Positions 1 through 64,000 of a stretch of 64,000 bases of DNA are shown piece by piece; within the stretch, counting starts at the first letter, position 1, and the number at the start of each line of letters is the position of its first letter. Location of the stretch: positions 112,916 to 176,915 of the forward strand of contig DATDVR010000005.1 in NCBI GenBank assembly GCA_035289925.1. The letters run 5' to 3'. Source of the DNA: Candidatus Nanoarchaeia archaeon. Its GTDB lineage: Archaea > Nanobdellota > Nanobdellia > SCGC-AAA011-G17 > DATDVL01. The position numbers and the translations under genes are program-made. The notes below the pieces were generated by a model. That model made no database searches. It was not told the origin of the DNA and was given only the letters and a program-made list of their open reading frames with translations.

Positions 1-356
1 TTATATAATAAGCTAACATTTAAATTAAGATTGTTAGAAGGCCATTTTTCTCTAATGATAATCCACAAACCATCTTTTTTGTTAATATATCTTAACCTTA
101 TAGTATTATTTGAATTGAATGATTTATTGATTTTTAATTTTCCATTGTCCTTAATCTTACCAATTAATCTATAACGTCTTATCTTAGTTATTGTATTTTT
201 GTTTCTAATATAAGTAGAATATTCTTGAAACTTAAAATTACTTGGGATAGGTAAGTAGGAGGGGTACTTAATCAAAGGGATAGTATCCATTACATTGAGA
301 TTAAAGAAATTCTTTAGGAATTTTTGCAAATTTAATCTATTTTTATATATCTTCAT
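1..356 (-). CDS. hypothetical protein, partial (runs off window start); Lys/Asn-rich
   Basis: Manual translation of the minus strand gives an open frame from Met (354-356, alternative 288-290) to position 1 with no stop. It is absent from the ORF track because it has no in-window stop. Confidence 0.3.
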   Translation of the reverse strand, partial: MKIYKNRLNLQKFLKNFFNLNVMDTIPLIKYPSYLPIPSNFKFQEYSTYIRNKNTITKIRRYRLIGKIKDNGKLKINKSFNSNNTIRLRYINKKDGLWIIIREKWPSNNLNLNVSLLY

Positions 357-585
357 CTTTTTCTTCAAAGTTTTCTTTCATTTCTGCCATATTCATAAAA
401 ACAATGAACATTTGTGCAGCACCTAAAGAATAAAGATCACGAGCAACTTCTCTTTTCTTCATCTCCCTTGTATTTGGCTTAACTTGACTCCAAATATAAT
501 CAAAAGTTGAGTCTGCAAACCCTTCAACAAAATTCTCTAGGAATTCATTGAACTCGTTTCCATTGCAATTTTCACAATCACACAT
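343..585 (-). CDS. small Cys-rich hypothetical protein
   Basis: 80-aa ORF with N-terminal MCDCENCNG motif; no recognisable family. Confidence 0.4.
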   Translation of the reverse strand: MCDCENCNGNEFNEFLENFVEGFADSTFDYIWSQVKPNTREMKKREVARDLYSLGAAQMFIVFMNMAEMKENFEEKDEDI

Positions 586-774
586 TTCAAATCACCTCAA
601 AAACTAAAAAAGTAACTTTTATTTATAAACATTCACAGGGCGGTTGTCGCATGTCCATAATAATCTCCGAAATCACCGAAAAATTTACGGAAAAATCGAA
701 AGAATTTTAATGAAATTTTAATATTTTCAAGATAGTTCATAAAGTTAATAAAATCGTTTTAATCATAGCGCTTA

Positions 775-1500
775 ATGAATATTTTTTTAATAAAAAATAT
801 TGAACTGAAAATTGAAAGAAGGTTTATTAAAAAGATAGAAGGTTTAGAAGGAGGTAGAGCTTTGTACTTACCTACAGATCCATCAGAAAAACCGCAGTTG
901 TACAAATTTTCTAGACATGATTATTCCCATACCGTATCTGAAATTAGGGTTAATGATATTGCTATATTAAAAGGGCTAGAAGATTTGTTAAAAGGAGAAA
1001 AGAAATTAAAACAAAAAGAGGGAAAACCTAGGAAGCCCGTATCTTATTCTTATTTTTACACAACTGAAGAGGGATTGTTCCCTTTAAATGAAGAGACTAT
1101 GTTTAAAGATATAAATGAAATAGATGAAGTTGATAGGGCTCTGACTTATGCATTGTTAAGAAATGATGCGTCTGTAGTCTCTGCAAGTAAAGCTAAGGAG
1201 ATAATTTCTAAGCATAGGTTATGTTATAGGATATTGGAGTATTTTGGCAAAAAATATAATTTAAATGAAAGGGTAAATGTTATTGCAAGGCGGTGTTCTG
1301 GCATTACCACACCAGACGCCCAAAAAGAACCATTGGGATTTGGCATATTTTGTATAGTAAATCAACAGTTGTATAATAAATGTCCTTACATGGGCAAGCT
1401 TGTTCATGAAATTGAATTTAAAGGCAATGAAGAACTAGAAACTATTCTTCTTAATATGAGAAAAAATTATCTTGAATTCTTTATAGACAAAAGACAATGA
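775..1500 (+). CDS. hypothetical protein
   Basis: 241-aa ORF with a promoter-like AT-rich upstream region; no family recognised. Confidence 0.5.
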   Translation: MNIFLIKNIELKIERRFIKKIEGLEGGRALYLPTDPSEKPQLYKFSRHDYSHTVSEIRVNDIAILKGLEDLLKGEKKLKQKEGKPRKPVSYSYFYTTEEGLFPLNEETMFKDINEIDEVDRALTYALLRNDASVVSASKAKEIISKHRLCYRILEYFGKKYNLNERVNVIARRCSGITTPDAQKEPLGFGIFCIVNQQLYNKCPYMGKLVHEIEFKGNEELETILLNMRKNYLEFFIDKRQ

Positions 1501-1505
1501 GCTTA

Positions 1506-1790
1506 TTATGGACATCTTAGCTCTTTCTTTATATTTTCAAAGTAAGAACGTGAATAAAATTTTAAGCCCCATTCTGGAGTAGTTGGTGTAACTTTCTTTG
1601 ACAGCCACTTCTCAGCTTCCTCTTTTGATACTATCTCATACAAGCTACCAAATTGTCTTCTTTGTATTGCTAAAACACCAGCTTCGCAGTTATTTTCTCT
1701 CTCGTAGCTTCTAATATCTAATAAAAATTCTTCTAACTCTTTTAAAGTTTTAATATTTTCAGGATTCTTAACTATTGTCTGTATTGGCAT
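1506..1790 (-). CDS. hypothetical protein
   Basis: 94-aa ORF, tandem with 1831..2688. Confidence 0.4.
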   Translation of the reverse strand: MPIQTIVKNPENIKTLKELEEFLLDIRSYERENNCEAGVLAIQRRQFGSLYEIVSKEEAEKWLSKKVTPTTPEWGLKFYSRSYFENIKKELRCP

Positions 1791-1830
1791 GTTCCTTATT
1801 AAGTGAATTGAATATTTAAACTTAATGGAT

Positions 1831-2688
1831 TTAAGCTTTATCTACAGTTAATAAAAATGGCTTATTTACAAGGCAGGGTTCTTCAACAAATCCTAGGTTG
1901 AATAAATCATTATAATATTTAATAGATCTTAAGACTTTCAACTTCTCATTTATAATAAAACTTATTTCATTGCTATTTTCTGTTAAACATACTCTGATTG
2001 CTTTTCCAAAATTTGGCAATTTATCCTTACACATGAGGGCTTTTTCACCGATAATCAAAACTGGCACTTCATAAGCATCTGACCAGTGCATTCTCTTTTT
2101 CTTTTCTTCTTCAGTCTCTTTTATTTTAATTCCTTTACTATCATAAAGGCTTACTCCTGATTTTCTAAGAAATAAATATACTAATTCCAATAATTCAACT
2201 TCTGTATGGAAAGGGAGATCCAACTCCCATCCAATATCTTCTCCTATTAAGCTACCAAGCATTCCTTCAAATTTTTTATACTCAATTAAGGGTTTATTAT
2301 ATCTTCTTAAATTAACATATCTACCAGTTCTCATATTTCTTATTCTTAAAAATGGTAAGATAATTCCGTTATCGTCCCTTGTTCTATATTTTAGGTCCCA
2401 TAAATATGTTGCTCCTTTTTCTCTTATACTCTCTAGAATTATTTTCTTAGAATAACCTTTACTTACCATATCTATCACCATTGCTTCTTTATATGCTTCT
2501 GTGCTATGAATATTTGAGAATGTAATTACTCTATCTGATAAAGTTGGCTTAGTATAAAAGTTATAACCTGAAATAACTGGAGTTTGCAATCCGCTACTAT
2601 CTTTGAAAGTAACTAAGTCGTCTAAACAAGTCAATATTTTTTTTCTCTTTTCTTTTGATATCCCTTCTAAATCATTAATAGTTATCAT
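1831..2688 (-). CDS. hypothetical protein
   Basis: 285-aa ORF; no family recognised. Confidence 0.5.
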   Translation of the reverse strand: MITINDLEGISKEKRKKILTCLDDLVTFKDSSGLQTPVISGYNFYTKPTLSDRVITFSNIHSTEAYKEAMVIDMVSKGYSKKIILESIREKGATYLWDLKYRTRDDNGIILPFLRIRNMRTGRYVNLRRYNKPLIEYKKFEGMLGSLIGEDIGWELDLPFHTEVELLELVYLFLRKSGVSLYDSKGIKIKETEEEKKKRMHWSDAYEVPVLIIGEKALMCKDKLPNFGKAIRVCLTENSNEISFIINEKLKVLRSIKYYNDLFNLGFVEEPCLVNKPFLLTVDKA

Positions 2689-2886
2689 AAGTAATATAGA
2701 ATATAATAGATATATAAATCTTATGAAATGTAGTCACTACATAGTTACTAAATTACGTAAATCTTCCAATATTTCTGAAAATCTTTCGGATTCTAAATGC
2801 TAAGCCTTATAAATGGGTAAATAACATAAATTCCAAGCAAGGGTAACCTTGTGAATAGATTATCGAATAGAAGGTAGGAAATAAGA

Positions 2887-3051
2887 ATGGGATTTAACAA
2901 CAGAAGAAATTTCAGCCAAGGTCCTAGAGAGATGCATAAAGTAACATGCTCTGACTGTGGACAAGAAACTGAAGTTCCTTTCAAGCCTGCTGAAGGAAGA
3001 CCTGTATATTGCAGGGATTGCTATCAGAAGCACAGACCACCAAGAAACTAA
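2887..3051 (+). CDS. small zinc-ribbon protein (CxxC-x19-CxxC), 54 aa; not in ORF track
   Basis: Manual translation: MGFNNRRNFSQGPREMHKVTCSDCGQETEVPFKPAEGRPVYCRDCYQKHRPPRN. Two CxxC pairs; higher GC than the flanking DNA. The opposite-strand ORFs 2793..2984 and 2860..3054 look spurious. Confidence 0.5.
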   Translation: MGFNNRRNFSQGPREMHKVTCSDCGQETEVPFKPAEGRPVYCRDCYQKHRPPRN

Positions 3052-3092
3052 CAATAATACTTAGTGGGAATTTCTAAAACAATTTTTCTTTT

Positions 3093-3551
3093 TTATATCT
3101 CTTTTTGCCATACATAAACTCTCAATACTTTAGGAGAGTTAGCTAGCGGATCTTTTACCAAGAAAATTGAATTTGCATAAACACTCTTGTCAAAAGGAAC
3201 GTCTTCTCCTATGCATGTAGCGACTTGGTTGCAGACCTCGCATGCAAAGTCGTAGTTGAAAGGAAGCTCTTTTCTTATAAATAGATTAATATCACAACTA
3301 GGGTTTGTTTCTGAAATTGCCTGGCAGTTTGTTCCAGCTTGATCCTGAAGATTGTAGTTAAAAATGCAGTCTCTGAAAGTTGAGTTGTACAATATTTCAT
3401 TCAATATGAACTGCTGAGATGATTGAACATTTTCTGGGATTCTATTTTCAACCTCGGCACGCTTTGGCAAAATAAAAAATATAAAGCTAAATATCAGGAT
3501 TATAGCCACAACTGCTTCCAATGTCCTTATGAAACCTTTTTTATTTACCAT
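3093..3551 (-). CDS. pilin-like protein (type IV pilin-like N-terminus KKGFIRTLEAVVAIILIF)
   Basis: N-terminal basic residues, Gly, then a hydrophobic helix with Glu near +5/+6: class III/type IV prepilin-like. Last gene of the pilus locus. Confidence 0.55.
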   Translation of the reverse strand: MVNKKGFIRTLEAVVAIILIFSFIFFILPKRAEVENRIPENVQSSQQFILNEILYNSTFRDCIFNYNLQDQAGTNCQAISETNPSCDINLFIRKELPFNYDFACEVCNQVATCIGEDVPFDKSVYANSIFLVKDPLANSPKVLRVYVWQKEI

Positions 3552-4348
3552 ACTCTTATGTAGATTGTAATTGGAATCCTATTGCTCTCTTTGTCCAAAA
3601 GCCAGTATTTAATCTCTCGAACAAAGACGTTTGTCTCCTGAAAAGGATCGTTGCCAACAACCTTTTCTTCTGGTTGTCCTGAAAGCTTATGATAAATTGC
3701 AAACTCCTTATTTTCTGGATAATCCCAATCATTTTTTAAATTTTCATAATCCAAACTCTTTAATTCTTCAAGCCAAGTCGGATTTATCCCCTTAATATCT
3801 TCAGTGGCGCCAAGAGCATAATCACATATTGCTGTCGAGCCGCCCATATTAAGCTGCTCTTCATTTCCATCCTTTGCCTTAAAACATCCAAAAGTGAATT
3901 CGGGACTTTCAGGATTCTTGTTTGTCTGGTGAAAAGTCAATTCGTATGGAACTGAACCTGTTGAACATACTGCTCCAGAAGTTTCAGAAGGAACGCACTT
4001 TATCTTGAATGGGTTTAGTCCTAAAACTTGAAAGTTATTTGTTGCTGGATTCTGTTGATAGGAATTGAAAATCCAATCTGGATTTCCCAAAGTATTTTTT
4101 AATTCAACTTTTATGTAAGGCCCTGCGTCAGCTTCCAAATATTCGCCCAATGAAGAGACAAATAAAGGCACTTTCTTAACCGTCCAGATGACTTCATTCT
4201 TGAAATTAATGTCAACTATATCTAGCAATACTTTTTCCTTGTAGATTGGCTTGATGCCTGGCTTGAAAACTAAAAATAAAGCAAGCAAAGAAATCAAGAA
4301 GATTCCCATGCTGATTGCCCAGTCTACATGGATGTTGCCTTTTTTCAT
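3545..4348 (-). CDS. membrane-anchored pilus-associated protein (pilin-like N-terminal TM)
   Basis: Single N-terminal TM after MKKGNIHVDW, then an extracellular Cys-containing domain; overlaps neighbouring genes, so likely an operon. Confidence 0.5.
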   Translation of the reverse strand: MKKGNIHVDWAISMGIFLISLLALFLVFKPGIKPIYKEKVLLDIVDINFKNEVIWTVKKVPLFVSSLGEYLEADAGPYIKVELKNTLGNPDWIFNSYQQNPATNNFQVLGLNPFKIKCVPSETSGAVCSTGSVPYELTFHQTNKNPESPEFTFGCFKAKDGNEEQLNMGGSTAICDYALGATEDIKGINPTWLEELKSLDYENLKNDWDYPENKEFAIYHKLSGQPEEKVVGNDPFQETNVFVREIKYWLLDKESNRIPITIYIRVW

Positions 4349-5172
4349 ATTCCACCTTTTGCCGTGGTGACTATTAAAGCTGCAGAGGTCATCAATATCA
4401 GAGAATGAATCAAACCTTGCTTCAATGTTCCCTCAGAGAATTTTCCTATCATTATTCCTGCGAAAAATCCCTGAATTAAAATCAAAGCAAAAAATATCTT
4501 GTCAAAATCCAAGCCAGAATCCTTTATTGTTATGCCACCAACTCCAGAATCAATTGATGTTGACAATCCTGTAAGCTTTGGGAAAAGCCACAATTGTAAA
4601 ATCAGCATGATGCCAATAAAAACAAAAAATACAATGTAACCCTGGACTATCTGAGAGAAGACAGACGCTTTTCTTTCCAATTTTAATTTTTTAACATTGA
4701 AGACAGAATCCACAATAGAATCTAGAACGTCTCTTATGTCGCCGCCAGACCTTTCAGCCTCGTTCACGATTGAAACTGCCCTTATTATGATATTGTTTTC
4801 AGTGTCGTTTGCAAAAGTAACCAATGCTTTCCTTACAGGGATGCCTAGTTCTATCTGGCCTGACAATTTTCTTACAAAAGGAGTCAATGCGCCATAATCT
4901 TTATTAGAAACGTGAAGGATTGAACGCGGTATAGAGATTCCTGACTTTATGCTTTCAACCAAGTTCCTCGTGAATTCCAGGAAATAAAATTCTATCTCTT
5001 TCTGCCTTTTGCTTTCGCTTAAAAAATCAATCCACGGAAGAGTCCAGCCTATTGTGATGCACAATATAATCCCAGCTGCAAACCATCTTGATCCATAAAA
5101 CAAATAAAAATTTGCTGCTAAAAGGACTATTGCAAGGAAAATTCCAATGAGATAAACTGGCTTGAATTTCAT
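4345..5172 (-). CDS. T2SS-F domain membrane protein (FlaJ/TadC-like, second half of a split platform)
   Basis: Polytopic membrane protein with a GspF/T2SSF-like cytoplasmic domain (…IRAVSIVNEAERSGGDIRDVLDSI…). Confidence 0.7.
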   Translation of the reverse strand: MKFKPVYLIGIFLAIVLLAANFYLFYGSRWFAAGIILCITIGWTLPWIDFLSESKRQKEIEFYFLEFTRNLVESIKSGISIPRSILHVSNKDYGALTPFVRKLSGQIELGIPVRKALVTFANDTENNIIIRAVSIVNEAERSGGDIRDVLDSIVDSVFNVKKLKLERKASVFSQIVQGYIVFFVFIGIMLILQLWLFPKLTGLSTSIDSGVGGITIKDSGLDFDKIFFALILIQGFFAGIMIGKFSEGTLKQGLIHSLILMTSAALIVTTAKGGI

Positions 5173-5173
5173 T

Positions 5174-6619
5174 TTAGACCTCGGGCTGTATTATGTTTAG
5201 GAACAATATGAACATGACATTCAAGACTGGCAAAACAATGTAAGCTCCAATTGTAGAGATTGTTGCAACTGATAATCCTGAAATCTGACCGCCTAGCAAG
5301 TTTATTATTGCTAGTGTAACTATAAACAGCAAAGGAGCTGCTATTAATACTCCAGTGTAGATGTCTGAATATGTTGACAAGCTTTCAACATATTTTTTTC
5401 TTTCAAGCTTGTAGTTGTTCATTGCATCTTCTGCCTTTCCCTTAAGGTAGCCTGCTAAATTTCCTCCAGACTCTATAGTTGAAGTGATTCCATTCAGCAA
5501 GTCCTTGAAAGGCTTTGAAGGCGTTGTTAATGAAACTGCTCTCAATGCCGAGCTCAAATCATATCCAAACAAGTTTACATAATTTAATATTTTATTGACT
5601 TCCCTTTCCATGCCTTTGTATTCGCCAGTAGTCAAGATGAGATGGAACATAGAAACTGGATTTGCTCCAGAACCAGCAACTGCTGCCATATGGATTATCA
5701 CAAATGGCAGGTCATTCTTTATTGCACGAGCTCTTGAATTTATTAGCAAGAAAGGATAGACATAAAAAACAAGCAAAGTCAAGAAACCAAGTATCATTGA
5801 AAGCAATACTGAAATCATAACAGAATTAATTAAATTGCTTTTACTCATTGACAAAACAAAAGTATTTGCCAGAGTCAAGAAAAATACCAACATTGAAGTG
5901 AAAAGCATCATGCTGACATAAGTCTTTGAAAGAATTTTTATATCAGCCTGGACCAAAGCATATTTTAGATTGCCAAAGATTTTTCCAGGGTTCTTTGTCA
6001 ACGACATGGTAATGCTTTCAAAAAATGTGTTGCATAATTTCCCATAAAAGCTAGACTCATATATAGAGAATTCTTTTTCTTCTATGTTTTCAATCTTCTG
6101 CCCTTTCCTGAATTTTTTGAGATAATATTCACCTATGCCAAGCTGATTCAAGTAAGCTTTTTTTGTTTTTTCATCTATTGAAACCAATTCCATAGACTTT
6201 CTTGATATAGATACTGCAGGAGGAGCTGGCCTTTGAGAAATCTCAATCTTTTCTTCTTTTTTAATTGGAAAAATAGAGGGTGATTTCAATGATTTTTTTG
6301 GCTGAGTTATTTGAGCAGTTATTTTTGAAGGCTCAGAAACTGGAGTGGCAGCAGTCACCATATGCGGCTTAGGACCGCCAACAAAGAGAGCTATTTCCTG
6401 ATTGTAATAATCCAAGTAAGACAGCAACTGCAAAATATAAAGATTGTAAGAATCTATCAGCTCACGCCTTGTCTTTCCTTTCAAAATATTGTTAATTGCA
6501 GCAGGATTATCTTTATTAGCTTCCAAATCTTCTCTAACTTTCTTCTTGTAAGACTTATAAGAACTAATTTCGTGAGTAAGTTCCAGCATCCTTGAAGTCA
6601 ATTCTTTAAGCTTTTCCAT
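5174..6619 (-). CDS. FlaJ/TadC-like pilus platform membrane protein
   Basis: About 220-aa cytoplasmic N-domain, then multiple TMs and a T2SSF-like segment (…LSSALRAVSLTTPSKPFKDLLNGITSTIESGGNLAGYL…). Confidence 0.7.
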   Translation of the reverse strand: MEKLKELTSRMLELTHEISSYKSYKKKVREDLEANKDNPAAINNILKGKTRRELIDSYNLYILQLLSYLDYYNQEIALFVGGPKPHMVTAATPVSEPSKITAQITQPKKSLKSPSIFPIKKEEKIEISQRPAPPAVSISRKSMELVSIDEKTKKAYLNQLGIGEYYLKKFRKGQKIENIEEKEFSIYESSFYGKLCNTFFESITMSLTKNPGKIFGNLKYALVQADIKILSKTYVSMMLFTSMLVFFLTLANTFVLSMSKSNLINSVMISVLLSMILGFLTLLVFYVYPFLLINSRARAIKNDLPFVIIHMAAVAGSGANPVSMFHLILTTGEYKGMEREVNKILNYVNLFGYDLSSALRAVSLTTPSKPFKDLLNGITSTIESGGNLAGYLKGKAEDAMNNYKLERKKYVESLSTYSDIYTGVLIAAPLLFIVTLAIINLLGGQISGLSVATISTIGAYIVLPVLNVMFILFLNIIQPEV

Positions 6620-6803
6620 TTTCCTTGTGAATCTTAAAAATTTCTTCCTTGATCAATTTTTTAATGTTAGAAACAAGCTTCAGAATGTAAGTGCGTTTTT
6701 CCTCAACTTCCTTTTCTTTCCCAACCTGGACAAGAAGCTCGCTATAAGAATCAACGATTTCCTGAATACTCCTTATATTTTGCTCTATTGCTTCAACAGC
6801 CAT
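6606..6803 (-). CDS. small coiled-coil protein in the pilus operon
   Basis: 65-aa ORF tightly packed between the ATPase and platform genes with start/stop overlaps. Confidence 0.4.
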   Translation of the reverse strand: MAVEAIEQNIRSIQEIVDSYSELLVQVGKEKEVEEKRTYILKLVSNIKKLIKEEIFKIHKENGKA

Positions 6804-6804
6804 T

Positions 6805-9800
6805 TTAGATGTTTATGTTAAACTCTTTCATAACTAATTTTGGAGTCTTGTAGTAAGCATGTATGATGTCCTGAGCTTCCTTAAATCCAAAAATGCCGTG
6901 CCTATACATGCTCATCAACAACTGTGATCTTATCCTGAATTCTCTCTCCAGATATTCTTTTGACAAACCGCGATTTCTCATTATCTTTTCAAAAACCTTG
7001 CTTTCAATCTTGAAAAAGAATGTGTCAGTCCTTGGCTCCCAGATAAATGGAGTATTTTTTACTGCATCTCCTAAACTGCGTCCTAAACCTACAATCTCTG
7101 CAACTTCCCTAACCCTTCTTACTTCCTGATTCTTAACTTTTGCCTGAGTCATTATGCAGACTGCATCCAAGACTTCAATCAACGAAGGAGAAAGATTAAT
7201 TGGCTGAGTTTCCAGCCTTTTTATCATTGTTTCTACATCTTCTGCATGCATAGTAGACATTGTAGGATGGCCTGATGCTGCACCTTGGAACAAAACATAG
7301 GCTTCTTTGCCTCTTATTTCTCCTACAATAACATAATCAGGACGCTGCCTAAAAGATTCTTTCAACAAAGCAAACAAATCTATTTCAGATTCTGACTCGC
7401 CTATTCCTATAGATTCACGGGAAACAGAAGGAAGCCAGTTCTCATGCAGCAATTGCAGCTCTCTTGTGTCTTCTATTGAAACCACTCTTGCTTGAGGCGG
7501 GATAAAAAATGCTATTGAGTTTAACAAAGATGTTTTACCAGAACCTGTGCCTCCAATCACCATTATATTTGCTTCATGCTCTATCAAAATCCACAAATAG
7601 GCAAGCAATTCTGGAGAAGCTGTATTGAACTGCATCAATTTTATTGGGCTGAAAGGCTCCTTTGTAAATTTTCTTATGGTGAAAGTTGGTCCTCTTGATG
7701 AAATTTCTTGAGTGTAGGTTGCGTTGACTCTTGAATTATGACAACAAATGCCCCCAGTTCCACCTATAAAATTCTCATGGTCTTTAACTGAAAAGTCGTA
7801 GACAAATTCTTTTGTAGGTTTTACTTTATTTATCTTTACAATTCTGGCAAATCCTAAATCTGAATCAATTAATTTATTTACTATTTCCATTTCTTTTAAT
7901 AATTCTTCGCCATTTTCTGTCAGGCGCTTATCTTTAATAAATCCTCTTTTTTCCCATTCTTTAATAAACTTTTTATCAGAAATCTTACTTAAGTTTAAAA
8001 ACTTATTATATCTTTCTTCATTAATAATTTTATATAATCTATCTCTATTTAATCGTTTATTCCTTAATCTATGATGTGTCTTAGTTAATGGGTTAAATAA
8101 CTCAATTGGTATCATAGATGGGTAAGGATTTTTCACGTCCCTTACAAAGAAATTTGTATAAAATTCCCTAGATTTAATTTTTCTCTCATCAATTACTACT
8201 TCTCTTTCTCTATCATAAAAAGCAACTACATTCTTATTAAAAATTGATAAATAGCTGATTTCGTTTTGCAAATCTTTACTACTTGTGCTGCCATAGTCCC
8301 CTAGACTCCAGTATTTTAAAAATTCTGTTTGTAAATCCTTGCTTACATTAAATATTAATTCAGGAATTCTCTTTTTCTTTGCTCCTTTACTTAGTTTTAA
8401 AACTTGGGAAAGAGCAACCCAAAGTGCGTAACTATTAATATTAACCTTTATTCCATTTTCTCCATCTTTTTCAATTTTGCTGATATCCAAATCAAAGCAT
8501 AACTTTGCACTTTTTGAAATAGCTTCAATCAAATCGTCTTCTTTTTTATTTAAGGCAAACTGGGTTCCATAAGTAGAATTATAATCATACAGCCATCCTT
8601 CTGCAATATACAACCCCAAGAACCTCATCAATTCCTTATTTACTCCCAAAATTGGTTTGATTCCAATTGCAGATGTTGGTCTAATAGTGCACTTTTCTAA
8701 TTGCTCTCTAGTAAGCAAGTTATGCAATGATAATGGCAGAATATTCTTATTTTTGTGTTCATAAAATGCTTGATTTGCCTTTTTATAATTATTTTTCAAA
8801 TATGAATAAATTTCATTCTTTCTACTAGCATAAATTTCAATAGGCACATTATCCAATATTAATTGTTTTGAATGTTCTGTCTTTGAAATTTCTTCAGCCA
8901 GATTAATTTCCTTTATAGAATCATTTTCTGGCATAGCGATTGGAATTATTGCATAATCCCCTACTTTTAAATTGTCAGTCCTAACTGCCTTAACCCCTTC
9001 TTTACCCAAAGCAAATAAGCTATGGCAACCTGTTAGTTTTATTTTTCTTCCAAATTCAAGTTCTAATTCAAATAAATCTTCATTTATTTTGTGCCTATAA
9101 ACATAATCTACTTTTTTCCAATTTATTTTAAAAGTTTTTTGGTCAAATGCCGGAACTTCAATATTTGGAACTAGCACTGGTTTTGTTATTTCTTTTCCTT
9201 CATAAAATTTATCTATAAATTCCCCAATCTTTCCAGTCTTAACTATTCCATTTTCTTTATAAATTGTAGGCTCTTCATAATCAATGCTACCATCTGGCAA
9301 AGCTGCATCCAGCAAAGGCTTTGCATAAGAAATGTATTTGCCTGATTTTTGAGCCAATTTCTCCACAAAGCTAACCAATTTTTTTTCATCATCGAAAATT
9401 ATGTTTGTTCTGATGTTCCTGTATCTTCTATGAACAATGTAAATTGGAGCGTTAACTCCGTTGCACTCAATATCTTCAATAAAATAATCCTTCATCAACG
9501 GCTCTATCTCGTTCAAGCCTACAAAGTCGCGGTAAACATAGTACATTATCTTCAAGAAAGTTTCCTGGCTCATCTTTATGCCTAGTTCATTTAAAATAAC
9601 CTTGATGTTCTTGTCAAGATATTCAATTACTGCATCAGCTGTCTTGACTGAAATGAAACTTATGTTTATTAATTCCTGGATGCCGTCTTCAACCAATTTT
9701 AGCTGAGTTTTTTCCTGTTCAGACAAGATAGGCTCTTCAATATCGTAGAACAATTCATTAGTTTCATGGTTCCAGTAGATATGAGCGTTAACATAAGGAG

Positions 9801-9924
9801 CAATCAGTGGGTATCTTATGTCCAAAGTTGTAGGATCAACAGACTCTGGAAGGCTTGGAACCTCAGAAGATAGAATCTTGAAGCTAGCATCCTGCTTCAC
9901 TTCAGATTCTTTTTTTCCAAACAT
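6805..9924 (-). CDS. FlaI/TadA/VirB11-family secretion ATPase with an in-frame intein
   Basis: Exteins (212 + 309 aa) carry FlaI hallmarks: IEDIECNG…PIYIVHRRY, LPDG|SRVNATY, Walker A GGTGSGKTS, DTRELQ, GEIRG. A 518-aa insertion lies exactly inside the conserved LPDGSR motif. Confidence 0.85.
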   Translation of the reverse strand: MFGKKESEVKQDASFKILSSEVPSLPESVDPTTLDIRYPLIAPYVNAHIYWNHETNELFYDIEEPILSEQEKTQLKLVEDGIQELINISFISVKTADAVIEYLDKNIKVILNELGIKMSQETFLKIMYYVYRDFVGLNEIEPLMKDYFIEDIECNGVNAPIYIVHRRYRNIRTNIIFDDEKKLVSFVEKLAQKSGKYISYAKPLLDAALPDGSIDYEEPTIYKENGIVKTGKIGEFIDKFYEGKEITKPVLVPNIEVPAFDQKTFKINWKKVDYVYRHKINEDLFELELEFGRKIKLTGCHSLFALGKEGVKAVRTDNLKVGDYAIIPIAMPENDSIKEINLAEEISKTEHSKQLILDNVPIEIYASRKNEIYSYLKNNYKKANQAFYEHKNKNILPLSLHNLLTREQLEKCTIRPTSAIGIKPILGVNKELMRFLGLYIAEGWLYDYNSTYGTQFALNKKEDDLIEAISKSAKLCFDLDISKIEKDGENGIKVNINSYALWVALSQVLKLSKGAKKKRIPELIFNVSKDLQTEFLKYWSLGDYGSTSSKDLQNEISYLSIFNKNVVAFYDREREVVIDERKIKSREFYTNFFVRDVKNPYPSMIPIELFNPLTKTHHRLRNKRLNRDRLYKIINEERYNKFLNLSKISDKKFIKEWEKRGFIKDKRLTENGEELLKEMEIVNKLIDSDLGFARIVKINKVKPTKEFVYDFSVKDHENFIGGTGGICCHNSRVNATYTQEISSRGPTFTIRKFTKEPFSPIKLMQFNTASPELLAYLWILIEHEANIMVIGGTGSGKTSLLNSIAFFIPPQARVVSIEDTRELQLLHENWLPSVSRESIGIGESESEIDLFALLKESFRQRPDYVIVGEIRGKEAYVLFQGAASGHPTMSTMHAEDVETMIKRLETQPINLSPSLIEVLDAVCIMTQAKVKNQEVRRVREVAEIVGLGRSLGDAVKNTPFIWEPRTDTFFFKIESKVFEKIMRNRGLSKEYLEREFRIRSQLLMSMYRHGIFGFKEAQDIIHAYYKTPKLVMKEFNINI
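7735..9288 (-). other. Intein (518 aa) with LAGLIDADG homing endonuclease inside the FlaI-like ATPase
   Basis: Begins with Ser after LPDG (SIDYEEPT…IGEFID, block A-like). Has block B TGCHSLFAL and LAGLIDADG LGLYIAEGW. Ends …GICCHN immediately before the extein Ser (SRVNATY). Confidence 0.7.
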
Positions 9925-10003
9925 TTTGAGATACTCCTAAGTAGTTACTTAAAACCTGCTAAGTGCTAATATAAACTGTTGTTTTAACTTTTAAGTGGAA
10001 AGT

Positions 10004-10537
10004 TTAAGTTATTTTTAATTCTATCATATGAGTGCCATCTGTTGTAATTTCTGAGTATTTCACCAAAATATTGTATTCACCTAAATATGGATTTGAATGA
10101 TCTGAAATTATGCTGAACTTCAAATTACTGTAAGCAACTCCCAGGTTAATATTGTATTCGTCTCTGATATTTGTCTCGTCTTGCCAGATATCTAAAGTTC
10201 CTTCTTTTTTTACAATCCTGTTTGAAGATGAAGAAGGCTCAACTATCAATGCTGTAGTTTTCATGCTCCAGTTCACTGAATTTTCATTTATGTATAAATC
10301 TCCTCTTTGAATGTTGAATGGAGACAACTCTCTTTGAGAACCAAGACCTTCAGATATTACAGTCCTGATGCTTTCATCAAAGACGTACATCAACTCTTTA
10401 GTTTGAGCAAAAGTGTTTCTATCTTTTATTTTGTTTATTAATGGAATTCCTGCTGCCAATATTAAAGTCATTGCGACAATACCAATGGCTGTATAAAGAA
10501 CAGCAGATATCCAGATCTCACCTTTTTTCATTTTCAT
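10004..10537 (-). CDS. pilin-like protein (N-terminal MKMKKGEIWISAVLYTAIGIVAMTLIL)
   Basis: Class III signal-peptide-like N-terminus; part of the pilin gene array. Confidence 0.55.
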   Translation of the reverse strand: MKMKKGEIWISAVLYTAIGIVAMTLILAAGIPLINKIKDRNTFAQTKELMYVFDESIRTVISEGLGSQRELSPFNIQRGDLYINENSVNWSMKTTALIVEPSSSSNRIVKKEGTLDIWQDETNIRDEYNINLGVAYSNLKFSIISDHSNPYLGEYNILVKYSEITTDGTHMIELKIT

Positions 10538-11010
10538 TCAATTGGAAATTCTTCTTCAAAAACTTCGCAGGCATATTTCTTTGATTTTATTGCCTGGCTG
10601 CAGATTATCTTTTCTCCAGAACCTGACAATATTGTGGCTATTGCATCTACTTCAGTGCCTGAAGACAAGCCCTGCTCAATCAAGTCAAAGTTTTTCACTC
10701 CAAATGCCTGGATTCCATCTGAAAAGCTTACTGGAATAATTTCTTCTCCAGAATGAACTCTCAAAGTCAAGTTTACAATGTCGATCTCGCCGTTATTTTC
10801 TACTGTTATCTTCTCATTTATGCAGTCAACTTTTGAAATCTCAAAATTTAATTTATTTGTACATAACAAGGCAGACTCTGTAGTCTTTCCGACATTTTCC
10901 TGAGCTTCCTGGACAAAACTTATGCCCCAGTTGAAGACTACAACTGCCAAAGCTACTGTAAAACCTATCAATAAAATTGATGCTATCAATGGAGATATAC
11001 CCTTTTTCAT
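10534..11010 (-). CDS. archaeal type IV pilin (class III signal peptide, KGISPLIASILLIGFTVALAVV)
   Basis: Textbook archaeal prepilin motif K-G-(I/V)-S-P-(L/V)-I-A; stop/start overlap with neighbours. Confidence 0.75.
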   Translation of the reverse strand: MKKGISPLIASILLIGFTVALAVVVFNWGISFVQEAQENVGKTTESALLCTNKLNFEISKVDCINEKITVENNGEIDIVNLTLRVHSGEEIIPVSFSDGIQAFGVKNFDLIEQGLSSGTEVDAIATILSGSGEKIICSQAIKSKKYACEVFEEEFPIE

Positions 11011-11493
11011 TTATTCCACCTCATACGAAACTTTTTTACTTGAACATGGCTCATAGATGCCAGGACCTATAAATACTTTTGGAATGACATCAACAACTTC
11101 TGGAGTGCCGACTTCAAACACATTAAATTCTACAGTAAAAGTCTTGACTTCTGAAGCTGATAAAGGTTCTAAAACTTCCAAACTATTCTGACCCTTGCTG
11201 CCACGAACTACAAACACAAAACCATCAACATCATTCTTTAAATTTTCAACATCAACATCCAATGAAGAACCTGATAAAGAAACGCCCTTGATTGTGACTG
11301 CGATATCTGTCAAACAGTCAAGCTTTGATGAAGAAATTGCACCCTGCTTCTGCTTCAATTCTGTGACATAAGTCCTGTTCCATAATGTTACTGTTGCAAC
11401 AACAGCTATAGTGAATCCAATTAGCAAAACAGTTGCTATCAATGGGGAGACACCTCTTTTCAACATATCACCTTCACGCTCCTTGAACTGCAT
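11011..11493 (-). CDS. archaeal type IV pilin (class III signal peptide, RGVSPLIATVLLIGFTIAVV)
   Basis: Motif RGVSPLIATVLLIGFT. The true start is probably the internal Met (MLKRGVSP) at about 11466, which removes the overlap with the upstream gene. Confidence 0.75.
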   Translation of the reverse strand: MQFKEREGDMLKRGVSPLIATVLLIGFTIAVVATVTLWNRTYVTELKQKQGAISSSKLDCLTDIAVTIKGVSLSGSSLDVDVENLKNDVDGFVFVVRGSKGQNSLEVLEPLSASEVKTFTVEFNVFEVGTPEVVDVIPKVFIGPGIYEPCSSKKVSYEVE

Positions 11494-11885
11494 GTAGAGT
11501 TCCTTGAAATAGGAATGAACTCAATTTCATCACCCGGTATAGTGTCTAAAATGCTATTTAACACTTTCGTTTGCCCAGGTATTATTGACTCGTCCCAGAT
11601 ATTTCTGTTTCCATTTACAATCATCTCGTCATTTATCCTTATTATAAAATCGTCTATTGTAAAACTTCCCTTGTTTGAAATTTTTGGATTGGAGCAGTCA
11701 TTTGTCAAGTTAACATTAAAAGAGATATCATTGCAAAGCATGTCCTCATTTATAGGATCTACAATGTCCTTCACGTCTTTTTCTACAGTGCTTTTAATCC
11801 AGATGGAAACTATTGTTGCCAAGGCTATCGTCATGCCAACTAATAATATCCAGGATATTATTTCTGATGCTGCCCTCTTATTCAT
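11460..11885 (-). CDS. pilin-like protein
   Basis: N-terminal hydrophobic helix after MNKRAASEI…; in the pilin array. Confidence 0.5.
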   Translation of the reverse strand: MNKRAASEIISWILLVGMTIALATIVSIWIKSTVEKDVKDIVDPINEDMLCNDISFNVNLTNDCSNPKISNKGSFTIDDFIIRINDEMIVNGNRNIWDESIIPGQTKVLNSILDTIPGDEIEFIPISRNSTCSSRSVKVIC

Positions 11886-12543
11886 TTTGCTCCTCTAAAT
11901 TAATAGGAAGTGCTTCTTTAAAGTTTCCTTTTGTATAGACTTTTCTCTGGTTGCCTTTTTCTTCCCTGCCTACAATAACTACATCTGGCTTGCCCTTGTT
12001 TATCTCAACTTCATATTGGACATCGCCTAGCCTTATATTTATGTTGTAATTGTTAGAGTCTGTTATTCCAATCTGCTTTGTGCATGCAACCAATGAACCT
12101 ACTTTTATCCCTGAAACAGACCATTCACCGCCTGCAACTCTAAATCCAGCTAAAATATTTCTTGAACAACCAACTAAATTTTCCTCTATATTTTGGTCTT
12201 CCTTGATAATTTTTACATCTTGGTCTAGATAATTGCCAACGTATAACTTGCTTTTGTAGTCAAACAAATATAATAATCCAAACTTGGGGTTTTTTGTCTT
12301 TGAGTATGAAGTGAAGAATGAAGTGAAATCCTCGAAATACTGCCTGATATCTGAATCTGTGAATGATTGAGACAACAAATAATTGACGAACTTAGCAGAT
12401 TCTACATCATAATTCTGAGACAATTCTTCAAAATCATCATCTAAGATTGTTCTTTTTACAACATTCGTGTCTGTGTAAAGCAAATAGATAACAAAGGCTA
12501 GAATAATGACTGTCAAAAGATATACCTGCCCTCTTTTTTGCAT
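11878..12543 (-). CDS. pilin-like protein (MQKRGQVYLLTVIILAFVIYLL)
   Basis: KRGQ followed by a hydrophobic helix; first gene of the pilin array. Confidence 0.55.
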   Translation of the reverse strand: MQKRGQVYLLTVIILAFVIYLLYTDTNVVKRTILDDDFEELSQNYDVESAKFVNYLLSQSFTDSDIRQYFEDFTSFFTSYSKTKNPKFGLLYLFDYKSKLYVGNYLDQDVKIIKEDQNIEENLVGCSRNILAGFRVAGGEWSVSGIKVGSLVACTKQIGITDSNNYNINIRLGDVQYEVEINKGKPDVVIVGREEKGNQRKVYTKGNFKEALPINLEEQNE

Positions 12544-12606
12544 AGAATAAAGCTATTTGTGAAATTTAAATAGGTTACTGTTAAGAAAAAAAGCGATGTT
12601 GAAGCA

Positions 12607-12831
12607 ATGCTGGATACAATAAATCTTGACATAAATAAATTGTATGGCAGGATTCCTAAAGAAGAAGAAAGCATCTATGTAGACGATGAACGTTTTTTAG
12701 TTGTCCCAATATTTTTAAAGATGGCGCAAAAGAATAAGGAAGAAGTTTTTGTTGTAGGTTCTTATGATTACCAGGATAAGTTTTTTAAAGTTGACTACAT
12801 CCAGATGCAGAAGATAGGGATTTACTTCTAA
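12607..12831 (+). CDS. hypothetical small protein
   Basis: 74-aa ORF; no family recognised. Confidence 0.3.
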   Translation: MLDTINLDINKLYGRIPKEEESIYVDDERFLVVPIFLKMAQKNKEEVFVVGSYDYQDKFFKVDYIQMQKIGIYF

Positions 12832-12871
12832 TTTACCATAATTTTATAAAGCTAGTTTCTTTATTATTATA

Positions 12872-13156
12872 ATGGCAGTAAGATACAAACAGCTTTGCTT
12901 TAAATGCAAGAAGAAATATGTAGAAGCTACCTGGAAAGACAGATATATTCTATGTTATGACTGCCAGAAAGCTGAGCTAAGCATTGAAATCAAGAATCCA
13001 AAGATGAAAAAGCTTTTTGACATCCCAGAATCATTTTATGAAAAAAATTCATTCTTAAGAAGCATCAAAGTTAACTACTTGAAGTTTGGAAATTTAACAG
13101 ACAAACAAATTGAATATTTCAAGAAGACAGTTGATAAATTAAAGAAAGAAAAATAA
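12872..13156 (+). CDS. small zinc-ribbon protein (CxxC…CxxC)
   Basis: MAVRYKQLCFKCKKKY…CYDCQKAE. Confidence 0.5.
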   Translation: MAVRYKQLCFKCKKKYVEATWKDRYILCYDCQKAELSIEIKNPKMKKLFDIPESFYEKNSFLRSIKVNYLKFGNLTDKQIEYFKKTVDKLKKEK

Positions 13157-13229
13157 GCCCAGGATGTGATTTGCACACACGATCTCCTGATTACCAATCA
13201 GGTGCTTTAACTAACTAAGCCACCTGGGC
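13156..13229 (-). tRNA. tRNA-Thr (anticodon GGU)
   Basis: Hand-folded: acceptor GCCCAGG/CCTGGGC, D-stem GCTT/AAGC, anticodon stem CCTGA/TCAGG with loop TTGGTAA, T-stem GTGTG/CACAT. The T-loop is TGCAAAT, with an unusual G55. Confidence 0.8.
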
Positions 13230-13284
13230 AATAGAGATGCCAACAAAAAGAGGTTTTATATAGTTTTCTTTTGTATTAAAAATA

Positions 13285-14001
13285 ATGAAACTCGAAGACT
13301 GTATTAGCCCTATGGATTTTCGCTATAGAAGATTTGATAGGGAACTAGATGAGGTGGCAAGAAAATACAGAAGTTTAGACGAGCTTTCAAAGATTAAAAA
13401 AATTATGCCAGAATTATTATTGCCAAGACTAGCATCTTTAGAAGATAATTTGTTAAATATTGCAGTAGAAAATAAAGGGAAAAAAGTGCCAAAAAGAATT
13501 GATGGAAGACATGCTGGAAAAACAACAGTGGACAATATTTTTGGAATTTATGCAGAGAGATTAAATTATAGGATTCATAAGTTGAAAATAATTCCTTTAG
13601 ATTTAAAAGAATTAGAAGAGAGCAAAAGAAATGACAGGCTTGCTGATATTGTTTATGCAGGATTATCCACTCTTGGTGTTGAAGCAAATATTGCAGATGA
13701 TATTAGGCAGCTGCACAGAAGCGAGATAGAAGAAGTAGGCTGGAAAGATTATGGCAAAGAAAGAATTGGATCTTCTACAATGCCACATAAACAAAATCCA
13801 GTTGAATATGAAAACATTGTTGGTTTTTACAAAGCAACTATACCAATGATGACAACTGCGCTTTTTGCATTAATAACAGAGCATCAAGGAGATTCTAGAA
13901 ACGATGATTTAGCTGGCCATGTATTTGAAATGCTAAGCAGAATATGTTACACTACGTTTAGTCTAGATAAAGCATTAAAAAATTTAGAAGTCAAAGTTTA
14001 A
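13285..14001 (+). CDS. truncated class I lyase (adenylosuccinate lyase-like), possible pseudogene
   Basis: Carries the fumarate-lyase signature GSSTMPHKQNP(VEYEN) and a PurB-like N-terminus ISPMDFRY, but is only 238 aa against about 450. It ends 2 bp before a convergent gene. Confidence 0.5.
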   Translation: MKLEDCISPMDFRYRRFDRELDEVARKYRSLDELSKIKKIMPELLLPRLASLEDNLLNIAVENKGKKVPKRIDGRHAGKTTVDNIFGIYAERLNYRIHKLKIIPLDLKELEESKRNDRLADIVYAGLSTLGVEANIADDIRQLHRSEIEEVGWKDYGKERIGSSTMPHKQNPVEYENIVGFYKATIPMMTTALFALITEHQGDSRNDDLAGHVFEMLSRICYTTFSLDKALKNLEVKV

Positions 14002-14003
14002 TT

Positions 14004-14555
14004 TTACTTTTTACTCTTCTTAATTCCAATGTAAACTAATAATACCAATTCTATGAACAATACAACTACCCTCATAACCTTTGATAAATCTCCAAAGACT
14101 CTTGCTGTGCCATAAATCAAAGTTAATATACCTCCAAACATAAAACCAGAAGCAATTGCATCTAATTTAATATACATTAAGCCAGCTAAGATTGCTATGA
14201 TTCCAATAACTGCTGTAATAAAGAAAATATTTCTTGAATAAATCTTGTTTTCAGCATCATATTTGACCTGGCAGGTTTCACAGTAAGGATTAATCTGGCA
14301 ACCGTTCTCATCCACATCATATGCAACATATCCAATGTCTTGAGTACAGCTAGTGTAAATAGGATCTTTATAATTTAATTTTTGACATAAGCTTTCATTG
14401 TAAACTTGATATGGCTTTTCAGGATAAGGATAATTTCTTGACTTGCAGAAATCGTTGTAATCTGGACCAGAATAGAAAGCGTCAATTGCAAATCCAATGA
14501 ACAATGCAAACAAAACTGCAATGCCTATTGTCAATGAAACTTTCTTAATTTCCAT
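14004..14555 (-). CDS. membrane protein with Cys-rich extracytoplasmic domain
   Basis: N-terminal TM, eight or more Cys, two C-terminal TMs. Confidence 0.5.
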   Translation of the reverse strand: MEIKKVSLTIGIAVLFALFIGFAIDAFYSGPDYNDFCKSRNYPYPEKPYQVYNESLCQKLNYKDPIYTSCTQDIGYVAYDVDENGCQINPYCETCQVKYDAENKIYSRNIFFITAVIGIIAILAGLMYIKLDAIASGFMFGGILTLIYGTARVFGDLSKVMRVVVLFIELVLLVYIGIKKSKK

Positions 14556-14597
14556 ATCTGTAAAATGTTCTAATCATTAATAAAGGTTTCTAGTATA

Positions 14598-14825
14598 TTA
14601 TTGAGGTAGCGCTACCCCAAATTTGGATGGGATTTCTAAACTTTTCAAGTTAGCCTTCTTTGAAAAGCTATGTATCGCAAGCCCTAGAACATCTCCAGTC
14701 TTTTTATCAACCCTCTCAAAGATGCCTTTACCGAGATTCCTAAATACCCCTTTTTTAGTATCGCCTATAGATATCTCTAGAAAATCTGCTTCCTTGTCAT
14801 AATATATCTTTAGTTTTCCTTTCAT
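14598..14825 (-). CDS. DUF2283-family small protein (putative antitoxin partner)
   Basis: …KIYYDKEADFLEISIG…GDVLGLAIHSFS matches the DUF2283 pattern; 4-nt overlap with the upstream DUF4258 gene. Confidence 0.55.
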   Translation of the reverse strand: MKGKLKIYYDKEADFLEISIGDTKKGVFRNLGKGIFERVDKKTGDVLGLAIHSFSKKANLKSLEIPSKFGVALPQ

Positions 14826-15124
14826 CTTATTTTGTCTGTATAAAAACTTGTTATTATAAAACCTTTGCCGTTTAAATATTTTACTGAAATAAACAGATAT
14901 TGTTTCATATCTTTGTAGTATCTAAAATAAAGCCCAACATTTTTATCTTCATCGTATCCGATTATTTTATGAGGTCTTTCTAAAGTTTCTTTGATAAATT
15001 CTAATTTCCCTTGCATTATTGGATGTTTCATTATATGCTTGAATCTTTCACTTGTCAAATAAATTTTTCTTCTTGTAATATCTATTGTTTCAAATATGAT
15101 ATTCATGAGATAATAAGATTTCAA
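14822..15124 (-). CDS. DUF4258-family small protein (putative toxin partner)
   Basis: …LTSERFKHIMKHPI…GFIITSFYTD resembles DUF4258; a canonical two-gene overlapping cassette. Confidence 0.55.
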   Translation of the reverse strand: MKSYYLMNIIFETIDITRRKIYLTSERFKHIMKHPIMQGKLEFIKETLERPHKIIGYDEDKNVGLYFRYYKDMKQYLFISVKYLNGKGFIITSFYTDKIR

Positions 15125-15259
15125 AGTTTAATATGATTTACTCAAGAAAATTTGAAAAGCTTGCATTGCCATTAAAATTATTTTAATTAAATTGCAAGAT
15201 TTATTAATAAATCAAATTTTTGCGGAATTTCTATAATAAAGTTGAATTAAGAAAAAAAG

Positions 15260-15367
15260 TGTCGGGGACAGGATTTGAACCTGCGTAGGCACTAAGCCAC
15301 AGGATCTTAAGTCCTGCGCATTTAGTCCTTCTTTATATGAAGTTTGACCGAGCTCTGCCACCCCGAC
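15260..15367 (-). tRNA. tRNA-Leu (anticodon UAA) with ~21-nt insertion in the D-loop (putative non-canonical intron)
   Basis: Acceptor GTCGGGG/CCCCGAC, anticodon arm CAGGA-CTTAAGA-TCCTG, long variable arm TGGCTTAGTGCCTAC, T-arm GCAGG-TTCAAAT-CCTGT. The region between the D-stem halves (GCA…TGC) is about 35 nt where about 13 is normal. Confidence 0.6.
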
Positions 15368-15409
15368 ATTGAACTAAAGCAAGAAAAACTTTATTTATAA
15401 AACTAGTGG

Positions 15410-15721
15410 TTACCTGCTTCTTTTTGATTGATATTCTCTCTTTAAAACCAACAAGCCCCAGATGTACAATCCAGAAATTATAATCAAAAGAATGCCTTCA
15501 ATCTTCTTGAAGACCATGTCTGTAAAAAAACCATAGTCTATGCCTATTTCAATCATTCTTCTAGTAAAAACCAAAGCAAAGGCCCATGTAAATGCCAGCC
15601 ACGATACAGCCCTTGGAGTTTTTCTTACAAAAAGATAAATCTGAAAAGATAGGAAAGCTGCAATAAATGAAAGTATGCTATGAACTAAAACAGTAACCAA
15701 TGAGCCTAATTCTTCAGCCAT
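15410..15721 (-). CDS. small integral membrane protein
   Basis: 103 aa with three predicted TM helices. Confidence 0.5.
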   Translation of the reverse strand: MAEELGSLVTVLVHSILSFIAAFLSFQIYLFVRKTPRAVSWLAFTWAFALVFTRRMIEIGIDYGFFTDMVFKKIEGILLIIISGLYIWGLLVLKREYQSKRSR

Positions 15722-15771
15722 AGAGTTTTAAGCTTATTTTTAGCTTATATATTTTGTTATTCATCAAAGAG

Positions 15772-16089
15772 TTATTTCAACTTCTTAGCCAGTTCTTTTA
15801 CTTTTGACTTTGGAAGTTTGAGGAAGTGATCCATGCAGTAGCCAAATGATTCTGAGTGGTTTTCACATTGGTAGCCCATTTCTGTAACGAACTTGCATCT
15901 TCCAGGGATGAACCTGCAATTTTCGCAATAGCCAAATCTAGAAATTTTAGTGCCATCTGGCAAGTAGAATTTCTTGCATTTTTTGCATAGCAATCTAAAC
16001 TTGGGTTTTGCCTTAATCATAGTACATAGTCTGGAATACCCTTTATATACTGTTCGAAAACCCTTAAATTCAGAAGTTTTATAAAGCAA
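15772..16089 (-). CDS. Cys-rich zinc-finger protein
   Basis: Multiple CxxC pairs (CKKCKK, CENC, …) in 105 aa. Confidence 0.5.
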   Translation of the reverse strand: MLYKTSEFKGFRTVYKGYSRLCTMIKAKPKFRLLCKKCKKFYLPDGTKISRFGYCENCRFIPGRCKFVTEMGYQCENHSESFGYCMDHFLKLPKSKVKELAKKLK

Positions 16090-16107
16090 ATTTTAAGGTT
16101 TAAACTT

Positions 16108-16605
16108 ATGATAATAAGTGTATTTGGCGGAAGCTTTGGAGCTAGTGAAGAAGATATTCAATTAGCTTATGAATTAGGTAAGAGAATTGGATTGAAAGGG
16201 CATACTCTGAAAAACGGAGGATACAATGGAACTATGGAAGCTTCTGCAAAAGGATGCAGGGAACAAGGCGGAAAAGTAATTGGAATTTGCGTTGAAGATG
16301 ATCCATGGGCAACTCCAAACAGATATTCTACTCATGTTATACATATGCCCTTTGAAGAAAGAGTTAGGGAATTAATGAAATATGATAGAGCAATTATCTT
16401 GCCAGGGCAAGTAGGAACTTTAGAAGAATTATTTATGGCATGGACAAATGCAATAGTTGATAAAAAAGACCCTATTTATTTTGTTGGAGATAAAAGCATC
16501 AAGCTTGTAGATTTTTTAATTAAAGAAGGCTGGGTAAGAAAAGACCAAGAACCAACTTTGAAAACTGTCAAAAATTTAGATGAAATTGATTTTTTAAAAC
16601 TATAA
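16108..16605 (+). CDS. LOG-family (TIGR00730) Rossmann-fold nucleotide-binding protein
   Basis: Motif LPGQVGTLEELFMAW (PGGxGTxxE-like) and GxGxxG-like N-terminus. Confidence 0.6.
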   Translation: MIISVFGGSFGASEEDIQLAYELGKRIGLKGHTLKNGGYNGTMEASAKGCREQGGKVIGICVEDDPWATPNRYSTHVIHMPFEERVRELMKYDRAIILPGQVGTLEELFMAWTNAIVDKKDPIYFVGDKSIKLVDFLIKEGWVRKDQEPTLKTVKNLDEIDFLKL

Positions 16606-16725
16606 ATTCAAAAGACTTATAAATTGAGAAAAAACAACAATAAAATGCAAGATTCAATAAGAAGTCACAGTTAATGTAAAGTTTTTTTCTAGTTATATTT
16701 ATCAAAATTCAATCGGAGGTTTAAA

Positions 16726-17736
16726 ATGAAAAATAGTCCTAAAGATATCGGAAAGAAAAACGTACTAAGAGATTCGGAGAATCTGGATCCTAAAGGTTTG
16801 AAAGAAGTTCATGGATACGACTTCAATAATGGGGTAAATTATGATAAAATGTTTGAAGCTTACGCATCAACAGGATTTCAAGCAACCCACTTAAATGAAG
16901 CCATTCAATTGATTAAAAAAATGAGAGAGGAAAAATGCACTATCTTTTTAGGATACACTTCAAGCATGATTTCATCTGGCTTAAGAGATGTTTTCAGATA
17001 TTTAGTTGAACATAAATTTGTTGATGTTGTTGTAACAACTGCAGGTGGAATTGAAGAAGACATAATTAAATGCATAAAACCATTTTTACTTGGAAAGTTT
17101 TCAATGTCTGGTGAATATCTAAGAGAGAAAGGTATCAACAGGGCTGGAAATGTCTTGATTCCTAATTCCAGATACTGCGCTTTTGAAGATTTTTTTGTTC
17201 CAATTTTAAAAGAGATTGTTGAAGAACAGAAGAAGACTGGAAAAGTTTATGCAACAAATGACTTAATATGGAAACTGGGAGATAAAATAAACAATAAAGA
17301 GTCAATCTATTACTGGGCAAACAAAAACAAGATACCTGTTTTCTGTCCTGCAATAACTGATGGTTCTATTGGGGACATGATGTACTTCTTTTCCTATGAC
17401 AATCCAGAATTAAAAATTGATTCTGTTGCCGACATAAGAAAATTAAACGACATTGCAATAACTGCCAAGAAAACTGGACTGATTATATTAGGTTCTGGTG
17501 TAGTTAAGCACCACATCTTGAATGCAAACATGATGAGGAATGGAGCAGATTATACAGTTTATGTGAATACTGCTGAAGAATATGACGGAAGCGATGCTGG
17601 GGCTAGACCAGATGAAGCTGTTTCATGGGGGAAGATACTTCCAGATGCTAGAGCTGTAAAAGTACATGCAGATGCAACTTTAGTATTTCCTATAATAGTT
17701 GCTGAAACTTTTGCTAAGGAAAAAAGCCTAGGGTAG
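16726..17736 (+). CDS. dys: deoxyhypusine synthase
   Basis: DHS blocks [66 protein letters not shown]. Confidence 0.9.
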
Positions 17737-17810
17737 GAATTGCACCTACGACCTCAGGTTAATTCGCAAATGATACGAAACCCGTGCTCCACTAATTAAG
17801 CTACCTAGGC
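17725..17810 (-). tRNA. tRNA-Thr (anticodon CGU) with 13-nt canonical intron (37/38)
   Basis: Acceptor GCCTAGG/CCTAGGC, D-stem GCTT/GAGC, anticodon stem CGGGT/ACCTG. Loop TTCGTA then intron TCATTTGCGAATT (17761..17773); TTCG pairs with intron CGAA, flanked by 3-nt bulges (a BHB-like fold). T-loop TGCAATT with G55, as in the other Thr tRNA. Confidence 0.65.
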
Positions 17811-17980
17811 AAACTACTTCGTCTTTTGCTGAAGCTCTTCTAGCTTATATTTTTTCTGACAAGAATTACAGACTGGCTTTTTATTTATATAAGTGCCTTT
17901 AAATTTGTCTAAAAACAACTCTTCAATTTTTTCTGAACAAATGTGGCATTTCATTAAATAAGACAAAAAAAAGACATTTA

Positions 17981-18910
17981 TTAATGTTTAGGTATTGAGG
18001 TCTTAAAAGCGTAATAAGGTTGGGATTCATAGTAGGGATTGCCCAAGGCATTAATTTCTATATCTTTTAAAGATTTCTTAAAAAACTTTATTTTTATTCC
18101 TTTATTTGTATTTTTTGCTCTTAATTTTGGCAAATTTTTTCTTATTAGACTTGGATTAAAGAATACACTGTTTGCAGTAGGTTTTGGGATAAAAAGATTG
18201 GGATAAGCAATAATCAACAGCAAATTTTTACTATTAAAATCAAAAAAATTAGTAAAATTATCTAATCCTGAAGCCCTCAACAAGCCATCTTTAGATTCCT
18301 TCATTAAATCTTCTAAGCAGGCATGCTCTTCTTTGGAGTGTCTTAAATGAAACAATCCGCGAGCAATCAAAGGCAGATTATATTTTGACAGATAAGAACT
18401 AACAAATTCTTCGAGCTTAATTTTTTGAAGTCCAGAATTAAGTTCGTCCAACTTATCATCAAAATATGGAGTATCAGCTCCAAAATAAAAATCTAACTTC
18501 TTTCTACTTTCCTTGAAATCAAACTCGTAGAAGCCACCATCGCTTTTCTCTCTTGATGGATTATATTTTATTTTTATTCCAATTCTCTTTAGATAAACAA
18601 CATATCTTTCAATTCTCTTCCTTATAGCTTCATATTTTGATTGGCTACCAACTTCATAAGCCTCTAAAGGAGAAATAGCATCTTCTGAACTAAAGTGGTC
18701 ATCAAGAGCCTTAAAATAATCAGTGCCTTTAAGCCTAGAATCATATAATATTTGGATAAAATCCCTTAAGTCCCAAAATTTAGGGTTAATGTCTCTATTG
18801 TCATAAACATATTTTTCTTCTACATTATCAAAGACTAATATCAAGTTACCCCGCACATTATTTAACTGCACAAACATATATAAACCTTTCCTGCAAAAAT
18901 TTATACTCAT
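17981..18910 (-). CDS. hypothetical protein
   Basis: 309-aa ORF; no family recognised. Confidence 0.5.
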   Translation of the reverse strand: MSINFCRKGLYMFVQLNNVRGNLILVFDNVEEKYVYDNRDINPKFWDLRDFIQILYDSRLKGTDYFKALDDHFSSEDAISPLEAYEVGSQSKYEAIRKRIERYVVYLKRIGIKIKYNPSREKSDGGFYEFDFKESRKKLDFYFGADTPYFDDKLDELNSGLQKIKLEEFVSSYLSKYNLPLIARGLFHLRHSKEEHACLEDLMKESKDGLLRASGLDNFTNFFDFNSKNLLLIIAYPNLFIPKPTANSVFFNPSLIRKNLPKLRAKNTNKGIKIKFFKKSLKDIEINALGNPYYESQPYYAFKTSIPKH

Positions 18911-19765
18911 ATGGTTACGAAAAAAGTGAATATTGGAGGGCAGGCTTTGATTGAAGGCGTTTTAATAAGAAGCCCAAACTACATTTCTGTTGCTGTAAGG
19001 AAGAAAAACAAGAAGATAAAAAGCAAGATAAAATACGAGCCAGCTTTGTATGTCAAATACAAGAAATTAATTTTCTTACGGGGAATCTTTGCTTTATGGG
19101 AAAACTTGAAACTAGGCATTAAAGAGACATTTTACTCAACAGAAGAAAGCACAGACGAGAAGATAAGCAACAATGAAATAATCTTGACATTTTTAGTTAC
19201 AATACCGTTTGCACTTCTTTTATTTGTAGGTGTTCCATTATTTTTAACTAAATTGATTACAAAAACTTCAGGATACTTTGACATTATAGATGGTATATTC
19301 AGAATTGCAATATTTTTAGGCTATATCTGGATAATTTCAAAAATGAAAGACATTAGAAGAGTTTTTCAGTATCATGGTGCAGAGCATATGGCTATTGCAT
19401 GCTATGAGAATGGGAAAGAACTGACTATCAAAAATATCAGGAAGTTTCCTAAAGAACATGAGAGATGCGGAACTGCATTCTTGTTCATAGTGCTGTTAAT
19501 TTCAATATTCTTTTTCAGCTTCATCAAAAGCCCAGTTTTATGGGAGAAGTTTGTCTTAAGGATTTTATTGATACCTATAATTGCAGGAGTTTCTTATGAA
19601 ATATTAAAATTAAGCTCAAAATACAAGAATTTTTTCCTTTCAAGATGGTTCATCAAGCCAGGATTATGGCTGCAATACATAACAACTAGAAAGCCTTCCA
19701 ATGAGATGATAGAAGTTGCAAAGACTGCTGTTGAAAATGCAGTGAAAAAAGAAAAAGCCTTATAA
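18911..19765 (+). CDS. DUF1385-family membrane-associated metal-dependent protein
   Basis: Signatures IGGQALIEGVLIRS and YHGAEHMAI plus C-terminal TM helices. Confidence 0.7.
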   Translation: MVTKKVNIGGQALIEGVLIRSPNYISVAVRKKNKKIKSKIKYEPALYVKYKKLIFLRGIFALWENLKLGIKETFYSTEESTDEKISNNEIILTFLVTIPFALLLFVGVPLFLTKLITKTSGYFDIIDGIFRIAIFLGYIWIISKMKDIRRVFQYHGAEHMAIACYENGKELTIKNIRKFPKEHERCGTAFLFIVLLISIFFFSFIKSPVLWEKFVLRILLIPIIAGVSYEILKLSSKYKNFFLSRWFIKPGLWLQYITTRKPSNEMIEVAKTAVENAVKKEKAL

Positions 19766-19787
19766 TAGCTAATTTATTCTAAAGATT

Positions 19788-21557
19788 ATGCCAAAATCTA
19801 AGATAGCAGTTATTGTAGAAAAGGAAAAATGCTTCCCAAACAGATGCGGACATGAATGCATAAAGTATGATCCTATCAATAGAAGTGGTGGAGAAGGATT
19901 CCATATAGGAAGCGCTGGCAAATCAGAGATAGATGAAGCCATAGTAAATGAGATGCATAAGATATGCGCCAACAAATGCCCTTTTCAAGCGATTCACATT
20001 GTAAAATTACCGGATAAGCTAGATGAAGAACCAATCCATAGATATGGTAAAAATTCTTTTGAGCTTTTTAGATTACCAATAATTAAAGAAGACAATATTG
20101 TAGGCATAATAGGAAGAAATGGAATTGGCAAATCAACAGCTTTAAACATTTTATCAGGAAACTTGATGCCAAACTTGGGAAGACTAACAAAAAAACCTGA
20201 CGAGCGGGAAATAATTGACAAGTATTCAAAATCATACCTAGGCGAATATTTCAAGAAGTTATTTGCTAAAAAAATTAAAGTATCTTACAAGCCGCAGAGA
20301 ATTGAATTATTACCAGATTTCTACAAAGGAACTGTAAAACAATTAATAAAAAAAGTTGATGAGAAAGGAATTGGGGATGAACTTCTAAAAGAACTGCAAT
20401 TAGACGAGCAAAAAGAAATTTCAAAACTATCAGGTGGAGAACTGCAAAAGGCTGCAATAATTGCATGCTTGGCAAGAAAATCAGATGTGATGTTTATAGA
20501 CGAGCCAGCTTCATTTTTGGACATAACTTCTAGAATTAAAGTTGCAAAATTAATAAAAGAGCATTCAAAAGGAAGCTCTGTCATGGTTGTTGAGCATGAC
20601 CTTGCTACATTAGATTATATTTCAGATGAAATTCAGGTTTTATATGGAGAGCCAGCATGCTACGGAGTTTTATCAGGTTCTAAGGGAGTAAGCAGGGGCA
20701 TCAACGAATATCTTGATGGATACTTACCAGATGACAATGTAAGATTTAGAGATTACAAAATTACTTTTGCAAAGAACTTAGTGATATTTCAAAAACCAGA
20801 GCCTTGGTTTTCCTATCCAAGCTTTACAAAAACTTTTCCTGGATTTAAATTGAAAGTGAATGATGGAATTTTGAACAAAGGACAAGTATTAACAATAATG
20901 GGAGCGAACGGTTTGGGAAAAACAACTTTCATGAAGATACTTGCAGGATTAGAAAAAGCAGATGATGAAGAAATTGAAAATGCATCTATATCTTACAAAC
21001 CACAATATATCAAAGCTGAAGATGCAACAGTAGAAGAATTTTTGAAAGAGAAAGCTAAAAAAATCTACAATTCTGGATGGTACAAATCAAACATACTTGA
21101 AAAATTAAATATAAAAGTGCTTCTAGAAAACAATTTAAAATATTTATCTGGTGGAGAATTGCAGAAAGTTTACATTGCAAGCTGTCTAAGCGAAGATGCA
21201 AAAATATTAGCTTTAGATGAACCTTCTGCATTCATAGATGTTGAGGACAGGTTGAAAGTGGCCGAAGTAATAAGAGAATTTACACAGAAAAAAGAAGTTG
21301 CTACAACTGTAATTGACCATGACGTGCAGTTTGTAGACTATTTAGGAGATGCAATGCTTGTATTTGAAGGAGTTCCTGGAAAAGAGGGTCATGTTTTTGG
21401 GCCATTATCTAAAGAAGAAGGAATGAACAGGGTTTTGAAAATGCTTAACATAACTTATAGATTAGATAAAGAGACTAAAAGGCCAAGAATCAACAAGCCT
21501 GATTCTCAATTAGACAAATTGCAAAGAAGCAAGGGAAAATATTATTCTTTGGTATAA
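19788..21557 (+). CDS. abcE1: ABCE1 / RNase L inhibitor-like ribosome-recycling ATPase
   Basis: N-terminal Fe-S domain (CFPNRCGHEC…CANKCPF) followed by two ABC cassettes, each with Walker A (GRNGIGKST, GANGLGKTT) and signature LSGGELQ. Confidence 0.9.
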   Translation: MPKSKIAVIVEKEKCFPNRCGHECIKYDPINRSGGEGFHIGSAGKSEIDEAIVNEMHKICANKCPFQAIHIVKLPDKLDEEPIHRYGKNSFELFRLPIIKEDNIVGIIGRNGIGKSTALNILSGNLMPNLGRLTKKPDEREIIDKYSKSYLGEYFKKLFAKKIKVSYKPQRIELLPDFYKGTVKQLIKKVDEKGIGDELLKELQLDEQKEISKLSGGELQKAAIIACLARKSDVMFIDEPASFLDITSRIKVAKLIKEHSKGSSVMVVEHDLATLDYISDEIQVLYGEPACYGVLSGSKGVSRGINEYLDGYLPDDNVRFRDYKITFAKNLVIFQKPEPWFSYPSFTKTFPGFKLKVNDGILNKGQVLTIMGANGLGKTTFMKILAGLEKADDEEIENASISYKPQYIKAEDATVEEFLKEKAKKIYNSGWYKSNILEKLNIKVLLENNLKYLSGGELQKVYIASCLSEDAKILALDEPSAFIDVEDRLKVAEVIREFTQKKEVATTVIDHDVQFVDYLGDAMLVFEGVPGKEGHVFGPLSKEEGMNRVLKMLNITYRLDKETKRPRINKPDSQLDKLQRSKGKYYSLV

Positions 21558-21614
21558 TATTTCTAAATATTAGTTTGAAGTTCAATAATGTTTATATATC
21601 AATTGAGCTTAAAG

Positions 21615-21663
21615 GCACTAGATGTTGTGTAATAAAGAGGTGAAGACCACAACCTGTTGTGGT
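21615..21663 (+). promoter_or_regulatory. two tandem NrdR-box-like palindromes upstream of nrdR-nrdJ
   Basis: gCACTAgATgTTGTGt (21615..21630) matches the NrdR-box consensus acaCwAtATaTwGtgt at about 13/16. ACCACAACctgTTGTGGT (21646..21663) is an 8-bp inverted repeat. Their centres are about 32 bp apart, as is typical for tandem NrdR boxes. Confidence 0.4.
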
Positions 21664-21671
21664 GTTATAAG

Positions 21672-22124
21672 ATGAAATGTCCTTCTTGTTCTAGTCTGCA
21701 AAGTAAAGTTGTTGATAAAAGAAACGGTGAAAGCTCTATAAGAAGAAGGAGAGAATGCCTAAACTGCAATGAAAGATTTACAACTCATGAGAAATACGAG
21801 GCTCAAGATATGATAGTCGTAAAGAAAGATGGTAGGAAAGAGCCTTTCAGCAAGGAAAAAGTGACTAACGGAATTCTAAAAGCTTTTGAAAAAAAGCCAA
21901 TAAATTTGAGCGTTGTCGAAAGGATAGTTGAAAACATAGATTCTAAGCTAAGAAAAATGGGAAGCAATGAGATAAAAAGCAGCTTGATTGGGGAATTAGT
22001 TGCAGAAAAGCTTAGAGAATTCGACAAGATAGCTTACATCAGATTCGCTTCAGTATACAAAGGTTTCAAAGACATTACACTAATGGAGCAAGAAATAAGA
22101 AAAATAAACAAGGGAGAGATATAA
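21672..22124 (+). CDS. nrdR: transcriptional repressor NrdR (zinc ribbon + ATP-cone)
   Basis: MKCPSCSS…ECLNCNERFTTHE zinc ribbon followed by ATP-cone (VVKKDGRKEPFSKEKV…). The start is taken at the internal ATG of ORF 21657..22124. Ends 2 nt before nrdJ. Confidence 0.85.
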   Translation: MKCPSCSSLQSKVVDKRNGESSIRRRRECLNCNERFTTHEKYEAQDMIVVKKDGRKEPFSKEKVTNGILKAFEKKPINLSVVERIVENIDSKLRKMGSNEIKSSLIGELVAEKLREFDKIAYIRFASVYKGFKDITLMEQEIRKINKGEI

Positions 22125-22125
22125 A

Positions 22126-24702
22126 ATGATGGCAAAACAAGTTATGGAAATGGGACAAGTAAAGAAAAGGGACGGAAGTCTAGTTGAATTCAACAAAGAA
22201 AAAATTGAAAATGCAATATTTTCAGCAGCAAAATCTGTTGGAGGAAAAGACAAAAAAATAGCAACAAATCTAGCCAATCTAGTAATTGAAGAATTAAAAA
22301 AGAATTTTGGCAATAATGTTCCTACAGTTGAAGACGTGCAAGATGCAGTTGAAAAAGTTTTAATTGAGGAAGGACACGCCAAAACTGCAAAGCATTACAT
22401 CCTTTACAGGCAGAAAAGAAATGAAGTTAGAAGAGAGAAAGCAGTAGTATTAGAAAAAGATGGCTTGGATGAAGTTGACAAAAGATTTGACGTTAATGCA
22501 TTGAGAGTTTTAAAAGCAAGATACTTGAGAAAGTCTGAAGATGGAAAATTGATAGAGACTCCTAAACAATTGTGGACAAGGGTATGCGTTCATGGAGCTT
22601 TACCAGAATTGATATATGACACAAGAATATTTGACATGAACAAAAAGCAGAAGTCGCACAAAGCAGAAGATTTTAATCCAAAAGAGCATGAAGATAATGT
22701 TTCAATTGGCAAATACAAGCTAAACCAGCATCATCTTCAAGCATTAAAGCGGATGTATGACAGGGCTGACCAAAGCTGGAATGCAATGAAAGTTTCTTGG
22801 ACTGAATTTTTTGGAATGCTCAAGAAAGGAGAGCTTAACAATCATGAAAAGACAATAAATAATTTTTATAAAATAATGACTGAAAAGCAGTTTGTGCCAA
22901 ACACGCCCGCAATTGCAAACTTTGGGGCTGTATTAGGGATGGGAAGCGCATGCTTTGTGATGGATGTAGAAGACTCAATTGAAGGCATAATGCAGACTTT
23001 GAAAGATGCATCAATTGTTTTCAAATCTGGAGGAGGCATTGGCTATAACTTCTCGAAATTAAGAAATGAAGGTGATTTTGTCACGACAACATGCGGAGTA
23101 GCATCAGGTCCAATAATATTCATGACATTATTTGACAAGATGACTGATGTAATAAAGCAAGGCGGAATCAGAAGAGGGGCAAATATGGGGATATTAAACA
23201 GCAACCACCCTGATATTGAAAAATTCATAACAGCAAAAGCTGGAAACAAAGCTTTGAAGAATTTCAACATCTCAGTTTTGATAATGCCTGACTTCTGGGA
23301 ACATTATGAAAAAGGAACTCCTTATCCTTTAAGAAACCCAAGGACTGGAGAAGTTGTAAGGACTATAGATCCAAAGCAATTGTTTGACAGCATTGTCTAC
23401 CAAGCATGGGAATCTGCAGAGCCTGGTGTAATTTTCTACGACAAAGTAAACGAGACAAACCCTTTCTTTGAAAGCCTAGGTCCAATAGTAACAACAAATC
23501 CTTGCGGAGAAGTCCTACTTTATCCAAATGAAAGCTGCAACTTAGGAAGCGTAAACCTATGGAGCTTTGCAAAGCAGAACGAGGATGGAGAAACATACTT
23601 TGACTGGGAAGGATTGAAAGAAACAGTATATTCTGGATGCAGGTTTTTAGACAACATAATCGATGTAAACAAGTTCCCATTGAAAGCAATTGAAGACATG
23701 ACCTTGGCAACAAGAAAAATTGGATTTGGGGTGATGGGATTGGGAGATGTAATGTACGAGCTAAAAATTGCATACAACTCTGATGAAGGAAGGAAGTTCA
23801 TGGAAAAAATAATGCAGTTCATAAACTACCACTCTAAATTAATTTCTATAGAACTTGCAAAAGAAAAAGGACCATTGCCATACTATGGCAAAAGCTTCTA
23901 TCCAAAAGGAAGAATGCCATTTACTGGCTTCAACGACAAGAAGTCATGGGACTTTGACTGGGATGAAATTGTAAGGCAAGTCAAGAAGCACGGAATTAGA
24001 AATGGGTACACCACAATAATAGCCCCAACAGGAAGCATCTCAATGATTGCGGGAACATCTTCTGGAATTGAACCTGTTTACAGTCTGATATTTGAGAAGA
24101 ACGTAAAGGTAGGAAGCTTCTATTATGTAGATCCAGTCTTTGAAAGAGTAATGAAAGAAGAAGGACTGTATGATGAAAAACTTATGAATGATGTCTGCGA
24201 AAACAGGGGAAGTATTCAAAACATTCCTTATATTCCAGACAGATTGAAGAAAATCTTTATAACAGCAATGGATACTATACCTGAAGACCATATCTATGCG
24301 TTGGCAACATTCCAGAAATGGGTTGACTCAAGCATATCAAAGACGAATAACTTTCCAGCAAATGCAACTGTCGAGTACATGAAAGAAAGCTATTTACTAG
24401 CTTACAAGCTTGGGTGCAAAGACGTAACCGTGTTCAGAGACTCTTCAATACAAGATCAGGTATTGGTTGCTCCTAAAAAAGCAGACGGAAGCAAAGGAAA
24501 AGAAGAAAAAAGACTTGGAGAAACTGCACAAATTAATGCAATAAAAACAAGTTTAGTAGAACCAGCTGATCTATCTGGGGCAATATCAAGAGTAGCAGGA
24601 AAATATGAAGGATTGACTTCTTGCCCTGAGTGTGGAACAAAAACAGCTGTAATTGAAGGTTGTGTCACATGCAAGAGCTGCGGCTGGGGACTCTGCAAGT
24701 AG
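22126..24702 (+). CDS. nrdJ: class II (adenosylcobalamin-dependent) ribonucleotide reductase with N-terminal ATP-cone and C-terminal zinc ribbon
   Basis: ATP-cone VKKRDGSLVEFNKEKI; catalytic blocks NPCGEVLL, ESCNLGS; C-terminal CPECG…CVTCKSCG. Confidence 0.9.
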   Translation: MMAKQVMEMGQVKKRDGSLVEFNKEKIENAIFSAAKSVGGKDKKIATNLANLVIEELKKNFGNNVPTVEDVQDAVEKVLIEEGHAKTAKHYILYRQKRNEVRREKAVVLEKDGLDEVDKRFDVNALRVLKARYLRKSEDGKLIETPKQLWTRVCVHGALPELIYDTRIFDMNKKQKSHKAEDFNPKEHEDNVSIGKYKLNQHHLQALKRMYDRADQSWNAMKVSWTEFFGMLKKGELNNHEKTINNFYKIMTEKQFVPNTPAIANFGAVLGMGSACFVMDVEDSIEGIMQTLKDASIVFKSGGGIGYNFSKLRNEGDFVTTTCGVASGPIIFMTLFDKMTDVIKQGGIRRGANMGILNSNHPDIEKFITAKAGNKALKNFNISVLIMPDFWEHYEKGTPYPLRNPRTGEVVRTIDPKQLFDSIVYQAWESAEPGVIFYDKVNETNPFFESLGPIVTTNPCGEVLLYPNESCNLGSVNLWSFAKQNEDGETYFDWEGLKETVYSGCRFLDNIIDVNKFPLKAIEDMTLATRKIGFGVMGLGDVMYELKIAYNSDEGRKFMEKIMQFINYHSKLISIELAKEKGPLPYYGKSFYPKGRMPFTGFNDKKSWDFDWDEIVRQVKKHGIRNGYTTIIAPTGSISMIAGTSSGIEPVYSLIFEKNVKVGSFYYVDPVFERVMKEEGLYDEKLMNDVCENRGSIQNIPYIPDRLKKIFITAMDTIPEDHIYALATFQKWVDSSISKTNNFPANATVEYMKESYLLAYKLGCKDVTVFRDSSIQDQVLVAPKKADGSKGKEEKRLGETAQINAIKTSLVEPADLSGAISRVAGKYEGLTSCPECGTKTAVIEGCVTCKSCGWGLCK

Positions 24703-24740
24703 CCAAAACATTTTTATTTTTCATTTTTATTAGGGGAAGA

Positions 24741-25334
24741 ATGAACATAGGATTAGTGCAAGTTTATACTGGCGACGGAAAAGGAAAGACAACTACTTCA
24801 TTAGGCACTGCTTTAAGGGCAGTTGGATATAATATGTCAGTTTACATGATTCAATTTCTTAAATCTGGAGATACTGGAGAACTTTTTTCAATAAGGAAAT
24901 ATTTGCCCAACATGAAGATAATACAGTTTGGCATGGAAGCTTTGAAAGAAAAACAGATGAAAATTTATGAACATGTAAAAGAAAAAGTCAACGACAAGGA
25001 GCCAAGCGAAGATGAAATCTATAGGTTCTTGCCTGATGAGCAGGAAAGAGAAGCTTGCAGAAGAGGATTGGAGCATGCAAAGACAATAATAAGCTCTGGA
25101 AGATATGACATAGTCATCATGGATGAAATTAACTGCGTATTGCAGAAGAAATTGATTGACATCAATGAAGTCTTGGAATTAATAAAAAACAAGCCAGAGA
25201 AGACAGAATTGATTCTGACAGGAAGAGGAGCTCCTAAAGAATTGATTGATGTTGCTGATCTGGTAACTGAAATGAAAAGAGTAAGGCATCCTTTTGACAA
25301 AGGAATTTTAGCAAGAAAAGGAATAGAATATTAG
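24741..25334 (+). CDS. cobA: cob(I)alamin/corrinoid adenosyltransferase (CobA/BtuR type)
   Basis: GLVQVYTGDGKGKTTTSLGTALRAVGYNMSVYMIQFLKSG is the CobA P-loop signature. The start is moved to the internal ATG at 24741 of ORF 24660..25334. Confidence 0.8.
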   Translation: MNIGLVQVYTGDGKGKTTTSLGTALRAVGYNMSVYMIQFLKSGDTGELFSIRKYLPNMKIIQFGMEALKEKQMKIYEHVKEKVNDKEPSEDEIYRFLPDEQEREACRRGLEHAKTIISSGRYDIVIMDEINCVLQKKLIDINEVLELIKNKPEKTELILTGRGAPKELIDVADLVTEMKRVRHPFDKGILARKGIEY

Positions 25335-25642
25335 ATTTTATCCAATATCCATGTTTTTATAGAATCTTCAGATCTTTTTCCCATCAATCTGTCAACTTCT
25401 TGACCTTTCTGTATCAAAAGCATCTGCGGGACTCCAAGAATTCCAAATTCTGAAGAAATTTTTGGGCATTTTTCAACATCAACCTCAACAAACTTGACCT
25501 TTGAATTGAAAACCTTTGAAATCTTCTCCAAAACAGGAGCAAGTTCCTTGCATGGCTGGCATGTCTGAGAAAAAAACTTTGCCAGAACCATGTCATTTTT
25601 GTTAACTAAACTTCTAAATTCAGTCTCTGTAACCTCTTTCAT
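25331..25642 (-). CDS. trx: thioredoxin
   Basis: CQPC active site in a thioredoxin-fold context (…FSQTCQPCKELAPVLEK…). Confidence 0.8.
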   Translation of the reverse strand: MKEVTETEFRSLVNKNDMVLAKFFSQTCQPCKELAPVLEKISKVFNSKVKFVEVDVEKCPKISSEFGILGVPQMLLIQKGQEVDRLMGKRSEDSIKTWILDKI

Positions 25643-25757
25643 CTAAATTCCTCCTTTATTACTGTAATTTTTTCTGAGCCCAACAATTTTTCAAGTAAAT
25701 TTTGTTTATAAACAATGTTGTGACAGAATATATACTAGAAAAAATATTAATTAGGTA

Positions 25758-26984
25758 TTATATTTTATATGATTTGAAATATTTTGCCAATTTTGGTCCT
25801 CTTTGCAGATTATATCTTTGATTTTTAATTTCATCTACCTTATCTTCAGGAACTTCCCCATAAATGTAGCTAGGGATTTCTGCCATAAGATCAAATACTA
25901 CCCTCCCAATTGATTCTCTGTGCTTAAAGGTCCTTGGCTCTTGTGCCAATAATTCAAAAGTAACTTGTGATCCCTTGCTAAGTTCTTCTAATTCAACCAA
26001 TTTATTGTCTGCCTTTCTCCTAAAATAAGCAGTTCCAAAACCAGGATCACAAAAACCTGCATAATGACTTCGATATTCTCCGTAAGAAGGATCACTTACT
26101 GCAACTGTGCAAGACAAATAAGGGTGCACTTTTATACATTCAAAGCTTGAAAGAATATAAAAGTAACCTTTTTCTATGGATATCTTACCCTTCTTAGATG
26201 CAAATATTGGGGTCCAAAATTCGTTCCAGTCTAATCTCTCTTCTTCTGGTTTTCTACCATTATACATTTCAATTTTGCCCTTAACTTTCTTCTTAGATCT
26301 CCAAGCAACTATGTTGTTTTCATCACCATACTTACAATCTATACTTAATACAATCCCCGCCCTGTTAGTCCCAAACTTGTCAATTTTTATTTTATTATTT
26401 TCAACAGGTATCCCATCAGGGTAATATAATAATGGATTTCCATAATGGACTGTCCTTAGTGCAGTTTCTGTTAAATCTGTATCACCTCTAAAAAACTTTA
26501 ACTGATTTAATGAATCCCCCATCTTGATAGATCCAGTAAATATTTTAGGGGAAATTAGTAAATATAAATCTCCATTATAACCTTCAGGAACAACATCGTA
26601 TCTTGGTTCATTTTCTTCTGTCAATAATCTAACGTGTTTTCCTGACCTGCCAGTTGTACTCTTTGGATTTGAATAAGCTTCAATTTCCTGTGACAAGGCT
26701 AAACTTTCTTTTAATTTCGCAAGCCAGTGAAAGTTTAAATTTGATAAATCAATTCTCTCTTCTAAATTAATTTTATCCCTGCTGTTTCTGATCAGCTCCT
26801 CAACAGAATCTTTAGAGACTCTCTTACCAATTAAATATAAATCTCTATCTAAGTAAAGGTCTAAGCTTGCTGGCTGAATCTTACTGTCGCTTACCCCATT
26901 TGGATCATTAATTATCCCCTGACTAATAAGTCTGCTAATCTCTTGACATGGAAGAACCCCTTGTGTAAGCATTTTCAACCCCAA
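25758..26984 (-). CDS. dCTP deaminase-like protein, long form (DCD/dUTPase-fold family)
   Basis: N-terminus MLTQGVLPCQEI…IQPASLDLYL resembles the dCTP deaminase/dUTPase family, with a roughly 250-aa extension. Sits in a nucleotide-metabolism cluster. Confidence 0.45.
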   Translation of the reverse strand: MGLKMLTQGVLPCQEISRLISQGIINDPNGVSDSKIQPASLDLYLDRDLYLIGKRVSKDSVEELIRNSRDKINLEERIDLSNLNFHWLAKLKESLALSQEIEAYSNPKSTTGRSGKHVRLLTEENEPRYDVVPEGYNGDLYLLISPKIFTGSIKMGDSLNQLKFFRGDTDLTETALRTVHYGNPLLYYPDGIPVENNKIKIDKFGTNRAGIVLSIDCKYGDENNIVAWRSKKKVKGKIEMYNGRKPEEERLDWNEFWTPIFASKKGKISIEKGYFYILSSFECIKVHPYLSCTVAVSDPSYGEYRSHYAGFCDPGFGTAYFRRKADNKLVELEELSKGSQVTFELLAQEPRTFKHRESIGRVVFDLMAEIPSYIYGEVPEDKVDEIKNQRYNLQRGPKLAKYFKSYKI

Positions 26985-27031
26985 AAATGTTTAGACTTCA
27001 AAGTGATATATAAATTCTCCTATACTGCAAC

Positions 27032-28702
27032 TTACATTTCTTCCAAAGATTCAATGCCCAATAGTCCCAAACCGGTGACTAAGATATTTTTTACAGCTTT
27101 GATTAATAAAATTCTAGAATTTCTTAAAGATTCTTCCTGATTGAGAATTTGCGTTGACTGGTAATAAGAATTAAATAATTTAGACAATTCTAATAATAAT
27201 CTTGCAATCAAGTATGGCTTTAATTTTTCTCCTGATTCTTTAACAACAGAAGGAAAATCTGAAATCAATTTTGCAATCTGGAATTCTTCCTGTGTTTTTA
27301 ACAAGCTTAAGTCTGCTTTCTTGATGTCTTTGCCTAATTTTTTCAAAATAGAATTTATTCTTGCTATAGTATATTGAACATAGGGACCAGTTTCTCCTTC
27401 AAATGAAATAGACTCTTCAGGATTAAAATGAATGTCTGAAACTGTATCGGATTTCAGAAGATAAAACTTCAAAGCAGCCATACCTATAATCTTAGAACGT
27501 TCTTCAATTTCTTTTTTAGGTAATTTTTGATATCTTTTTGTTATTTCCTTTTTTGCTAAAGACTCAATCTCTGATAAGATGTCATCAGCATCAACAACAG
27601 TTCCTTCTCTTGACTTCATTTTTCCTGAAGGAAGGTAAACCAATCCATAATGAATAGGATAACAGCTCTTTGCAAAAGGTAATTTCATCAACTCAAATAT
27701 TTTTAAAAGTACCTTAAAATGATGGATTTGTTCTGAACCTACAACATAAACAGACTTGTCCATTTTGAAGTCCTTGTATTTTTGCATTGCAAGATATAAA
27801 TCCTGAGTTATGTAAATTGAAGTACCATCTGCCCTTATAAGAACTTTTTTTCCTAGATTGTAAGGCTCTAAATCAATAATAGTTGAACCATCATCATCAA
27901 CTTTAAACAAACCTTTCTTGACATATTCTTGTATAATGTTCTTTGCCTTGTCATAAAAATCAGACTCGTTGTAAACCTTGTCAAATTCCAAATTAAATTT
28001 CTTGTAGGTTTCCTTGAAGCCATTCAAAGCCCATGAGTTCATCTTTTTCCACAAAGCAACTGTAGATTTATCACCAGATTCCCACAATCTTAACATTTCC
28101 TGCGCTTTGTCTTCAAGAGACTTGTCTTTTTCAGCCCACTTGCTGAATAAAACATAAAAATCACCTACAAAGTGATCTGACTTCTTATTAGGTTTTTTAT
28201 TTTTTCCAAAAAGCTTGTAGGCAAGCATTGATTTGCAGATGTGAATTCCTCTATCGTTGTTCAAGTTTACTTTTACTACTTTGTTGCCTAAAAATTCTAA
28301 TATTCTTGAGATTGAAATTCCTAAAGCAATATTTCTTGCATGACCCAAATGCAATGGCTTGTTTGTGTTTGGAGATGGAAATTCAACAAGAATCTTTTTT
28401 CCCTGCTTCTCTTTTCCAAAATCCTTTTCCAACGACTTTGGGATTATGGTTTCTATAAATGAAGATTTCTTCAGGAAAAAATTAATGTAAGGGCCTTTAA
28501 CTTCTACTTTTTCTATGAAATTTGCAGAAAACTTCTTGCTTAACTGCTTGGCAATTTCTACAGGATTAGTCTTAAGCTCTTTAGCCAATGAAAAACATGG
28601 CAAAGCAAAGTCTCCAAGCTCTTGCGAAGGAGGTATTTCTAAGTTAAAATCAGACTTTACCTCTTTTTTTATAAGCTTAATCAACTGCTCTTTAAAGTCC
28701 AT
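27032..28702 (-). CDS. argS: arginyl-tRNA synthetase
   Basis: Class I HIGH-type PLHLGHARN, ArgRS core, GKMKSREG, DALR-like C-terminus. Confidence 0.9.
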   Translation of the reverse strand: MDFKEQLIKLIKKEVKSDFNLEIPPSQELGDFALPCFSLAKELKTNPVEIAKQLSKKFSANFIEKVEVKGPYINFFLKKSSFIETIIPKSLEKDFGKEKQGKKILVEFPSPNTNKPLHLGHARNIALGISISRILEFLGNKVVKVNLNNDRGIHICKSMLAYKLFGKNKKPNKKSDHFVGDFYVLFSKWAEKDKSLEDKAQEMLRLWESGDKSTVALWKKMNSWALNGFKETYKKFNLEFDKVYNESDFYDKAKNIIQEYVKKGLFKVDDDGSTIIDLEPYNLGKKVLIRADGTSIYITQDLYLAMQKYKDFKMDKSVYVVGSEQIHHFKVLLKIFELMKLPFAKSCYPIHYGLVYLPSGKMKSREGTVVDADDILSEIESLAKKEITKRYQKLPKKEIEERSKIIGMAALKFYLLKSDTVSDIHFNPEESISFEGETGPYVQYTIARINSILKKLGKDIKKADLSLLKTQEEFQIAKLISDFPSVVKESGEKLKPYLIARLLLELSKLFNSYYQSTQILNQEESLRNSRILLIKAVKNILVTGLGLLGIESLEEM

Positions 28703-28750
28703 AGATTAGAAAGCGCAGAAGGAATATTTAAAGGTTATTAAAAAGAAAAA

Positions 28751-29593
28751 TTAAGCCTTCAGAACTTTATCTGCCGGCTCCATACCCTTCCAAGCATGAT
28801 TGAACAATTCTTCCATTGCTGTTGCGAAGTATGGGGTTGTAATCCAGACTCCTACGTCATAAGTAGGATGGACTTCGTCATCATTCAAAACCATGAACAT
28901 CAATTCACGGCCGTCTACAATGCAGAATCTTGCGTTTATTCCTTTAACATGGCGTACTTCAGCAACTTTTGAAATGTCATTCACTGCAGTGGCTGATTCT
29001 TTTGTCAATGGAGCTGCAATTCTTATCTTGACGCCTTTCTTCTTCAATCTTTCCAATTCTGACTTTAAAGCCTCTACTTTTCTTAGAATGCCTTTTGAAG
29101 TTGTCATTATGGTTACTGATTTTGTTGCTCCCTTAACCAAAGTTTCTAAGTGAGTGTACAAATTGTGTCTTCCTCTAATTGCACCTGCCAAATCTGATGG
29201 CTCAACAAACTCAATCCCTTGCTTGTGAAGTGTGTTCAATTCGTTAAGAACATCTGCTCCCTTCAATTCATCAAGCTTCTTTACTTTTTCATTTGCTTCT
29301 CTTCCAACCAATTTTTTGACACGCTCAACAACTTCTCTTGGCTCAACTGCCAAATATTTTATTGGCTTGCCTAACTTCATTACTACAAAACCTTTTTTCT
29401 CTAAAGATTCAAGAACATCATAAGCCCTTGATCTTGGAACATTACCAATGTCTGATAACTCACCTGCTGTAGAAACACCTCGAGAAAGCAATGCAGTCCA
29501 AATTCTAACCTCATAAAGATTAAGGTCAAAAGATTGTCTAAGCTTTGCTAAAAAATCTTCCTTCACTATCATCCAAAACCCTCCTAGGATCAA
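28751..29593 (-). CDS. TrmB-family transcriptional regulator
   Basis: N-terminal wHTH (LYEVRIWTALLSRGVSTAGELSDIGNVPRSRAYDVLESLEKKGFV) plus a TrmB-like C-domain; likely start at the internal Met (MIVKEDF). Confidence 0.7.
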   Translation of the reverse strand: MILGGFWMIVKEDFLAKLRQSFDLNLYEVRIWTALLSRGVSTAGELSDIGNVPRSRAYDVLESLEKKGFVVMKLGKPIKYLAVEPREVVERVKKLVGREANEKVKKLDELKGADVLNELNTLHKQGIEFVEPSDLAGAIRGRHNLYTHLETLVKGATKSVTIMTTSKGILRKVEALKSELERLKKKGVKIRIAAPLTKESATAVNDISKVAEVRHVKGINARFCIVDGRELMFMVLNDDEVHPTYDVGVWITTPYFATAMEELFNHAWKGMEPADKVLKA

Positions 29594-29724
29594 CCTCTTT
29601 TTTATTAAAAATCACCACTAATGAATATCAGTAGCGATTTCCTACTTTAATTAAATATAAACTATAAGATAGTATCAATTGCCCATATATAAAGATTATT
29701 ATTCTATATTGAGCATATTACTCC

Positions 29725-30838
29725 TCAAGGATAGCTAATATTCAGAAGCTTAAGATATTTGTTTAATTCAGCGGTTGAGATTTCACCTGGAAAGTAATCA
29801 TTAAGCAGTTTTATTACTTTCTTTCTTAGACTAAAGGTGTTTGCATTTTGAGCATAACCGTTCCAGCCGCAGAAAGAACTGTATATCTTATCATAAGTAA
29901 TTCTTCTAGAATCGTAAAGCTCCTTGTATTTTTCAATTCTTTTAGACAATTTCCTCTTATTTATCTTTCTTAGAAGCTTGTGGTAATAAAAAATCCTAAA
30001 ACCTAAAAAATTAATGCCTTTATTCAAATTTATTATTTTAGATTTACTAGGATGCAGTTCCAATTTCAAGTTTTCTTTTAAAAAATCATCAATCGCCCCC
30101 CCCCCTTATTTTTAAAGTTTCTTTAGAAGAATCTAAAATGATAAAATCATCAACATACCTAATATAATATTCTGCTTTTAAATTATGTTTTACGAATTGG
30201 TCTAGTTCATTAAGATAAATATTAGCAAAAAATTGTGATGTCAAATTACCTAATGGCATTCCTATTCCTTTTACTTTAGAATTGAAATTATTTAAGATCT
30301 TGCTTATAAGCCAAATAACTTTTTCATCTTTAATCTTGTTCTTTAAAACATTCAATAAAACTTCATGTGAAACTTCGTCAAAATAATGCTTAATATCAGC
30401 TTTAAAAACATAGCATTTTTTCCTGTTATTTTTACTTACTTTTCTCTTGAAATAATCAAATCTATTCAAGGCCTTTAAGTTTCCTTTGCCTTTTTGATTG
30501 GCGTAGGAATCATGAATGAAAGATTTACTTAAGATAGGTTCTAAAATATTGCACAAAGCGTGATGAACTATTCTGTCTCTAAAATCTGATTTAGAAATTT
30601 TTCTGGTTTTTGGATCTCTTAATATAAATGTTCTTAAAGGTAAAGGATTGTAAGTGTGAAACAATAATTCTAATCTTAGTTCTTCCAAATTTTTATCCAA
30701 ATCCTTTTCAAATTCCAATACATAAAGCTTTTTAGATTTTCTTTTCTTAGCTCTCTTATAAGCCATCAAAAGATTAGTGTAGCTGCAAATCTGCTTCCAC
30801 AAGTTATTGTAAGTCTTCATTGTTAAAAGCCATAGCAT
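29725..30838 (-). CDS. DGR reverse transcriptase, split by a frameshift in a C10/G10 homopolymer (ORFs 30089..30838 + 29725..30069)
   Basis: RT domains 1-7: …RDRIVHHAL…, FKADIKHYFDEV, DGR-diagnostic motif 4 LGNLTSQ (SQ rather than SP), YVDD box YIRYVDDFII, thumb …GINFLGFRIF…. The two ORFs abut at the run of 10 C (30096..30105). Confidence 0.85.
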
Positions 30839-30846
30839 TTGTTAGG

Positions 30847-30932
30847 TTATTCCAACATAACGCCCATTGTTGTTGAAGTTGTTGTCGCCATTAAGACCGT
30901 TGTTGTCATCGTTACCAACATAAGACAAGCGC
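30847..30932 (-). repeat. DGR template repeat (TR)
   Basis: 86-bp repeat 9 bp upstream of the RT start. Its minus-strand sense is AAC-codon-rich (…GNDDNNGLNGDNNFNNNGRY…). It aligns with VR 31273..31358 with 17 mismatches, all at TR adenines. Confidence 0.9.
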
Positions 30933-31135
30933 AAGCAAAATAGCTCTCTTACCTTCTATATCACTGTTGCTTCACATTTTCGACTAGTTACTAAGTGTTG
31001 CAACTGAATTTTATGGCTACTCTATGCCCTAGTAAAAGAGCGTGTAGCCTAACAATTCTTAACTTCATAACAATAAGTTACTCATTAGTTAAGCTATGCT
31101 AAGGCAAAATAACGATAGAATCTAATCTTATAAAA

Positions 31136-31972
31136 TTATTGGTAAAGCTTTATTATTGTCTTTTCAAAATCTTCTCTTGTTGAATCTGCAACGAAAGGTT
31201 TTGAAACTCTTAAAATCTCTTCTAAAGTTGGTGTCTTTATTTCCTGTGGAGATTTTTGCGCGCCGACTGCACGTACCCCAACAAAACGCCCATTGCCGCT
31301 GAAGTAGTTGACGCCATCAAGACCGCCGAAGTCAACGCCACCAACATAAGACAAGCGCCCTAAATTCTTTTGTTTTATATCTTTAGCTTCATTAAACCTA
31401 TGCCAGCTTCCTAGTGTATTAACTCTATAAGTTTCCGTTGCTTTCTTGAAATAAGCTGAAGCCCTTTCAACGCTGCCAGATTTTGCTAAAACTATGTCAT
31501 TTTTTATCCATTCTTCTTGTGTAAGCCTTTCTGACTTTGCTTTTTGCGCATTGCTTAAAGGCATTATAACTGCATAATTTCTTGGAAGCTTTGAATCTCC
31601 ATTTTTTCTTAAATCTTTTATAGAAACTACTGCCCTTTCATCTGATTCTTCAAGAACGGCTTTAAGCTCGTCATCTGTGACTTCAACAAAACCATAATCT
31701 AGTTGGTTTTTTCTTTTTGCCCTTATTGTATCTGGAGTGAATACCTTTGTTCCATGCTCGATTACTGCAAGCTTACTTCCTTTTGAAGCATATTCGGCTC
31801 CATTTGGAATATACCAAGTATTGAATGGCAGTTCATTATTAATTCTTGCCTGAAGTATCTCTGGAGAAGTAAATATTGTCTTAAGCTCTCTTTGAGCTGT
31901 TTCTAAAGCAACAGCTAAAACTGAATTATAAACTGGCAATAGTTCTCTTTTCTCTAGAGTTGAGTTTAGCAT
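31136..31972 (-). CDS. DGR target (variable) protein with C-terminal FGE/C-type-lectin-like fold
   Basis: C-terminal RVNTLGSW…(VR: LSYVGGVDFGGLDGVNYFSGNGRFVGVRAV) resembles FGE-sulfatase/CLec-fold DGR targets (RVxRGGSW…GFRxV). The VR sits at aa about 199-227 of 278. Confidence 0.85.
   Translation of the reverse strand: MLNSTLEKRELLPVYNSVLAVALETAQRELKTIFTSPEILQARINNELPFNTWYIPNGAEYASKGSKLAVIEHGTKVFTPDTIRAKRKNQLDYGFVEVTDDELKAVLEESDERAVVSIKDLRKNGDSKLPRNYAVIMPLSNAQKAKSERLTQEEWIKNDIVLAKSGSVERASAYFKKATETYRVNTLGSWHRFNEAKDIKQKNLGRLSYVGGVDFGGLDGVNYFSGNGRFVGVRAVGAQKSPQEIKTPTLEEILRVSKPFVADSTREDFEKTIIKLYQ
31273..31358 (-). repeat. DGR variable repeat (VR) inside the target gene
   Basis: 86 bp, 69/86 identical to the TR; all 17 differences are plus-strand T in the TR (an A in the coding sense) against C, A or G in the VR. 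Confidence 0.9.
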
Positions 31973-32150
31973 AATAAAATAAACATTTTACTAGTATATA
32001 AAGCTTGTGATTTTGTAGTTACTATTAAGTAATATAAAATAATTTCAATTTAGACGTAAGATTTTCTGAAAATTGCAGTAAAAATTAATAAAGACTAAAA
32101 TATTATTAAAAATAGTAAAATATATAAACTATAGTTCATTACTATAGACT

Positions 32151-32366
32151 ATGGTTACTACAATTCAAATAGGGGAAAGGACAATGGAACAACTTAAAAC
32201 AATTAAAAAGACTCAAGGACTTAAATCATATGAAGAGGTAATACAGGAACTTTTGCTTAAATCAAGGACTAAAAAATCTTTTTTTGGATTTATGGGTAAA
32301 TCAGGAAATCTACCAAAAATGCTTAAAGAACTACAGGAAGAAAGGAGAGCAAGTGACAGATTTTAA
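32151..32366 (+). CDS. VapB-like antitoxin
   Basis: 71-aa protein immediately upstream of, and overlapping, a PIN-domain gene. Confidence 0.5.
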   Translation: MVTTIQIGERTMEQLKTIKKTQGLKSYEEVIQELLLKSRTKKSFFGFMGKSGNLPKMLKELQEERRASDRF

Positions 32367-32718
32367 TTTTATTGACAGTTCTATTTGGTTAGCCTACTTA
32401 GAAGGTGAAGAAAATGTAGTTCCTTATATAGACAATGCTACAGGAGTTGCCACTTCAGTTATAACATTATTTGAAGTAGCTAAAAAATATAAAAAGTTAA
32501 ACTATCCAATTCAAAAAATAAAAGCTTGCATTTCTTTAATTAAGGAAAGGAGTGTCTTATTCAATGTAGATGAAGATGTAGCGACTAATGCGATCAATTT
32601 TTCTAATTCCTTAGCTATGGCAGATGCTTTAATCTATGCAACTTCTCAACTAAATAAGTTTAAATTAATCACAAAAGACAACGATTTTAGAGGCATGAAT
32701 AATGTTTTGGTAATTTAG
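32353..32718 (+). CDS. VapC-like PIN-domain toxin
   Basis: PIN residues FIDSSIW…LEGE…ADALIYATS…LITKDNDF. Probable GTG start at 32353 within ORF 32284..32718. Confidence 0.65.
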   Translation: MTDFNFIDSSIWLAYLEGEENVVPYIDNATGVATSVITLFEVAKKYKKLNYPIQKIKACISLIKERSVLFNVDEDVATNAINFSNSLAMADALIYATSQLNKFKLITKDNDFRGMNNVLVI

Positions 32719-34434
32719 TTACTTCTTGCCACGCTGCGAGTTATATATTTTTTCAATAAGATTAATGTCGCTTATATCATCTAAAGAACGATCAAAACGC
32801 ACCCTTAAAAATCTTGGGAAGCGCATGGCATAACCCGAGGAATATGAAGGACTTTTCTGGATTTCTTCAAATGCAACTTCAACAACCAATGAAGGATGCA
32901 ATGTAACTTCCTTGCTTTTCTCTGAGATAATTAAAGGCTTAAGCTCTTTTGTTATCTGCTCGAATGTGACTTCATTTTCTCCTTTCTCTTTTACTCCTGT
33001 GCTTACCTTACCAACTTCAACTAGATTTCCATCAGAATCTTTGCAGGCTACAGTATAAGATGAAAGCCATTTTGCTCTTTTGCCTTCACCCCATTCTGCT
33101 TTGACTATTACTAAATCCAAAGTTTCCAAAACTTCTTTTAATTTTGCCATGAAGCCAACATATCTTCCTGGCTTGTAAGAAGCTGTGATAGACTTGAACA
33201 TAATACCCTCGTGGCCTGCTTTCAAAGCGCTCTTGTAAAAAGTTTCAACCTCTTTTGCAGAATCTGTAATCAAGTTTTTAGCCAAGACTATTTTCTTGTC
33301 AATCGGCTTTACAATTTTTTCCAAGATTTTTCTTCTTTCTAATAATTGTTCATTGAACAAACTTTTACCATTCAAAAATAATACATCAAAAACATTAACC
33401 TCAACAGGGAATTTTTTACCCATTTCTTCAATGTCGTATTTTCTTCTAATTCTCTGAGAAATACTCTGGAATGGCAAGTATTTGCCTGTTTTTTTATCAT
33501 AGCCAACAACTTCTGAATCTAATATTACTGAATCTGCCTTTACTTGGGATTTTATTATTGGAACCAATTCTGGAAACTGCTTTGTGACATCTTCCATTCT
33601 TCTTGTTAATAATTTAATCTCATTACCTTTCTTGTGAATCTGCATCCTGAAGCCATCGTACTTGAATTCTATTTCTGCTGGCTTTCCAACAATTTCGAAT
33701 CCTTCTTCTATGTTTTTAGCTAGAATAGCAAGCATCAAGTTTATTGGCTTGCCTGGCTCTAGTTTGACTTCATGTAATTTTTTTTGCTTTGCTAGTTTGG
33801 CAACTAAGCCGTAATCTGTCAATAAATCATAAGCATTTTCTACTTCTTCAACTGAAATGTCAAAAGCTTTTGAGATTGAATCTCGAACAATTCCAGCTGC
33901 AATTCCAATCCTTAACTCTTCCAGTACCGTTCCAATGATAAATTTGGCTTCATCTGGAGAAGCATTTGAAAGCAATTCTGAAACTAACTGAACTTTTCTG
34001 TTAACTGTGCCTTCTCCTTCCAAAGTTGAAAGCTTCCTGATATTGTTGAAGACTTTTGAGACTGTAATCTCCTGCGAGAACAATGTAGATTGCTTTTTCT
34101 TTGTAATCAAGATTGAAGCTACTTTTCCCAAGTCTCCTTCCTTGTTGAATAATTTTTCAATCTCGTTTATCGAAGAACCTGTAACAGATGAAATGGCCTT
34201 CATTACTAATCTTGATGAGAACCCTATCTTGCTATCATCCCATAAAGGAAAGACCTTGCCTTGAACTAGATAAACAATTTTCTCTAAATCTTCGTCTGCA
34301 GACTTCAATAAAGAAGCCAAAATATCTGTTTTTTCCAGCCTCTTTGTAGTCTTTCCCAGGCTCTTATAGAAATTGACTAAAATTGAATATTGCATGGAAA
34401 TGTTTAAATAATTGGCTAATTTAAATCTTTTCAT
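32719..34434 (-). CDS. lig: ATP-dependent DNA ligase
   Basis: Adenylation motif KYDGFRMQIH, EGIMFK, OB-fold C-terminus. Confidence 0.9.
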   Translation of the reverse strand: MKRFKLANYLNISMQYSILVNFYKSLGKTTKRLEKTDILASLLKSADEDLEKIVYLVQGKVFPLWDDSKIGFSSRLVMKAISSVTGSSINEIEKLFNKEGDLGKVASILITKKKQSTLFSQEITVSKVFNNIRKLSTLEGEGTVNRKVQLVSELLSNASPDEAKFIIGTVLEELRIGIAAGIVRDSISKAFDISVEEVENAYDLLTDYGLVAKLAKQKKLHEVKLEPGKPINLMLAILAKNIEEGFEIVGKPAEIEFKYDGFRMQIHKKGNEIKLLTRRMEDVTKQFPELVPIIKSQVKADSVILDSEVVGYDKKTGKYLPFQSISQRIRRKYDIEEMGKKFPVEVNVFDVLFLNGKSLFNEQLLERRKILEKIVKPIDKKIVLAKNLITDSAKEVETFYKSALKAGHEGIMFKSITASYKPGRYVGFMAKLKEVLETLDLVIVKAEWGEGKRAKWLSSYTVACKDSDGNLVEVGKVSTGVKEKGENEVTFEQITKELKPLIISEKSKEVTLHPSLVVEVAFEEIQKSPSYSSGYAMRFPRFLRVRFDRSLDDISDINLIEKIYNSQRGKK

Positions 34435-35020
34435 GGATATTGAAAAAGTTATTAGTTCTAGAGCAAGTTGCAGAAACTACAAGGACAAAAAAGTCACATT
34501 AGATTTGATATATAAGATGCTGAATGCAGCTACAAAAGCTCCTTCTGCCGGTGATTTACAGAACTGGAGGTTTGTTGTAGTAAGAGACAAGAACAAGATA
34601 AGTGAGATAGCTAAAGTCTGCTTAAGCCAGAAATGGATTTCCAAGGCACCTTGCTTGATTGTAATCTGCAACGACAAGGAAAGAGTCATGAAGATGTTCC
34701 CTAAAAAAGGAGAAATTTATTCTATCCAAAGCTGCGCTGTTGCAGCAAGCCATATAACATTGATGGCTGAAGAACTTGGATTGGGAAGCTGCTGGATTGG
34801 AGCTTTTGACGAAAATGCTGTAAAAAATATCCTAAATATTGATGAAGCTGGAGTTGAGATAATCTTGACAGTAGGATATCCTGAAGAAAAAGAGAAGAAA
34901 CCTGCTCAATGTGATGTGACAAATATAACTTATTTTGATGAATGGGGCAAAAGAGAAAGTAACGACAAACTAGATCTGAAAGGCAAGCTAAAAGAAATTC
35001 TAAGAAAAATAAAGAAATAA
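34412..35020 (+). CDS. nitroreductase-family protein
   Basis: …SCRNY…KAPSAGDLQNWRFVVV… nitroreductase fold motifs. Confidence 0.75.
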   Translation: MANLNLFMDIEKVISSRASCRNYKDKKVTLDLIYKMLNAATKAPSAGDLQNWRFVVVRDKNKISEIAKVCLSQKWISKAPCLIVICNDKERVMKMFPKKGEIYSIQSCAVAASHITLMAEELGLGSCWIGAFDENAVKNILNIDEAGVEIILTVGYPEEKEKKPAQCDVTNITYFDEWGKRESNDKLDLKGKLKEILRKIKK

Positions 35021-35079
35021 AACCCTGGATGAGCTCCCTGGTATTTCCTCGCTAAATATTATTTAAAAAAAAGAAAAAG

Positions 35080-35100
35080 GCTGATGCGTGGCGCATCAGC
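35080..35100. terminator. GC-rich hairpin between convergent genes (stem 9 bp GCTGATGCG/CGCATCAGC, loop TGG)
   Basis: Perfect 9-bp inverted repeat in an A/T-rich spacer between the nitroreductase (+) and ftsZ (-) 3' ends. Confidence 0.45.
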
Positions 35101-35150
35101 AAAAAGTTATAAAGGGCAAAAAAAAGTCTTAGGGGGTTTCTTGTTGCCCT

Positions 35151-36251
35151 TTAATATGATCTTTGCTTGATTGGAGCACTGACCATGTCAATGCCCAATT
35201 CCTCACTTACCTGCATTGCTCTTGCAGATGCCTTTTTGTGGTCTACCTTACCCAAGATGTATGGTGAGTTGACTCCGGTAATAATTGTCATTACTCTAAG
35301 AGTTCCTGCCATGCTATCTTCAATTCTTGCTCCCCAGATGACATTTGCGTCTGGATCCAAGCTTTCGGTAATTAATTCTCCAGCTTTGCTTACTTCATCC
35401 AAAGTCAAGTCTGGACCACCAGTTATGTGAATCAAAGCACCTGTTGCTCCTTCATAGCTTACGTCAAGCAATGGGTTAGTTAAAGCTCTTCTTGTTGCTT
35501 CTTCAACTCTGCTTTCAGTGTTAGATTCTCCAATACCTATGACTGAGACTCCACCGTCAGACATGATGGCTCTAACATCTGCATAGTCTAAGTTTACTAA
35601 TGATGGTGTTGAGATTGTCTCTACTATTCCCTTAATCATTGTCGAGATTAACTCATTTGCTACTGCAAATGCCTGCTGTACTGGCAAGTTGCCTGCAATG
35701 CTGACTAATCTATTGTTATCAATGACAATTGCAGTGTCGCAGACTTCTCTTAGCTGCTGTAGTCCAAATTCTGCCTTGTCAACTCTGGCCCTTTCAATGT
35801 CGAATGGCATTGTTACTGTGCCTATAACTATTGCGCCATTTTCCTTTGCAACCTGTGCAACTACTGGTGCTGAACCTGTTCCTGTTCCTCCACCTTCACC
35901 TGCACATATGAATACCATATCTGCGTCTTTTAAATAACTCTTAAGATCGTGTAAGTTTTCCTTTGCAGCTTCCAATCCTTTATTTGGGAAACCTCCGCAT
36001 CCTAAACCTCTTGTCAATTCTCTTCCTATCAATAGCTTCTTGTCTGCTGAACTTATGTCCAAGTGCTGCTTGTCTGTGTTCAAAGCTATTATCTCTGCTC
36101 CCTTGATTCCTTTCTTGTGTAGCCAGCTTACCATATTTGAACCGGCTCCTCCGCAACCAACAACTTTAATGTTAGCTGTTCCTACTTTCAAATCGTTTGT
36201 AGGATTGTTTGCAGCTGACTGCAATGCGCTTTGTACTAGTCCTTCCATCAT
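35151..36251 (-). CDS. ftsZ: cell division protein FtsZ
   Basis: Tubulin signature [19 protein letters not shown]7 loop. Confidence 0.95.
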
Positions 36252-36727
36252 TTTTTATCCCCCATCTTTTTTTGTTTTTTTGTGTTGTATATACTCCACT
36301 ACAACAATATTTATATTGTAGTTTGGATTATTACCTTTTTAGAAATCAACTTGAAGTTTAATGATAAATGATTTAAACTTTTAAGAAACAAACTATCTCG
36401 AACGAAACGCCAAATTTCAATGTTCGAAACGCTTAATATTTACGCTTTGATTTTAACGCCAATTAAAACCGAAGCTCCGAACTTCTGAGTTATAATTTTA
36501 TTACCTTATATTAAGTAGTATATAAACCTTTTTTACCTGCGAAATATATGTTACAATAAATAAGTGACGTTTAAAACATCTTAAAAGAGCTTCTAGATGC
36601 AGTTTATTGATACTTTTATTTTACAAATAAAAAACAGTGAAATTCATGGAAATGACTGATTTTTGTCATATTTTGATGACAGAAAATTAGCAAAACTTTT
36701 TATATTGTTGAACATAATTATTAGGTT

Positions 36728-38029
36728 ATGAAAGAAGAATTTTCAGCTGAAAATGTTGAAATAAAAACCAAAGACAAGGAATTTATCGGGATATTGTTGC
36801 CTTCATCTAAGAAAGATACAGTTTTTTTGAAGCTTGATTCTGGATATAACATAGGGATTGAGAAGAAGAACATCAAGAGCATGAAAAGGATAAAGAAGGT
36901 TGAAAGCGAGAAGAAAGTGCTAGGCAAGCTAGAAGTTAACAAAAACTTACCTACTATTGCCATATTACATACTGGAGGTACTGTAGCTTCTGAAGTTGAT
37001 TACAAGACTGGTGCTGTAAGTCCAAGATTTACTCCTGAGGAGATTATAGCAAAGTTTCCAGAGCTAAAGAATATGGCCAACATAAGATCCAAGCTAATTG
37101 CAAACATGTTCTCTGAAGACATAAGGTTTAGCCATTACAACAAGATAGCCAAGGAAATTGAAAATGAAGTTAAAGCAGGTGTTGAAGGGATAATAATAAG
37201 CCATGGAACTGACACGTTACATTATACTGCAGCTGCACTAAGCTTCATGCTTCAAGATCTAGGAATTCCAGTTATATTGGTGGGAGCTCAAAGAAGCTCT
37301 GACAGAGGAAGTTCAGATGCTTTCCTGAATCTTGTAAGTGCCGCCTTATTCATCACTAAATCAGACTTTGCTGGTGTTGGAATATGCATGCATTCTTCAA
37401 TGGATGACAATAATTGTGTAATACTGCCAGGATTGAAATCTAGAAAGATGCACTCTTCAAGAAGGGATGCATTCAAAGCAATAAACTCAAATCCAATTGC
37501 AAGAGTAAACTACAAAAAAGACTTAATTGAGTTCTTGACACATGACCATAAAAAATCTAGCAAGGACTTGAAGCTAAAAGTTAGATTATTCAATGAAAAA
37601 CTTAAAATTGGAATAGTAAAGGCACATCCAAACATGTATGCTTCTGAACTAAAATCTTATTCAAGCTTCAATGGATTAATACTAGAAGGAACTGGATTGG
37701 GACATCTGCCAGTAAACAAACTAGACAAAGAAACTACAGAACATGATAAAATATTGAAAGAAATTTCTAAATTAGCAAAGAAAATGCCTGTTGTAATGGC
37801 TACGCAGACTATTTTTGGAAGAGTCAACATGAATGTCTATTCAACTGGAAGAAAATTATTAGAAGCGGGGGTTTTAGGGAATTATTCAGACATGACAACA
37901 GAAACTGCCTTCATAAAGCTAGCTTACTTATTATCTAACTACAAGAAAGATGAAATTAAAAGATTGATGAATGAGAACTTGCATGGAGAAATCTCAAAAA
38001 GGATAATAGGCGAGGAAGAATTTCTATGA
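36728..38029 (+). CDS. gatD: Glu-tRNA(Gln) amidotransferase subunit D
   Basis: About 90-aa N-domain plus asparaginase-like domain (AILHTGGTVAS, ISHGTDTLHYTAAA, PVILVGAQRS). Confidence 0.85.
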   Translation: MKEEFSAENVEIKTKDKEFIGILLPSSKKDTVFLKLDSGYNIGIEKKNIKSMKRIKKVESEKKVLGKLEVNKNLPTIAILHTGGTVASEVDYKTGAVSPRFTPEEIIAKFPELKNMANIRSKLIANMFSEDIRFSHYNKIAKEIENEVKAGVEGIIISHGTDTLHYTAAALSFMLQDLGIPVILVGAQRSSDRGSSDAFLNLVSAALFITKSDFAGVGICMHSSMDDNNCVILPGLKSRKMHSSRRDAFKAINSNPIARVNYKKDLIEFLTHDHKKSSKDLKLKVRLFNEKLKIGIVKAHPNMYASELKSYSSFNGLILEGTGLGHLPVNKLDKETTEHDKILKEISKLAKKMPVVMATQTIFGRVNMNVYSTGRKLLEAGVLGNYSDMTTETAFIKLAYLLSNYKKDEIKRLMNENLHGEISKRIIGEEEFL

Positions 38030-38287
38030 AAAACATAATGTTTATATACTAGTAAATCCTTATATATCTTGGTGATTACATATTCAAATAATTTACAGCA
38101 AGCATGCTTTAGAGAAGATGGATGGATATGGACTTGAAGTAGAAGAAGTAGACAAGATAATTCAAAGCGGAATGAAATGGAAAGAAGAAAATACAGAAAA
38201 ATGGCATGCCCAAATGGCAGGCATAGAAGGTGTTTTTATAAAAGAAAAGGATTTAATATTTATAATAACTGTGTATAAGGAGGGAAA

Positions 38288-38617
38288 ATGAAATGTATAA
38301 TGTGTAACAAGGGAGAATTAAAAGAAAAGAGTATAGATTACAAAGAGTTTGGAGTTTCATTAGGAAATTTCAAGGGAAATATTTGCAACAACTGCAACGA
38401 AATCTTCTTTGACAGCAAAACTGCAAAATTAATACAGGCAAAGTCAAAAGAATTAGGATTGTTTGGACTGACAAGGAAAACTAAGGTAGCGCAAGTTGGA
38501 AATAGCTTAGCAATAAGGATACCTAAAGAGATTGCTGATTTTGTTAAGCTGAAGAAAGAGGAAGAAGTAAAAATAGTGCCAAAAAACAAGCATGAAATAA
38601 CCATTGAATTCGCGTGA
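38288..38617 (+). CDS. YgiT-type zinc-finger + SpoVT/AbrB-type DNA-binding domain protein
   Basis: MKCIMCNKGEL…CNNCNE zinc finger, then an AbrB-like swapped hairpin (KVAQVGNSLAIRIPKEIADFVKLKKEEEVKIV). Confidence 0.55.
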   Translation: MKCIMCNKGELKEKSIDYKEFGVSLGNFKGNICNNCNEIFFDSKTAKLIQAKSKELGLFGLTRKTKVAQVGNSLAIRIPKEIADFVKLKKEEEVKIVPKNKHEITIEFA

Positions 38618-38624
38618 GATTAGA

Positions 38625-40043
38625 ATGAACTATAATGAACTTGGATTCAAATGCGGATTGGAATGCCATCAGCAGTTAGAAGGAAGAAAATTATTCTGTC
38701 ATTGTCCTACTTTAGTAAATGACGATAGTAAACCTGATTTAGTAATCAAAAGAAAATTAAGAACTACTGCAGGTGAAATGGGTAAGATAGATGAAACTGC
38801 TAAGTTTGAAATGAAAAGAGATAGAAGATTCATTTATGAAGCTTGTTCTACTTCTAGTTGTTTGATTGAGCTGGATGAAGAACCTCCATTAGAGGTAAAT
38901 AAAGAAGCTTTAGAAACTGCATTACAAGTTGCTTTATTGACGAATTCTAAGATTGTTGATGAAATACAATTTATGAGAAAAACTGTTATAGATGGAAGCA
39001 ATGTTTCGGGATTTCAGAGGACAGCGTTAATTGCAGTTGATGGAGAGATTAAAACTTCTAAAGGAATAGTAAAAATACCAACAATTTGCTTGGAAGAAGA
39101 AAGTGCAAAAAAGATAACTGAGAATGAGAATGAAGTTTATTACAGATTAGATAGATTAGGAGTGCCATTAATTGAAATTGCTACTGATGCAAGCTTAAAA
39201 GATTCAGAACACGCTAAAGAAGCTGCAGCAATAATTGGGATGATATTAAGGAGTACTGGAAAGGCGAGGCGTGGTTTAGGCAGCATACGTCAAGATGTTA
39301 ATATAAGCATAAAAGGACATCCAAGAGTTGAGCTCAAAGGATTTCAAGATTTAAGAAGCATTCCTATAACTGTTGAGAATGAAGTTAAAAGACAATTAGA
39401 AAATTTAAAGAAGAAAGAATTGAAAAGTGAAGTAAGAAAAGTAAATCCTGATTTTACCTCTACATTTTTAAGACCTATGCCTGGCGCATCACGTATGTAT
39501 GTAGAAACTGATACCAAAACTATAAAGATTACAAAAGAAATAACTTCTAAAATCAAGATTCCTGAATTATTGACTGAAAAAGCAATCAAACTAGAGAAAA
39601 AGTATAAATTGAATCCTGATTTGGCAAGGGAGGTTATTGAAGTTCCTTACTTTGAAGAATTTGCTTCTAAGTTTAGAATTGAACCAAACTACATTGCGCA
39701 AGTTTTAGTTGAGATTCCTAAAGAATTAAAGTCAAGATTCAATGTTGAAAGCTACAATTTGAAACAGACAGACTTTTACTTTGTTTTGAATGCATTGAGT
39801 GAAGGTAAAATTTCTAAAAGCGCTGTTCTAGATATATTAAAAGAACTGGCACAGGGAAAGAAGGTTGTATTGAATAATTACAAGGTTGTAGATGACAAGC
39901 AGTTAGAGAACCATATCAAGGAAATATTAAAGAAAAATCCTGGAGCTCCTTTCAATGCTTTGATGGGAGAGGTAATGAAGCAGCTCAAAGGAAAAGTTGA
40001 TGGAAAGAAAGCATCTGAATTGATAAAGAAATTATTGAAATAA
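38625..40043 (+). CDS. gatE: Glu-tRNA(Gln) amidotransferase subunit E (short, GatB-length form)
   Basis: N-terminus …LGFKCGLECHQQLEGRKLFCHCPT is the GatE/GatB signature; adjacent to gatD. About 472 aa against typical GatE of about 620. Alternative start at 38604. Confidence 0.7.
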   Translation: MNYNELGFKCGLECHQQLEGRKLFCHCPTLVNDDSKPDLVIKRKLRTTAGEMGKIDETAKFEMKRDRRFIYEACSTSSCLIELDEEPPLEVNKEALETALQVALLTNSKIVDEIQFMRKTVIDGSNVSGFQRTALIAVDGEIKTSKGIVKIPTICLEEESAKKITENENEVYYRLDRLGVPLIEIATDASLKDSEHAKEAAAIIGMILRSTGKARRGLGSIRQDVNISIKGHPRVELKGFQDLRSIPITVENEVKRQLENLKKKELKSEVRKVNPDFTSTFLRPMPGASRMYVETDTKTIKITKEITSKIKIPELLTEKAIKLEKKYKLNPDLAREVIEVPYFEEFASKFRIEPNYIAQVLVEIPKELKSRFNVESYNLKQTDFYFVLNALSEGKISKSAVLDILKELAQGKKVVLNNYKVVDDKQLENHIKEILKKNPGAPFNALMGEVMKQLKGKVDGKKASELIKKLLK

Positions 40044-40078
40044 TAAAGTTTATATAAGGAATTAAAGGAACTAACACT

Positions 40079-41830
40079 ATGATTAGAACTCATAATTGTG
40101 GCGAGCTAACAGGAAAACATATTGGAAAACCAGTAGTTTTACAAGGATGGGTTCATAAAAAAAGAGATCATGGTGGGCTTATATTTGTAGATATTAGGGA
40201 CAGGTATGGAATTACGCAGGTAGTATTTGAACCTAAAGACCAAAAAATATTCAAGCAAGCTCATTCGCTAGGCAGAGAATGGGTAATTGAAATTGATGGA
40301 AAAGTAAGGAAAAGACCAAAAGGAACAGAAAATAAAGAAAGACTAACGGGGGAAATTGAAGTAGAAGCAAGCAAATTAAAAATATTAAGCAAATCCGAAG
40401 TCCCTCCAATAGAAATTGATGATAATTTACAGACCTCTGAAGATGTAAGACTAAAATACAGGTATCTTGATCTAAGAAGACCAGTGATGCAGAAAAACTT
40501 AATTTTAAGAAATGAGATAATAAAGATAACAAGAGAATTTTTTCATAATAATGGCTTTCTAGAAATTGAAACTCCAATCCTTGTAAAGTCAACGCCTGAG
40601 GGAGCAAGAGATTACTTAGTTCCTTCAAGAGTCCATCCTGGAAAATTTTACGCCTTGCCACAATCACCGCAGATGTATAAACAATTATGCATGATAGCGG
40701 GATTGGACAAATATTTTCAGATAGCAAGATGTTTCAGAGATGAAGACTTAAGGGCAGATAGACAGCCAGAATTCACACAACTAGATGTAGAAATGAGCTT
40801 TGTTGATAAAGAAGATGTTTTTGATGTAGTAGAAAGATGGTTGAAAGAACTTTTCAAAAAAGTAATGAAAAAAGACATAAAAATTCCATTCAATAGAATT
40901 TCTCATAAAGAATGCATGGAAAAATATGGATGCGACAAACCAGACTTAAGATTTGGGTTAGAATTGCATAATGTAAGTAAAATAGTTTCAAAGTCTCAAT
41001 TTAAAGTATTCAATCAAGAATTGGTTGTAGCCTTGCCAGTTGCAAAAGATTTTACAAGAAATGAAATAGAAGAACTCACAGAATTTTCTATGCAGCTTGG
41101 AGCCAAGGGATTGACATGGATAAAGTACAAAGATGGCAAAATAGAGTCATCAATTGCTAAATATCTTTCAGAAAAAGAAAAGACCGAACTTATAAAAGAG
41201 CTAAAGCTGAAAGATGGTTATACTGTATTTTTTGTAGGAGATAGGAAAAAAGTTGTTTATGATGTTTTGTCTAAATTGAGAGTTGAGATTGGAAAAAGAT
41301 TAAACTTAATAAAGAAAGATCAGTTTGAATTTTCTTGGGTTTTAGATTTTCCATTATTTGCTTGGAGTGAGGAAGATAATGGATTCACTCCAGAACATCA
41401 TCCATTCACAGGTATACATGATGATGATGTTCATCTTCTTGATGACAAGAAAAGATTAGGGGAAATCAGATCTAAATCTTACGACTTGGTACTTAATGGT
41501 ACTGAATTATGCTCAGGTTCTATAAGGATACATGATAGCGAAGTCCAAAAGAAAATATTTGACTTGATAGGAATAAGCGAGGAAGATGCAAAGAAAAGAT
41601 TTGGATTCTTTGTTGAAGCCTTAAAATATGGAACGCCACCACATGGTGGAATAGCCCCTGGAATAGACAGACTTGTTATGCTTTTAGCTCGTCAAGAGTC
41701 TATAAGAGATGTAATTGCATTTCCAAAAAACAAATTTGCTGAAGCTACAATGGAAGATTCTCCTTCAGATGTGCCTGACAAGCAACTAAAAGAGTTAAAT
41801 ATAAAGTTAGATTTGCAAAAAAAGAATTAA
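40079..41830 (+). CDS. aspS: aspartyl-tRNA synthetase, bacterial-type (with GAD insertion domain)
   Basis: OB-fold N-terminus (LQGWVHKKRDHGGLIFVDIRDRYG), motif 2 FRDEDLRADRQPEFTQLD, GAD domain, motif 3 GGIAPGIDRLVML; 583 aa. Confidence 0.9.
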   Translation: MIRTHNCGELTGKHIGKPVVLQGWVHKKRDHGGLIFVDIRDRYGITQVVFEPKDQKIFKQAHSLGREWVIEIDGKVRKRPKGTENKERLTGEIEVEASKLKILSKSEVPPIEIDDNLQTSEDVRLKYRYLDLRRPVMQKNLILRNEIIKITREFFHNNGFLEIETPILVKSTPEGARDYLVPSRVHPGKFYALPQSPQMYKQLCMIAGLDKYFQIARCFRDEDLRADRQPEFTQLDVEMSFVDKEDVFDVVERWLKELFKKVMKKDIKIPFNRISHKECMEKYGCDKPDLRFGLELHNVSKIVSKSQFKVFNQELVVALPVAKDFTRNEIEELTEFSMQLGAKGLTWIKYKDGKIESSIAKYLSEKEKTELIKELKLKDGYTVFFVGDRKKVVYDVLSKLRVEIGKRLNLIKKDQFEFSWVLDFPLFAWSEEDNGFTPEHHPFTGIHDDDVHLLDDKKRLGEIRSKSYDLVLNGTELCSGSIRIHDSEVQKKIFDLIGISEEDAKKRFGFFVEALKYGTPPHGGIAPGIDRLVMLLARQESIRDVIAFPKNKFAEATMEDSPSDVPDKQLKELNIKLDLQKKN

Positions 41831-41878
41831 CTTTTCATAAGCTTTATATATAAGTAACCACTTCTCAAAGGTATCAAA

Positions 41879-42811
41879 ATGGAAAGAACACTAATTGACC
41901 AACTGCATGAGAAAAATGGTAATGAAGTTCAATTATACGGTTCTGTTTCAAAGGTTAGAGATTTAGGCAAAGTCGCTTTCTTGGTTTTTAGAGACAGAAA
42001 AGGAGTTACTCAAGTAGTTATTGACAAAAATAAGATACGAAAAACTCCCGTTGTAGGAAGCTTCTTGAAACTTGAAGGCATTGTCAACCATGATTCAAAA
42101 TCCTCCCATACCTGTTGTGATCACTGGGTCCCAAAGAACATTTCATGATAAAGACTCAGATGCAAAAAATAACTTCTTAGATGCACTCACCGTTGCTGCA
42201 AGATGGAGATTACCTGGATTTTATATTGTTTTTAAAGAAAGAATTATTCAAGGAGAATACGCAAGCAAGGCTTCAACAACTTCACTTGACGCTTTTAGAA
42301 GTGTGAATCACCAGGATGCAGGATATATTAATCAACATAAGCAATATATCCATTATACAAACATTAAAAGAACAACAAACCCTAATACCAAATTTGTTCT
42401 TCAAACAAAAATCGACAATGCAGTCAAAGTTGAACACCTTGTACCTGGATACGAACTAAATGGCTTGACAATATTATTGAAGACGAGAACATTCATGGGG
42501 TCGTAATTGAATGTTTTGGGCTTGGGGGTATACCTAGCAGGGTTGATGAAATTGCCAAAAGAGGATTAATGGAAGTGATTTTAAGAAATAGTGGAGATAA
42601 AAAGAAAGAAAAGCCTATTGTTGTAAGAACTCAATGTCCTGAAGGATTGACGGATCTTGGAGAATATGAAGTTGGAAATTGGGCCAAAATTGAAGGGCTT
42701 ATATCTGTAGATGATATGACTTTAGAGAAAGCTACTTTTAGACTGAAATGGTTGCTTGGGCAAGGTTATGATACTAGTACAATAAGGAGAAAGTGGAATC
42801 CTAGGTATTAA
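41879..42811 (+). pseudogene. degraded gatD/asparaginase paralogue: OB-fold fragment + two asparaginase-domain fragments in shifted frames
   Basis: ORF 41879 (OB-fold like the AspRS/AsnRS N-terminus), ORF 42072 (PVVITGSQR…DSDA…LDAF, aligns to the GatD middle) and ORF 42569 (aligns to the GatD C-terminus) lie in frames 2/0/2. The catalytic TGGT N-terminus is missing. Confidence 0.55.
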
Positions 42812-42854
42812 TAGCAACATTTAAAAATATAAACGCGTGTTCTAAAATATCTTT

Positions 42855-43088
42855 TTGGTGATTATTGTGGATGAGAAACAGATAGAAAAGCAAGCAAAGG
42901 AAATAATGGACAATTTCTTCTCAGTACTTTCTAAAGTCAAAGAAATTGAAAAAGAAGAGAAAGGAGAAGAAGCAATAAGGGATGCAAAGATTGAAAAATC
43001 AAATGAAGAATTTAGGAGCCTTTTTTTTAACATAGCAGTTAAAAAAGATGGAGACTTCTTTATTGCAGAAAAAGCAAAATGGAAATAA
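42855..43088 (+). CDS. gatC: putative GatC subunit
   Basis: 77-aa acidic protein overlapping the gatA start; C-terminus …KDGDFFIAEKA resembles the GatC …EDGYFRVPK. Weak similarity; the call rests mainly on position. Confidence 0.5.
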   Translation: MVIIVDEKQIEKQAKEIMDNFFSVLSKVKEIEKEEKGEEAIRDAKIEKSNEEFRSLFFNIAVKKDGDFFIAEKAKWK

Positions 43089-44434
43089 TAGAAAAAATAA
43101 ATAAACTAAAGGAAGGAACCCTTACCCCTGTAGAGAATATAAGACAATTTATTGATAAAATAAAAAAAGAAGATAAAAAAATAAACTCATTTTTACATAT
43201 AAATGAAAATGTATTAAAGGAAGCAGAGCAAATTCAGAAAAATAATTTTAAAGGTCCACTGTATGGGTTGGCAATTGCCGTCAAATCCAATATAAATGTC
43301 AAGGGATTGAAAACTAACTGCGCTTCTAAGACATTGAACGGATATATCTCAACATATGATGCTGATGTAATAAAAAAAATAAGACAAGCTGGTGGGATAA
43401 TAATAGGAATGACAAATTGCGACGAATTTGCTTCAGGTTCTTCAGGAGAGAATTCTGCATTCGGTCCAACACAAAATCCAGCAGCATATGGAAAAATACC
43501 TGGAGGTTCATCATCTGGAAGTGCTGCGGCGGTTGCAGCAGGATTCTGTGATTTAAGCATTGGATCAGATACTGGAGGAAGTGTAAGAAACCCAGCTTCA
43601 CATTGCGGGATTATTGGGGTAAAGCCTAGTTATGGTCTAGTTTCAAGATATGGATTAATAGACTTAAGTATGAGCCTTGACCAGATAGGTCCTTTTTCAA
43701 AAGAAGTTTATGGTTCAGCTTTGCTCTTAGATGTAATAAAGGGAAAAAGTGACTATGACGCTACAACAATTGAATCAAAAGATTCACATTCAAAAAAAAT
43801 TAATGATGCCAAAAAATTAACTATTGGTGTAAGCAGCGACCTGATTAAGTTGTGTAAAGACAAAGATATAATAAAGATATTTGAAAACAAAATAAAAATA
43901 TTAAAAAAAATGGGTTTTAAAATAAAAGAAGTAAAATTAGAACACACAAACTTGGCAGTCCAAGCTTATTATATATTGGTATACGTTGAATTTTTCTCAG
44001 GAACAAGAAAGTTTGATGGAAGAAAATACGGGTTAAAGATTGAAGAAAGCTGTGGAGAAGAAGTTCTCAGAAGAATTGTTGGAGGAAAAGTAATAACAAA
44101 AGCAGAATATAAAGGAGCTTATTACAAAAAAGCTTTAGCAACTAAAGAACTCATAAGAAAAGATTTTATGAAAGCATTCAATGAAGTTGATGTAATCTTG
44201 TGTCCCACAGTTCCAAAATTGCCCCATAAGATAGGTGAGAAAATAGGAATTGAGGAGATGTATGCTTATGATGCCCTCACTATCCCCGCAAATCTAGCAG
44301 GTATATGCGCTGGGTCAATAAAAGCAGGAGAAATTGATAAAATCCCTATTGGGATACAAGTTCTTGCTGCACCATTTGATGAAATAAAAATGTTTAAAAT
44401 AATGAAGGTACTTGAAGATGAAAATAGGGCTTGA
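43079..44434 (+). CDS. gatA: Asp-tRNA(Asn)/Glu-tRNA(Gln) amidotransferase subunit A
   Basis: Amidase signature GGSSGGSAAAVAAGF…GSDTGGSVRNPAS. Confidence 0.9.
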   Translation: MEIIEKINKLKEGTLTPVENIRQFIDKIKKEDKKINSFLHINENVLKEAEQIQKNNFKGPLYGLAIAVKSNINVKGLKTNCASKTLNGYISTYDADVIKKIRQAGGIIIGMTNCDEFASGSSGENSAFGPTQNPAAYGKIPGGSSSGSAAAVAAGFCDLSIGSDTGGSVRNPASHCGIIGVKPSYGLVSRYGLIDLSMSLDQIGPFSKEVYGSALLLDVIKGKSDYDATTIESKDSHSKKINDAKKLTIGVSSDLIKLCKDKDIIKIFENKIKILKKMGFKIKEVKLEHTNLAVQAYYILVYVEFFSGTRKFDGRKYGLKIEESCGEEVLRRIVGGKVITKAEYKGAYYKKALATKELIRKDFMKAFNEVDVILCPTVPKLPHKIGEKIGIEEMYAYDALTIPANLAGICAGSIKAGEIDKIPIGIQVLAAPFDEIKMFKIMKVLEDENRA

Positions 44435-45788
44435 GATCCACACTTATCTAAATATGGAGAAAAGCAAGGCAAAACTTTTTTGCAACTGTCCAGCAGAAAA
44501 CATAGAATCAACACCAAACACAAATATCTGCCCTATTTGTACAGGAATGCCGGGATCAAAACCCATGCTCCCAAATAGAGAGGCTTTGGAAAAAGTCATA
44601 GCAATAGCTTCTATGCTAAAATGTAAGATAAATAAAAGTTTAATAATACAAAGAAAGCATTATTCATGGCCAGACTTACCTAACGGATATCAAAAAACTA
44701 TGTCTGGTCCAAGCGTATTGCCTGTAGGAATAAATGGTGAACTAAAAGGCATAAAAATTTGGGGTGTTCATCTTGAAGAAGATCCTGCAAAATGGGATCC
44801 TGAGACAGGAAGGGTAAACTACAATAGGTCTGGACTTCCTTTAGCCGAAATTGTTACAGCTCCGGATTTGAAATCTGCTGAAGAAGCAAAAGAATGGTTG
44901 AGAAGCTTAGTTGTATTGCTAAGCTACATAAAAGCCACTTCTAGAAATGTTTCTATTAAAGCTGATGTAAATATAAATGTTGAAGGACATCCAAGAGTTG
45001 AAGTAAAAAACATAAATTCATTTAAGAACATTTGTTTAGCAATTGATTATGAAGTAAAAAGACAAAACAATTCAGTAAAAAATAAAGAAGAATTGATACA
45101 GGAAACAAGAGGTTTTGATGAAGATAAAAATATTACTTTTCACATGAGATACAAAGAAAGTGCAGAAGACTATAGATTTATACCAGAGCCAGACTTGCCA
45201 ATAATTTTCTTAAAAGACAAAACAATAAAAGACATTCAAGACAAGTTACCAAAGACGCCAGAGGAAAAAATAGCTAAATACAAACAAAAATACAAGCTTA
45301 CCAACGTTCAATCAACAACTTTAGCTTCTGAGCTTATATTAGCAGACATATTTGATGAAGTAATAAAAAAAGTAAACCCTTCATTAGCTGCAAACTGGAT
45401 TACTATGGACTTATTAAAACTATTTAAAGAGCAAGAGCCAGAACAATTTGATATTGATGTTCGGGAATTCACAAAAATATTAGAGTTGCTTGACAAAAAA
45501 AAGATAACTGATAAAGTTACTAAAGACATGGTAAGGAAATTACTTTGGAAAAAAATAAGTGTTAAAGATTATCAAAAGAAATTTGGCATTGAAAAAGTTA
45601 GTGATGCAAAAGTTCTTGAACCTTTATGCATCGATGTAATAAAAGCAAATCCAAAGGCTGTTGAAGACTACAAAAAGGGTAAAAAAGAGGCTTTCAATAG
45701 TTTGATGGGGCAAGTTATGGAAAAAACAAAAGGCAAAGCATCTTATGAAGAAGTGATAAAAATAATTAACAAATTACTTAAAAAATGA
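44412..45788 (+). CDS. gatB: Asp-tRNA(Asn)/Glu-tRNA(Gln) amidotransferase subunit B
   Basis: N-terminus KIGLEIHTYLN…KLFCNCP, tail domain …NSLMGQVMEKTKGKA. Confidence 0.9.
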   Translation: MKMKIGLEIHTYLNMEKSKAKLFCNCPAENIESTPNTNICPICTGMPGSKPMLPNREALEKVIAIASMLKCKINKSLIIQRKHYSWPDLPNGYQKTMSGPSVLPVGINGELKGIKIWGVHLEEDPAKWDPETGRVNYNRSGLPLAEIVTAPDLKSAEEAKEWLRSLVVLLSYIKATSRNVSIKADVNINVEGHPRVEVKNINSFKNICLAIDYEVKRQNNSVKNKEELIQETRGFDEDKNITFHMRYKESAEDYRFIPEPDLPIIFLKDKTIKDIQDKLPKTPEEKIAKYKQKYKLTNVQSTTLASELILADIFDEVIKKVNPSLAANWITMDLLKLFKEQEPEQFDIDVREFTKILELLDKKKITDKVTKDMVRKLLWKKISVKDYQKKFGIEKVSDAKVLEPLCIDVIKANPKAVEDYKKGKKEAFNSLMGQVMEKTKGKASYEEVIKIINKLLKK

Positions 45789-46246
45789 ACGTAGTTGAAT
45801 CTATTAAAAGACTTCTTGAAAAAAATAACATTAATTACAAGTATTTTAAGCATGAACCAACTCCAACTTCAGAAATAGCTGCTAAAGTAAGGGGTGTTGA
45901 TTTAGCTAGTGGAGCAAAAGCAATGGTATTAAGATACAATGGAAATTTCTGCATGTGCGTTCTAAGAGCAACTGAAAAAATTGACTTCAAAAAAATGAAG
46001 AAAATATTAGATACTGGAAGCATAAGCTTTGCAACTGCGGAAGAAGTGAAAAAGGTAACTAACTGCATTCCAGGAGGTGTTCCTCCTTTTGGGAATCTAT
46101 TTAAAATTCCAGTTTATGCTGAAAAACAATTATTTAACAACGAGATAATAAACTTCAATGCTGGAACTCAAACTCAATCTATACAAATGAAGGCTGCAGA
46201 CTGGAAAAATGTAGTTAATCCAGTAGTTAAAGAGTTTGCGCAGTAA
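45785..46246 (+). CDS. YbaK/ProX-type aminoacyl-tRNA deacylase
   Basis: …GAKAMVLRY…CIPGGVPPFG… matches the YbaK/ProX editing-domain pattern. Confidence 0.7.
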   Translation: MNVVESIKRLLEKNNINYKYFKHEPTPTSEIAAKVRGVDLASGAKAMVLRYNGNFCMCVLRATEKIDFKKMKKILDTGSISFATAEEVKKVTNCIPGGVPPFGNLFKIPVYAEKQLFNNEIINFNAGTQTQSIQMKAADWKNVVNPVVKEFAQ

Positions 46247-46317
46247 GATTTACTCCTTAACTGACATAAATTTTAAACCAAAATCTTTATTAAGCACTTC
46301 TTGTTTTTAATCAGATT

Positions 46318-47145
46318 ATGGAAATTGATGACTTTTTGCAGGAGAAGAAAGCTCACGAGGCTAAAGAGAGATTAGAGGAAGCCAAAAGGAAACTAAGAGA
46401 AGAAAAAGAAAGGCTCAAGGAAGAGCAAAGAAAACTTAAGGAGGGCAATAAGTCAGCAAATAATTCTGAAGATAAACCAGCAAAAGAGCCTGGCGAATAT
46501 GCATTGAAGCCATGGATGCTATGGGATTTAATGATTCTTGCACTAGTTGCAATATTTTTTGTAATAGCTATGCTGTATCCTAAGGGTGCTGCAGGAGTAT
46601 CGAGAGAAGACACTTTGAAGATAATTGACGAAAAGACAGCAAAAATTGATGAACTTACCAAAACAGTTGACACTTTAAAAGAAGACGTAAGAAAATTAGG
46701 AGCAACTCCGATTGATGCAACAAGCGGGCAAGAATTGGACAAAGAGGTAAGAGATGCTTTGATAACAAGCGCAGACACTCCTAAAGGACTATCAGACTTC
46801 ACAATAAAAATTGAAGACAGTGCAGGAAATGAAGCAACTGGCGGCACTATAGAAGCAAACGGCACTGAAATAAAATACAAGGTAATTGTACAGAATCTTG
46901 AAACAAAAGACTTGAAATGCAAGGTAAACAAAATCATTGACAATGGAAGTCCTTCTGAAATAGGCTATTTCCATGTAGACAAAGTGGCAAAGGAAACCTT
47001 GACACAGGATTATACTAAGAAAGGAACTAGCCAGCTGAAATATAGTGCAAAATGCGCGTATGCAAAGCTTGAAGTTGAAAAATGGGTTGAAACTAGCGAC
47101 TATTCAAAAGAGCTTGATGCAACGCTAGAATTAATATTGCATTAA
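46318..47145 (+). CDS. membrane protein with N-terminal coiled coil and extracellular domain
   Basis: Charged coiled coil, one TM (LMILALVAIFFVIAML), C-terminal domain. Confidence 0.5.
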   Translation: MEIDDFLQEKKAHEAKERLEEAKRKLREEKERLKEEQRKLKEGNKSANNSEDKPAKEPGEYALKPWMLWDLMILALVAIFFVIAMLYPKGAAGVSREDTLKIIDEKTAKIDELTKTVDTLKEDVRKLGATPIDATSGQELDKEVRDALITSADTPKGLSDFTIKIEDSAGNEATGGTIEANGTEIKYKVIVQNLETKDLKCKVNKIIDNGSPSEIGYFHVDKVAKETLTQDYTKKGTSQLKYSAKCAYAKLEVEKWVETSDYSKELDATLELILH

Positions 47146-47342
47146 CCAGAATCGTCAGAAAACTTTTCTTTGATTTTTTCAGGCAGAGACAATGCTCCGT
47201 CAATTATGGTGTTGCCAGCCTTCTTGCTGACATCTAAAACTGACTTGCCTGTCGTGTCCAAGGCTATCTTAGCCTGATCTGGATAGAAATACAATGCAAA
47301 TAAAAGAAATAATAAAACCAAAATTATTATGGTTTTAATCAT
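47142..47342 (-). CDS. small secreted/membrane protein
   Basis: 66-aa ORF with N-terminal hydrophobic segment; ATGA overlap with the upstream small gene. Confidence 0.4.
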   Translation of the reverse strand: MIKTIIILVLLFLLFALYFYPDQAKIALDTTGKSVLDVSKKAGNTIIDGALSLPEKIKEKFSDDSG

Positions 47343-47485
47343 TTTTTGCCTAATATTCTAAAAACTGTTGTACCGCATTTGCCGCAAACACCTTTCATAG
47401 CCTTCATTCCATTCTTCATAGTAACTTCCTTACCATTCTGAATTTGAACTGATGTTCTGCACTTCATGCATCTTCCTTCAGCCAT
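47339..47485 (-). CDS. small zinc-ribbon protein (48 aa), not in ORF track
   Basis: Manual translation MAEGRCMKCRTSVQIQNGKEVTMKNGMKAMKGVCGKCGTTVFRILGKK with two CxxC pairs; stop overlaps the start of the next gene (ATGA). Confidence 0.45.
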   Translation of the reverse strand: MAEGRCMKCRTSVQIQNGKEVTMKNGMKAMKGVCGKCGTTVFRILGKK

Positions 47486-47547
47486 TATTTCACATCCTTT
47501 TGGTTAATCATAGATAAAATTAAGTTAAATACTATAAAGGGGGATAT

Positions 47548-48747
47548 TTAAAGCTTCTGCTTAATCAGGATTTGAGTGTAATTGCCGTTAAAATAAGCCT
47601 TGACAGCCTTCTTGACGTCATTTAAGGTTACTTTCCTTATGTTTTTTATGTATTCCGGGCTTGACTTCCCAACCATAGAGAAGAAGGCATTATTGTCTGC
47701 CTTTTCCTTGTTATCCTCATTTTTTATAAGAAAATTGCCTTCAACATAGTCTTTTGCTTCTTGAAGCTCTTTTTGAGTCAGATTTTTAAGCTTGAACTGG
47801 TCTAAAACTATCTTCTTGCATTCTTCCAAGTTTTTAGCATCAGTATTCAAGTGAATAGCAAAGAAACCAAAGTCCAAGTTGGCTTCATAGACAGCTCCGA
47901 CAGAGTAAGCCAAGCCTCTTTTTATTCTTATTTCATCAAACAACCTTGAAGATTGGCCTCTGCCAAGAATTCCTTCAATGACTTCAAATGTGTAAGCGTC
48001 TTTTTTTGTGAAAGGAGATGCTTTGTATCCTATTAGCAAGTATGAATGCTCAGTTTTCTTATCAACAACAATTTTTTTTACTGATTTCTGCAATGATTCT
48101 TCGACAAACTTGTAAGGTTCTAGCTTAGAGCTTCTAAAAGAAGAGAAATATTTAGAAACCAAAGCTTTTACATTTGGGACTTCGCCAACTACTGAAAGGG
48201 TGGTGTTGTTTGCCAGGTAATGTTTTCTATAATAATTTATTATTTTTTGCCTTGTCAAAGACTGAACTGACTTTATGCTTCCATATACAGGATATTTTGC
48301 CTTGTTTTTCTCGAACAGATTTTGCTGTAATAATATCCACTGCAAATGCCTAGGCTCATCATGAAGCATCTTTATCTCGCTTACAATGACTTCACGCTCT
48401 TTTTCAATTGCCTTTGCATTAAACAATGGATTAATCAGTATATCAGAAATAACCTTGAATGCTTTTTCTACATGATTTTTTGGAACTAAAGTATAATAAA
48501 AAGTTCTTTCATTTGAAGTTGCTGCGTTTATTTCGCCACCAACTTTCTCAATCTCATTTGCCAAGGCTCTTGTCGTAAAATGCTTCGTGCCTTCAAAAAG
48601 TATATGCTCTAGAAAATGCGAAACTCCTTTCTCGTTGCTAGATTCGTTGTTGCTTCCAACTTTTACCAAAGCGTTTAAGCAGACAGAATTGCTCTTCTTC
48701 TTGTCGTATAAAACTGTTAATCCATTCTTAAGCTTGAAGACTTGCAT
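47548..48747 (-). CDS. M16-family zinc metallopeptidase (insulinase/pitrilysin-like)
   Basis: Inverted zinc motif HFLEHILFEGT (HxxEH), M16 N-domain. Confidence 0.85.
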   Translation of the reverse strand: MQVFKLKNGLTVLYDKKKSNSVCLNALVKVGSNNESSNEKGVSHFLEHILFEGTKHFTTRALANEIEKVGGEINAATSNERTFYYTLVPKNHVEKAFKVISDILINPLFNAKAIEKEREVIVSEIKMLHDEPRHLQWILLQQNLFEKNKAKYPVYGSIKSVQSLTRQKIINYYRKHYLANNTTLSVVGEVPNVKALVSKYFSSFRSSKLEPYKFVEESLQKSVKKIVVDKKTEHSYLLIGYKASPFTKKDAYTFEVIEGILGRGQSSRLFDEIRIKRGLAYSVGAVYEANLDFGFFAIHLNTDAKNLEECKKIVLDQFKLKNLTQKELQEAKDYVEGNFLIKNEDNKEKADNNAFFSMVGKSSPEYIKNIRKVTLNDVKKAVKAYFNGNYTQILIKQKL

Positions 48748-48792
48748 TTTCAGAAAGAGAATAACTATGTATTTAATTCTTTTGATAGGGAA

Positions 48793-50274
48793 CTACCAAG
48801 TTCTTAGAAATCTTGTTAATAATCTTATTCCGAAACCTGTTGCACCCTTGCTTAGTATTCCATCTTCCTTCTCAGCGTAAACGGGACCTGCTATGTCCAA
48901 ATGCGCCCAGCTCGTGCCCTTTTCTACAAATTCCTTCAGGAAAGCTGCGCCTGTCAATGAACCTGCTTTGCCTTCCCAGCCTCCAAGATTTTTAACATCT
49001 GCAAAATCAGACTTGACCATCTCAGAATGCTCTTCGTACAATGGAAGCTGCCAGACTTTTTCTCCTGTTTCTTCTCCGGCCTTGAAAATTTTTCTTATCA
49101 AGCCTTCGTCAGTGCCCATTATTCCTGCGATTGTGTCACCCAAAGCAACAATACATGCCCCTGTCAATGTTGCCAAGTCAATGATAGCTCTAGGCTTGTA
49201 CTTGTTTGCGTAGCTCAAAGCGTCTGCTAAAATAACTCTGCCTTCAGCATCTGTGTGCCAGATTTCTATAGACTTGCCGTTCATTGCTTTCACAATGTCG
49301 CCTGGCTTGTAAGCATTATTTCCAGGCATGTTTTCAGTCAAGGCTGCAATTCCAACAATCTTTATCGGCAATTTCAACAATGCTGCAATCCTAATCAAAC
49401 CTATGACAGCTGCAGCGCCTGCCATGTCTTCCTTCATGTCCTTCATTCCGTTTGCAGGCTTTATCCCTAGACCGCCAGAATCAAAAGTAATACCTTTGCC
49501 GACAAGAATAATTGTATCTTTAGCTGATCTTGGAGAATGTTCCATCACCAAAAATGCTGGCTCGTTGACTGAACCAGCATTCACTGCTAATAAAGCGTTC
49601 ATGCCCATCTCTTTTATCTCTTTCTTGTAAAAAATCTTGCAGTTGACATTTATTTTTTTGCAGATATCTCTAGCTTTTGAGGCAATGTAAGTTGGAATCT
49701 TTATTGAAGCTGGGGTGTTTACCAAATCTCTTGCAATCACGACAGATTCTGAAATTATTTTTCCATTTTCTAGACCTTTATTGAAGCTGTTGATGTTTTT
49801 TCCGTAGTAAAGCAAAGTTACTGACTGAATTTCATGATTTTTGTCTTTTTCATTTGTCTTGTATTCATTGAATTTGTAGTTGCTTAGGTGTAAGATTTCT
49901 GATAATAGTTCGCCAAGCTCTTCATCCTTAAAGGATAAATTGTCTAAAGCCAAAGAAAATGACTTTAATTTCAAAGATTTGGCATATCTTACGGCATTTC
50001 CCAATGCTTTCCTAAATTTCTCATTATTAAATTCTGATTCTTTTCCTAATCCTACTAAAATGACTTTCTTTATCTTGTCTGTGAAGAAAAAATGGTAGCA
50101 TTTTGAAAGCTCTGCCTTGAATTCTTCTGACTTTATTATCTTATTAACGAGATTTTCAGACTTGTCATTTGCATGAGAGAAACATTTCCCAGAGTTGCTG
50201 TCTGAAAAAACAGGCAAAATTAAAGCTTCATCCTTAATGTCTTCAATTCTTAATGACTTTACTGACACTTCCAT
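48793..50274 (-). CDS. pepA: leucyl aminopeptidase (M17 family)
   Basis: NTDAEGR-type block HTDAEGRVILADAL and VGKGITFDSGG. Confidence 0.9.
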   Translation of the reverse strand: MEVSVKSLRIEDIKDEALILPVFSDSNSGKCFSHANDKSENLVNKIIKSEEFKAELSKCYHFFFTDKIKKVILVGLGKESEFNNEKFRKALGNAVRYAKSLKLKSFSLALDNLSFKDEELGELLSEILHLSNYKFNEYKTNEKDKNHEIQSVTLLYYGKNINSFNKGLENGKIISESVVIARDLVNTPASIKIPTYIASKARDICKKINVNCKIFYKKEIKEMGMNALLAVNAGSVNEPAFLVMEHSPRSAKDTIILVGKGITFDSGGLGIKPANGMKDMKEDMAGAAAVIGLIRIAALLKLPIKIVGIAALTENMPGNNAYKPGDIVKAMNGKSIEIWHTDAEGRVILADALSYANKYKPRAIIDLATLTGACIVALGDTIAGIMGTDEGLIRKIFKAGEETGEKVWQLPLYEEHSEMVKSDFADVKNLGGWEGKAGSLTGAAFLKEFVEKGTSWAHLDIAGPVYAEKEDGILSKGATGFGIRLLTRFLRTW

Positions 50275-50426
50275 ATAAATGCTAGAAACTGGATTCTATA
50301 TAAAAGTTGTGTTGCCATTTAACAGGAAAAATGCATAAAATGCTATAGGAAAGGCTGGAAAGCTGTTTTACTGCATTTTCAGACTTTTCAGATAATTATA
50401 TAAGGTAAAATCAAGCCTGTTTTAAT

Positions 50427-50539
50427 GGGCCTGTAATTTAACCAGGATCAGAATGCGAGGCTTCGGTTTGGCCTTTGGCTAGATTTAATGCCTATCTTGG
50501 AGAAACCTTGATATCCAGGTTCAAATCCTGGCAGGCTCA
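50427..50539 (+). tRNA. tRNA-Arg (anticodon UCG) with ~38-nt intron at 37/38
   Basis: Acceptor GGGCCTG/CAGGCTC (one G·U), D-stem ATTT/GAAT, anticodon stem CGAGG/CCTTG, loop CTTCGG, T-arm CCAGG-TTCAAAT-CCTGG. Exon CTTC pairs with intron GGAG next to 3-nt bulges (BHB-like); intron about 50467..50504. Confidence 0.55.
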
Positions 50540-50592
50540 TTCTAATAAAATTTACAATAAAGTATATAAACAAATAAGCTAATTTTTTTAGC

Positions 50593-52023
50593 ATGCCAAA
50601 AGAGGAGCAGAAAGGTATCACAGTAAAGAAAGAAGCAGACATGGCAGATTGGTATAGCCAAGTTGTGATTAAAGCTGAGCTTGCGGATTATTCCAGCATA
50701 AGAGGATGTCTAGTAATACGGCCTTATGGCTATGCAATCTGGGAAAAAATAATGGAATATTTCAATGAGAGACTTAAGAAATTAGGTGTCAAAAATGCTT
50801 ATTTTCCTTTGTTCATTCCAGAATCATTTTTTGAAAAAGAAAAAACACATGCAAAAGGATTTTTTCCTGAAGTTGCGTGGGTTGAGAGGAAAGACAAGAA
50901 TGAAGAAAGACTGGCAATAAGACCGACTTCTGAAACTATAATGTATGATTCCTACTCAAGATGGATAAGAAGCTGGAGAGATTTGCCTTTAAAGATAAAC
51001 CAGTGGTGCAACATTGTGAGATTTGAAGTAAAAGATGTGAAGCCTTTCTTAAGAAGCAGGGAATTTTTATGGCAGGAAGGGCATAACGTATTTGAAGACG
51101 AGAAAGGAGCGAGCAAAGATGCGTTGACAATGATAAGTGAATACAAAAAACTAGCTGAAGAATTACTAGCAGTTCCTGTTCTAACTGGAAAGAAGACAGA
51201 GCATGAAAAGTTTCCAGGAGCTTACTTCACAACAACAATAGAAGGATTTATGCCTGATGGAAAGGCATTACAGATGGGAACAAGCCATAATCTAGGTCAA
51301 GGATTTTCAAAAGCATTCAACATAGAATTTTTAGGCAAAGATGGGAATAAGCACAGGCCATGGCAGACTTCATGGGGATTTTCAACTAGATTGATTGGAG
51401 CTTTGGTGATGATGCATGGAGATGACAAAGGATTAATATTGCCTCCTAAAGTAGCGCCAATACAAATTGTTATCGTGCCAATATTGCCAAAAGAAGGAAA
51501 GGAAAAAGTCTTGGAGAAAGCTGAAGAACTAAAGAAAAAACTAAGCAGCAAATACAAAGTTCACATGGATTCAAGAGAAGAATACAGCCCAGGATGGAAG
51601 TTCAACGAATGGGAGATGAAAGGAGTTCCTTTAAGAATTGAAATAGGGCCAAAAGACATTGCAAATAAAAGCGTTGTAATAGCGAGAAGAGACAATGGAA
51701 ACAAGAAAAATATTAAAGTCAAAGACATTGAAACTAAAGTTGGAAAAGACTTAGAGGACATTCAAAAATCGCTTTATAAAAAGGCTGACAAATTTATGAA
51801 GAGTAATGTTACTGATGCAAAGAACTGGGATGATTTTCAGAAAGCAATCGATAAAAAAATGATGGTTAAATCTTTATTTTGCGGCAAAGTAAATTGCGAG
51901 GATAAGATAAAAGAAAAAACCAATGGCGTGACAGCAAGGGTCATTGAAAGTGAGGCAAAAGGAAAATGCGTTCACTGTAATGATGATGCTAATCTAAAAG
52001 TTTATTTTGCCAAATCATATTAA
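50593..52023 (+). CDS. proS: prolyl-tRNA synthetase (archaeal/eukaryal type)
   Basis: Class II motifs; archaeal-type length (476 aa) with C-terminal zinc-binding region (…CVHCNDDA…). Confidence 0.9.
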   Translation: MPKEEQKGITVKKEADMADWYSQVVIKAELADYSSIRGCLVIRPYGYAIWEKIMEYFNERLKKLGVKNAYFPLFIPESFFEKEKTHAKGFFPEVAWVERKDKNEERLAIRPTSETIMYDSYSRWIRSWRDLPLKINQWCNIVRFEVKDVKPFLRSREFLWQEGHNVFEDEKGASKDALTMISEYKKLAEELLAVPVLTGKKTEHEKFPGAYFTTTIEGFMPDGKALQMGTSHNLGQGFSKAFNIEFLGKDGNKHRPWQTSWGFSTRLIGALVMMHGDDKGLILPPKVAPIQIVIVPILPKEGKEKVLEKAEELKKKLSSKYKVHMDSREEYSPGWKFNEWEMKGVPLRIEIGPKDIANKSVVIARRDNGNKKNIKVKDIETKVGKDLEDIQKSLYKKADKFMKSNVTDAKNWDDFQKAIDKKMMVKSLFCGKVNCEDKIKEKTNGVTARVIESEAKGKCVHCNDDANLKVYFAKSY

Positions 52024-53970
52024 CCCTAAAGAAGCTAGAATATTAATATACCACGGGACATTGTTGACTTTAATAAAAATCTTGTCTTCATGTTCATATT
52101 TTTTGCCTTCTTCGTCTTTGTAAGTTATTTTAACTGGGATTCCTCTTAATATTTTGTGTGAAGGAATTTTGAGCATAACCTCTCCTTTAGAAGTCAGCTG
52201 GTCAAAATATAAATGGCCAACCCCAAAGTCCAAATCAACATCATATATTTCAGTATTTGTATTTATTATGAAGCTTACTTTTTGCAACCTATTGTATTCA
52301 ACAGCTTCAGGATTTACGTCTGAAAAAAATATATTTGGTATCATCAAAACCTTAATAGGCAGGTACTTGTATTCTATTGAATCCTTTGTCTCTGCTGAAA
52401 TCAATAATCTTCCCGACTCATGCGCATCTATTTTAATAGTTATGTCCTTCACTTCATCTTTATTCAAAGAATAAGAACTGCAATGATCGCTTACGCAAAA
52501 ATTAATGTCATAAATATCCTGGCTGGCTTTCAATTTGCAATTAACATCAGCAGTTTCATTTTCATAATAAAAGGGCTTGTTAAGTTCACAATCAAAATTC
52601 AAGCATGATGCTTGACCATCGCCAGTGCAAATAAAATTATTTTTATCTTCCTTGCTCAATAAATTACTAATTTGTGCTTCTGCATCGCTTTTAGCAATAA
52701 ATTTTGAAGCAGCATCATAAGTTATTTTAGAGAAAGCCTTGTTTCCATAGACATCAGAGATTTCAATGTCTGAAGTGTAGCTATAATCAGCTCTTAAGCC
52801 ATCCTGAATCTTCAAAGTCCAGTAAATAATCTTGGTTTCTTTAGGCTTCAGAAGAATTTCACGAACATTTTTTTCAACCAAGCCAGGCGCTTTGGTCACT
52901 GCAACCTGCGTTGAAACATATAAATCCTTTTTGTTTGTCACTACAACTGCTAAAGGAACGTAGCTGCCAAACTTAACTTTATCTTCCAACGTATAAGTGC
53001 TAATTTCAACTGGGCTTGCGATTGGAATGCCAACCTCTTCAACCTTAGTTTCTATGTTTATTTTGCTTATGTCAATTTTAATTCCTTCTGCAGACCAAGA
53101 ATAGAAAACTGCAGGGGTTCCTGAATCAACATCGTCCTTCAGCCTTACATGATCTGGAGAAAGCCAACCGTATTGACCAAGAGTAACGTCGAAAGGCACC
53201 CAACCATAATCTGGGAAATAGACTTCTGCCCAGCCGTGGTTTGAAAATTTGTAATCAATATTTGAATATATCACTCCAGAAACGAATCTTGCTGGAATTC
53301 CTAAGCTTCTTATAAATGAAATGAATAAATTTGTTATTTCATCGCAAACACCATATCTATTCTTAAGAACCCAAGAGCTTTTCTGGTCGACTTCTGCTGT
53401 CAAGGTGTTCAAGCTGTATTCAATATTATTTTTTGTCCAGTCAGCAATCTTGAAAACAATCTCATACAAATCCTCATCAAGACTAATAGGCCCAATTATC
53501 TCTCTTGCTTTAGCTTCTATTTCTCCATTTATGTCTATGAATTCAGTGGCTTTTGTATACTCAAAAAATTCACCAGGTATCTTCCTAACTGGAAAAATGG
53601 ACTTGCTCTTTATTTCAAAGAAATTATTCGAAACTCTAACTTTTGAGGTCAATGAATAACGAAGTTCTTTACTAGTAGGCTCTGTCCATGTAAAAGCTAT
53701 AGAATCGGTGTCTTTTTTTGCAATTGCTTCTGGAACTGAGTCAAAAGTTGTCTTCATTACTGTCTGCCTGAAAGTGTTAATTGGGAAATAATTCAAATCT
53801 GCCTTGATAAAACTTATCTCGCTTGAAGATGAAGTAGGAGAAGCATATATTTCAGCACTTATCTTAACTTCAATATCGAGGAAACTTGCTGAATTGTAAT
53901 TTTCTACAGCTGCATTAACAGGAAATGCTAAAAGCAATGCTAAAAGTAAAACATATTTTATTGATATCAC
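52015..53970 (-). CDS. large secreted transglutaminase-like domain protein
   Basis: Signal peptide, then a transglutaminase-like core (YGVCDEITNLFISFIRSLGIPARFVSG…HGWAEVYF…GWVPFDVT: Cys-His-Asp). Confidence 0.7.
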   Translation of the reverse strand: MISIKYVLLLALLLAFPVNAAVENYNSASFLDIEVKISAEIYASPTSSSSEISFIKADLNYFPINTFRQTVMKTTFDSVPEAIAKKDTDSIAFTWTEPTSKELRYSLTSKVRVSNNFFEIKSKSIFPVRKIPGEFFEYTKATEFIDINGEIEAKAREIIGPISLDEDLYEIVFKIADWTKNNIEYSLNTLTAEVDQKSSWVLKNRYGVCDEITNLFISFIRSLGIPARFVSGVIYSNIDYKFSNHGWAEVYFPDYGWVPFDVTLGQYGWLSPDHVRLKDDVDSGTPAVFYSWSAEGIKIDISKINIETKVEEVGIPIASPVEISTYTLEDKVKFGSYVPLAVVVTNKKDLYVSTQVAVTKAPGLVEKNVREILLKPKETKIIYWTLKIQDGLRADYSYTSDIEISDVYGNKAFSKITYDAASKFIAKSDAEAQISNLLSKEDKNNFICTGDGQASCLNFDCELNKPFYYENETADVNCKLKASQDIYDINFCVSDHCSSYSLNKDEVKDITIKIDAHESGRLLISAETKDSIEYKYLPIKVLMIPNIFFSDVNPEAVEYNRLQKVSFIINTNTEIYDVDLDFGVGHLYFDQLTSKGEVMLKIPSHKILRGIPVKITYKDEEGKKYEHEDKIFIKVNNVPWYINILASLGLI

Positions 53971-54025
53971 CTCTACAATTAAGGAATAAAGAAAATTTAT
54001 ATACTTATCTTTTTTAGATTAAATC

Positions 54026-54652
54026 ATGTATATATTAGCAGAAAAAGAAGCAGAAGAATTTCTTGAAAGGCATGGGTTTCCTGTAAGCAAAAGGCTAGTA
54101 ACAAGAGATGTAAAAGAGACTTTGAAATACTGCCATAAAATTGGATTTCCTGTTGCGCTCAAGATTGTAAGCCCTAGCATAATACATAAGTCAGATGTTG
54201 GCGGAGTTTTCCTTGACTTGAGGAACGATAAAGAGGTTGTTGACGCTTTTAATAATATAAAAAAGATAAAAGGCTATGAAGCTGTGATGGTGGAGAAATA
54301 CACCAGTGGAAAATTCTTGCTTTTAGGACTGAAGAAAGATGCTGCATTCGGGCATGCAATCGCAGTTGGCTGGGGTGGTATTTATACAGAAGTTTTGAAG
54401 GACATAAGCTTCAGAATCTGCCCAATCGATAATAAGGAAGCTGAAAAAATGCTGGAAGAGCTTAAATTTTTCAAAGTATTAAAAGGAGTAAGAGGAGAAA
54501 AACCTGTCAATTTCAGAAATATCATTGATGTTATTGTAAAACTATCTAAACTGCCACTAAAATACAAGGCCATAACAGAGCTTGATATAAATCCAATGAT
54601 TGCAGACGAAAAAAACGTAAGGATTGTCGATGCACGGATTGTCTTTAACTAG
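54026..54652 (+). CDS. ATP-grasp domain protein, ADP-forming acetyl-CoA synthetase beta-like
   Basis: …EAEEFLERHGFPVSK…GFPVALKIVSPSIIHKSDVGGV… matches the ATP-grasp_5 (acetate--CoA ligase ADP-forming) pattern. Confidence 0.6.
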   Translation: MYILAEKEAEEFLERHGFPVSKRLVTRDVKETLKYCHKIGFPVALKIVSPSIIHKSDVGGVFLDLRNDKEVVDAFNNIKKIKGYEAVMVEKYTSGKFLLLGLKKDAAFGHAIAVGWGGIYTEVLKDISFRICPIDNKEAEKMLEELKFFKVLKGVRGEKPVNFRNIIDVIVKLSKLPLKYKAITELDINPMIADEKNVRIVDARIVFN

Positions 54653-55563
54653 ACGTAAATTGCCATCTTATGAGCAAAATGGCTTGAATTCTTGATCAAC
54701 TCTTCTCTGTTGGCTGCCTTTTTTATATTATAAGGAGCCATTATGGTTTTTGTGTCAAAAGCAATTGTTTTATCATGAATGTTATTATAAAAATTCAAAT
54801 TAGTCCTTCTCAAATTTTCTTTTATATTTTCAGGAACATAAAAAGTTTCACTGAGCAAAAAACTGTAAAGACCCAATGACAAAAAGAAATGATCAGAATC
54901 CTGACTAAATATTGAAACTGGAGTCAAGCCAGAAATCAATGAAGTGAATGCAGCTGCAACAGTCTCTTCATCAGCCCTTGATTTTGCCCTTACACTTTTA
55001 TCCTTTCTTCCATGATGTTCTTTAAATTTTTCCTTCCTAAACTTTAAATTATCGTCAAGGTAAGTGATAAATGAAAATAGAGTATCTGTAAGATTCTTAT
55101 TCTGCGAGTGATAAATATTTTTTGCTATAAAATTTGAATAAAAGTTTTTATGCTCTTCTACAAAATCTTTCAATGCTTCAATATTATCATCATTATCTTG
55201 AATTTTTTCTTCACTATATTTTGACCATTTCCTTCCTTCAACACCTTTTGTAGAAAGCAGCTTTAGCCTTTCGTCCAAAAGTTTGCATCTTTCTTCAAAT
55301 TCTTCAACAACTTTTGGCACTACCCTTAATTTTACTTCTTCATCCTGCATAACAATATTTTCGAGAGATTTTAAAAAAGAAATTTCCCTTTTCACCCATT
55401 CAGTATCCAATTGGCTAATTGACCTAATTGCGATTATATGCCTAACTAAACAGAGTCCTTCTTCATTTTGAAGATTAAAAGCACTTGAATCAAGAAAAGA
55501 AACATGACTCTTCTCTAAAAGCTCTGTTGCCTTACCGTTAATTTCTCCCAATAAATATTTCAT
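54649..55563 (-). CDS. hypothetical protein
   Basis: 304-aa ORF; no family recognised. Confidence 0.5.
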   Translation of the reverse strand: MKYLLGEINGKATELLEKSHVSFLDSSAFNLQNEEGLCLVRHIIAIRSISQLDTEWVKREISFLKSLENIVMQDEEVKLRVVPKVVEEFEERCKLLDERLKLLSTKGVEGRKWSKYSEEKIQDNDDNIEALKDFVEEHKNFYSNFIAKNIYHSQNKNLTDTLFSFITYLDDNLKFRKEKFKEHHGRKDKSVRAKSRADEETVAAAFTSLISGLTPVSIFSQDSDHFFLSLGLYSFLLSETFYVPENIKENLRRTNLNFYNNIHDKTIAFDTKTIMAPYNIKKAANREELIKNSSHFAHKMAIYV

Positions 55564-55615
55564 TTTTACTACAAAACTATCCTTTTCTTAAGTTTTTAAA
55601 ACTTTCTAAAAAAAA

Positions 55616-56647
55616 TTAATTTACTGCTTTTTTGAATAATTCAATGAATTTATCAAAGTCTTCTTTTTTTACTGAGGCACCGCATGCATAATCATGACCA
55701 CCGCCATGCCCTGGGATTTCCTTCAGAGCCTTAGCAAGAATAGGAGCTACTTTTACGCCTTTGCCACGAATGCTCATCCTGACATCGCCATTAGCTTCTC
55801 TTGCAATTATGAAGACTTTGGCATTTATTCTGTAAGCTAGCTCAGTGCTTAACTGGCCTGTAAAGCTTGTGTCGAAAGTTTCGTAATTAAACATATAAAT
55901 ATTTTTATCTGGCTTAACTGACAAGGCTTTATGCAATAAAACTTCATAGCCTTTGTTTATTTTAACAAACCTATTCCAAAGAAATTTGCCTTCTTTAGAT
56001 TCCTGCCTCAAAATTTCGTAAGGATTTTTCAATTTTCTTAATATTGAAATGCATTTTCTTACTTCTGAAGTCTTTCCTTTCAGGCATGAAGCAAAAACCT
56101 TAATTAAAGTTCCAATAGGTTTTGTGAACAAAGCTTCTGGTGGTTCTTTGGCATTGTCAATCAATTCTGGATATTCATAATCCTTCATGAAATCCTTGTC
56201 TGGAATGAAAAAATCAGCCACAATTCCTGTTGCAGCAAGCCATGAATCTTCCTTGTTGTTTGCTATCTGATAAGACCAATAGCTTGTGCATCTTGTGTCA
56301 TTTTCATCGTAAATTCTAGGGTTGACATACTTGATTCCCTTTACATCTAAAACAGGATGATGGTCTACTATTATAAAAGGAACCTTGACTTGATCTATCA
56401 AAGTCTGATTGATAGTTGGCTTGTCCAAAGTCAGGACCAAATCAGCATGATATTCATCAATTTTTCTCAAGTAAAACTCGTCAGAATGCTCGTTTCTTGG
56501 AACCATAATCCCATGGCCTTTTTTGTATTTCCTAAACAAAAGCAGAAAGCTAGTCAAGCCATCAGGGTCATCATCAAAGAAAAACAATGGATTTTCTGAC
56601 TTTTCTAGCTTGTCTCTAACCTCTTGAATAAGCTTATCGGGTATCAT
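55616..56647 (-). CDS. DHH/DHHA1 phosphoesterase (NrnA/RecJ-like)
   Basis: DHH motifs (FFFDDDPDGLTS, IIVDHHP) and DHHA1 GGGH (GHGGGHDYACGAS). Confidence 0.75.
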   Translation of the reverse strand: MIPDKLIQEVRDKLEKSENPLFFFDDDPDGLTSFLLLFRKYKKGHGIMVPRNEHSDEFYLRKIDEYHADLVLTLDKPTINQTLIDQVKVPFIIVDHHPVLDVKGIKYVNPRIYDENDTRCTSYWSYQIANNKEDSWLAATGIVADFFIPDKDFMKDYEYPELIDNAKEPPEALFTKPIGTLIKVFASCLKGKTSEVRKCISILRKLKNPYEILRQESKEGKFLWNRFVKINKGYEVLLHKALSVKPDKNIYMFNYETFDTSFTGQLSTELAYRINAKVFIIAREANGDVRMSIRGKGVKVAPILAKALKEIPGHGGGHDYACGASVKKEDFDKFIELFKKAVN

Positions 56648-56973
56648 TTAGCTACTAATTTAAGAAGATTTTATAAACTTAATGAATTTCTAAATTTTAT
56701 GGTCTATAATATTCCTTTATGGCAGGAAATAAGCATTTACATCTATGTTTTATTTGCCATAGCCTGCTTTGCATTGCTAAGCAAAATAAAGATATTTGGT
56801 ATGAATCTAATAAACTTGAAGTATAGAATATTAATCTCAATATTCTCTCCGTTGATACTGGTTTTATTAATTGCTTTACTTCCTTTAATAATAATTGCGG
56901 CAATATTTGGATTGACATTCTTGAAAAAGGCTAATAAAGCTTTTAAAATAGAGATAAAAAGATTTTAAAAAAA

Positions 56974-57591
56974 TTACTTAGGCAAAGGCAAGTCTTCCTT
57001 GTTCCTGTTTACGTTCCTTCTCAATCTTCTGAACTTGTTTGCAGTCTTTGAAGGACGCATATGCTCAAAACCTTTTCCTTTTCCAGCCAAACCACGAGTC
57101 TGCCTTGCTGCTCTTGTCAATCCTCTATAAGATCTTCTGAAGTTTGCTTTGTCTGCAAGCCATTCATAACCTGCATACTTTGAAACCAATTCTCTGTCTG
57201 CTAAAATGACTTCATACCAGTAATATTTACCGTCTTGTGCAACATAATATGAATTTAGAACTTCGCAATTGTAATAATGCTTGTTTGCTCTCTGCTCTGC
57301 TATTGACTGATAATTCTTATGGACAATCAACATACGCCTCATCTGCCTTGGCTTTCTACCTGAGCTGAATTTCTGCCTTTGTCTTCCACCTCTTAATAAT
57401 TTAACACGAACAACAAAAAGTCCTTTTTTTGCCTTGTAGCCTAATGCCCTTGCCCTGTCTAATCTTGTAGGGTGTTCTAATTTAGTAAGTGCACCTTCTC
57501 TTCTCCAGACCTGCATCCTTTCTTTCCAAACGTCTTCTACCTGCTCAGAAGGCTTTAGCCATTGGTTTTTTAAAGCTTGATAGAGTCCCAT
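56974..57591 (-). CDS. rpl15e: ribosomal protein L15e
   Basis: MGLYQ…RLDRARALGYKAKKG…; very basic, arginine-rich; an eL15 family match. Confidence 0.9.
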   Translation of the reverse strand: MGLYQALKNQWLKPSEQVEDVWKERMQVWRREGALTKLEHPTRLDRARALGYKAKKGLFVVRVKLLRGGRQRQKFSSGRKPRQMRRMLIVHKNYQSIAEQRANKHYYNCEVLNSYYVAQDGKYYWYEVILADRELVSKYAGYEWLADKANFRRSYRGLTRAARQTRGLAGKGKGFEHMRPSKTANKFRRLRRNVNRNKEDLPLPK

Positions 57592-57861
57592 TTTAATCCT
57601 AAATTTGACTGCGAAATAGTGTTTTTAAAGGTTTTGATTTAGTGGGTGTTGTTGAAAATGTCTAGAAAAGCTACATCTCTTTACAATAGAAGGTTCGTAT
57701 AAATAGTCGCTCACTAGTAAATTGAAGAATATTATAGCTTGAATGTTACAACTAAACTGAGATTTTCAACAGAGCCGATTTAGTGAAATTGTCTACTGCA
57801 GTATATAAATGCTTTTAAATAGTAACTATTTGAAAATGGTATCAATAGGGGGTTTTACAAT

Positions 57862-58056
57862 ATGAAACATGTTTTTGAAATTTTAATAGGATTATTGCTT
57901 ATAACTATAGTCGCTTATGTTGGAATTTCTATACCAAGGATATTATTGGCGGCAATAAGGTTTGCAGAAGGAGCATTAATGTGGGGATTTTTGCTCGTAG
58001 GAATAGGATTATTATTGCTAGGTTTAAGTGACTTAAAAGAAGCATTGGCAAAGTAA
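57862..58056 (+). CDS. small two-TM membrane protein
   Basis: 64 aa, two hydrophobic helices. Confidence 0.35.
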   Translation: MKHVFEILIGLLLITIVAYVGISIPRILLAAIRFAEGALMWGFLLVGIGLLLLGLSDLKEALAK

Positions 58057-58057
58057 A

Positions 58058-58351
58058 ATGATAGGCGTACTAGAAGACATGAATCTGGATTTGTTTTTAA
58101 CAGATGATGAAATAATTCTGCTTGGTAGAAGAAGACTTGAATGGGATATTGTACAAATAGTAAATGGAAAAAGATGTCCCAGAGAAATTGGAATTGAATT
58201 AAAAGAATTTGCCAATAAAGATGTTTATACAACTCAGGATAGATTATTAGTATTCTGCGTTCCAACTACTAATTATAATCAACTAAATGAGGATAGAAAA
58301 ACCGTTGTAGAATATAAAGATGGGAATAAATTAAATTTAAATAGGAGATAA
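58058..58351 (+). CDS. hypothetical protein
   Basis: 97-aa ORF immediately upstream of ndk-like gene. Confidence 0.4.
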   Translation: MIGVLEDMNLDLFLTDDEIILLGRRRLEWDIVQIVNGKRCPREIGIELKEFANKDVYTTQDRLLVFCVPTTNYNQLNEDRKTVVEYKDGNKLNLNRR

Positions 58352-58352
58352 A

Positions 58353-58787
58353 ATGGAAAGCACATTGGTGATGATAAAGCCAGACCATTATGAATTTGCA
58401 GATGAGATTATTTTGCAATTAGATTTTAATGCAATAAGAAGCAAGATTGGAAGAGTTGATAGCATTCCAAGAGAAGTAATACAAGAACATTATTTGCCCC
58501 ATAAAGGAAAATCTTTCTATGATTATATGACAGAGTACTTTGTTGGCAAACCTACAGTTGTTGCTGTCTATATTGGAAACGATATTGTGGATAGAATGAG
58601 AAGAATGATAGGTGTTACAGACCCTTCAAAAGCTGGAGAAGAGACAATAAGAGGAAAATACAGCAATGACTCTTTGGAATTGGCAACTTTTGAAAGAAGG
58701 CCAGTAAAAAATGTCATACACGCCTCAGAATCTTTGGAAGAAGCCCTAAGAGAAATAAAAGTCTGGGAAAAATTCTTGAATCAGTAA
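58353..58787 (+). CDS. ndk: nucleoside diphosphate kinase-like protein (divergent)
   Basis: TLVMIKPD…TIRGKYS…NVIHASES…EIKVWE aligns with the NDK blocks (TFIMIKPDG / TIRGDF / NIIHGSDS / EIGLWF). Confidence 0.65.
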   Translation: MESTLVMIKPDHYEFADEIILQLDFNAIRSKIGRVDSIPREVIQEHYLPHKGKSFYDYMTEYFVGKPTVVAVYIGNDIVDRMRRMIGVTDPSKAGEETIRGKYSNDSLELATFERRPVKNVIHASESLEEALREIKVWEKFLNQ

Positions 58788-58818
58788 ATTTATAAGCAAT
58801 TAAAATAAAACTTCTAAC

Positions 58819-59382
58819 ATGCTAATAAGCCCGACAGAAATTGCACACATGATTATTGTAACTTTAGCCCTAGGCTTTATTTTTATGAGCTATTTGAAAA
58901 AGCCAAGAACAGAACTTGATGTTTTAGGATACACAAGATATGGCTTTGACTGGAACGACTTCAAATTAGCAGCCTTGATAACAGCCCCTGGAATAATTTT
59001 ACATGAACTGGCGCATAAATTCGTTGCAATGGGTTTTGGTTTAATAGCTACGTTCAAAGTATGGTGGTTTGGATTATTTTTAGGGGTATTTTTAAAAATT
59101 ATTAACAGCCCTTTCATTTTATTTGCTCCAGGATTTGTAGAGACTTCATCAAGGACAGCATTGCAAAGCTTCTTGATATCTTTTGCAGGACCTTTCATGA
59201 ATCTATTATTGTTTGGGATTGCTTGGTACTGCCTAGAATATGTAAAATTGAGCAAAAAGTGGGCCATAACACTGTATTTGACAAAGCAGATTAACTTATT
59301 TTTGTTTATATTCAATATGCTTCCAATACCGCCTTTAGATGGATACAAAGTATTTTCAAACTTGTTCAGCCTTATCTTCTAG
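58819..59382 (+). CDS. M50-like (site-2 protease family) intramembrane metalloprotease, short form
   Basis: HExxH within a TM helix (ILHELAHKFVAMGFG) and several TMs. Confidence 0.6.
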   Translation: MLISPTEIAHMIIVTLALGFIFMSYLKKPRTELDVLGYTRYGFDWNDFKLAALITAPGIILHELAHKFVAMGFGLIATFKVWWFGLFLGVFLKIINSPFILFAPGFVETSSRTALQSFLISFAGPFMNLLLFGIAWYCLEYVKLSKKWAITLYLTKQINLFLFIFNMLPIPPLDGYKVFSNLFSLIF

Positions 59383-60076
59383 ACTTTTTCTTCTTTTTAA
59401 AGAACCTTTTGAAGAAACCTTTTTGCTTTGGTTTTGACTTTGCTTTGACTTTTTGCTTTTTCTTTGGTTTATATTTCTTAGCAACCTTCCTAACCTTGAC
59501 TTTCTTTTCTTTTTTCTTTGGTTTAGCCTTTTTCTTTGGCATTTCTTCTTCAACGTCCATATCCACGAATTGATACTGCTGAACTTCCTGATCTAATTTA
59601 AGAATTTCACTCTGAAGCTGGGCCATTTTGGCCTGATTGTCTTCCTGCTTCAAGACTTCTCCGCACTCAGGACACTTAAATTGAAGCTCCATAGCATTCT
59701 CGAAAGCGGCACGCATGTCCTTATTTGGGCAAACAAAGTAGGCAGAGTCTTTTTCCTTGTCTACTCTTGACCTTAATGATACTAGTTTCTCTGACTTGTG
59801 CTTCAATAAAAGAATTCTAGCTTTTGCATGGTCAAATGTCCAAAAGTAAATGTACCAGCCTTTTGATTTGTCTTTTTTTCTTGTGAAAGTGACTAGATTG
59901 TAGTCCTGCAACCTGTAAAGAATATTTCTTACCTGGTTTACAGTTATCTTTAGCTTGTCTGCTATCTTGAATTCTGAAACATTGTCTTTCTTAAGAATTA
60001 TTTCGACTAATGGGGCAGCATCAGGACCTACTACCTCTCTAATTAGATCTTTAACAACTTGGTCAGGAAGCTTCAT
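59372..60076 (-). CDS. tfe: transcription factor E (TFIIE-alpha homologue) with Lys-rich tail
   Basis: N-terminal winged helix (…ADKLKITVNQVRNILYRLQDYNLV…) and zinc ribbon (FVCPN…CPECGEVL), then a basic tail. Confidence 0.8.
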   Translation of the reverse strand: MKLPDQVVKDLIREVVGPDAAPLVEIILKKDNVSEFKIADKLKITVNQVRNILYRLQDYNLVTFTRKKDKSKGWYIYFWTFDHAKARILLLKHKSEKLVSLRSRVDKEKDSAYFVCPNKDMRAAFENAMELQFKCPECGEVLKQEDNQAKMAQLQSEILKLDQEVQQYQFVDMDVEEEMPKKKAKPKKKEKKVKVRKVAKKYKPKKKQKVKAKSKPKQKGFFKRFFKKKKKSRR

Positions 60077-60172
60077 TTTTCAAGAATATGAAGTAGAGTA
60101 TTTTTAAACCTTTCTATGGAAAAGGCTTTGTGTATAAAGTGCTGAAATAGGGTGACTTTTTACACAGACTAA

Positions 60173-60532
60173 TCAATAACAGATTACTAATGCTGGATTT
60201 TGACTACATAAAGATATTTTAATTAAGTCATAAGCTATTTGATATTTCTTCAATCCCAAGAAGTCTATAGCTGATTGTTCTAAAAGATATGAAGCTATTT
60301 GTTTTTGTAAACTATTCCTTTCAGCCAAAAGGGTAGTTCTTTCAGCTTCTAATTTTAAATAACCAGTTCTTAAATCCATGTAGGATTGATTTAGCTTTGT
60401 ATATTCAACTTTTATATTTTGTAACTCATTTATTGTAGGTTGAAATTTACTAAGTCCATAATTGTATCCAATCAATCCCCCTACTATAATCATCACAACC
60501 GTAAATACAAAAGATTCATTCATTAAAATCAC
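60173..60532 (-). CDS. small membrane/coiled-coil protein
   Basis: N-terminal TM then coiled coil; 119 aa. Confidence 0.4.
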   Translation of the reverse strand: MILMNESFVFTVVMIIVGGLIGYNYGLSKFQPTINELQNIKVEYTKLNQSYMDLRTGYLKLEAERTTLLAERNSLQKQIASYLLEQSAIDFLGLKKYQIAYDLIKISLCSQNPALVICY

Positions 60533-60543
60533 CTCTTATTATT

Positions 60544-60924
60544 TTATAACTTCACTTCTCTGAACTCTGGCAGATTAGGAACTTCCTTAGAACTTGGCTG
60601 TGGGAAGTTAATCAATAAAGCGTCTTTTATTCCTAAGACTTCAATATATTTTCTCACTTGAGTCTCTTCCTTCAAGCTTAAAGTAGAGGATATTGCTTTA
60701 AGTTCAATTAATATTTTTCCTTTAGAATCATTCACTATTATGTCTGGTCTTCCTATCCCTACATTATATTTTTTGTAAAAGACAGGAACTATTTTTTGAG
60801 ATTCATAGGCTATTTTTTCAAGCCTTAAAGCAACCTCAAAAGCTTTCTGATATATTGCTTCTTCATGTCCACTTCCTAATTCATTAAAAATATCTTTTGC
60901 TATTTCTTTTAGTTTTGGTATCAT
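60544..60924 (-). CDS. GxxExxY-family protein (PD-(D/E)xK-like, R-M-associated)
   Basis: GSGHEEAIYQKAFEVAL…PDIIV…IELKA matches the GxxExxY family pattern; sits next to the R-M enzyme. Confidence 0.65.
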   Translation of the reverse strand: MIPKLKEIAKDIFNELGSGHEEAIYQKAFEVALRLEKIAYESQKIVPVFYKKYNVGIGRPDIIVNDSKGKILIELKAISSTLSLKEETQVRKYIEVLGIKDALLINFPQPSSKEVPNLPEFREVKL

Positions 60925-60952
60925 TTTGTTTGCTCCCTTGAGTTTTTTAAAT

Positions 60953-63355
60953 TTAATCCGTTATGCTCTTGACAAATTGTTCTGCATCTCTTGTAAGCTT
61001 ATTTATCTGTAAACTAAGTTTTACTTTTTTTATCTCAATCTTATTACATTCATTAATTATCCTCAATCTTGTTTTAGGGTCTGGGAATGGGATTTCAACA
61101 TCTCCTATAGTATCCGAGTTCAAGGTATAACCTTTCGTAGCTCTCTGTGCAAAAGGCACATAGTCGATAGTTGGCAAAATGTAATAAAGATATTTTAACA
61201 AAGCCTTGTCTTTTTTATTCAAAGGAACAAGATGGGATATTGCTTCGTTAGTATAAAGTTCTGTTCCAGCAAATGCAACTTTTCCAATAGTTAGCTTAAA
61301 ACTGAATAATAGACTTCCAGCTTGGAACTTTTTAACAGAAGAGTTTTCTATTCCTTCTTCAGTAATTTTTTCATCAGTATTCAAAATAAGCTTTCGATTC
61401 ATATCACTTATTTTTACCCAAAGATTATCGCCATCCCAATATGCTGGATTATTTCTTGCAGGAGTTCCACCGATACTAGGATATTCACATATTTGGCTTA
61501 GTAATTTAACTGGAACTTTATGTATTGCTTTCTTTTTATAACTGTTCATGGTCAATTTGTAATTATTATTCTTGATTTCATCAAAAGTCACGCTGAATGA
61601 ATTTTTGGAGTCCATTCTATCATTGCATAATTCTCTCAATAGAGGCAAATCGTTATCCTTTATAGAAGGTCTTCCTTTTCTACTCTGAGTTTTTTTAAAT
61701 CCGTCATTTATAACATCAAAAAACCAGACCTTCTTAGTTTGACTTCCTTTTTCAAATATGAGTATACTTGTTGGTTGTCCAGTATATGGCTTGAAGACGA
61801 AGGGGTCTAATTGGATAATTGCTTTTACATTACAAGTAGTTAAAAGAATTTTTCTTAAATCAACATATTCCTTGCTTTTGTCAAATAATAATCCATCGGG
61901 CACAACAACTCCCGCTCTACCCCCTGCAATCCCATCTTTTGGATTTTTAAGAGCATCAATAACATGTTTAAGAAATACAGGATTTGCATTTTTATTTTTA
62001 AAACCATACAGATGAGAATATTTTGTGCTTTGAGAAAATGGAAAATTTGTCATTACAACATCAAATTTATCTTTGATTGGATGTTCAAGTGAATCTACTT
62101 GATTGATATTTGTATGTCCATCTCCTATTATTATCATATTCATTTTAGCTATTTTTGCAGTGCCAGTTATTTCCCTACCCCATACAGTATCTTCTTCTAA
62201 AGTCTGCATATTTTCTTTAGTTTGCTTACATTTCTTTTTTATATGCCTAAAAGCTTCAATAAGGAAGCCTCCAGTTCCACAGCAGGGGTCATATACCTTT
62301 TCTTTGAACAGGGGGTCAATAAGTGCAGTTATTAATTTAACAATGTGCCTTGGTGTAAAATATTCACCTAAATCATTCCCAACACTTACGGAGTCTTTTA
62401 GAAAATACTCAAAAGCATCTCCTTTAATATCGGAATCTGCATTGATTAACTGTAATTGGGATAATTTATCAACAATTTTCTTTATATTATTAGGGTTTTT
62501 AATTTTTAACTCTGATTGAAAAACATCCCCACTATGATTATATTTATTTACAAGTCTTGGTAAAATTGTATCATTAATGTAATCTAAAATACCTTGTCCA
62601 TCTTTATTTTTAAAAGCATCCCAACAATATCTTTTTTCTAATCTTCTTGGTTCTCCACTATTTTCTCTATCATCTTCAATTTCACTAATTAATTTAAGGA
62701 AAAGTATATTGGAAAATTCAGTAAACCTTTCTATTCCTTCCCTCATGCCTTCTTCTCTTAGTAAGTTATTTGCTTCAGAAAATACTTTTATCAATTCTCT
62801 TTTTGTATAAGTTACCTTTTCTGGAGAAAATATTTCTGCCCCTTCCTTTTCAAATCTCAATAATGTTTTTTCATTAATTAAGTCTGTAATAAGGGAGCCA
62901 TCAATTTTAAGATTATACCCTGTTCTTATATCTCTCGCTTCAACGATGGCACCATCAACAGCAAATATTATTTTAATTCCTAAACAGATTGCATAATCTT
63001 TTGCCTGTTTTAATGCTTTTTCTAAACTTTGCCCTTGCCTTTTAGCTTCTATAATTGCTAATGGTTTAAATTCATCAGAAGTGTAAAGGACATAATCTGG
63101 AAATTTTCCTTTAGGAAATTTTTGTTTTATTTTTTTCCTCTCTTCTTCTGTTCTTGGTCTCTCTGTAAAAACATTACACTCTTTTCCAAATTCGTCAGTT
63201 TTCCAACCTAGGTTATTTAAAATTAAATCTATTTTCTTTCTGGTTGCACTCTCTAAAGGAGAAGTAAACTCTTTTTGCATAGAAATACCATGATTTATAC
63301 CTTTAAGAATTTTTCGTTCTTTTTTTACCACCAATGAATGAAAGGTTCTTTTCAT
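60953..63355 (-). CDS. single-chain Type IIG-like restriction-modification enzyme (HsdR_N-type nuclease + N6-adenine methyltransferase + TRD)
   Basis: N-terminal PD-(D/E)xK (PDYVLY…IIEAKRQG); methylase motif I DPCCGTGGFL and motif IV MTNFPFS; C-terminal HsdS-like target-recognition region. Confidence 0.7.
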   Translation of the reverse strand: MKRTFHSLVVKKERKILKGINHGISMQKEFTSPLESATRKKIDLILNNLGWKTDEFGKECNVFTERPRTEEERKKIKQKFPKGKFPDYVLYTSDEFKPLAIIEAKRQGQSLEKALKQAKDYAICLGIKIIFAVDGAIVEARDIRTGYNLKIDGSLITDLINEKTLLRFEKEGAEIFSPEKVTYTKRELIKVFSEANNLLREEGMREGIERFTEFSNILFLKLISEIEDDRENSGEPRRLEKRYCWDAFKNKDGQGILDYINDTILPRLVNKYNHSGDVFQSELKIKNPNNIKKIVDKLSQLQLINADSDIKGDAFEYFLKDSVSVGNDLGEYFTPRHIVKLITALIDPLFKEKVYDPCCGTGGFLIEAFRHIKKKCKQTKENMQTLEEDTVWGREITGTAKIAKMNMIIIGDGHTNINQVDSLEHPIKDKFDVVMTNFPFSQSTKYSHLYGFKNKNANPVFLKHVIDALKNPKDGIAGGRAGVVVPDGLLFDKSKEYVDLRKILLTTCNVKAIIQLDPFVFKPYTGQPTSILIFEKGSQTKKVWFFDVINDGFKKTQSRKGRPSIKDNDLPLLRELCNDRMDSKNSFSVTFDEIKNNNYKLTMNSYKKKAIHKVPVKLLSQICEYPSIGGTPARNNPAYWDGDNLWVKISDMNRKLILNTDEKITEEGIENSSVKKFQAGSLLFSFKLTIGKVAFAGTELYTNEAISHLVPLNKKDKALLKYLYYILPTIDYVPFAQRATKGYTLNSDTIGDVEIPFPDPKTRLRIINECNKIEIKKVKLSLQINKLTRDAEQFVKSITD

Positions 63356-64000
63356 TCTTTAACCTCTTTTTTGGCAGTAAATTCTCCTTTTATTCCTAGC
63401 TCATGGATTTCTTGTATAACCACACAAATATTGTGGCAAAGAACTTTAGCCAAAACTTCATTAATTTGGGCTGTTTCATCCTTGCTTCTTATTCCATCAC
63501 CGAACTTTGATTTAATCATATGAAAGCAAGTCTCTACATTAGAACGCTTGTGGTAATGTTGCATGAACTCTTCTTGTTTATAAATAAAATAATGAAACAT
63601 CTTTTTCCACATAAAAGAACCAGAGGCGTGTGTTTTAATTGTGACTGATTTTCTAAATGGAATAAAAGGAACTGCACCAACATCTTCAATTAAATTCATG
63701 TTGTTTCTAGAACTGTAAGCCTTGTCAGCACTTACTTCTTTTATGTTAAAATTCTTAGCTGTAGTATTAAGAAGTTCTGGCAAATATTTTGTGTCATGGC
63801 TGTAATCACTTCCTATCATTACATCAGTTATAATATTTGTCTTCACTCCACAAAATATGTGTGCTTTAATCCATTTACGCTTTACAGTATCTTTTTGATA
63901 TCTCGTGCTAAACCATCTTGCAAATCTTGAAGTAGAAAATCCAGAGCCATCAATAGCAAAGTCAGTTTCAACTGATTTCAAAGCCAGACTGCTTAGTTGA
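63352..64000 (-). mobile_element. IS5-family transposase gene, partial (N-terminus beyond window end)
   Basis: DDE region …SADKAYSS…HYHKRSNVETCFHMIKSKFG… is typical of IS5/IS4. The frame stays open upstream of the annotated Met to position 64000. Confidence 0.75.

Follow-up and report, generated by a model that had tools for sequence, protein, structure and literature searches.

We describe a 518-residue insert in a pilus-type ATPase of a DPANN archaeon that is very probably a canonical class-1 Ser/Ser intein carrying a LAGLIDADG homing endonuclease. The insert (7735..9288, - strand) lies in a window of 64,000 nucleotides, which is the whole stretch of DNA that was analysed, and spans residues 213-730 of a 1039-aa T2SSE/FlaI/TadA-family ATPase precursor encoded by an intact ORF (6805..9924, -). 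With the slash marking each junction, the intein runs from Ser1 to Asn518 as ...ALPDG/SIDYEEPTIY...GGICCHN/SRVNA. The initial annotation had given these same lengths and boundaries, and the ORF and its coordinates agree with it. It had also placed a LAGLIDADG intein in the LPDG/SR motif of a FlaI/TadA-like pilus ATPase, a proposal that is borne out by intein HMMs, by alignment with the structure 2OAP, by a pilus gene cluster and by AlphaFold and Foldseek results. The features on which it relied (the Ser start, block B TGCHSLFAL, the LGLYIAEGW motif and HN before the extein Ser) were all found in the sequence, and the spliced product as computed here is, as it had predicted, a 521-aa protein with a contiguous LPDGSRVNATY.

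The insert was recognised by the Pfam profile Intein_splicing PF14890 (79.5 bits, cut-off 35.8) and by the profiles of the intein N-terminal region, TIGR01445 (30.8, cut-off 24.5), and C-terminal region, TIGR01443 (21.5, cut-off 15.6). Intein residues 1-136 (8881..9288, -) form the N-terminal HINT half; they align with two TFIIB mini-inteins, 5o9i and 5o9j (E 7e-28), as well as with residues 11-158 of PI-PkoII, and are kept in P0067, a relative that has no endonuclease. This half holds splicing block A, SIDYEEPTIYKEN (9250..9288, -), with the Ser1 nucleophile, where S1 and E6 are invariant across the intein family and D3 is conserved in at least 90%, and block B, LTGCHSLFAL (T86-x-x-H89; 9007..9036, -), where H89 and S90 are invariant and T86 is conserved in at least 90%. 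The initial annotation had left blocks F and G and a second LAGLIDADG motif still to be sought, and all of them are present, as EFVYDFSVKDHENFIGG, GGICCHN and FLKYWSLGDYG respectively. Block F (7759..7809, -) has eight invariant residues (V496, Y497, D498, S500, E505, N506, F507 and G510), and block G (7735..7755, -), ending in His517-Asn518 and followed by Ser+1, has G512, G513, C516, H517 and N518 invariant. In this sense, the HINT domain, Ser1, the T-x-x-H of block B, the His-Asn followed by Ser+1 and the in-frame insertion whose removal restores the host motif are those of a class-1 intein. An extra, partly helical domain (intein residues 373-475; 7864..8172, -) separates the endonuclease core from the C-terminal HINT half; it aligns to residues 462-537 of PI-PkoII, corresponds to the C-terminal extra domain of that protein, and is also retained in P0067. 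A MerR-type HTH match overlapping this domain (residues 440-486, E 0.078) is weak and sub-threshold.

The insertion keeps the reading frame and falls between Gly212 and Ser213, within the motif D-A-A-L-P-D-G/S-R of the N-terminal domain of the ATPase. The N-extein (residues 1-212; 9289..9924, -) ends in ...LLDAALPDG and has a GC3 of 0.40; the C-extein (residues 731-1039 plus the stop codon; 6805..7734, -) starts with SRVNATYT, its Ser+1 codon being TCA at 7732..7734 (-), and carries the Walker A GGTGSGKT and the motifs SIEDTRE, VGEIRG and GHPTMSTMHA. The precursor matches Pfam T2SSE (E 7.8e-30), and residues 23-516 of the spliced product align with Archaeoglobus fulgidus GspE, 2OAP (E 2.3e-118), without a gap at the junction. 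By alignment, afGspE R208 and CpaF R223 are the counterparts of the Arg two residues past the junction; the CpaF residue is described as an N-terminal-domain arginine finger that swings towards the triphosphate of ATP (PMC12019362). Across LPDGSR, the spliced protein and afGspE, FlaI and CpaF are collinear, and this motif is contiguous in the intein-free 2OAP, FlaI 4II7 and CpaF as well as in ten close DPANN orthologues (578-632 aa), so that the long insertion in intein-free homologues that would have spoken against an intein is not seen there. The site was said in the initial annotation to be unlike the P-loop sites of other ATPase inteins; it does lie 67 residues upstream of GSGKT, and it differs from the KlbA site too. 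In the literature on inteins in KlbA, DPANN, VirB11, FlaI and Woesearchaeota we found no description of an LPDG/S site. Our analysis adds to intein biology a well-populated insertion site that adjoins an N-terminal-domain arginine finger of secretion-superfamily ATPases and coincides with neither the KlbA site nor the P-loop sites.

The host protein is a type-IV-pilus-type ATPase of the T2SSE/FlaI/TadA family. Its score with the NCBIfam FlaI equivalog NF058587 (380.7 bits) falls under the cut-off of 550, which argues against archaellum FlaI proper, and no archaellum-specific genes were seen among the adjacent ORFs examined, where the neighbours are T2SSF and pilin-like; we therefore file it only as a pilus-type ATPase of this family. 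Downstream lie two T2SSF platform proteins, one of 481 aa (TadB/C, FlaJ-like; 5174..6619, -; Pfam T2SSF E 1.4e-15) and one of 275 aa (4345..5172, -; E 3.9e-14). Upstream, the translations of a run of five small ORFs (10004..12543, -) include four with an archaeal pilin-type N-terminus, such as KRGVSPLIATVLLIGFT, and the run gives weak matches to Pfam Pilin_N (E 0.0055) and DUF7289, both below cut-off. The pilin reading of these ORFs leans on the N-terminal motif and on what is known of archaeal class III signal peptides.

The endonuclease region, a helical subdomain plus a LAGLIDADG core, comprises intein residues 137-372 (8173..8880, -) and aligns to residues 250-392 of PI-PkoII; these are exactly the residues that the 279-aa intein of P0067 does not have. 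LAGLIDADG motif 1, FLGLYIAEG (8596..8622, -), contains the predicted catalytic Glu230, and G225, Y227, E230, G231 and W232 are invariant. Endonuclease block D, GAKKKRIP (8362..8385, -), aligns to AENKRIPEF of PI-PkoII and has A303, Lys306 and P309 invariant. Motif 2, FLKYWSLGDYG (residues 323-333; 8290..8322, -), aligns to FLEGYFIGDGD of PI-PkoII; it reads GDY instead of the usual GDG, with G330 and the predicted catalytic Asp331 conserved in at least 90%. The AlphaFold model of the intein is confident (pLDDT 93.3, pTM 0.90) and its helices 218-230 and 317-331 stop at E230 and D331. The top Foldseek match is PI-PkoII (2cw7), over the full length (E 4.5e-33, TM 0.71), and further matches are the TliVMA intein, PI-PfuI and PI-SceI, together with the free-standing I-OnuI, I-DmoI and I-SceI. 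The Pfam LAGLIDADG models gave no match up to E 1 on the window intein and only weak ones in 5 of 23 relatives (best E 0.0017), and the assignment is based on the PI-PkoII alignment and the predicted fold rather than on these profiles. Two helices each ending in an acidic residue, the block D lysine and a LAGLIDADG fold are present, and the endonuclease is probably active.

Among known inteins, PI-PkoII (the Pol-2 intein of Thermococcus kodakarensis DNA polymerase, PDB 2CW7) shares with the window intein the split HINT domain, the LAGLIDADG core and the extra C-terminal domain, and both LAGLIDADG motifs and block D can be aligned. The two are matched in sequence in three segments (E 8.9e-22) and in structure with TM 0.71/0.68, although they are only about 20% identical and differ in host protein and insertion site. 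The closest solved splicing domain is that of the Methanocaldococcus TFIIB mini-inteins (5O9I, 5O9J), which are 34-37% identical over the HINT halves with a very similar N-terminus ((S/A)VDYNEPIIIKENGEIKVVKIGELID against SIDYEEPTIYKENGIVKTGKIGEFID); however, an endonuclease region is missing from the crystallised proteins, whose host is a transcription factor. The KlbA inteins (for example Methanocaldococcus jannaschii MJ0781, PDB 2JMZ) reside in VirB11/FlaI-like hosts of the same secretion-ATPase superfamily, but their HINT domain is only distantly related (E 4.2e-5). KlbA has a 168-aa mini-intein with Ala1 and Cys+1, residues typical of class 2; the window intein, by contrast, combines Ser1 and Ser+1 with an endonuclease. 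A shared site had been considered, since the DG/ALAYDEP of 2JMZ resembles LPDG/; in the Methanocaldococcus loci this DG is that of GHDG and LPDGSR is uninterrupted. In the M. indicus orthologue the KlbA intein is placed at ...NTGHDG/A...SN/CSGTLHA, near the His box, with LPDGSRVNAT contiguous. The window intein is then no KlbA allele, as its insertion point is different and it has neither Ala1 nor Cys+1. The nearest relatives outside the ATPase, by exhaustive search, are archaeal MCM helicase inteins (E 1e-80 to 1e-70, 35-41% identical), which occupy another host and site and score well below the ATPase group (E 1e-142 or better).

At least 54 DPANN ATPases carry a homologous intein at exactly LPDG/S, with 45-63% identity to the window intein. 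All 54 end in CHN/SR, and S1, H89, D498, C516-H517-N518, E230 and K306 are invariant across this same-site family. We define the DPANN ATPase inteins at LPDG/S as the site a group, to which the window intein belongs and which supplied the five best-ranked cluster representatives when the search was exhaustive. The rarity implied by the initial annotation was consequently overstated. A word-indexed search with the intein alone had likewise suggested a rare element, with 14 matches, but full-length and exhaustive searches gave more than 50 same-site relatives; the lower count is an artefact of the Lys/Asn/Ile-rich composition, which swamped the candidate list. Some same-site relatives are already labelled as intein/homing endonuclease by JGI automatic annotation, and inteins of archaeal VirB11-type ATPases have been catalogued, with 21 in COG0630 (PMC4760082). 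The window intein is therefore a sound but ordinary find, a further case of a known intein type, and current understanding of inteins is unchanged by it.

Several observations are signs of mobility at the sequence level: the intein-free orthologues, the endonuclease-deleted site a intein of P0067, a GC3 gap and the incongruence of intein and extein histories. Intein and extein distances are only weakly correlated (Mantel r 0.36, a value reached by 0 of 2000 permutations), and the protein with the closest extein, P0022 (73%), bears a distant intein (about 50%). The intein has a GC content of 28.6% and a GC3 of 0.21 against 0.35-0.40 in the exteins, and its low GC need not point wholly to a foreign origin, since a composition rich in Lys and Asn could account for part of it.

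The DPANN ATPase family is an intein hot spot, in which we found six insertion sites and as many as three inteins in a single protein; in P0133, inteins make up 1550 of 2097 residues. In addition to site a, the sites are b (TF/TIRKF), c (GSGK/T), d (SIED/T), e (IRG/S) and f (QGAA/SGH), so that the six fall at nucleotide-site elements: two N-terminal-domain arginines, Walker A, the Asp box, just past Walker B and the His box. The inteins at sites b-f have the host family and this placement in common with the window intein but are at most 26% identical to it, and their termini also differ from Ser1 and Asn518: C1 is found at sites b and c, and the inteins at site b end in Asp. Inteins generally cluster at conserved motifs, as a selfish element would (PMC4760082), and the accumulation of six sites in one DPANN ATPase family fits the rule that they target conserved catalytic motifs.

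From the conserved residues and the predicted fold, a mechanism may be outlined. The 1039-aa precursor would be translated with a 60-kDa intein splitting the arginine-finger loop, a form in which the ATPase is presumably inactive. The HINT domain would juxtapose both junctions and Ser1 would undergo an N-to-O acyl shift, aided by T86 and H89 of block B; the conserved extein Ser+1 would attack the resulting ester, Asn518 would cyclise with the help of His517 and block F to release the intein, and an O-to-N shift would re-form the G-S peptide bond of the host protein, so that the 521-aa ATPase regains its LPDGSR. The freed intein may cut alleles lacking the intein, at a site that covers TTGCCAGATGGT/TCAAGAGTCAAC (the reconstructed intein-less target being ...GCAGCTTTGCCAGATGGT/TCAAGAGTCAACGCAACC...), and this cleavage would drive gene conversion, that is, homing.

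Other readings of the insert have to be weighed against this one. A lineage-specific accessory domain, kept unspliced in the mature ATPase, would be expected to occur in most of the closest homologues, as the insert does among those listed; yet every intein splicing block is present and invariant, the fold is that of a HINT domain and a homing endonuclease, the insert splits the loop bearing a conserved arginine finger, and no insert occurs there in any solved structure or in ten close orthologues. We consider such a domain extremely improbable. A spliced intein with an inactive or decaying endonuclease, persisting solely through the difficulty of losing it precisely from a catalytic loop that is essential, deserves more attention even if we regard it as unlikely. 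The failure of the Pfam LAGLIDADG models on the window intein, the atypical GDY of motif 2, the core already lost in P0067 and the extein correlation, which shows some vertical inheritance, would all suit it. However, among relatives that are only 40-85% identical to each other, E230, K306, G225, Y227, G231 and W232 never vary and D331 is conserved in at least 90%, a pattern that speaks for selection on the endonuclease; the predicted fold is also complete and confident, and intein and extein histories disagree.

A further possibility, compatible with the class-1 homing intein preferred here, is that conditional splicing gates the activity of the pilus ATPase post-translationally, besides selfish persistence. 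The insertion in a catalytically important loop and the accumulation of inteins at six nucleotide-site motifs of the family are consistent with it, and other inteins have been reported to splice conditionally (PMC11409957, PMC6195587). Nevertheless, the window intein gives no hint of a sensor, and with Ser as both nucleophiles it has no redox-sensitive catalytic Cys; the clustering at motifs is the general pattern of selfish inteins (PMC4760082), and we find this role very doubtful. Equally improbable in our view is the broader proposal that, outside the replication machinery, the DPANN pilus-type ATPase stands out as an exceptionally dense hot spot of inteins, at which conditional splicing would gate pilus assembly. 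If splicing were conditional, pilus assembly, and possibly host attachment, would be gated in episymbiotic archaea, and the window intein would be the commonest of such switches.

Within the intein, a search for repeats gave AT-rich chance matches only, and a search for ORFs on the other strand gave two only, of 42-49 aa. No further intein was found in the 858-aa ribonucleotide reductase or in the other large ORFs of the window that were tested. For annotation, the true products of the gene would be a 521-aa ATPase and a 60-kDa endonuclease rather than a 1039-aa 'TadA'. Additionally, the Ser1/Ser+1 chemistry, which involves no catalytic cysteine, could have a minor use in redox-insensitive protein ligation.

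The host precursor, an ORF of 1039 aa (6805..9924, minus strand), carries an insert that, judging from its sequence and its structural model, is very probably a splicing intein. The insert corresponds exactly to precursor residues 213-730 (7735..9288, minus strand), with junction codons GCT TTG CCA GAT GGT / AGC ATT GAT TAT (ALPDG/SIDY) and TGT TGT CAT AAT / TCA AGA GTC AAC (CCHN/SRVN). As the initial annotation had proposed, deleting these 518 residues leaves a protein of 521 aa in which LPDGSRVNATY is contiguous, and all the motifs it quoted are present. Three curated profiles score above their cut-offs and identify the insert as an intein: Pfam Intein_splicing (79.5 bits, cut-off 35.8), TIGR01445 for the N-terminal region (30.8 versus 24.5) and TIGR01443 for the C-terminal region (21.5 versus 15.6). 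The Methanocaldococcus TFIIB mini-inteins 5O9I and 5O9J are among the closest sequences of solved structure (E 7e-28, both HINT halves covered). PI-PkoII (2CW7), a full-length intein endonuclease, aligns (E 8.9e-22) in three segments, one for each HINT half and, between them, one that spans both LAGLIDADG motifs and block D; the second LAGLIDADG motif, which the initial annotation had left to be sought, is also present. With 23 family members as input, AlphaFold gave a model (mean pLDDT 93.3, pTM 0.90) that in Foldseek matches PI-PkoII over its full length (E 4.5e-33, TM 0.71/0.68); next in rank are the inteins TliVMA and PhoVMA with PI-PfuI and PI-SceI, ahead of the free-standing I-OnuI, I-DmoI and I-SceI. 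In LAGLIDADG enzymes the catalytic acids are located at the ends of the two motif helices; in the model the first helix (residues 218-230) ends at Glu230 and the second (317-331) at Asp331. The Pfam LAGLIDADG profiles miss the domain in this intein and match only weakly in 5 of 23 relatives, so the endonuclease assignment is structural and motif-based. Activity of the predicted enzyme seems reasonably likely. Block G (GGICCHN; 7735..7755, minus strand) has Cys-Cys directly before His-Asn. Cys516 is invariant across the family, at a position where most inteins have aliphatic residues. The cysteine of block B (Cys88) is not conserved.

Residues 23 to 516 of the spliced product align with A. fulgidus GspE (2OAP; E 2.3e-118); FlaI of S. 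acidocaldarius and CpaF of Caulobacter can be aligned with the product as well. LPDGSR is unbroken in all three, which confirms the insertion point LPDG/SR and speaks against a long insertion shared with intein-free homologues. The host scores under the cut-off of the NCBIfam FlaI equivalog (380.7 versus 550), two T2SSF platform genes lie downstream, and upstream lies a row of small ORFs whose N-termini are of the archaeal pilin type; therefore it is placed in the T2SSE/FlaI/TadA family as a pilus-type ATPase, an archaellum motor not being demonstrated. The site is 67 residues upstream of Walker A (GGTGSGK/T), distinct from the P-loop as had been noted. In the alignment, D-A-A-L-P-D-G-S-R of the host corresponds to D215-A-R217-L-P-D-G-S-R223 of CpaF, and the arginine after the junction to afGspE R208 (counted from the alignment). 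Cryo-EM of CpaF describes R217 and R223 as N-terminal-domain arginine fingers turning toward the triphosphate (PMC12019362), so the intein splits this loop two residues ahead of a nucleotide-contacting arginine.

A full-precursor search retrieved 410 proteins at E <= 1e-20. In at least 54 of the 120 matches listed, exactly the same position, [L/M]P[D/E/N/G]G/S...CHN/SR, is occupied by a homologous intein (512-524 aa, 45-63% identical to ours); the named sources of these are Woesearchaeota, Pacearchaeota or Nanoarchaeota. Residues S1, H89, S90, E230, G231, W232, K306, P309, D498, E505-N506-F507 and C516-H517-N518 are invariant in the family, and conservation is 90% or higher at T86 and at G330-D331. 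Scanned exhaustively with HMMER, 1.84 billion cluster representatives yielded 1246 relatives at E <= 1e-3; the best five belong to the same-site group, and archaeal MCM helicase inteins come next (E 1e-80 and weaker). An intein identical to ours exists in ENA (P0001). In an independent ENA assembly (ERZ4903072 k141_530687), otherwise identical over 8.6 kb, an A8 homopolymer inside the N-extein (9379..9386, minus strand), 90 nt upstream of the intein, reads A9, which breaks the gene into ORFs of 184 and 861 aa. An assembly or sequencing error is the probable cause of this difference, a slippage-prone tract a possible one.

This family of ATPases is a hot spot for inteins. Mapping 122 proteins against a profile of intein-free members gave six insertion sites: a, LPDG/S (54 plus 3 partial); b, GPTF/C...FD/TIRKF (6); c, GSGK/C...HN/T (5); d, IED/S...HN/T (31); e, IRG/S...HN/SEA (3); and f, QGAA/S...HN/SGH (30). 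No intein was counted in 10 proteins, one in 91, two in 17 and three in 1, in a ranking biased toward carriers because the query itself contained an intein. None of the inteins at the other sites exceeds 26% identity to ours. One relative (P0133, 2097 aa, from the exhaustive scan) has three, at a, b and d, so that 1550 of its 2097 residues (74%) are intein; another (P0067, 1791 aa) has three at a, c and f. The site-a intein of P0067 has only 279 aa and lacks the counterpart of residues 137-372 of our intein, which form the endonuclease region; it thereby marks the domain boundaries, and such a loss fits the decay to be expected during the homing cycle. Site-b inteins (P0057, P0060, P0103, P0113, P0116, P0122, P0133), with boundaries inferred from extein alignment only, apparently end in Phe-Asp instead of His-Asn, and would be of the rare C-terminal-Asp type without penultimate His.

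KlbA inteins are classics, and their hosts belong to the same ATPase superfamily. For this reason, and because the 2JMZ construct starts DG/ALAYDEP, site identity was tested. In the Methanocaldococcus indicus KlbA orthologue LDAFLPDGSRVNATL is contiguous and the intein lies close to the His box (AMNTGHDG/ALIKDE...VSN/CSGTLHANS), which rules out a shared site; the chemistry also differs (Ala1/Cys+1 in KlbA versus Ser1/Ser+1 here). Inteins of archaeal VirB11-type ATPases are on record in a catalogue, with 21 under COG0630 and 5 under CpaF (PMC4760082). Some same-family proteins already bear the JGI pipeline label 'intein/homing endonuclease', and literature searches, with intein site catalogues outside their scope, found no paper describing the LPDG/S site.

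Among 53 carriers, the correlation between intein and extein pairwise identities is only moderate (Mantel r 0.36, a value reached in 0 of 2000 permutations). The closest extein (P0022, 73%) has a distant intein (about 50%), and the closest inteins (62-63%) are located in less similar exteins. The intein has a GC3 of 0.21, the two exteins have 0.40 and 0.35, and the average of the 28 other ORFs of the window is 0.29 +/- 0.05. This discordance, together with GC3, is consistent with horizontal spread by homing, though no proof of it. The best reading is that of a class-1 intein which would use oxygen nucleophiles at both junctions, its own being Ser1 and residue +1 being the Ser of the host's LPDGSR. 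Splicing would restore the arginine-finger loop, and the freed intein is probably an active LAGLIDADG homing endonuclease for the uninterrupted LPDG-SRVN coding sequence. A regulatory role, for which this analysis found no support, is speculative.

Archaeal ribonucleotide reductases often host inteins; none was found in the class-II-like enzyme of this window (858 aa with an ATP-cone domain; 22126..24702, plus strand). An Rfam RT-16 RNA (RF03019; 30935..31103, minus strand) covers the full model with 90.7 bits (gathering score 50), and the 278-aa ORF directly upstream on the same strand (31136..31972) has no Pfam match. Two over-long tRNA genes probably contain archaeal introns: one of 86 nt (17725..17810, minus strand), to which ARAGORN gives an odd 4-base anticodon 'cgta', and one of 113 nt (50427..50539, plus strand), found by Rfam only. 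An 800-aa single-chain restriction-modification protein (60953..63355, minus strand) combines N6_Mtase, a type I specificity domain (Methylase_S) and an HSDR_N fragment.

Follow-up and report, generated by a model that had tools for sequence, protein, structure and literature searches.

A probable 22-nt D-loop intron in the only tRNA-Leu(UAA) gene detected in an archaeal genome

The minus strand of the window (the whole stretch of DNA that was analysed, 64,000 nt) carries at 15260..15367 what is very probably an interrupted gene: the only tRNA-Leu(UAA) gene detected in the genome, split by a 22-nt archaeal D-loop intron of the protein-spliced kind. A non-canonical intron in the D-loop had been proposed in the original prediction. 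This reading is supported by an HBh' motif in the register that would restore the tRNA, by the occurrence of the intron in nine further genomes and by compensatory changes among the copies.

The tRNA-Leu(UAA) gene and its insertion

On the minus strand, 15260..15367 reads as a class II tRNA. As had been predicted, its acceptor, anticodon, variable and T arms are canonical, and the D-stem GCA...UGC, expected to surround about 35 nt rather than about 13, indeed encloses 35 nt. The gene and its flanking signals comprise the following elements:

15260..15367, minus: tRNA-Leu(UAA) gene, 108 nt including the discriminator A, CCA not encoded (sequence reading)
Minus: acceptor stem GUCGGGG/CCCCGAC, then U8 G9 (sequence reading)
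Minus: D-stem GCA...UGC, enclosing 35 nt versus the usual ~13
Minus: anticodon arm CAGGA-CUUAAGA-UCCUG (sequence reading)
15307..15309, minus: anticodon UAA (sequence reading and ARAGORN on the intron-deleted form)
Minus: variable arm, 15 nt (sequence reading)
Minus: T-arm GCAGG-UUCAAAU-CCUGU (sequence reading)
15260, minus: discriminator A (sequence reading)
15394..15401, minus: TATA-like box TTTATAAA, putative promoter, upstream of the tRNA gene by 27-34 nt
15252..15258, minus: run of seven T directly 3' of the gene, putative terminator

We infer that the TATA-like box and the T-run act as promoter and terminator of the gene. A similar element, tttataaa, is found at a like distance upstream of orthologues. 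The flanking ORFs are located at 14822..15124 and 15410..15721.

ARAGORN called two tRNAs in the window, neither of them at 15260..15367. With introns allowed it called 33 tRNAs in the 16-contig genome, none at the locus and no Leu(UAA) elsewhere. Rfam at gathering thresholds yielded four matches in the window, again none at 15260..15367, and in a permissive Rfam search of the window the locus was matched only by the tRNA-Sec model, with 27.2 bits (cut-off 47) and a 35-nt D-loop insertion. The general tRNA model of Rfam scores 17.7 bits at the locus, the weakest of its 37 matches in the genome. The genome comprises 916 kb with 33% G+C and is 88.5% complete; our searches of it found no second Leu(UAA) gene. 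UUA is its commonest leucine codon (7373/19,497, 37.8%, in 500 ORFs of at least 200 codons), and a working Leu(UAA) tRNA is therefore needed. Since default ARAGORN and the Rfam tRNA model skip the gene, genomes of this group may seem to have no decoder of their most-used leucine codon, and intron-bearing tRNA genes missed in this way bias counts of the tRNA complement. As a lead only, the host may have a small DPANN-type, Woesearchaeota-like genome, because the nearest Atlas clusters of its EndA are labelled Candidatus Woesearchaeota.

The exons, the intron and the elements of the predicted splicing motif are arranged as follows, with nt numbers counted along the pre-tRNA:

15344..15367, minus: 5' exon, nt 1-24 (acceptor 5' strand, U8 G9, D-stem 5' strand, D-loop to GGUCAA)
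15322..15343, minus: candidate non-canonical D-loop intron, 22 nt, nt 25-46, at about position 21/22 (motif and comparison)
15260..15321, minus: 3' exon, nt 47-108 (A, D-stem UGC, anticodon, variable and T arms, acceptor 3' strand, discriminator)
15346..15349, minus: central helix H, 5' strand GGUC, nt 19-22, taking in the D-loop bases G18 G19
15343..15345, minus: bulge 1, AAA, nt 23-25, 5' cut predicted after nt 24
15339..15342, minus: inner helix h', 5' strand CUUC, nt 26-29, covarying with its partner
15332..15338, minus: intron terminal loop AUAUAAA, 7 nt, nt 30-36 (fold)
15328..15331, minus: inner helix h', 3' strand GAAG, nt 37-40
15324..15327, minus: central helix H, 3' strand GACU, nt 41-44
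15321..15323, minus: bulge 2, AAA, nt 45-47, 3' cut predicted after nt 46

Bulge 1 is a true bulge between H and h'. Bulge 2 is located between H and the D-stem: it abuts the D-stem strand UGC, whose partner GCA is found six unpaired bases from H. Six unpaired D-loop bases, GAGCUC, face bulge 2, and the outer helix h is 0 bp long. The locus thus has the 4-bp exon/intron helix H, the two 3-nt bulges and the inner helix h' of at least 2 bp (here 4) of a BHB motif. The strict hBHBh' form in addition has an outer helix h of at least 2 bp opposite bulge 2; because this helix is missing we assign the motif to the relaxed HBh' class. In the excerpts of the literature available to us, strict hBHBh' is the published substrate of alpha4 and alpha'2 EndA.

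For the motif search we built a scanner on the geometry given in passages of PMC4090602, in which a 4-bp helix is flanked by two 3-nt bulges providing the splice sites and, in canonical introns, the first two anticodon bases pair into the central helix; the cut was set after the second base of each bulge. Run on the same genome, the scanner found the 37/38 introns of Ala(UGC), Asp(GUC), Thr(UGU) and Thr(CGU), all canonical, in their correct register; in each of them h' was 2 or more and h was 5 or more. At the locus a loose scan returned 17 candidates, and a relaxed BHB match alone therefore means little. Only one candidate leaves a tRNA detectable by ARAGORN once it is removed, namely H GGTC/GACT with AAA in both bulges, h'=4 and h=0. 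When nt 25-46 are deleted, an 87-nt tRNA-Leu(taa) with all stems intact is called with a score of 120.0. The tRNA scan and BHB-motif search that had been suggested with the original prediction thus gave a tRNA call only after removal of the intron, together with an HBh' motif. An alternative fold with the extra bases at 37/38, which would have spoken against the prediction, is not applicable since the 7-nt anticodon loop and the 5-bp stem are both unbroken.

In an ARAGORN deletion scan 332 of 1352 variants were called as tRNA, and a deletion of about 22 nt restores the tRNA. The best scores (121.6) were obtained for deletions of 24-25 nt starting at nt 12-16, which would remove G18 G19. As ARAGORN is indifferent to D-loop content, it is unable to fix the intron boundaries; those predicted here rest on the motif and on the comparison with orthologues.

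The minimum free energy fold of the precursor contains H, bulge 1 and h' (-39.7 kcal/mol, z = -3.27, 0/200 shuffles as stable). We counted how often a central helix of 4 bp, with 3-nt bulges and an inner helix of 4 bp or more, arises in a register restoring the tRNA. Shuffling the 22 inserted bases gave 33 such cases in 200,000 trials, and random inserts drawn from the genome composition gave 151 in 200,000. Chance does not account for the motif.

Further tRNA introns were noticed elsewhere in the source genome (G000). Outside the window, Arg(CCU) at G000:C2:7175-7272 (+) has a 22-nt D-loop intron with H GCUU/GAGU, bulge 2 AAA, h'=5 and h=1, and Val(UAC) at G000:C5:28839-28940 (-) a 28-nt D-loop intron with H GCGG/CCGU, bulge 2 AAA, h'=6 and h=2; ARAGORN with introns miscalls these two as Leu(gag) and Lys(ttt), respectively. 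Also outside the window, Gly(UCC) at G000:C2:11308-11405 (-) carries a T-arm intron of 26 nt whose motif is strict (h'=8, h=5) and scores 119.3 in ARAGORN when spliced. According to the same scanner, Ser(CGA) and Lys(CUU) also have non-canonical introns, as has a gene with two introns, called Ile(UAU) by ARAGORN. Within the window, Thr(CGU) at 17725..17810 (-) is split by a canonical intron of 13 nt whose motif is strict (h'=2, h=5), and Arg(UCG) at 50427..50539 (+), 113-115 nt long, reaches an ARAGORN score of 111.2 when a 38-nt intron (h=5, h'=0) is removed. Finally, removal of a 20-nt intron at about 30/31 from a class II Leu tRNA outside the window, G000:C11:4662-4767 (+), gives an ARAGORN score of 118.3 and, in the splice register used, the anticodon AAG. 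An A34 is uncommon in archaea. In G003 the anticodon of the related Leu gene (L032) is GAG.

A diversity-generating retroelement was observed in the window at 30089..31972 on the minus strand:

30089..30838, minus: reverse transcriptase ORF (Pfam RVT_1, E = 1.2e-18)
30852..30932, minus: template repeat of the retroelement, 81 nt
30935..31103, minus: Rfam RT-16 RNA, 90.7 bits, between the repeats
31136..31972, minus: variable-repeat ORF, 278 aa, no Pfam match
31278..31358, minus: variable repeat, 83% identical to the template, near the C-terminal end of ORF 31136..31972

Those differences between the two repeats that were compared by eye are at template T on the plus strand, that is A on the coding strand.

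Occurrence and conservation across the order

Occurrence was surveyed by pattern searches over 240 genomes of the order. The pattern GGTCAAN{1,31}GGACTTAAG matched in 70 of the 240 genomes, the reversed-pattern control giving 10 matches. The 70 matches comprise 57 uninterrupted genes (GGTCAA, 7 nt and GGACTTAAG), 9 genes with an insertion and 4 sequences other than tRNAs; the 170 unmatched genomes are not evidence of absence, as the pattern fits only genes that have one specific D-loop and no break in the 5' anticodon arm. At this site the insertions in the 9 pattern-matched genomes are 19-30 nt long. The non-tRNA matches in G066, G108 and G132 were recognized as such when read, and the one in G052 was judged so solely from a matched string identical to that of G066. 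A second pattern, GGTCAAACTTCN{3,11}GAAGGAC, was found in 5 of the 240 genomes (reversed control 0), and its match in G099 proved not to be a tRNA when read.

Together with a tenth copy in G003, found beyond the GGACTTAAG pattern matches, a D-loop intron at the same site is present in 10 genomes belonging to 5 families of the order:

Family f1: G000 (source genome), G003
Family f4: G076
Family f22: G105, G113
Family f28: G128, G140, G145
Family f7: G180, G184

Uninterrupted members are also present in each of the five families. In a first sample, in which 30 loci were returned for 60 relatives, we found 14 Leu(UAA) orthologues, 12 of them without an insertion in the 5' half. In Leu(UAA) of G042 a 24-nt intron is found at another place of the D-loop, and Leu(UAA) of G029 has a 25-nt intron near position 8/9. 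In G003, which belongs to the same family as the source genome, a 22-nt insertion is located at exactly the same site and shares 15 of its 22 bases (counted by hand). The D-loop of G001, a congener of G003, has no insertion, and cutting the G003 gene in the same register yields the D-loop of G001. We also noticed that Leu(UAA) of G003 (L035, G003:C9:40200-40800) carries two insertions in the D-loop and another two around the anticodon loop, four in all, and that Leu(UAA) of G001 (L034, G001:C16:13900-14500) has only the two in the anticodon arm. The anticodon-arm insertions of both genomes have in common direct repeats of the anticodon-loop region; the strict scanner resolved no motif in them.

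All 10 copies have one layout. The 5' strand of H is GGUC without exception, followed by bulge 1 AA(A/U), an h' of 4-6 bp with a loop of 4-11 nt, the 3' strand of H (GACU, GACC or GGCU, variants that always pair), bulge 2 NNA and a 3' exon starting with (U/C)G. The terminal loop varies freely in sequence and length, and the outer helix h is missing in 10 of 10. Cut in this one register, every copy yields the uninterrupted consensus GGUCAA + A + (U/C)G.., and the predicted spliced D-loop equals that of the 57 uninterrupted orthologues. In bulge 1 the first two bases are always AA and the third is A or U; in bulge 2 the third base is A in all 10 copies and the first two vary. Because the bulge bases vary only on the intron side, we place the probable cut after the second base of each bulge, within the ambiguous AAA. 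G180 and G184 would also allow a register one base away, which was rejected: it gives a D-loop 2 nt short of the consensus and cannot form in the window sequence. With the D-loop intron removed (and the canonical intron where present), ARAGORN calls Leu(UAA) in G105 (116.6), G180 (117.8) and G184 (120.9).

Covariation was counted in nine aligned copies, G076 being excluded since MAFFT misplaced its 11-nt loop. All 72 helix cells pair, including 36 of 36 in H alone. Three of the eight pairs are changed on both sides, all of them in h' (three quarters of its pairs), as illustrated by CUUC/GAAG, CUUU/AAAG and AAUC/GAUU. The h' of G076 is wholly different (TGAGGT/ATCTCA). Sliding the partner strand by 1-3 columns reduces pairing to 31-64%, and none of 500 shuffles reached the observed pairing and covariation, figures which are not probabilities as the copies are related sequences.

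With boundaries and conservation at hand, further details of the original prediction can be judged. An extra segment does exist, its size and place being 22 nt at 15322..15343 and not about 21 nt at 15326..15346; the sequence CTTCATATAAAGAAGGACTAA, assigned to 15326..15346, is actually found at 15322..15342. The CTTC/GAAG hairpin described for it is present in the minimum free energy fold and covaries. A partial repeat between the segment and the anticodon arm (AGGACUAA against AGGACUUAAG) had also been pointed out. These sequences are correctly given, and their resemblance to the anticodon arm is incidental: relatives have GGACC or UGGCU, and the likeness is explained by the need of GAC(U/C) to pair with GGUC. 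We rejected mimicry of the anticodon arm by the intron since the repeat is not conserved among relatives.

Splicing enzymes and alternative explanations

The genome encodes a single EndA, a 197-aa ORF (193 aa when counted from the first ATG) that combines the N-terminal and catalytic Pfam domains in one alpha4-sized protein (PF01974 99.6 bits, PF02778 52.1 bits). A phmmer search of 3259 six-frame ORFs of the 88.5% complete genome found no paralogue that could act as a second subunit. One further hit (E = 0.0011), a lysine-rich membrane-like protein with a low-complexity alignment, was rejected as EndA. The missing part of the genome may still encode a second subunit. The best relatives of solved structure are the alpha4 enzyme of M. 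jannaschii, 1a79 (E = 1.6e-33), and the alpha subunit of N. equitans, 3iey_A (E = 8.2e-33). Aligned with 1a79 over query residues 47-197, this EndA shows one gap of a single residue, located outside the loop; the 6 extra residues that 3iey_A carries just before the catalytic His are not in this EndA.

According to the parts of PMC5829648 and PMC3488258 available to us, cleavage of relaxed motifs is tied to EndA loop insertions, and loop residues 90-98 of N. equitans (K93, K94, K96, R97), renamed L3, are the proposed basis of broad specificity. No such insertion, whether CSL/L1, ASL/L2 or the N. equitans-type L3, was seen in this EndA, the CSL/ASL site being assessed only through the M. jannaschii alignment and aligned lengths versus 3p1z_B. 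We looked for EndA in five other intron-bearing genomes: four contain one each, of like size, with the loop KPGE(D/E)HAKW at the same loop length, and none was found in G128 (82% complete). A single RtcB is encoded in the source genome (533.7 bits).

We infer from these genes that EndA would cut and RtcB would join the tRNA-Leu(UAA) precursor. As sequence and comparison show, D-loop GGUC, including G18 G19, pairs in the precursor with intron GACU to form the 4-bp central helix. An AAA bulge parts this helix from the intron hairpin CUUC-AUAUAAA-GAAG, and a second AAA leads into the D-stem. The lone EndA would then cut after the second base of each bulge, that is after nt 24 and after nt 46, and ligation of the exons by RtcB would give the ordinary D-loop GGUCAA-AUGC, so that the tRNA could fold and be charged. 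G18 G19, held in H before splicing, would be freed for the tertiary fold. The D-stem, following directly on bulge 2, might replace the outer helix by stacking.

Apart from splicing, the 22 nt could be retained, leaving the mature tRNA-Leu(UAA) with an expanded, hairpin-bearing D-loop. The motif lacks an outer helix and the EndA lacks the loop insertions which the part of PMC5829648 available to us links to relaxed-motif cleavage, two points in favour of retention. It is nevertheless very unlikely in our view, given that the conserved parts are those of a splicing motif (the 4-bp helix, the two 3-nt bulges and the covarying h') while the loop varies freely. Judging from established tRNA structure, G18 G19 would be held in H if the tRNA stayed unspliced, which would block the D-loop/T-loop contact; moreover, 57 orthologues have no insertion and the congeners G001 and G003 differ in it. 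We give even less credence to a decaying pseudogene hit by an insertion. A genuine Leu(UAA) decoder would then have to be encoded in the unassembled 11.5% of the genome, for which there is room in an 88.5% complete genome with only 33 tRNA genes called by ARAGORN. Against this stands that every stem is intact, that a TATA-like box is found upstream and a T-run downstream, that the insertion has been kept spliceable in 10 genomes of 5 families, that the exons are 89% identical to those of an uninterrupted orthologue over 64 aligned bases, and that the locus is identical in independent samples.

Those samples come from 11 public runs containing the surrounding 2 kb, all of them DNA metagenomes from groundwater or soil. 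We compared contigs from 4 DNA runs, none of which is flagged as a possible source sample. In run X4 a 2835-nt contig spans 15294..15520 and in run X6 a contig spans 15323..15520, each with 0 differences, and no joints or indels are listed at the locus in the 4 compared runs. Many contigs of other organisms in these runs match the 3' exon up to 15323 and then continue with the complement of uninterrupted D-loop bases. That in each of the 4 compared runs metagenome contigs break within the conserved 3' half of this tRNA would fit an assembly or chimera artefact, the least probable of the alternatives and a negligible one: the X4 and X6 contigs cover intron and 5' exon, and homologous introns are found in 9 other assemblies. 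The 22-nt insertion is real and no assembly artefact.

Splicing of a 22-nt D-loop intron is hence the reading we prefer. The intron is probably dispensable, because close relatives do without it, and it appears to persist only while spliceable. This locus raises the question of how a motif without an outer helix is dealt with by an alpha4-sized EndA that has none of the known specificity loops. We put forward as a tentative and rather doubtful proposal that such an enzyme, devoid of the three known loop insertions, cuts HBh' sites, of which the order has others besides this family, and that its broad specificity has arisen a fourth way; the conserved KPGE(D/E)HAKW catalytic loop or D-stem stacking in place of the outer helix may be its basis. 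If true, the published link between EndA loop and intron diversity would be incomplete.

Comparison with known tRNA introns

The locus adds a well-supported, covarying candidate D-loop intron that is conserved across five families of a DPANN order. Its close relatives differ in carrying the intron, which makes it useful for the study of intron gain and loss. Non-canonical introns of Crenarchaeota, among them Thermoproteales, were reportedly described by Marck & Grosjean in 2003, Sugahara in 2007 and 2008 and Fujishima in 2010. Such introns with BHB, HBh' or hBH motifs are known from the tRNA genes of Crenarchaeota and especially of Thermoproteales, according to the passages of PMC4090602 and PMC4033280 at our disposal. 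As far as these passages go, the intron described here resembles them in being short, probably protein-spliced and located outside 37/38, with predicted cuts in 3-nt bulges next to a 4-bp helix. Further shared traits are the relaxed HBh' form, the presence of several introns per gene and genome and a sporadic occurrence among relatives. Differences concern the enzyme, here a single alpha4-sized EndA and in Crenarchaeota, in the accounts available, an (alpha-beta)2 form with a Crenarchaea-specific loop, as well as the host, which here may be a small DPANN-type, Woesearchaeota-like genome. In addition, intron families common to several tRNAs are described in the same passages for Thermoproteales, whereas the three D-loop introns of this genome show no likeness by eye.

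For DPANN archaea, the sections of the literature we drew on list different EndA types: epsilon2 in ARMAN-2 (PMC3239211, PMC3488258), (alpha-beta)2 in N. equitans and alpha4 'harbouring L3' in Pacearchaeota and Woesearchaeota (PMC5829648). Within the same limits, non-canonical introns have been published for ARMAN-2 too (PMC3488258, PMC4090602, PMC4033280), and in DPANN with alpha4 enzymes incomplete tRNA sets are said to imply unidentified disrupted genes (PMC5829648). The locus shares this superphylum-level setting and is probably such a disrupted gene. Unlike the L3-harbouring alpha4 enzymes of that account, as far as it is available, the EndA found here, when aligned with that of M. jannaschii, shows no insertion where the N. 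equitans loop is located.

A recent Asgard census (bioRxiv 10.64898/2026.10.13.758758) reports, in its available part, D-arm insertions in tRNAs missed by tRNAscan-SE, with a median of 22 nt among those missed. The likeness extends to a D-arm insertion of about 22 nt overlooked by standard annotation and to BHB-type boundaries, at which the Asgard insertions are enriched, HBh' being treated there as a canonical class. The lineage is another one: the census comprises 90 Asgard genomes plus 18 reference genomes, and its text does not mention 'DPANN' (0 occurrences). We found no description of this tRNA-Leu(UAA) D-loop intron family in the literature searched, the supplement of PMC5829648, possibly with a list of Woesearchaeota tRNAs, being outside its scope. 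This kind of intron has thus already been published for DPANN, Thermoproteales and Asgard archaea, and the tRNA-Leu(UAA) family is a new instance of it.

Follow-up and report, generated by a model that had tools for sequence, protein, structure and literature searches.

A nanoarchaeal diversity-generating retroelement with its reverse transcriptase out of frame at a ten-guanine tract that may act as a reversible switch

Prokaryotes have, to our knowledge, no natural means of hypermutating chosen proteins other than diversity-generating retroelements (DGRs). Among DPANN and CPR organisms, whose genomes are reduced, these elements occur with unusual frequency, and one of them lies in the 64-kb stretch of nanoarchaeal DNA analysed here (the window). 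Its reverse transcriptase (RT) gene is broken by a frameshift inside a run of ten guanines, and the question raised by this locus is whether such an element is dead, is read through in spite of the break, or is held at rest by a tract whose length can change.

The repeat pair at the heart of the element was examined by ungapped alignment of the template repeat (TR, 30847..30932, minus strand) with the variable repeat (VR, 31273..31358, minus strand), which are identical at 69 of 86 positions. When the mismatches were tabulated by class, all 17 fell on TR adenines (A>G 10, A>T 6, A>C 1), as the initial annotation had maintained; given a TR composition of 27 A in 86 nt, the probability of this restriction is 2.1e-11. 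The edge of the repeat is the last column (30847 A against 31273 C), where similarity ends. The codons affected in the TR include the AAC type that had been singled out, but also AAT, GAC, GAT and TAT. The TR encodes RLSYVGNDDNNGLNGDNNFNNNGRYVGIT, and the VR, which does lie in frame within a same-strand ORF of 278 aa (codons 205-233 of 278), encodes GRLSYVGGVDFGGLDGVNYFSGNGRFVGV. A search of the window for further VR copies or remote targets, with the TR adenines replaced by N, recovered the TR and the VR only, with 0 matches expected. These observations were further strengthened by a 90%-identical relative (L002) carrying a different VR, in which 13 of 13 mismatches again fall on TR adenines, and by a paralogous cassette in which the count is likewise 13/13. 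By a strict test, a VR was found within the locus in 39 of 80 relatives, usually some 400-600 nt upstream of the TR. Among the assemblies, the six lineage-1 copies have 0 VR differences and the seven lineage-2 copies also 0, so that the identical lineage-1 VRs give no sign of ongoing diversification in this population.

The target gene (31136..31972, minus strand) encodes an AvpA-family variable protein with a C-type lectin fold. A Pfam search of the target returned no match. A profile built from 44 homologues matches PDB 5IOO (AvpA) over its full length (E=7e-86), and the AF2 model (pLDDT 91.6) has 5ioo_A as its best Foldseek match (E=7e-13, TM 0.82), with the VR sitting on the lectin-fold C-terminal part. 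An IMH-like element spans 31250..31280 (minus strand) and consists of TGGGGT (31275-31280) followed by the GC-rich ACGTGCAGTCGGCGCGC. The VR thus ends in TGGGGT and a GC-rich 17-mer, whereas the TR ends in the IMH* TGGAAT (30849-30854) and an AT-rich sequence, an arrangement kept both in the paralogue and in L002, where the same IMH-like sequence is present. Positions 31250-31272 are identical to the paralogous cassette at 23 of 23 sites, while the two target genes share only 42% identity. Both motifs, TGGGGT as IMH and TGGAAT as IMH*, have been described for Nanoarchaeota DGRs (PMC4372165). A hairpin or cruciform 3' of the VR was considered and rejected, as the predicted DNA fold is no better than that of shuffled sequences (z=-0.33).

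Between the target and the TR lies a structured RNA, RT-16 (Rfam RF03019; 30935..31103, minus strand), which ends 2 nt before the TR. The covariance model gives it 90.7 bits against a gathering score of 50 and is covered in full (1-158); the paralogous cassette also carries RT-16 (91.2 bits), and comparison of the two by eye reveals double changes at potentially pairing positions. RT-16 was found in 19 of 20 related DPANN DGR loci sampled, in 17 of which it is on the RT strand, ending about 100-530 nt (mostly 100-200) before the RT match. Folding of RT-16, the TR and the RT start as one RNA gave an uninformative z=-1.6. The segment joining the TR to the RT (30821..30846, minus strand) is conserved, and since the flanking coding DNA has dS of about 0.9-1.0, this conservation, as far as sequence comparison can tell, suggests constraint at the RNA level. 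The TR had been correctly placed just upstream of the RT, but the gap measures 8 nt to the first ATG (30838) and 26 nt to the MKTY start (30820), the latter being the likely true start as in homologues, rather than the 9 that had been given. An Avd gene is absent: the stretch from target to RT holds no ORF above 35 aa, and the neighbouring genes have no Avd-type Pfam match. Avd is not universal among DGRs.

The RT does contain the motifs LGNLTSQ (motif 4) and YVDD that had been recognised in it, but it is not a single ORF. A frameshift within a run of ten G (G10, read as C10 on the plus strand; 30096..30105, minus strand) cuts it into two. The N-terminal ORF of 249 aa (30089..30838, minus strand) holds the motifs through YVDD and stops at a TGA that follows the G run by 5 nt, and the C-terminal part of 123 codons (29725..30096, minus strand), in the +1 frame, holds motifs 6-7 and the thumb, 114 aa of it being callable from a TTG. 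A tract of G9 or G12 would give back an RT of 370/371 aa. The frame-repaired protein matches Pfam RVT_1 (6.9e-25) and aligns without a gap to 23 full-length homologues. Its nearest solved relative is 8ub7_A, which we take from its sequence to be the bRT of the Bordetella phage DGR, at 153.7 bits, where RTs of the group II and retron types reach 89 bits at most, in agreement with the class first proposed. An intact RT ORF is lacking here, which bears on present function and not on ancestry. The element had also been called complete and canonical; its target-TR-RT order is indeed standard for the clade, but the broken RT frame, the absent Avd and the overlooked RT-16 require these words to be qualified.

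We are virtually certain that this is a chromosomal DGR, one of the known Nanoarchaeota/DPANN type. Observations that speak to this identity are the adenine-only mismatches, the adenine-only VR of L002, the AvpA target, the RT nearest to 8ub7, the IMH/IMH* pair and RT-16. The DGRs previously described in Nanoarchaeota (DUSEL4 and SCGC AAA011-G17; Paul et al. 2015, PMC4372165; Handa et al. 2016, PMC5006420) belong to the same RT clade, with two AAA011-G17 loci (L058 and L069) among the RT relatives of the window DGR, and they share with it the AvpA target family and fold (PDB 5IOO), the IMH TGGGGT and IMH* TGGAAT, the one-strand target-TR-RT order and the presence of several DGRs per genome. 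They differ in that the window RT is frameshifted at G10, RT homopolymers and frameshifts being absent from the literature searched, and in that its target-TR intergenic region is occupied by RT-16 RNA and has no Avd-like ORF. With the DGR of Bordetella phage BPP-1 (mtd-avd-TR-brt) the element shares adenine-specific TR-to-VR information flow, a GC-rich IMH, a C-type-lectin-fold gene that carries its VR 3'-terminally, and an RT with [LI]GxLTSQ and YxDD. Unlike BPP-1, the window DGR is without Avd, sits in an archaeal host, has a TR-RT start gap of only 8-26 nt, and carries RT-16 5' of the TR in place of the 140-nt spacer 3' of the TR in BPP-1 (RT-10, PMC5737381). The first description of RT-16 (Weinberg et al. 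2017, PMC5737381) did not settle its function and linked RT-10 alone to a DGR; as in that description, the motif adjoins an RT gene, with a match here to the full model, but in both paralogues it also abuts the 5' end of a proven TR.

The frameshift is reproduced well beyond the window. The RT is out of frame in all 18 of 18 other assembled copies examined, which come from several projects and include both paralogous cassettes, and MEGAHIT, JGI, ANAN16 and Logan assemblies show the G10 again at 12 loci, 5 more of lineage 1 and 7 of lineage 2. The tract is the same in L001 and L009-L012; in L014 the run is interrupted (GGGGGTGGGG). The MAG contains a second, paralogous DGR with G10 at the same RT site (locus tags of the pair, VJB94_02105 and VJB94_03555); to regain the frame, lineage 1 would need a tract of G9 and lineage 2 one of G11. 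Both paralogues retain G10 although the flanking dS is 0.86-1.03. Compared with the paralogue, the RT downstream of the tract has a dN/dS of 0.098 (dS 1.03) and the upstream part 0.079, and the other two frames of the downstream region hold 12-20 stops; both RT halves are thus under purifying selection. The contigs, in lineage 1 as in lineage 2, are near-identical, with a single aquifer population as their probable source, so that the frameshifts could be very recent and the dN/dS values are also compatible with fresh pseudogenes.

The tract is exceptional within the window, and tracts of its kind recur within the gene family. It is the sole G/C run longer than 5 in the 64-kb window, where 0.002 runs of such length are expected; GGG makes up 9.8% of Gly codons, and the sole GGG-GGG pair among 57 Gly-Gly dipeptides is in the RT. 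Across 80 DPANN loci, which are not phylogenetically independent, 10 runs of at least G7 occur in 82.9 kb of RT sequence. All of these are G on the sense strand (p=0.002), and the RT is enriched over its flanks, where 378 kb hold 11 (p=0.0018); of the 12 runs of at least 9, every one is inside the RT or no more than 360 nt away (p=6e-7). A set of 80 phage DGR RTs yielded 1 run only, despite 50% GC. The RT tracts recur at certain sites, for the most part protein termini or parts of the alignment rich in indels, have several origins on the RT tree, and are mostly in frame in the DPANN relatives. Lengths and frame states vary among relatives: at site A, three tracts (G7, G9 and G9) preserve the frame and two (G10 and G10) break it; the G7 of L091 is also out of frame, G8 being needed there; and three more RTs with GGG(G) peptides encode them by G9, G9 and G12. 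Even at RT identities of only 71-74%, members of one clade keep their tracts in frame, which suggests that the tract as such is being maintained. Two other readings of the G runs were set aside: an origin by self-mutagenesis of the DGR (A>G), because the adenines beside the tract are untouched, and a fixed RNA priming element, because tract positions vary between RTs.

By analogy with the Bordetella phage paradigm, the RT would copy a transcript that includes RT-16, the TR and the first part of the RT's own gene, making errors at adenines, and the resulting cDNA would replace the VR at the 3' end of the AvpA-type lectin-fold gene under the direction of the TGGGGT/GC-rich IMH. With the RT out of frame at G10, most cells would have this mutagenic homing turned OFF. 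It would be ON only in the minority where one G gained or lost at replication (phase variation) restores a 370-aa RT; the same restoration during transcription or translation would be a less likely route. That the G10 tract is a selected, slippage-prone switch, now OFF, is the reading we favour over its rivals, at about even odds; under it, tract length would really vary and gate RT activity. The VR, static in all assemblies, fits the OFF state. A wider claim, that poly-G is an evolved and repeatedly acquired contingency switch making DGR hypermutation phase-variable in DPANN archaea, we advance more tentatively, as falling somewhat short of even. The retention of G10 by the paralogues, the low dN/dS downstream and the sole GGG-GGG pair lying in the RT are points in keeping with a selected tract, and the family-wide recurrence of poly-G, with its differing lengths and frame states, also speaks for a switch. 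The poly-G/C contingency loci of Campylobacter, Neisseria, Haemophilus and Helicobacter offer the nearest parallel. As in those loci, a G run of at least 7 lies in an ORF of an AT-rich small genome, its length sets the frame, ON and OFF lengths occur among relatives, and one gene class is enriched. The window locus differs from them in its archaeal host, in that no within-population length polymorphism was seen, and in that the switched gene is a mutator, the DGR RT, whereas the bacterial loci switch surface or modification genes.

A direct search was made for the ON state. Eight constructed ON proteins had no exact counterpart among 15 billion proteins, and the assembled contigs likewise contain no in-frame allele (G8, G9, G11 or G12) of either paralogue. 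The sole in-frame sequence, a protein-level (Plass) assembly that reads as G9 (P0125), was judged too weak to count as an ON allele, as it could rest on read error, and a second candidate of 328 aa (P0127) was rejected as a chimera. A pattern scan of JGI metagenome contigs for tract-length variants gave a single locus, one already in hand from the other searches, and the 90% clusters of seven in-frame tract-bearing RTs contained no length variants, only N-terminally truncated partials. Given that assemblies and clusters hold no length variants, tract-length polymorphism, the defining feature of phase variation, is not demonstrated; assemblies are consensus sequences, in which minority tract alleles are invisible. 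The missing in-frame allele, the weakness of P0125, the lack of length variants in clusters, the near-identity of the contigs and the kinship among loci in the enrichment test weigh on the side against a switch. The interrupted run of L014 and a nonsense codon in the lineage-2 target of L004 look like decay and also count against it.

The same observations bear on the reading in which both elements are recently dead DGRs, with one-base frameshifts at formerly in-frame, mutable tracts, the RTs now pseudogenes and the VR a frozen relic. All assembled copies being out of frame, the databases searched being without an in-frame allele, the VR being unchanged across samples, and the lesions of L014 and L004 would all be expected of it, and broken RTs do occur, 2 of 80 relatives being frameshifted at ordinary short A/T runs. 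Yet neither copy has a second lesion, and the 117-123 codons downstream stay open where the other frames are closed; two independent and opposite shifts (+1 G and -1 G) would both have to have struck the tract within a single genome; the diverged clade keeps its tracts in frame; and a tract slip is mechanically reversible. We therefore consider death of the elements unlikely, though a serious contender. A simpler objection, that the frameshift is an artefact of assembly or sequencing and the real tract is in frame with the RT intact, draws on the error-proneness of homopolymers and on the G9 reading of P0125, but four assembly pipelines and several sequencing projects agree on G10 at 12 further loci, and both paralogues would need errors of opposite sign, which leaves it hardly credible.

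If the break is real and the gene alive, the RT could instead be made at the RNA level, polymerase slippage or ribosomal frameshifting on the G run yielding a little full-length enzyme constitutively. The fixation of G10 in all assemblies and purifying selection on both halves would suit such recoding, as would the formally slippery heptamer G GGG GGG and the fact that slippage gives both +1 and -1 and could serve lineage 1 (-1 G) as well as lineage 2 (+1 G). Recoded genes such as those of Buchnera poly(A) tracts, dnaX, IS elements and prfB likewise have an open, selected and essential downstream frame, there also behind a homopolymer. Against this, the same-site tracts of relatives are in frame (G7, G9, G9), so that the out-of-frame state is not conserved among orthologues, unlike in true programmed frameshifts; the paralogues require opposite shifts; no stimulatory element was identified; and the tract is of G, not A/T, slippage on G/C runs being less documented than on A/T runs. 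Recoding is accordingly improbable in our view. Still more so is a two-subunit RT, made of the 249-aa N-fragment and a C-fragment re-initiated at the TTG nine codons past the tract, in which the G run would serve as a Shine-Dalgarno-like sequence. That TTG has the same position in both paralogues, poly-G could in principle pair with a CCUCC anti-SD, and gene callers do report the 104-114-aa product. But relatives encode a single polypeptide (the frameshifted L066, L084 and L091 excepted) to which the repaired protein aligns ungapped, the cut falls between motifs 5 and 6, within sequence alignable to bRT, and the nine tract-to-TTG codons are kept as protein (7/9 residues), although these are too few for a test. 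We give a split enzyme very little credence.

The orphan motif RT-16 gains a context here, as an RNA directly 5' of the TR in DPANN DGRs, and its placement implies a DGR RNA architecture unlike that of the Bordetella phage model. DGR finders that demand an intact RT ORF will miss or mis-score elements of this kind. A full-text literature search found no report linking DGR RTs to homopolymers, frameshifts or phase variation. If the reversible-switch reading is true, this would be, as far as we know and in the literature searched, the first regulator of DGR activity of such a kind, and among the first simple-sequence-repeat phase-variation systems in Archaea. A hypermutable homopolymer in the RT would then provide a simple, heritable and reversible control that caps the cost of mutagenic homing, and only a sub-population would diversify its AvpA surface lectin at any time.

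Computational alignment of the template repeat (TR, 30847-30932, minus strand) with the variable repeat (VR, 31273-31358, minus strand) bore out the initial annotation, the two matching without gaps at 69 of 86 positions and differing only at TR adenines (17 of 17 mismatches; A>G 10, A>T 6, A>C 1), for which the chance under random mismatching is 2e-11 given the 27 adenines of the TR. The similarity ends sharply at either side, the TR codons that vary are AAC, AAT, GAC, GAT and TAT, and the VR lies in the coding frame of a 278-aa target ORF (31136-31972, minus strand). The reverse transcriptase (RT) motifs LGNLTSQ and YVDD were likewise both recovered, and a pattern search with the TR adenines masked returned no VR or TR copies beyond these two in the 64 kb. 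Identification of the locus as a diversity-generating retroelement (DGR) is secure and its type is already known, the element being a member of the described kind (Paul 2015; Handa 2016).

The target protein has just two close homologues by word-based search and 162 distant ones by exhaustive HMMER search. The profile of its homologues matches PDB 5IOO (AvpA, a Nanoarchaeota DGR variable protein) over the full length (E=7e-86), and 5ioo_A is the sole significant Foldseek match of its AlphaFold model (pLDDT 91.6). The 3' ends of VR and TR, TGGGGT and TGGAAT, are the IMH and IMH* signatures described for Nanoarchaeota DGRs (PMC4372165), and after the VR stands a GC-rich 17-mer that is identical in a paralogous cassette, though the target genes are otherwise only 42% identical. 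The stretch that separates the target stop codon from the TR contains a full-length match (90.7 bits) to the Rfam structured RNA RT-16, left without function by its describers (PMC5737381). In the window and the paralogue alike, 2 nt separate the end of RT-16 from the TR. The RNA was detected in 19 of 20 sampled related loci; its placement as an RNA directly 5' of the TR appears to be new. In two related loci (L048, 2289-2424, minus strand; L031, 1698-1818, minus strand) RT-16 lies on the strand opposite the RT and farther off, suggesting a different cassette arrangement. No Avd-like accessory ORF was found at the DGR locus. The neighbouring genes (ArgRS, TrmB, VapBC and an ATP-dependent DNA ligase) and the NCBI organism name 'Candidatus Nanoarchaeia archaeon' mark this as a chromosomal DPANN locus. 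The VapB-like antitoxin and PIN-domain toxin pair (32151-32718, plus strand), directly upstream of the target gene on the opposite strand, is kept in all contigs of lineage 1 (the window cassette and its near-identical copies). Elsewhere in the window, a 113-nt tRNA detected by Rfam and missed by ARAGORN (50427-50539, plus strand) and an ARAGORN tRNA with an odd 4-nt anticodon (17725-17810, minus strand) are probably intron-containing archaeal tRNAs.

The element had been called complete; its TR, VR and RT motifs are indeed present, but the RT is split over two frames. The first ORF (30089-30838, minus strand) stops 5 nt after a run of ten G (G10, 30096-30105, minus strand), and the remaining 123 codons follow in the +1 frame down to 29725 (minus strand). 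Removal of one G yields a 370-aa RT that aligns without gaps to 23 full-length homologues and matches Pfam RVT_1. Its nearest solved structure is 8ub7_A (153.7 bits, versus at most 89 bits for group II and retron-type RTs), which we take from its sequence to be the Bordetella phage DGR RT. Thousands of RTs share 55-65% identity with the repaired RT, every named one from DPANN archaea, including SCGC AAA011-G17, reportedly the single cell of the first archaeal DGR description. Gene callers place the start of many RT ORFs upstream, beyond the TR (P0007, P0010, P0024, P0034, P0082, P0053, P0087), with N-termini such as GRLLFxGNNxNNxLNGNN..NNNGRFVGI; in many cases the TR frame is thus open and joined to the called RT. 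The clade also has another type of TR, which reads SRLNRFDNDSRFNANDRNVDNSNN.

The G10 tract is clearly non-random. No other G/C homopolymer in the window exceeds 5 nt, against an expectation of 0.002 runs as long as this one, and GGG is the rarest glycine codon (9.8%). Other G/C runs in the window end at 5 (n=13) and A/T runs at 8 (13 of exactly that length), a ceiling that suggests genome-wide avoidance of slippery runs.

Similar tracts recur across the family. In a set of 80 DPANN loci taken from GTDB species representatives (GC 36.5%), the RT genes (82.9 kb) contain 10 G runs of 7-11 nt, each of them sense-strand, versus 11 in 378 kb of flanks, and every one of the 12 runs of at least 9 nt is inside the RT or no more than 360 nt away; a comparison set of 80 DGR RTs of viral contigs, more distantly related (median GC 50%), held one C7 only. 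The tracts occur after YVDD (site A, the window's own), before GMPLGNLTSQ (site B), at single-locus positions near residue 131 (L060) and at residue 267 (L091), in the C-terminal (thumb) part, and at the N-terminus and C-terminal tail, most of these sites being indel-rich alignment columns or protein termini. In a neighbour-joining tree, site A tracts fall in two separate clades, one of them comprising three RTs that are mutually 71-74% identical and all retain the tract, and site B tracts are scattered. Tracts in relatives are mostly in frame (G7, G9, G11, G12), that of L091 (G7) being out of frame and that of L031 possibly so; in three further RTs, GGG(G) peptides are encoded by runs of G9, G9 and G12. 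Ten viral loci (L104, L108, L109, L111, L114, L115, L120, L130, L131 and L139) have G8-G11 runs 0.15-2.9 kb from a phage DGR RT and none inside it (L114 G11, L115 G10), which may represent phase-variable phage genes beside DGRs.

A second cassette (lineage 2, with its copies) encodes an RT of 86% protein identity in a different genomic neighbourhood and has its own TR/VR pair with 13 mismatches, all A-only; the two are paralogues in one MAG, since both have the NCBI locus-tag prefix VJB94_. In seven lineage-2 loci the tract is exactly G10 at the same site. By fit to the family alignment, lineage 1 requires G9 and lineage 2 G11, and the two frameshifts thus have opposite signs and are independent events. 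The paralogues have diverged to a dS of 0.86-1.03, with a dN/dS of 0.079 before the tract and 0.098 after it, where the alternative frames hold 12-20 stops; this low ratio and these stops indicate that the C-terminal part of the RT was translated over essentially the entire history of both copies. At lineage-2 locus L003, a CDC48 AAA ATPase (1-2856) with an intein bearing a LAGLIDADG domain (precomputed Pfam matches) adjoins the cassette; in L004 (JGI 3300002502) the upstream gene is PolD DP2 instead, and the target gene has a nonsense mutation, E43* (G>T), at the equivalent of L003 3029.

The VR does not differ between any assemblies of this population, as fits an OFF state, and a 90%-identical relative (L002) carries a different, A-only VR, so the DGR worked in the recent past. 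Dense differences that are not A-specific occur in the central part of both target genes (window 31504-31572 versus L001, 16 in 69 nt; L003 3136-3292 versus L005, 12 in 157 nt) between contigs otherwise 99.6-99.9% identical, with a comparable patch in the DNA ligase gene (33910-34009); the target-gene patches have the look of mosaics left by recombination or of an assembly that mixed strains.

We consider the tract probably maintained by selection, and judge the chances about even that it is a selected slippage switch. That some relatives have in-frame and others out-of-frame tract lengths resembles slipped-strand contingency loci and is unlike conserved programmed frameshifts. Length polymorphism within a population, which would prove phase variation by definition, did not show among the assembled copies: no assembled in-frame allele was found among 15 billion proteins, and the sole in-frame protein comes from Plass assembly at the level of reads. 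A serious if rather unlikely rival is therefore that both RT copies were inactivated recently, and possibly irreversibly, leaving fresh pseudogenes. Less likely than such pseudogenes are RNA-level slippage or recoding on the tract, which we hold to be improbable, and a split RT, which we regard as very improbable. An assembly or sequencing artefact is least credible, as G10 is repeated in five more lineage-1 loci (L001, L009-L012; MEGAHIT, ANAN16 and Logan assemblies) besides the seven of lineage 2. The lineage-1 tract of L014 (ENA ERZ27254752, 261-kb contig) reads GGGGGTGGGG, 10 nt, out of frame and not a pure homopolymer.

In our full-text literature searches no paper tied homopolymers, frameshifts or phase variation to DGR RTs. 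The poly-G tracts that recur on the sense strand of DGR RT genes in DPANN archaea, with the two copies here each out of frame by a single G, appear to be new.

Follow-up and report, generated by a model that had tools for sequence, protein, structure and literature searches.

The reverse transcriptase (RT) gene of a diversity-generating retroelement (DGR) in an uncultured DPANN archaeon is out of frame at an internal tract of ten guanines, and we consider it slightly more probable than the alternatives combined (about 0.55) that this G10 tract is a selected, hypermutable poly-G on/off switch of the RT. There is no read-level proof of switching. The case is built from the frame arithmetic of the tract, its preservation in a paralogous cassette, purifying selection on both sides of it, and the enrichment of similar tracts, in all frame states, among related RT genes.

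The RT gene and its homopolymer tract

The tract is read as cytosines on the forward strand, at exactly 30096-30105, in the context caatcgCCCCCCCCCCttat. The initial annotation had noted ten cytosines in otherwise AT-rich DNA, which held: the window (the whole 64-kb stretch of DNA analysed here) has a GC content of 33.6%, and C10 is the only run of G or C longer than 5 nt within it. In dinucleotide-preserving shuffles of the window, G8 matches occurred at a mean of 0.13 per window, and none of 100 shuffles contained three or more overlapping G8 matches, the number that G10 yields. The other homopolymers of at least 7 nt in the window all consist of A or T, and most are spanned by long ORFs that continue past them; C10 alone ends a long ORF, with 248 codons upstream and 2 downstream.

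It had also been claimed that ORFs 30089..30838 and 29725..30069 together form one split DGR RT, and this is borne out. Residues 77-282 of the fused protein match Pfam RVT_1 (E 6.9e-25), and the fused protein aligns without gaps through the tract to 8ub7_A, the closest solved RT chain (E 9e-45), which we regard as the DGR RT of the Bordetella phage. It aligns in the same gapless manner to 29 full-length RTs from DPANN archaea. Motif 4 (GMPLGNLTSQ, of the [LIV]GxxxSQ type) and YVDD are present, satisfying the criterion for a DGR-type RT. The proposed division, with finger and palm in the first ORF and thumb in the second, was only partly correct, as the second ORF exceeds the thumb. The ORF listing shows the C-terminal part as a 114-aa ORF with a TTG start (29725..30069, reverse strand), and the 26 nt between the tract and this TTG are also RT coding sequence, because the ON-frame coding sequence continues through the tract (AIDDFLKEN...). 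The true start of the RT is likely to be the ATG at 30820 (MKTYNNLW), as in homologues.

When the tract length was varied in silico, G9 gave a single ORF of 370 aa and G12 one of 371 aa, while G7, G8, G10, G11 and G13 were all truncated at 248-253 aa. The observed G10 is an out-of-frame (OFF) allele, and G9 or G12 would be in frame (ON). The suggestion that a change of one nucleotide might fuse the two ORFs is right: loss of one G restores the frame, as does gain of two, and gain of one fails. A long mononucleotide tract in which single-nucleotide changes toggle the reading frame is one criterion for a contingency locus, and it is met at this gene.

Table 1. Features of the DGR in the window
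Feature	Position	Strand	Remarks
G10 homopolymer tract inside RT gene	30096..30105	-	C10 on + strand
RT N-terminal ORF	30089..30838	-	249 aa; fingers/palm through YVDD; ends KIRGGGD*
RT C-terminal part, ON frame	29725..30095	-	AIDDFLKENLKLELHP... to stop
Template repeat (TR)	30848..30932	-	85 nt; AAC-rich; 26 adenines
RT-16 RNA (Rfam RF03019)	30935..31103	-	Structured, non-coding; fills spacer from target stop to TR
DGR target gene	31136..31972	-	278 aa; AvpA-like C-type-lectin-fold (CLec) variable protein
Variable repeat (VR)	31274..31358	-	In target gene, residues 205-233 of 278
Block near-identical in both cassettes	31980..32035 (approximate)	-	Upstream of target gene; alignment by eye

The same locus in other assemblies and a paralogous cassette

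Seven other assemblies of this locus also have G10, and an eighth (L009/L175) reads GGGGGTGGGG. The assemblies that share G10 come from several pipelines, including MEGAHIT-style k141 contigs, ANAN16 scaffolds, Logan and JGI. A scan of the JGI metagenome collection for the tract-adjacent sequence returned one contig, which was already in the set, and no new length variants.

A paralogous cassette was found in a different genomic context, with an RT 86% identical to this one. It has G10 at the same site in 7 of 7 fetched loci (L003-L008, L010) from 6 samples. Just upstream of its tract there is a 2-nt indel, so that the in-frame length in the paralogue is G11 or G8, and the two cassettes are therefore out of frame in opposite senses, one needing -1 and the other +1. 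The TR and VR of the paralogous cassette differ at 15 positions, at adenines. That both cassettes reside in one metagenome-assembled genome is supported only indirectly, by nearby accessions (HLD15350.1 and HLD15626.1), common samples, equal GC and flanking genes that are not duplicated.

A Plass read-level protein assembly of SRR3989344 includes the fused 370-aa (G9) form of this RT (P0123), the only sign of G9 at this locus. This protein bears a further substitution, and its companion from the paralogue requires a C>G miscall adjoining the tract, so both may derive from error-containing reads.

The remainder of the retroelement

Apart from the frame of its RT, the DGR is complete, with a CLec target, TR and VR, RT-16 RNA and RT motifs. 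The VR lies in the C-terminal part of the target protein, as is usual for DGRs. It differs from the TR at 16 positions, and in every case the TR has an adenine, replaced in the VR by G (10 positions) or T (6 positions). The AF2 model of the target protein has a pLDDT of 92.1, and its top Foldseek match is 5ioo_A, a CLec variable protein from Nanoarchaeota (E 2e-13, TM 0.81); a Pfam search with the target protein was without a match. The RT-16 RNA scores 90.7 bits against a gathering score of 50 and covers positions 1-158 of the 158-position model. Judging the alignment by eye, this spacer is more conserved between the paralogous cassettes than the adjoining target coding sequence. The near-identical block upstream of the target gene includes a palindrome (AGTTACT..AGTAACT) and a TTTATATA box, and is likely to be a promoter or operator, an inference made from sequence alone. 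The accessory protein Avd is absent: no ORF at all separates the target from the RT, and the neighbouring genes encode TrmB, VapB and a PIN protein. Avd is not universal among DGRs.

In each cassette the VR is identical across all assemblies, which are consensus sequences only. A fixed VR is compatible with a switch in the OFF state, and equally with a dead element. Single-nucleotide differences between assemblies cluster in the N-terminal part of the target, outside the VR, and are not adenine-specific.

Selection on the RT and its glycine codons

Both halves of the RT gene are under strong purifying selection (omega of about 0.1 at Ks of about 0.8). Between the paralogues, the part N-terminal to the tract has a Ks of 0.87 and an omega of 0.083, and the part downstream, read in the ON frame, has a Ks of 0.76-0.86 and an omega of 0.12-0.13. 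The two other frames of the downstream part contain 11-18 stops.

The tract itself is uninterrupted in both paralogues, across a divergence in which about half of the synonymous sites have changed. GGG accounts for only 10% of the window's glycine codons. Of the 24 Gly-Gly pairs encoded by 80 related RT genes, 13 are written GGG-GGG, where about 0.6 would be expected. These values meet a further criterion for contingency loci, that the tract be over-represented and maintained against composition and codon bias.

Poly-G tracts across DPANN DGR RTs

Poly-G tracts are a family trait of DPANN DGR RTs. In a census of 80 related DPANN RT loci, found by a locus search that favours the best unbroken matches, 11 G/C runs of at least 8 nt were present in 93 kb of RT sequence (±60 nt) and 1 in 378 kb of flanking sequence (0.118 versus 0.0026 per kb, about 45-fold; p 1.8e-7). 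The runs recur at the same few RT sites in separate DPANN clades. No run of this length was found inside any of 80 phage DGR RT genes.

In-frame alleles and both kinds of out-of-frame allele exist among the relatives. Two pairs of near-identical strains differ in tract length: an intact 347-aa RT with G9 (L040) and a 258-aa RT with G10 (L171) are separated by one mismatch and the tract indel over 3.8 kb, and the same kind of difference over 1.8 kb separates a 365-aa RT with G9 (L178) from an RT split into 223 and 154 aa by G10 (L177). Both are differences between assemblies, and it remains possible that they are homopolymer miscalls.

Many short RT fragments in the protein database end at the second hot spot. 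There, 78 of 120 fragments stop a few residues past GG...GGGGGG, with tails from both shifted frames, and among fragments on contigs longer than 5 kb about 30 of 37 stop just past this second tract. Where the DNA of such fragments was checked, the alleles were G9 (needing +1), G11 (needing -1) and G11 (needing +1). One search gave at least 78 distinct clusters of tract-truncated RTs at 90% identity. The protein search appears to be biased to proteins of query-like length, and the fragment counts give no unbiased ON:OFF ratio.

Within five lineages the consensus tract length is invariant among samples (G10, G10, G9, G11 and G11); judging by record names, most of these samples appear to belong to related groundwater datasets. 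Two lineages that diverged at Ks of at least 1 have in common an out-of-frame G9, with a downstream omega of 0.064.

A proposed on/off switch

In the switch model, a ribosome translating the G10 allele would reach a stop two codons past the tract, giving a 249-aa protein that ends soon after YVDD and lacks the C-terminal third of the RT. The truncated RT would make no mutagenic cDNA, and the VR of the AvpA-like lectin target would stay fixed. In a minority of cells a replication slip of -1 or +2 G would bring back the 370-aa RT, and with it the adenine-directed diversification of the target, until another slip turned the RT off again and locked in a useful target variant.

The anatomy of the element, the frame arithmetic, the conservation of the tract, the purifying selection, the family enrichment and the existence of all three frame states are directly documented. 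What is inferred is that the tract changes length often, reversibly and in a heritable manner, and that such switching is adaptive; slippage rates of G tracts in DPANN archaea are unknown. Length heterogeneity within a population has not been shown at this locus, as only consensus sequences, without reads, were available. The constancy of tract length within lineages represents more stability than would be expected for a very fast switch, and the out-of-frame G9 common to lineages at Ks of at least 1, with a low omega, also fits long-term decoding of an out-of-frame gene.

A bolder reading, on which we find the evidence evenly balanced, is that DPANN archaea have repeatedly evolved poly-G contingency tracts in their RTs, as a stochastic, heritable frame switch that gates targeted hypermutation. 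Most cells would then be RT-off and carry a proven receptor-binding variant, and rare revertants would re-open diversification.

Alternative explanations

The initial annotation had offered a sequencing or assembly error, a recent inactivating mutation and a slipped-strand on/off switch as explanations. The switch is now the best supported of the three because the tract is kept in the paralogue, both RT halves are under purifying selection, the tracts are enriched in the family, and all frame states are found, including G9/G10 differences between strains. Error, in which the true tract is G9 and the RT gene intact, is very unlikely. Long G runs do raise the rate of indel errors in Illumina data, the tract of one assembly contains a G>T, a scaffold gap adjoins the G11 tract at one related locus, and the Plass proteins have errors near the tract. 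Against this, the same G10 recurs in the seven other assemblies from several pipelines, and the paralogue would require the opposite error (+1, not -1), with other lineages off at G9 and G11 in either sense; it is this recurrence, and the opposite corrections that the out-of-frame alleles need, that disfavour error. The window has no second homopolymer that breaks an ORF, and neither the existence of the tracts nor their enrichment in RT genes could be produced by error. A systematic +1 homopolymer error, which three G10 alleles at sites where G9 is in frame might suggest, was considered and rejected because +1 is what locus 2 (G10) and the lineages of P0337 and P0369 (G9) require, and of two G11 lineages one requires +1 and the other -1. 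Mutagenesis of the neighbouring RT gene by the DGR itself was also considered as a source of the G runs, and rejected as insufficient: TR adenines are replaced here by T as well as by G, and about 550-750 nt separate the TR from the tracts downstream of it. Decay without adaptive meaning, in which the tract is a mutational liability, both RT copies are newly inactivated and heading to pseudogenes, and the out-of-frame alleles in databases are dead DGRs, is unlikely, although only reads could rule out a recent inactivating mutation of this kind. In every assembly the two cassettes have an out-of-frame RT and fixed VRs, out-of-frame alleles are numerous, and the NCBI annotation treats the RT pieces as separate proteins. 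However, neither RT copy has any other lesion, and the downstream ORF is intact, with an omega of 0.12-0.13 at Ks 0.8 here and the still lower value in the out-of-frame G9 pair. A liability should be purged through synonymous GGA or GGT codons, yet neither paralogue has lost its unbroken tract; separate clades have acquired tracts at the same sites, and the TR, the RT-16 RNA and the putative promoter block are still conserved.

Leaky decoding is likewise unlikely. Under this explanation the DNA is stably out of frame, full-length RT results from RNA-polymerase slippage or ribosomal +1/-1 frameshifting, and the tract is an expression attenuator that allows a small, continuous fraction of full-length RT. 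In its favour are the invariant consensus lengths across samples in five lineages, the out-of-frame G9 common to lineages at Ks of at least 1 with its constrained downstream part, the precedent of the Quimbyvirus DGR RT (PMC8008677), and the ability of tRNA-Gly to re-pair in either direction on a homopolymer. However, the shift that would be required differs in sign between the two cassettes and among other lineages, and in many relatives the gene needs no shift at all; neither a recoding direction nor a tract length is thus conserved. In both cassettes the 121 nt that begin at the tract lack a stable RNA structure that might stimulate frameshifting (z-scores 0.02 and 0.56). The G9/G10 differences between near-identical strains are at the DNA level, the VR is without variation between assemblies, and transcriptional slippage in bacteria is documented mainly at A/T runs, all of which count against leaky decoding. 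It is very unlikely that this is a split gene of the kind known from Nanoarchaeum, with each ORF giving its own polypeptide and the two combining to form an active RT. DPANN archaea are known for split protein genes, which provides a precedent, and a TTG or ATG occurs shortly past the tract in the downstream frame. However, near-identical strains have an unsplit gene, the break falls on a homopolymer and not on a conserved start signal, and the 9 codons that separate the tract from the TTG encode, in the ON frame, conserved residues of the RT.

Implications

How DGR activity is restrained, so that useful variants are not mutated away at once, is an open question (Roux et al.), and a frame-setting homopolymer in the RT would be a simple and testable mechanism for alternating a DGR between on and off. 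If the switch is real, it would be the first regulatory mechanism to be described for an archaeal DGR, and archaea would have in it an unusually clear example of phase variation at a homopolymer. Contingency loci of the homopolymer type would then be known from DPANN archaea as well, and would include a mutator enzyme, a functional class new to them. Many RTs now annotated as 'partial' or 'pseudogene' would be parts of working DGRs that can be switched. In practice, gene callers and DGR surveys that demand an intact RT ORF will overlook or wrongly class a substantial share of the DGRs in DPANN archaea. Aquifer metagenome time series with these contigs already exist and would allow a direct test.

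Comparison with known systems

Neither homopolymers nor phase variation in DGR RT genes were described in the literature searched, although a mention in the DPANN survey of Paul et al. 2017 is not excluded. The element otherwise resembles the DPANN/Nanoarchaeota DGRs with AvpA-type targets (PDB 5IOO; DPANN DGR surveys are cited in PMC5758913) in its RT motifs (LGNLTSQ and YVDD), AAC-rich TR, adenine-only substitutions, CLec target and lack of an adjoining Avd gene, and differs in the internal, frame-setting poly-G tract of its RT. The RT-16 RNA (RF03019) is a known motif, matched over its full length with no difference seen, and is separate from the frameshift finding.

The gut phage Quimbyvirus sets a precedent for a DGR RT without one continuous ORF: its RT lies in three overlapping frames, interpreted as two programmed frameshifts, and the VR still varies at adenines among near-identical genomes (Benler et al. 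2021, PMC8008677). Both systems have the hallmark adenine mutagenesis. In contrast to Quimbyvirus, the break here is at a homopolymer whose length and frame vary among relatives, and the VR is invariant. In insect endosymbionts, slippage during the transcription of long poly(A) tracts rescues genes that carry frameshifts. These systems likewise combine long homopolymers in genes of AT-rich, reduced genomes with intact downstream ORFs, but involve A tracts over many genes, whereas the G tracts here are almost confined to one family.

There are also parallels with the poly-G contingency loci of Campylobacter, Helicobacter, Neisseria and Haemophilus (homopolymeric tracts, including those of archaea, are surveyed in PMC2831843, and phase variation is reviewed in PMC11868660). 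As in those loci, a coding G run of 7-11 nt lies in an AT-rich genome and switches the frame when it changes by ±1, codon bias has not eroded the tract, the ORF beyond it is intact, and ON and both OFF frames are found among relatives. Here one mutable element would gate another, with the rate and reversibility of switching untested. The host differs in being an uncultured DPANN archaeon, and the gene in encoding a targeted-hypermutation enzyme instead of a surface or restriction-modification function.

The split RT gene

The initial annotation had described the reverse transcriptase (RT) of the diversity-generating retroelement (DGR) as split into two ORFs at a run of 10 cytosines, and this held in the ORF listing and run scan. 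No G/C run other than this one (C10 at 30096-30105 on the + strand, G10 on the RT coding strand) exceeds five bases in the window. The window has a GC content of 33.6%, and dinucleotide-preserving shuffles of it give an expectation of only 0.13 G8 runs. When the tract was rebuilt in silico at lengths 7-13, G9 gave a single ORF of 370 aa and G12 one of 371 aa, with truncation at 248-253 aa at every other length. As to whether a change of one base fuses the ORFs, -1 (G9) does so and +1 (G11) truncates. The fused RT matches Pfam RVT_1 (E 6.9e-25), and aligns without a gap across the tract both to 29 full-length DPANN RTs and to the nearest solved RT chain, 8ub7_A (E 9e-45); the RGGA of the window RT corresponds to KNKEK- or YKDK-like segments in relatives. 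Alleles with the RT frame fused through the tract are termed ON, and those with the frame broken there OFF.

The 249-aa RT product is present on at least 9 contigs, and G10 is found in all but one of the fetched assemblies of this locus (locus 1), which include MEGAHIT-style k141 contigs, ANAN16 scaffolds and Logan contigs of SRR3989344 and SRR3989338. The exception (L009/L175; ENA ERZ27254752 k141_1421439) has a broken tract, GGGGGTGGGG, at the equivalent of window 30100, and matches the window at every other base over 8,750 nt; the interruption could be either a miscall within the tract or a variant stabilizing the OFF state. Of the window's A/T runs of 7-8 nt, the majority fall within long ORFs that continue uninterrupted, so homopolymer errors are not a general feature of the assembly. 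One Plass protein (P0123, from a read-level assembly of run SRR3989344) is the fused 370-aa G9 form, with an extra substitution, and the companion Plass protein of the paralogue described below requires a base miscall beside the tract; both are therefore only weak evidence of length heterogeneity.

Features of the two DGR cassettes, poly-G sites in related RT genes and paired alleles of near-identical strains (L-numbers are fetched DNA loci; unprefixed coordinates are those of the window)
Feature	Location	Strand	Details
DGR target gene	31972..31136	-	278 aa; AlphaFold and structure match
Variable repeat (VR)	31358..31274	-	85 nt; target residues 205-233
Template repeat (TR)	30932..30848	-	85 nt
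RT-16 RNA (Rfam RF03019)	30935-31103	-	90.7 bits, full-length match; fills spacer from target stop codon to TR
Upstream RT ORF	30838..30089	-	249 aa; ends KIRGGGD and stop, two codons past tract
Downstream RT ORF	30069..29725	-	114 aa
Near-identical block, both cassettes	~31980-32035; L003 ~2850-2900	- in window	~50 nt, upstream of target genes
Paralogous DGR cassette (locus 2)	L003 2903-5094; also L004-L008, L010		Target 266 aa; TR/VR; RT 86% identical
Site A (window RT site)	Just before A-I-x-D-F-L		L036 G7, L040 G9, L083 G9
Site B	Just upstream of GMPLGN motif		L053, L054, L058, L071, L043; G7-G11
N-terminal site	RT N-terminus		L029 G10, L087 G10
Allele pair	L040 (NCBI MAG), L171 (JGI metagenome)		ON L040: G9, 347-aa RT; OFF L171: G10, RT ends LLSWGGGDRGFFN and stop at 258 aa; 1 other mismatch in 3.8 kb
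Allele pair	L178, L177		ON L178: G9, 365-aa RT; OFF L177: G10, RT split 223+154 aa; 1 other mismatch in 1.8 kb

Organization of the DGR and its neighborhood

The window DGR, on the - strand, is a complete retroelement. Its target protein has no match in Pfam; the AlphaFold model (pLDDT 92.1, 49 homologues as input) resembles 5ioo_A, a Nanoarchaeota C-type-lectin variable protein (E 2e-13, TM 0.81). VR and TR differ at 16 positions, all 16 of them TR adenines (10 A>G, 6 A>T). The RT-16 spacer is visibly better conserved between the paralogous cassettes than the neighboring target coding sequence. Only 10-28 nt separate TR from the RT start, so that the structured part of the DGR RNA, if any, should lie upstream of TR and not in the TR-RT spacer. 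No Avd gene was detected among the ORFs and Pfam matches of the neighborhood. The neighboring genes are archaeal (ArgRS, ATP-dependent DNA ligase, TrmB, VapBC), and an identical protein at NCBI is assigned to a Candidatus Nanoarchaeia MAG. The block upstream of both target genes, which includes the palindrome AGTTACT(N4)AGTAACT as well as a TTTATATA box, is probably a promoter/operator common to both cassettes, as inferred from sequence alone.

A TrmB-family regulator gene lies directly 3' of the RT, and a VapB-like antitoxin and PIN-domain toxin pair (32151-32718, +) is immediately upstream of the target gene. Two tRNA matches are of unusual length (50427-50539, +, 113 nt; 17725-17810, -, 86 nt), and in an archaeal host may be intron-containing tRNA genes.

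A second, paralogous cassette

The paralogous cassette is flanked by PolB and an intein-bearing CDC48 gene, a genomic context unlike that of locus 1. Its TR-VR spacing is 426 nt, as in locus 1, with mismatches at adenines only. G10 occupies the homologous site in 7 of 7 fetched loci (L003-L008 and L010, from six samples), and a 2-nt indel just 5' of the tract means that this RT is in frame at G11 or G8; the two cassettes are out of frame in opposite senses. Nearby accessions (HLD15350.1, HLD15626.1), common samples, equal GC and the absence of duplicated flanking genes make it likely, if not proven, that both belong to the same genome. Over their N-terminal two-thirds, the target proteins of the two cassettes bear almost no relation to each other; conserved between the cassettes are VR, the target C-terminus, the RT-16 spacer and the putative promoter block. 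Among consensus sequences, no VR differences between assemblies were found in either cassette.

In contigs of one ENA assembly (ERZ28563625), both target genes have clusters of 12-14 SNPs in their N-terminal part (window 31796-31925 versus L001; L003 3136-3292 versus L005). These are outside VR, not adenine-specific and mostly synonymous, with 3-6 amino-acid changes, and apparently reflect strain variation or recombination.

Comparison of the paralogues gives Ks 0.87 and omega 0.083 upstream of the tract, and Ks 0.76-0.86 and omega 0.12-0.13 downstream of it in the ON frame; the remaining two downstream frames contain 11-18 stop codons. Through most of the divergence, therefore, the fused frame is the one in which the C-terminal part was translated. 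The tract is uninterrupted in both paralogues while about half of synonymous sites have changed. GGG accounts for only 10% of window Gly codons, and GGG-GGG encodes 13 of the 24 Gly-Gly pairs in 80 related RT genes (~0.6 expected). It is the nucleotide homopolymer that is conserved, rather than a glycine requirement.

Poly-G tracts in related RT genes

The DPANN set comprised 80 loci from GTDB species representatives, with RTs 50-63% identical to that of the window. G/C runs of ≥8 number 11 in 93 kb of RT sequence (+/-60 nt) versus 1 in 378 kb of flanking sequence (binomial p 1.8e-7), the lone flank run being located ~340 nt upstream of an RT. With few exceptions, the runs are G on the RT sense strand, and they are concentrated at a few sites. 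In a neighbor-joining tree, two separate clades contain the site-A tracts, and the site-B tracts are scattered over five lineages, which indicates repeated origin. Every tract of the set whose frame is readable is in frame (L043 has a scaffold gap beside the tract); the locus search favors the best unbroken matches, and the set is thus biased towards in-frame alleles. No run of ≥8 within the RT was found in 80 control phage DGR RT loci (33-50% identical).

Several further observations concern individual loci. Non-coding runs with alike flanks (cgcttt..gaaat-Gn) occur ~340-530 nt upstream of RT genes in L085 (2652-2660, G9) and L053 (203-209, G7), and could lie within an RT-associated RNA region. 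In L043 (3546-3576), a G11 tract in the RT abuts a 10-N scaffold gap, after which the sequence resumes as 'ggggcgaa', an assembler break that would be expected if reads disagree on tract length. Two proteins of one 90% RT cluster, P0224 and P0256, differ by an 18-nt in-frame indel adjoining the site-B tract (NWGGGD versus NLPAGQIGGGGD). Related RT genes in L054 (~3065-3105) and L077 (~3032) have frame breaks away from G tracts, that of L054 coinciding with a ~19-nt tandem duplication (AGCTAGAAAAGGAAAAACA twice). Three phage DGR contigs carry G9 outside the RT, ~1.8-2 kb downstream of it (L105 5308-5316, L114 2909-2917, L116 3661-3669), perhaps in unrelated phase-variable phage genes.

In-frame and out-of-frame alleles

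With the first 182 aa of a site-B RT as query, all hits were short proteins, which gave 120 short RTs. Of these, 78 stop a few residues past GG to GGGGGG at site B, and the tails are two shifted frames of KGMPLGNLTSQFFAN ('...NAFRK.N.P.FC', and '...ACLLAT' followed by a stop). This type makes up ~30 of the 37 short RTs on contigs >5 kb (up to 127 kb), and so does not represent contig-end truncation. Out-of-frame counts rest on regular-expression sorting of protein tails, with a DNA-level check in five lineages. In the DNA, G9 needing +1 was found in six samples and likewise in a 79%-identical relative, and further site-B lineages have G11 needing +1 and G11 needing -1. Among ~186 full-length relatives, site B is in frame with GG in 25 and GGG(G) in 11. 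All three frame states are well populated, with the caveat that the protein-tail counts come from biased lists. A very rough extrapolation from those lists puts OFF:ON at ~1-2:1, an inferred rather than measured value, and the ratio that unconstrained length drift would give.

One tract-split G11 DGR (L186/L187) is flanked (1-210, 2640-3615) by conjugation-type genes (PrgI-like, TraC/TraG-like ATPase), and some such DGRs may ride mobile elements.

A putative switch and alternative explanations

The initial annotation had offered error, an inactivating mutation or a slipped-strand switch, of which the switch is the most economical reading and is not proven. That the poly-G tract is a contingency locus switching the RT is only modestly favored (probability ~0.55), being inferred from consensus assemblies of uncultured organisms without read-level, RNA or protein data. 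The tract would be retained for its mutability, and replication slippage would change the RT from a truncated, inactive protein to the full enzyme and back; with the RT off, adenine mutagenesis of the lectin target would stop and the variant would be locked in, and with the RT on it would proceed. Two OFF cassettes with VRs invariant between assemblies fit a locked state. Many of the samples are apparently from related groundwater datasets, judging by record names.

The main rival, constitutive leaky decoding by transcriptional or ribosomal slippage, is supported by the constancy of tract length across samples within each lineage, by two deeply diverged lineages with the same out-of-frame G9 and omega 0.064 downstream, and by the frameshifted precedent of the Quimbyvirus DGR RT (PMC8008677). 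However, the direction of shift is not fixed, many relatives are in frame, G9/G10 differences are seen at the DNA level, and no RNA structure was found when sought downstream of the tract; leaky decoding is considered unlikely. Non-adaptive decay of the RT genes, given about the same low probability, is hard to square with the low omega, the lack of any further lesion, and tracts that arose repeatedly and persist although one synonymous change would remove them. Least credible are a split RT made of two polypeptides and sequencing error as the cause of the locus 1 frame; error cannot account for the existence of the tracts, and no single systematic error fits two loci that are off in opposite senses.

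Comparison with known systems

Nanoarchaeota/DPANN DGRs with AvpA-type targets, the RT-16 RNA motif and homopolymer phase variation are already known, the last having been inferred computationally across prokaryotes, archaea included (PMC2831843). According to Benler et al. (PMC8008677), all earlier predictions of DGR RTs were of single ORFs. In the literature searched, no reference to homopolymer tracts, to phase variation or to frameshifts linked with tracts was found for DGR RT genes, and earlier mention by Paul et al. (2017), the main survey of DPANN DGRs, is not excluded. If the switch reading is true, the new element is a contingency tract controlling a targeted hypermutation system in archaea.
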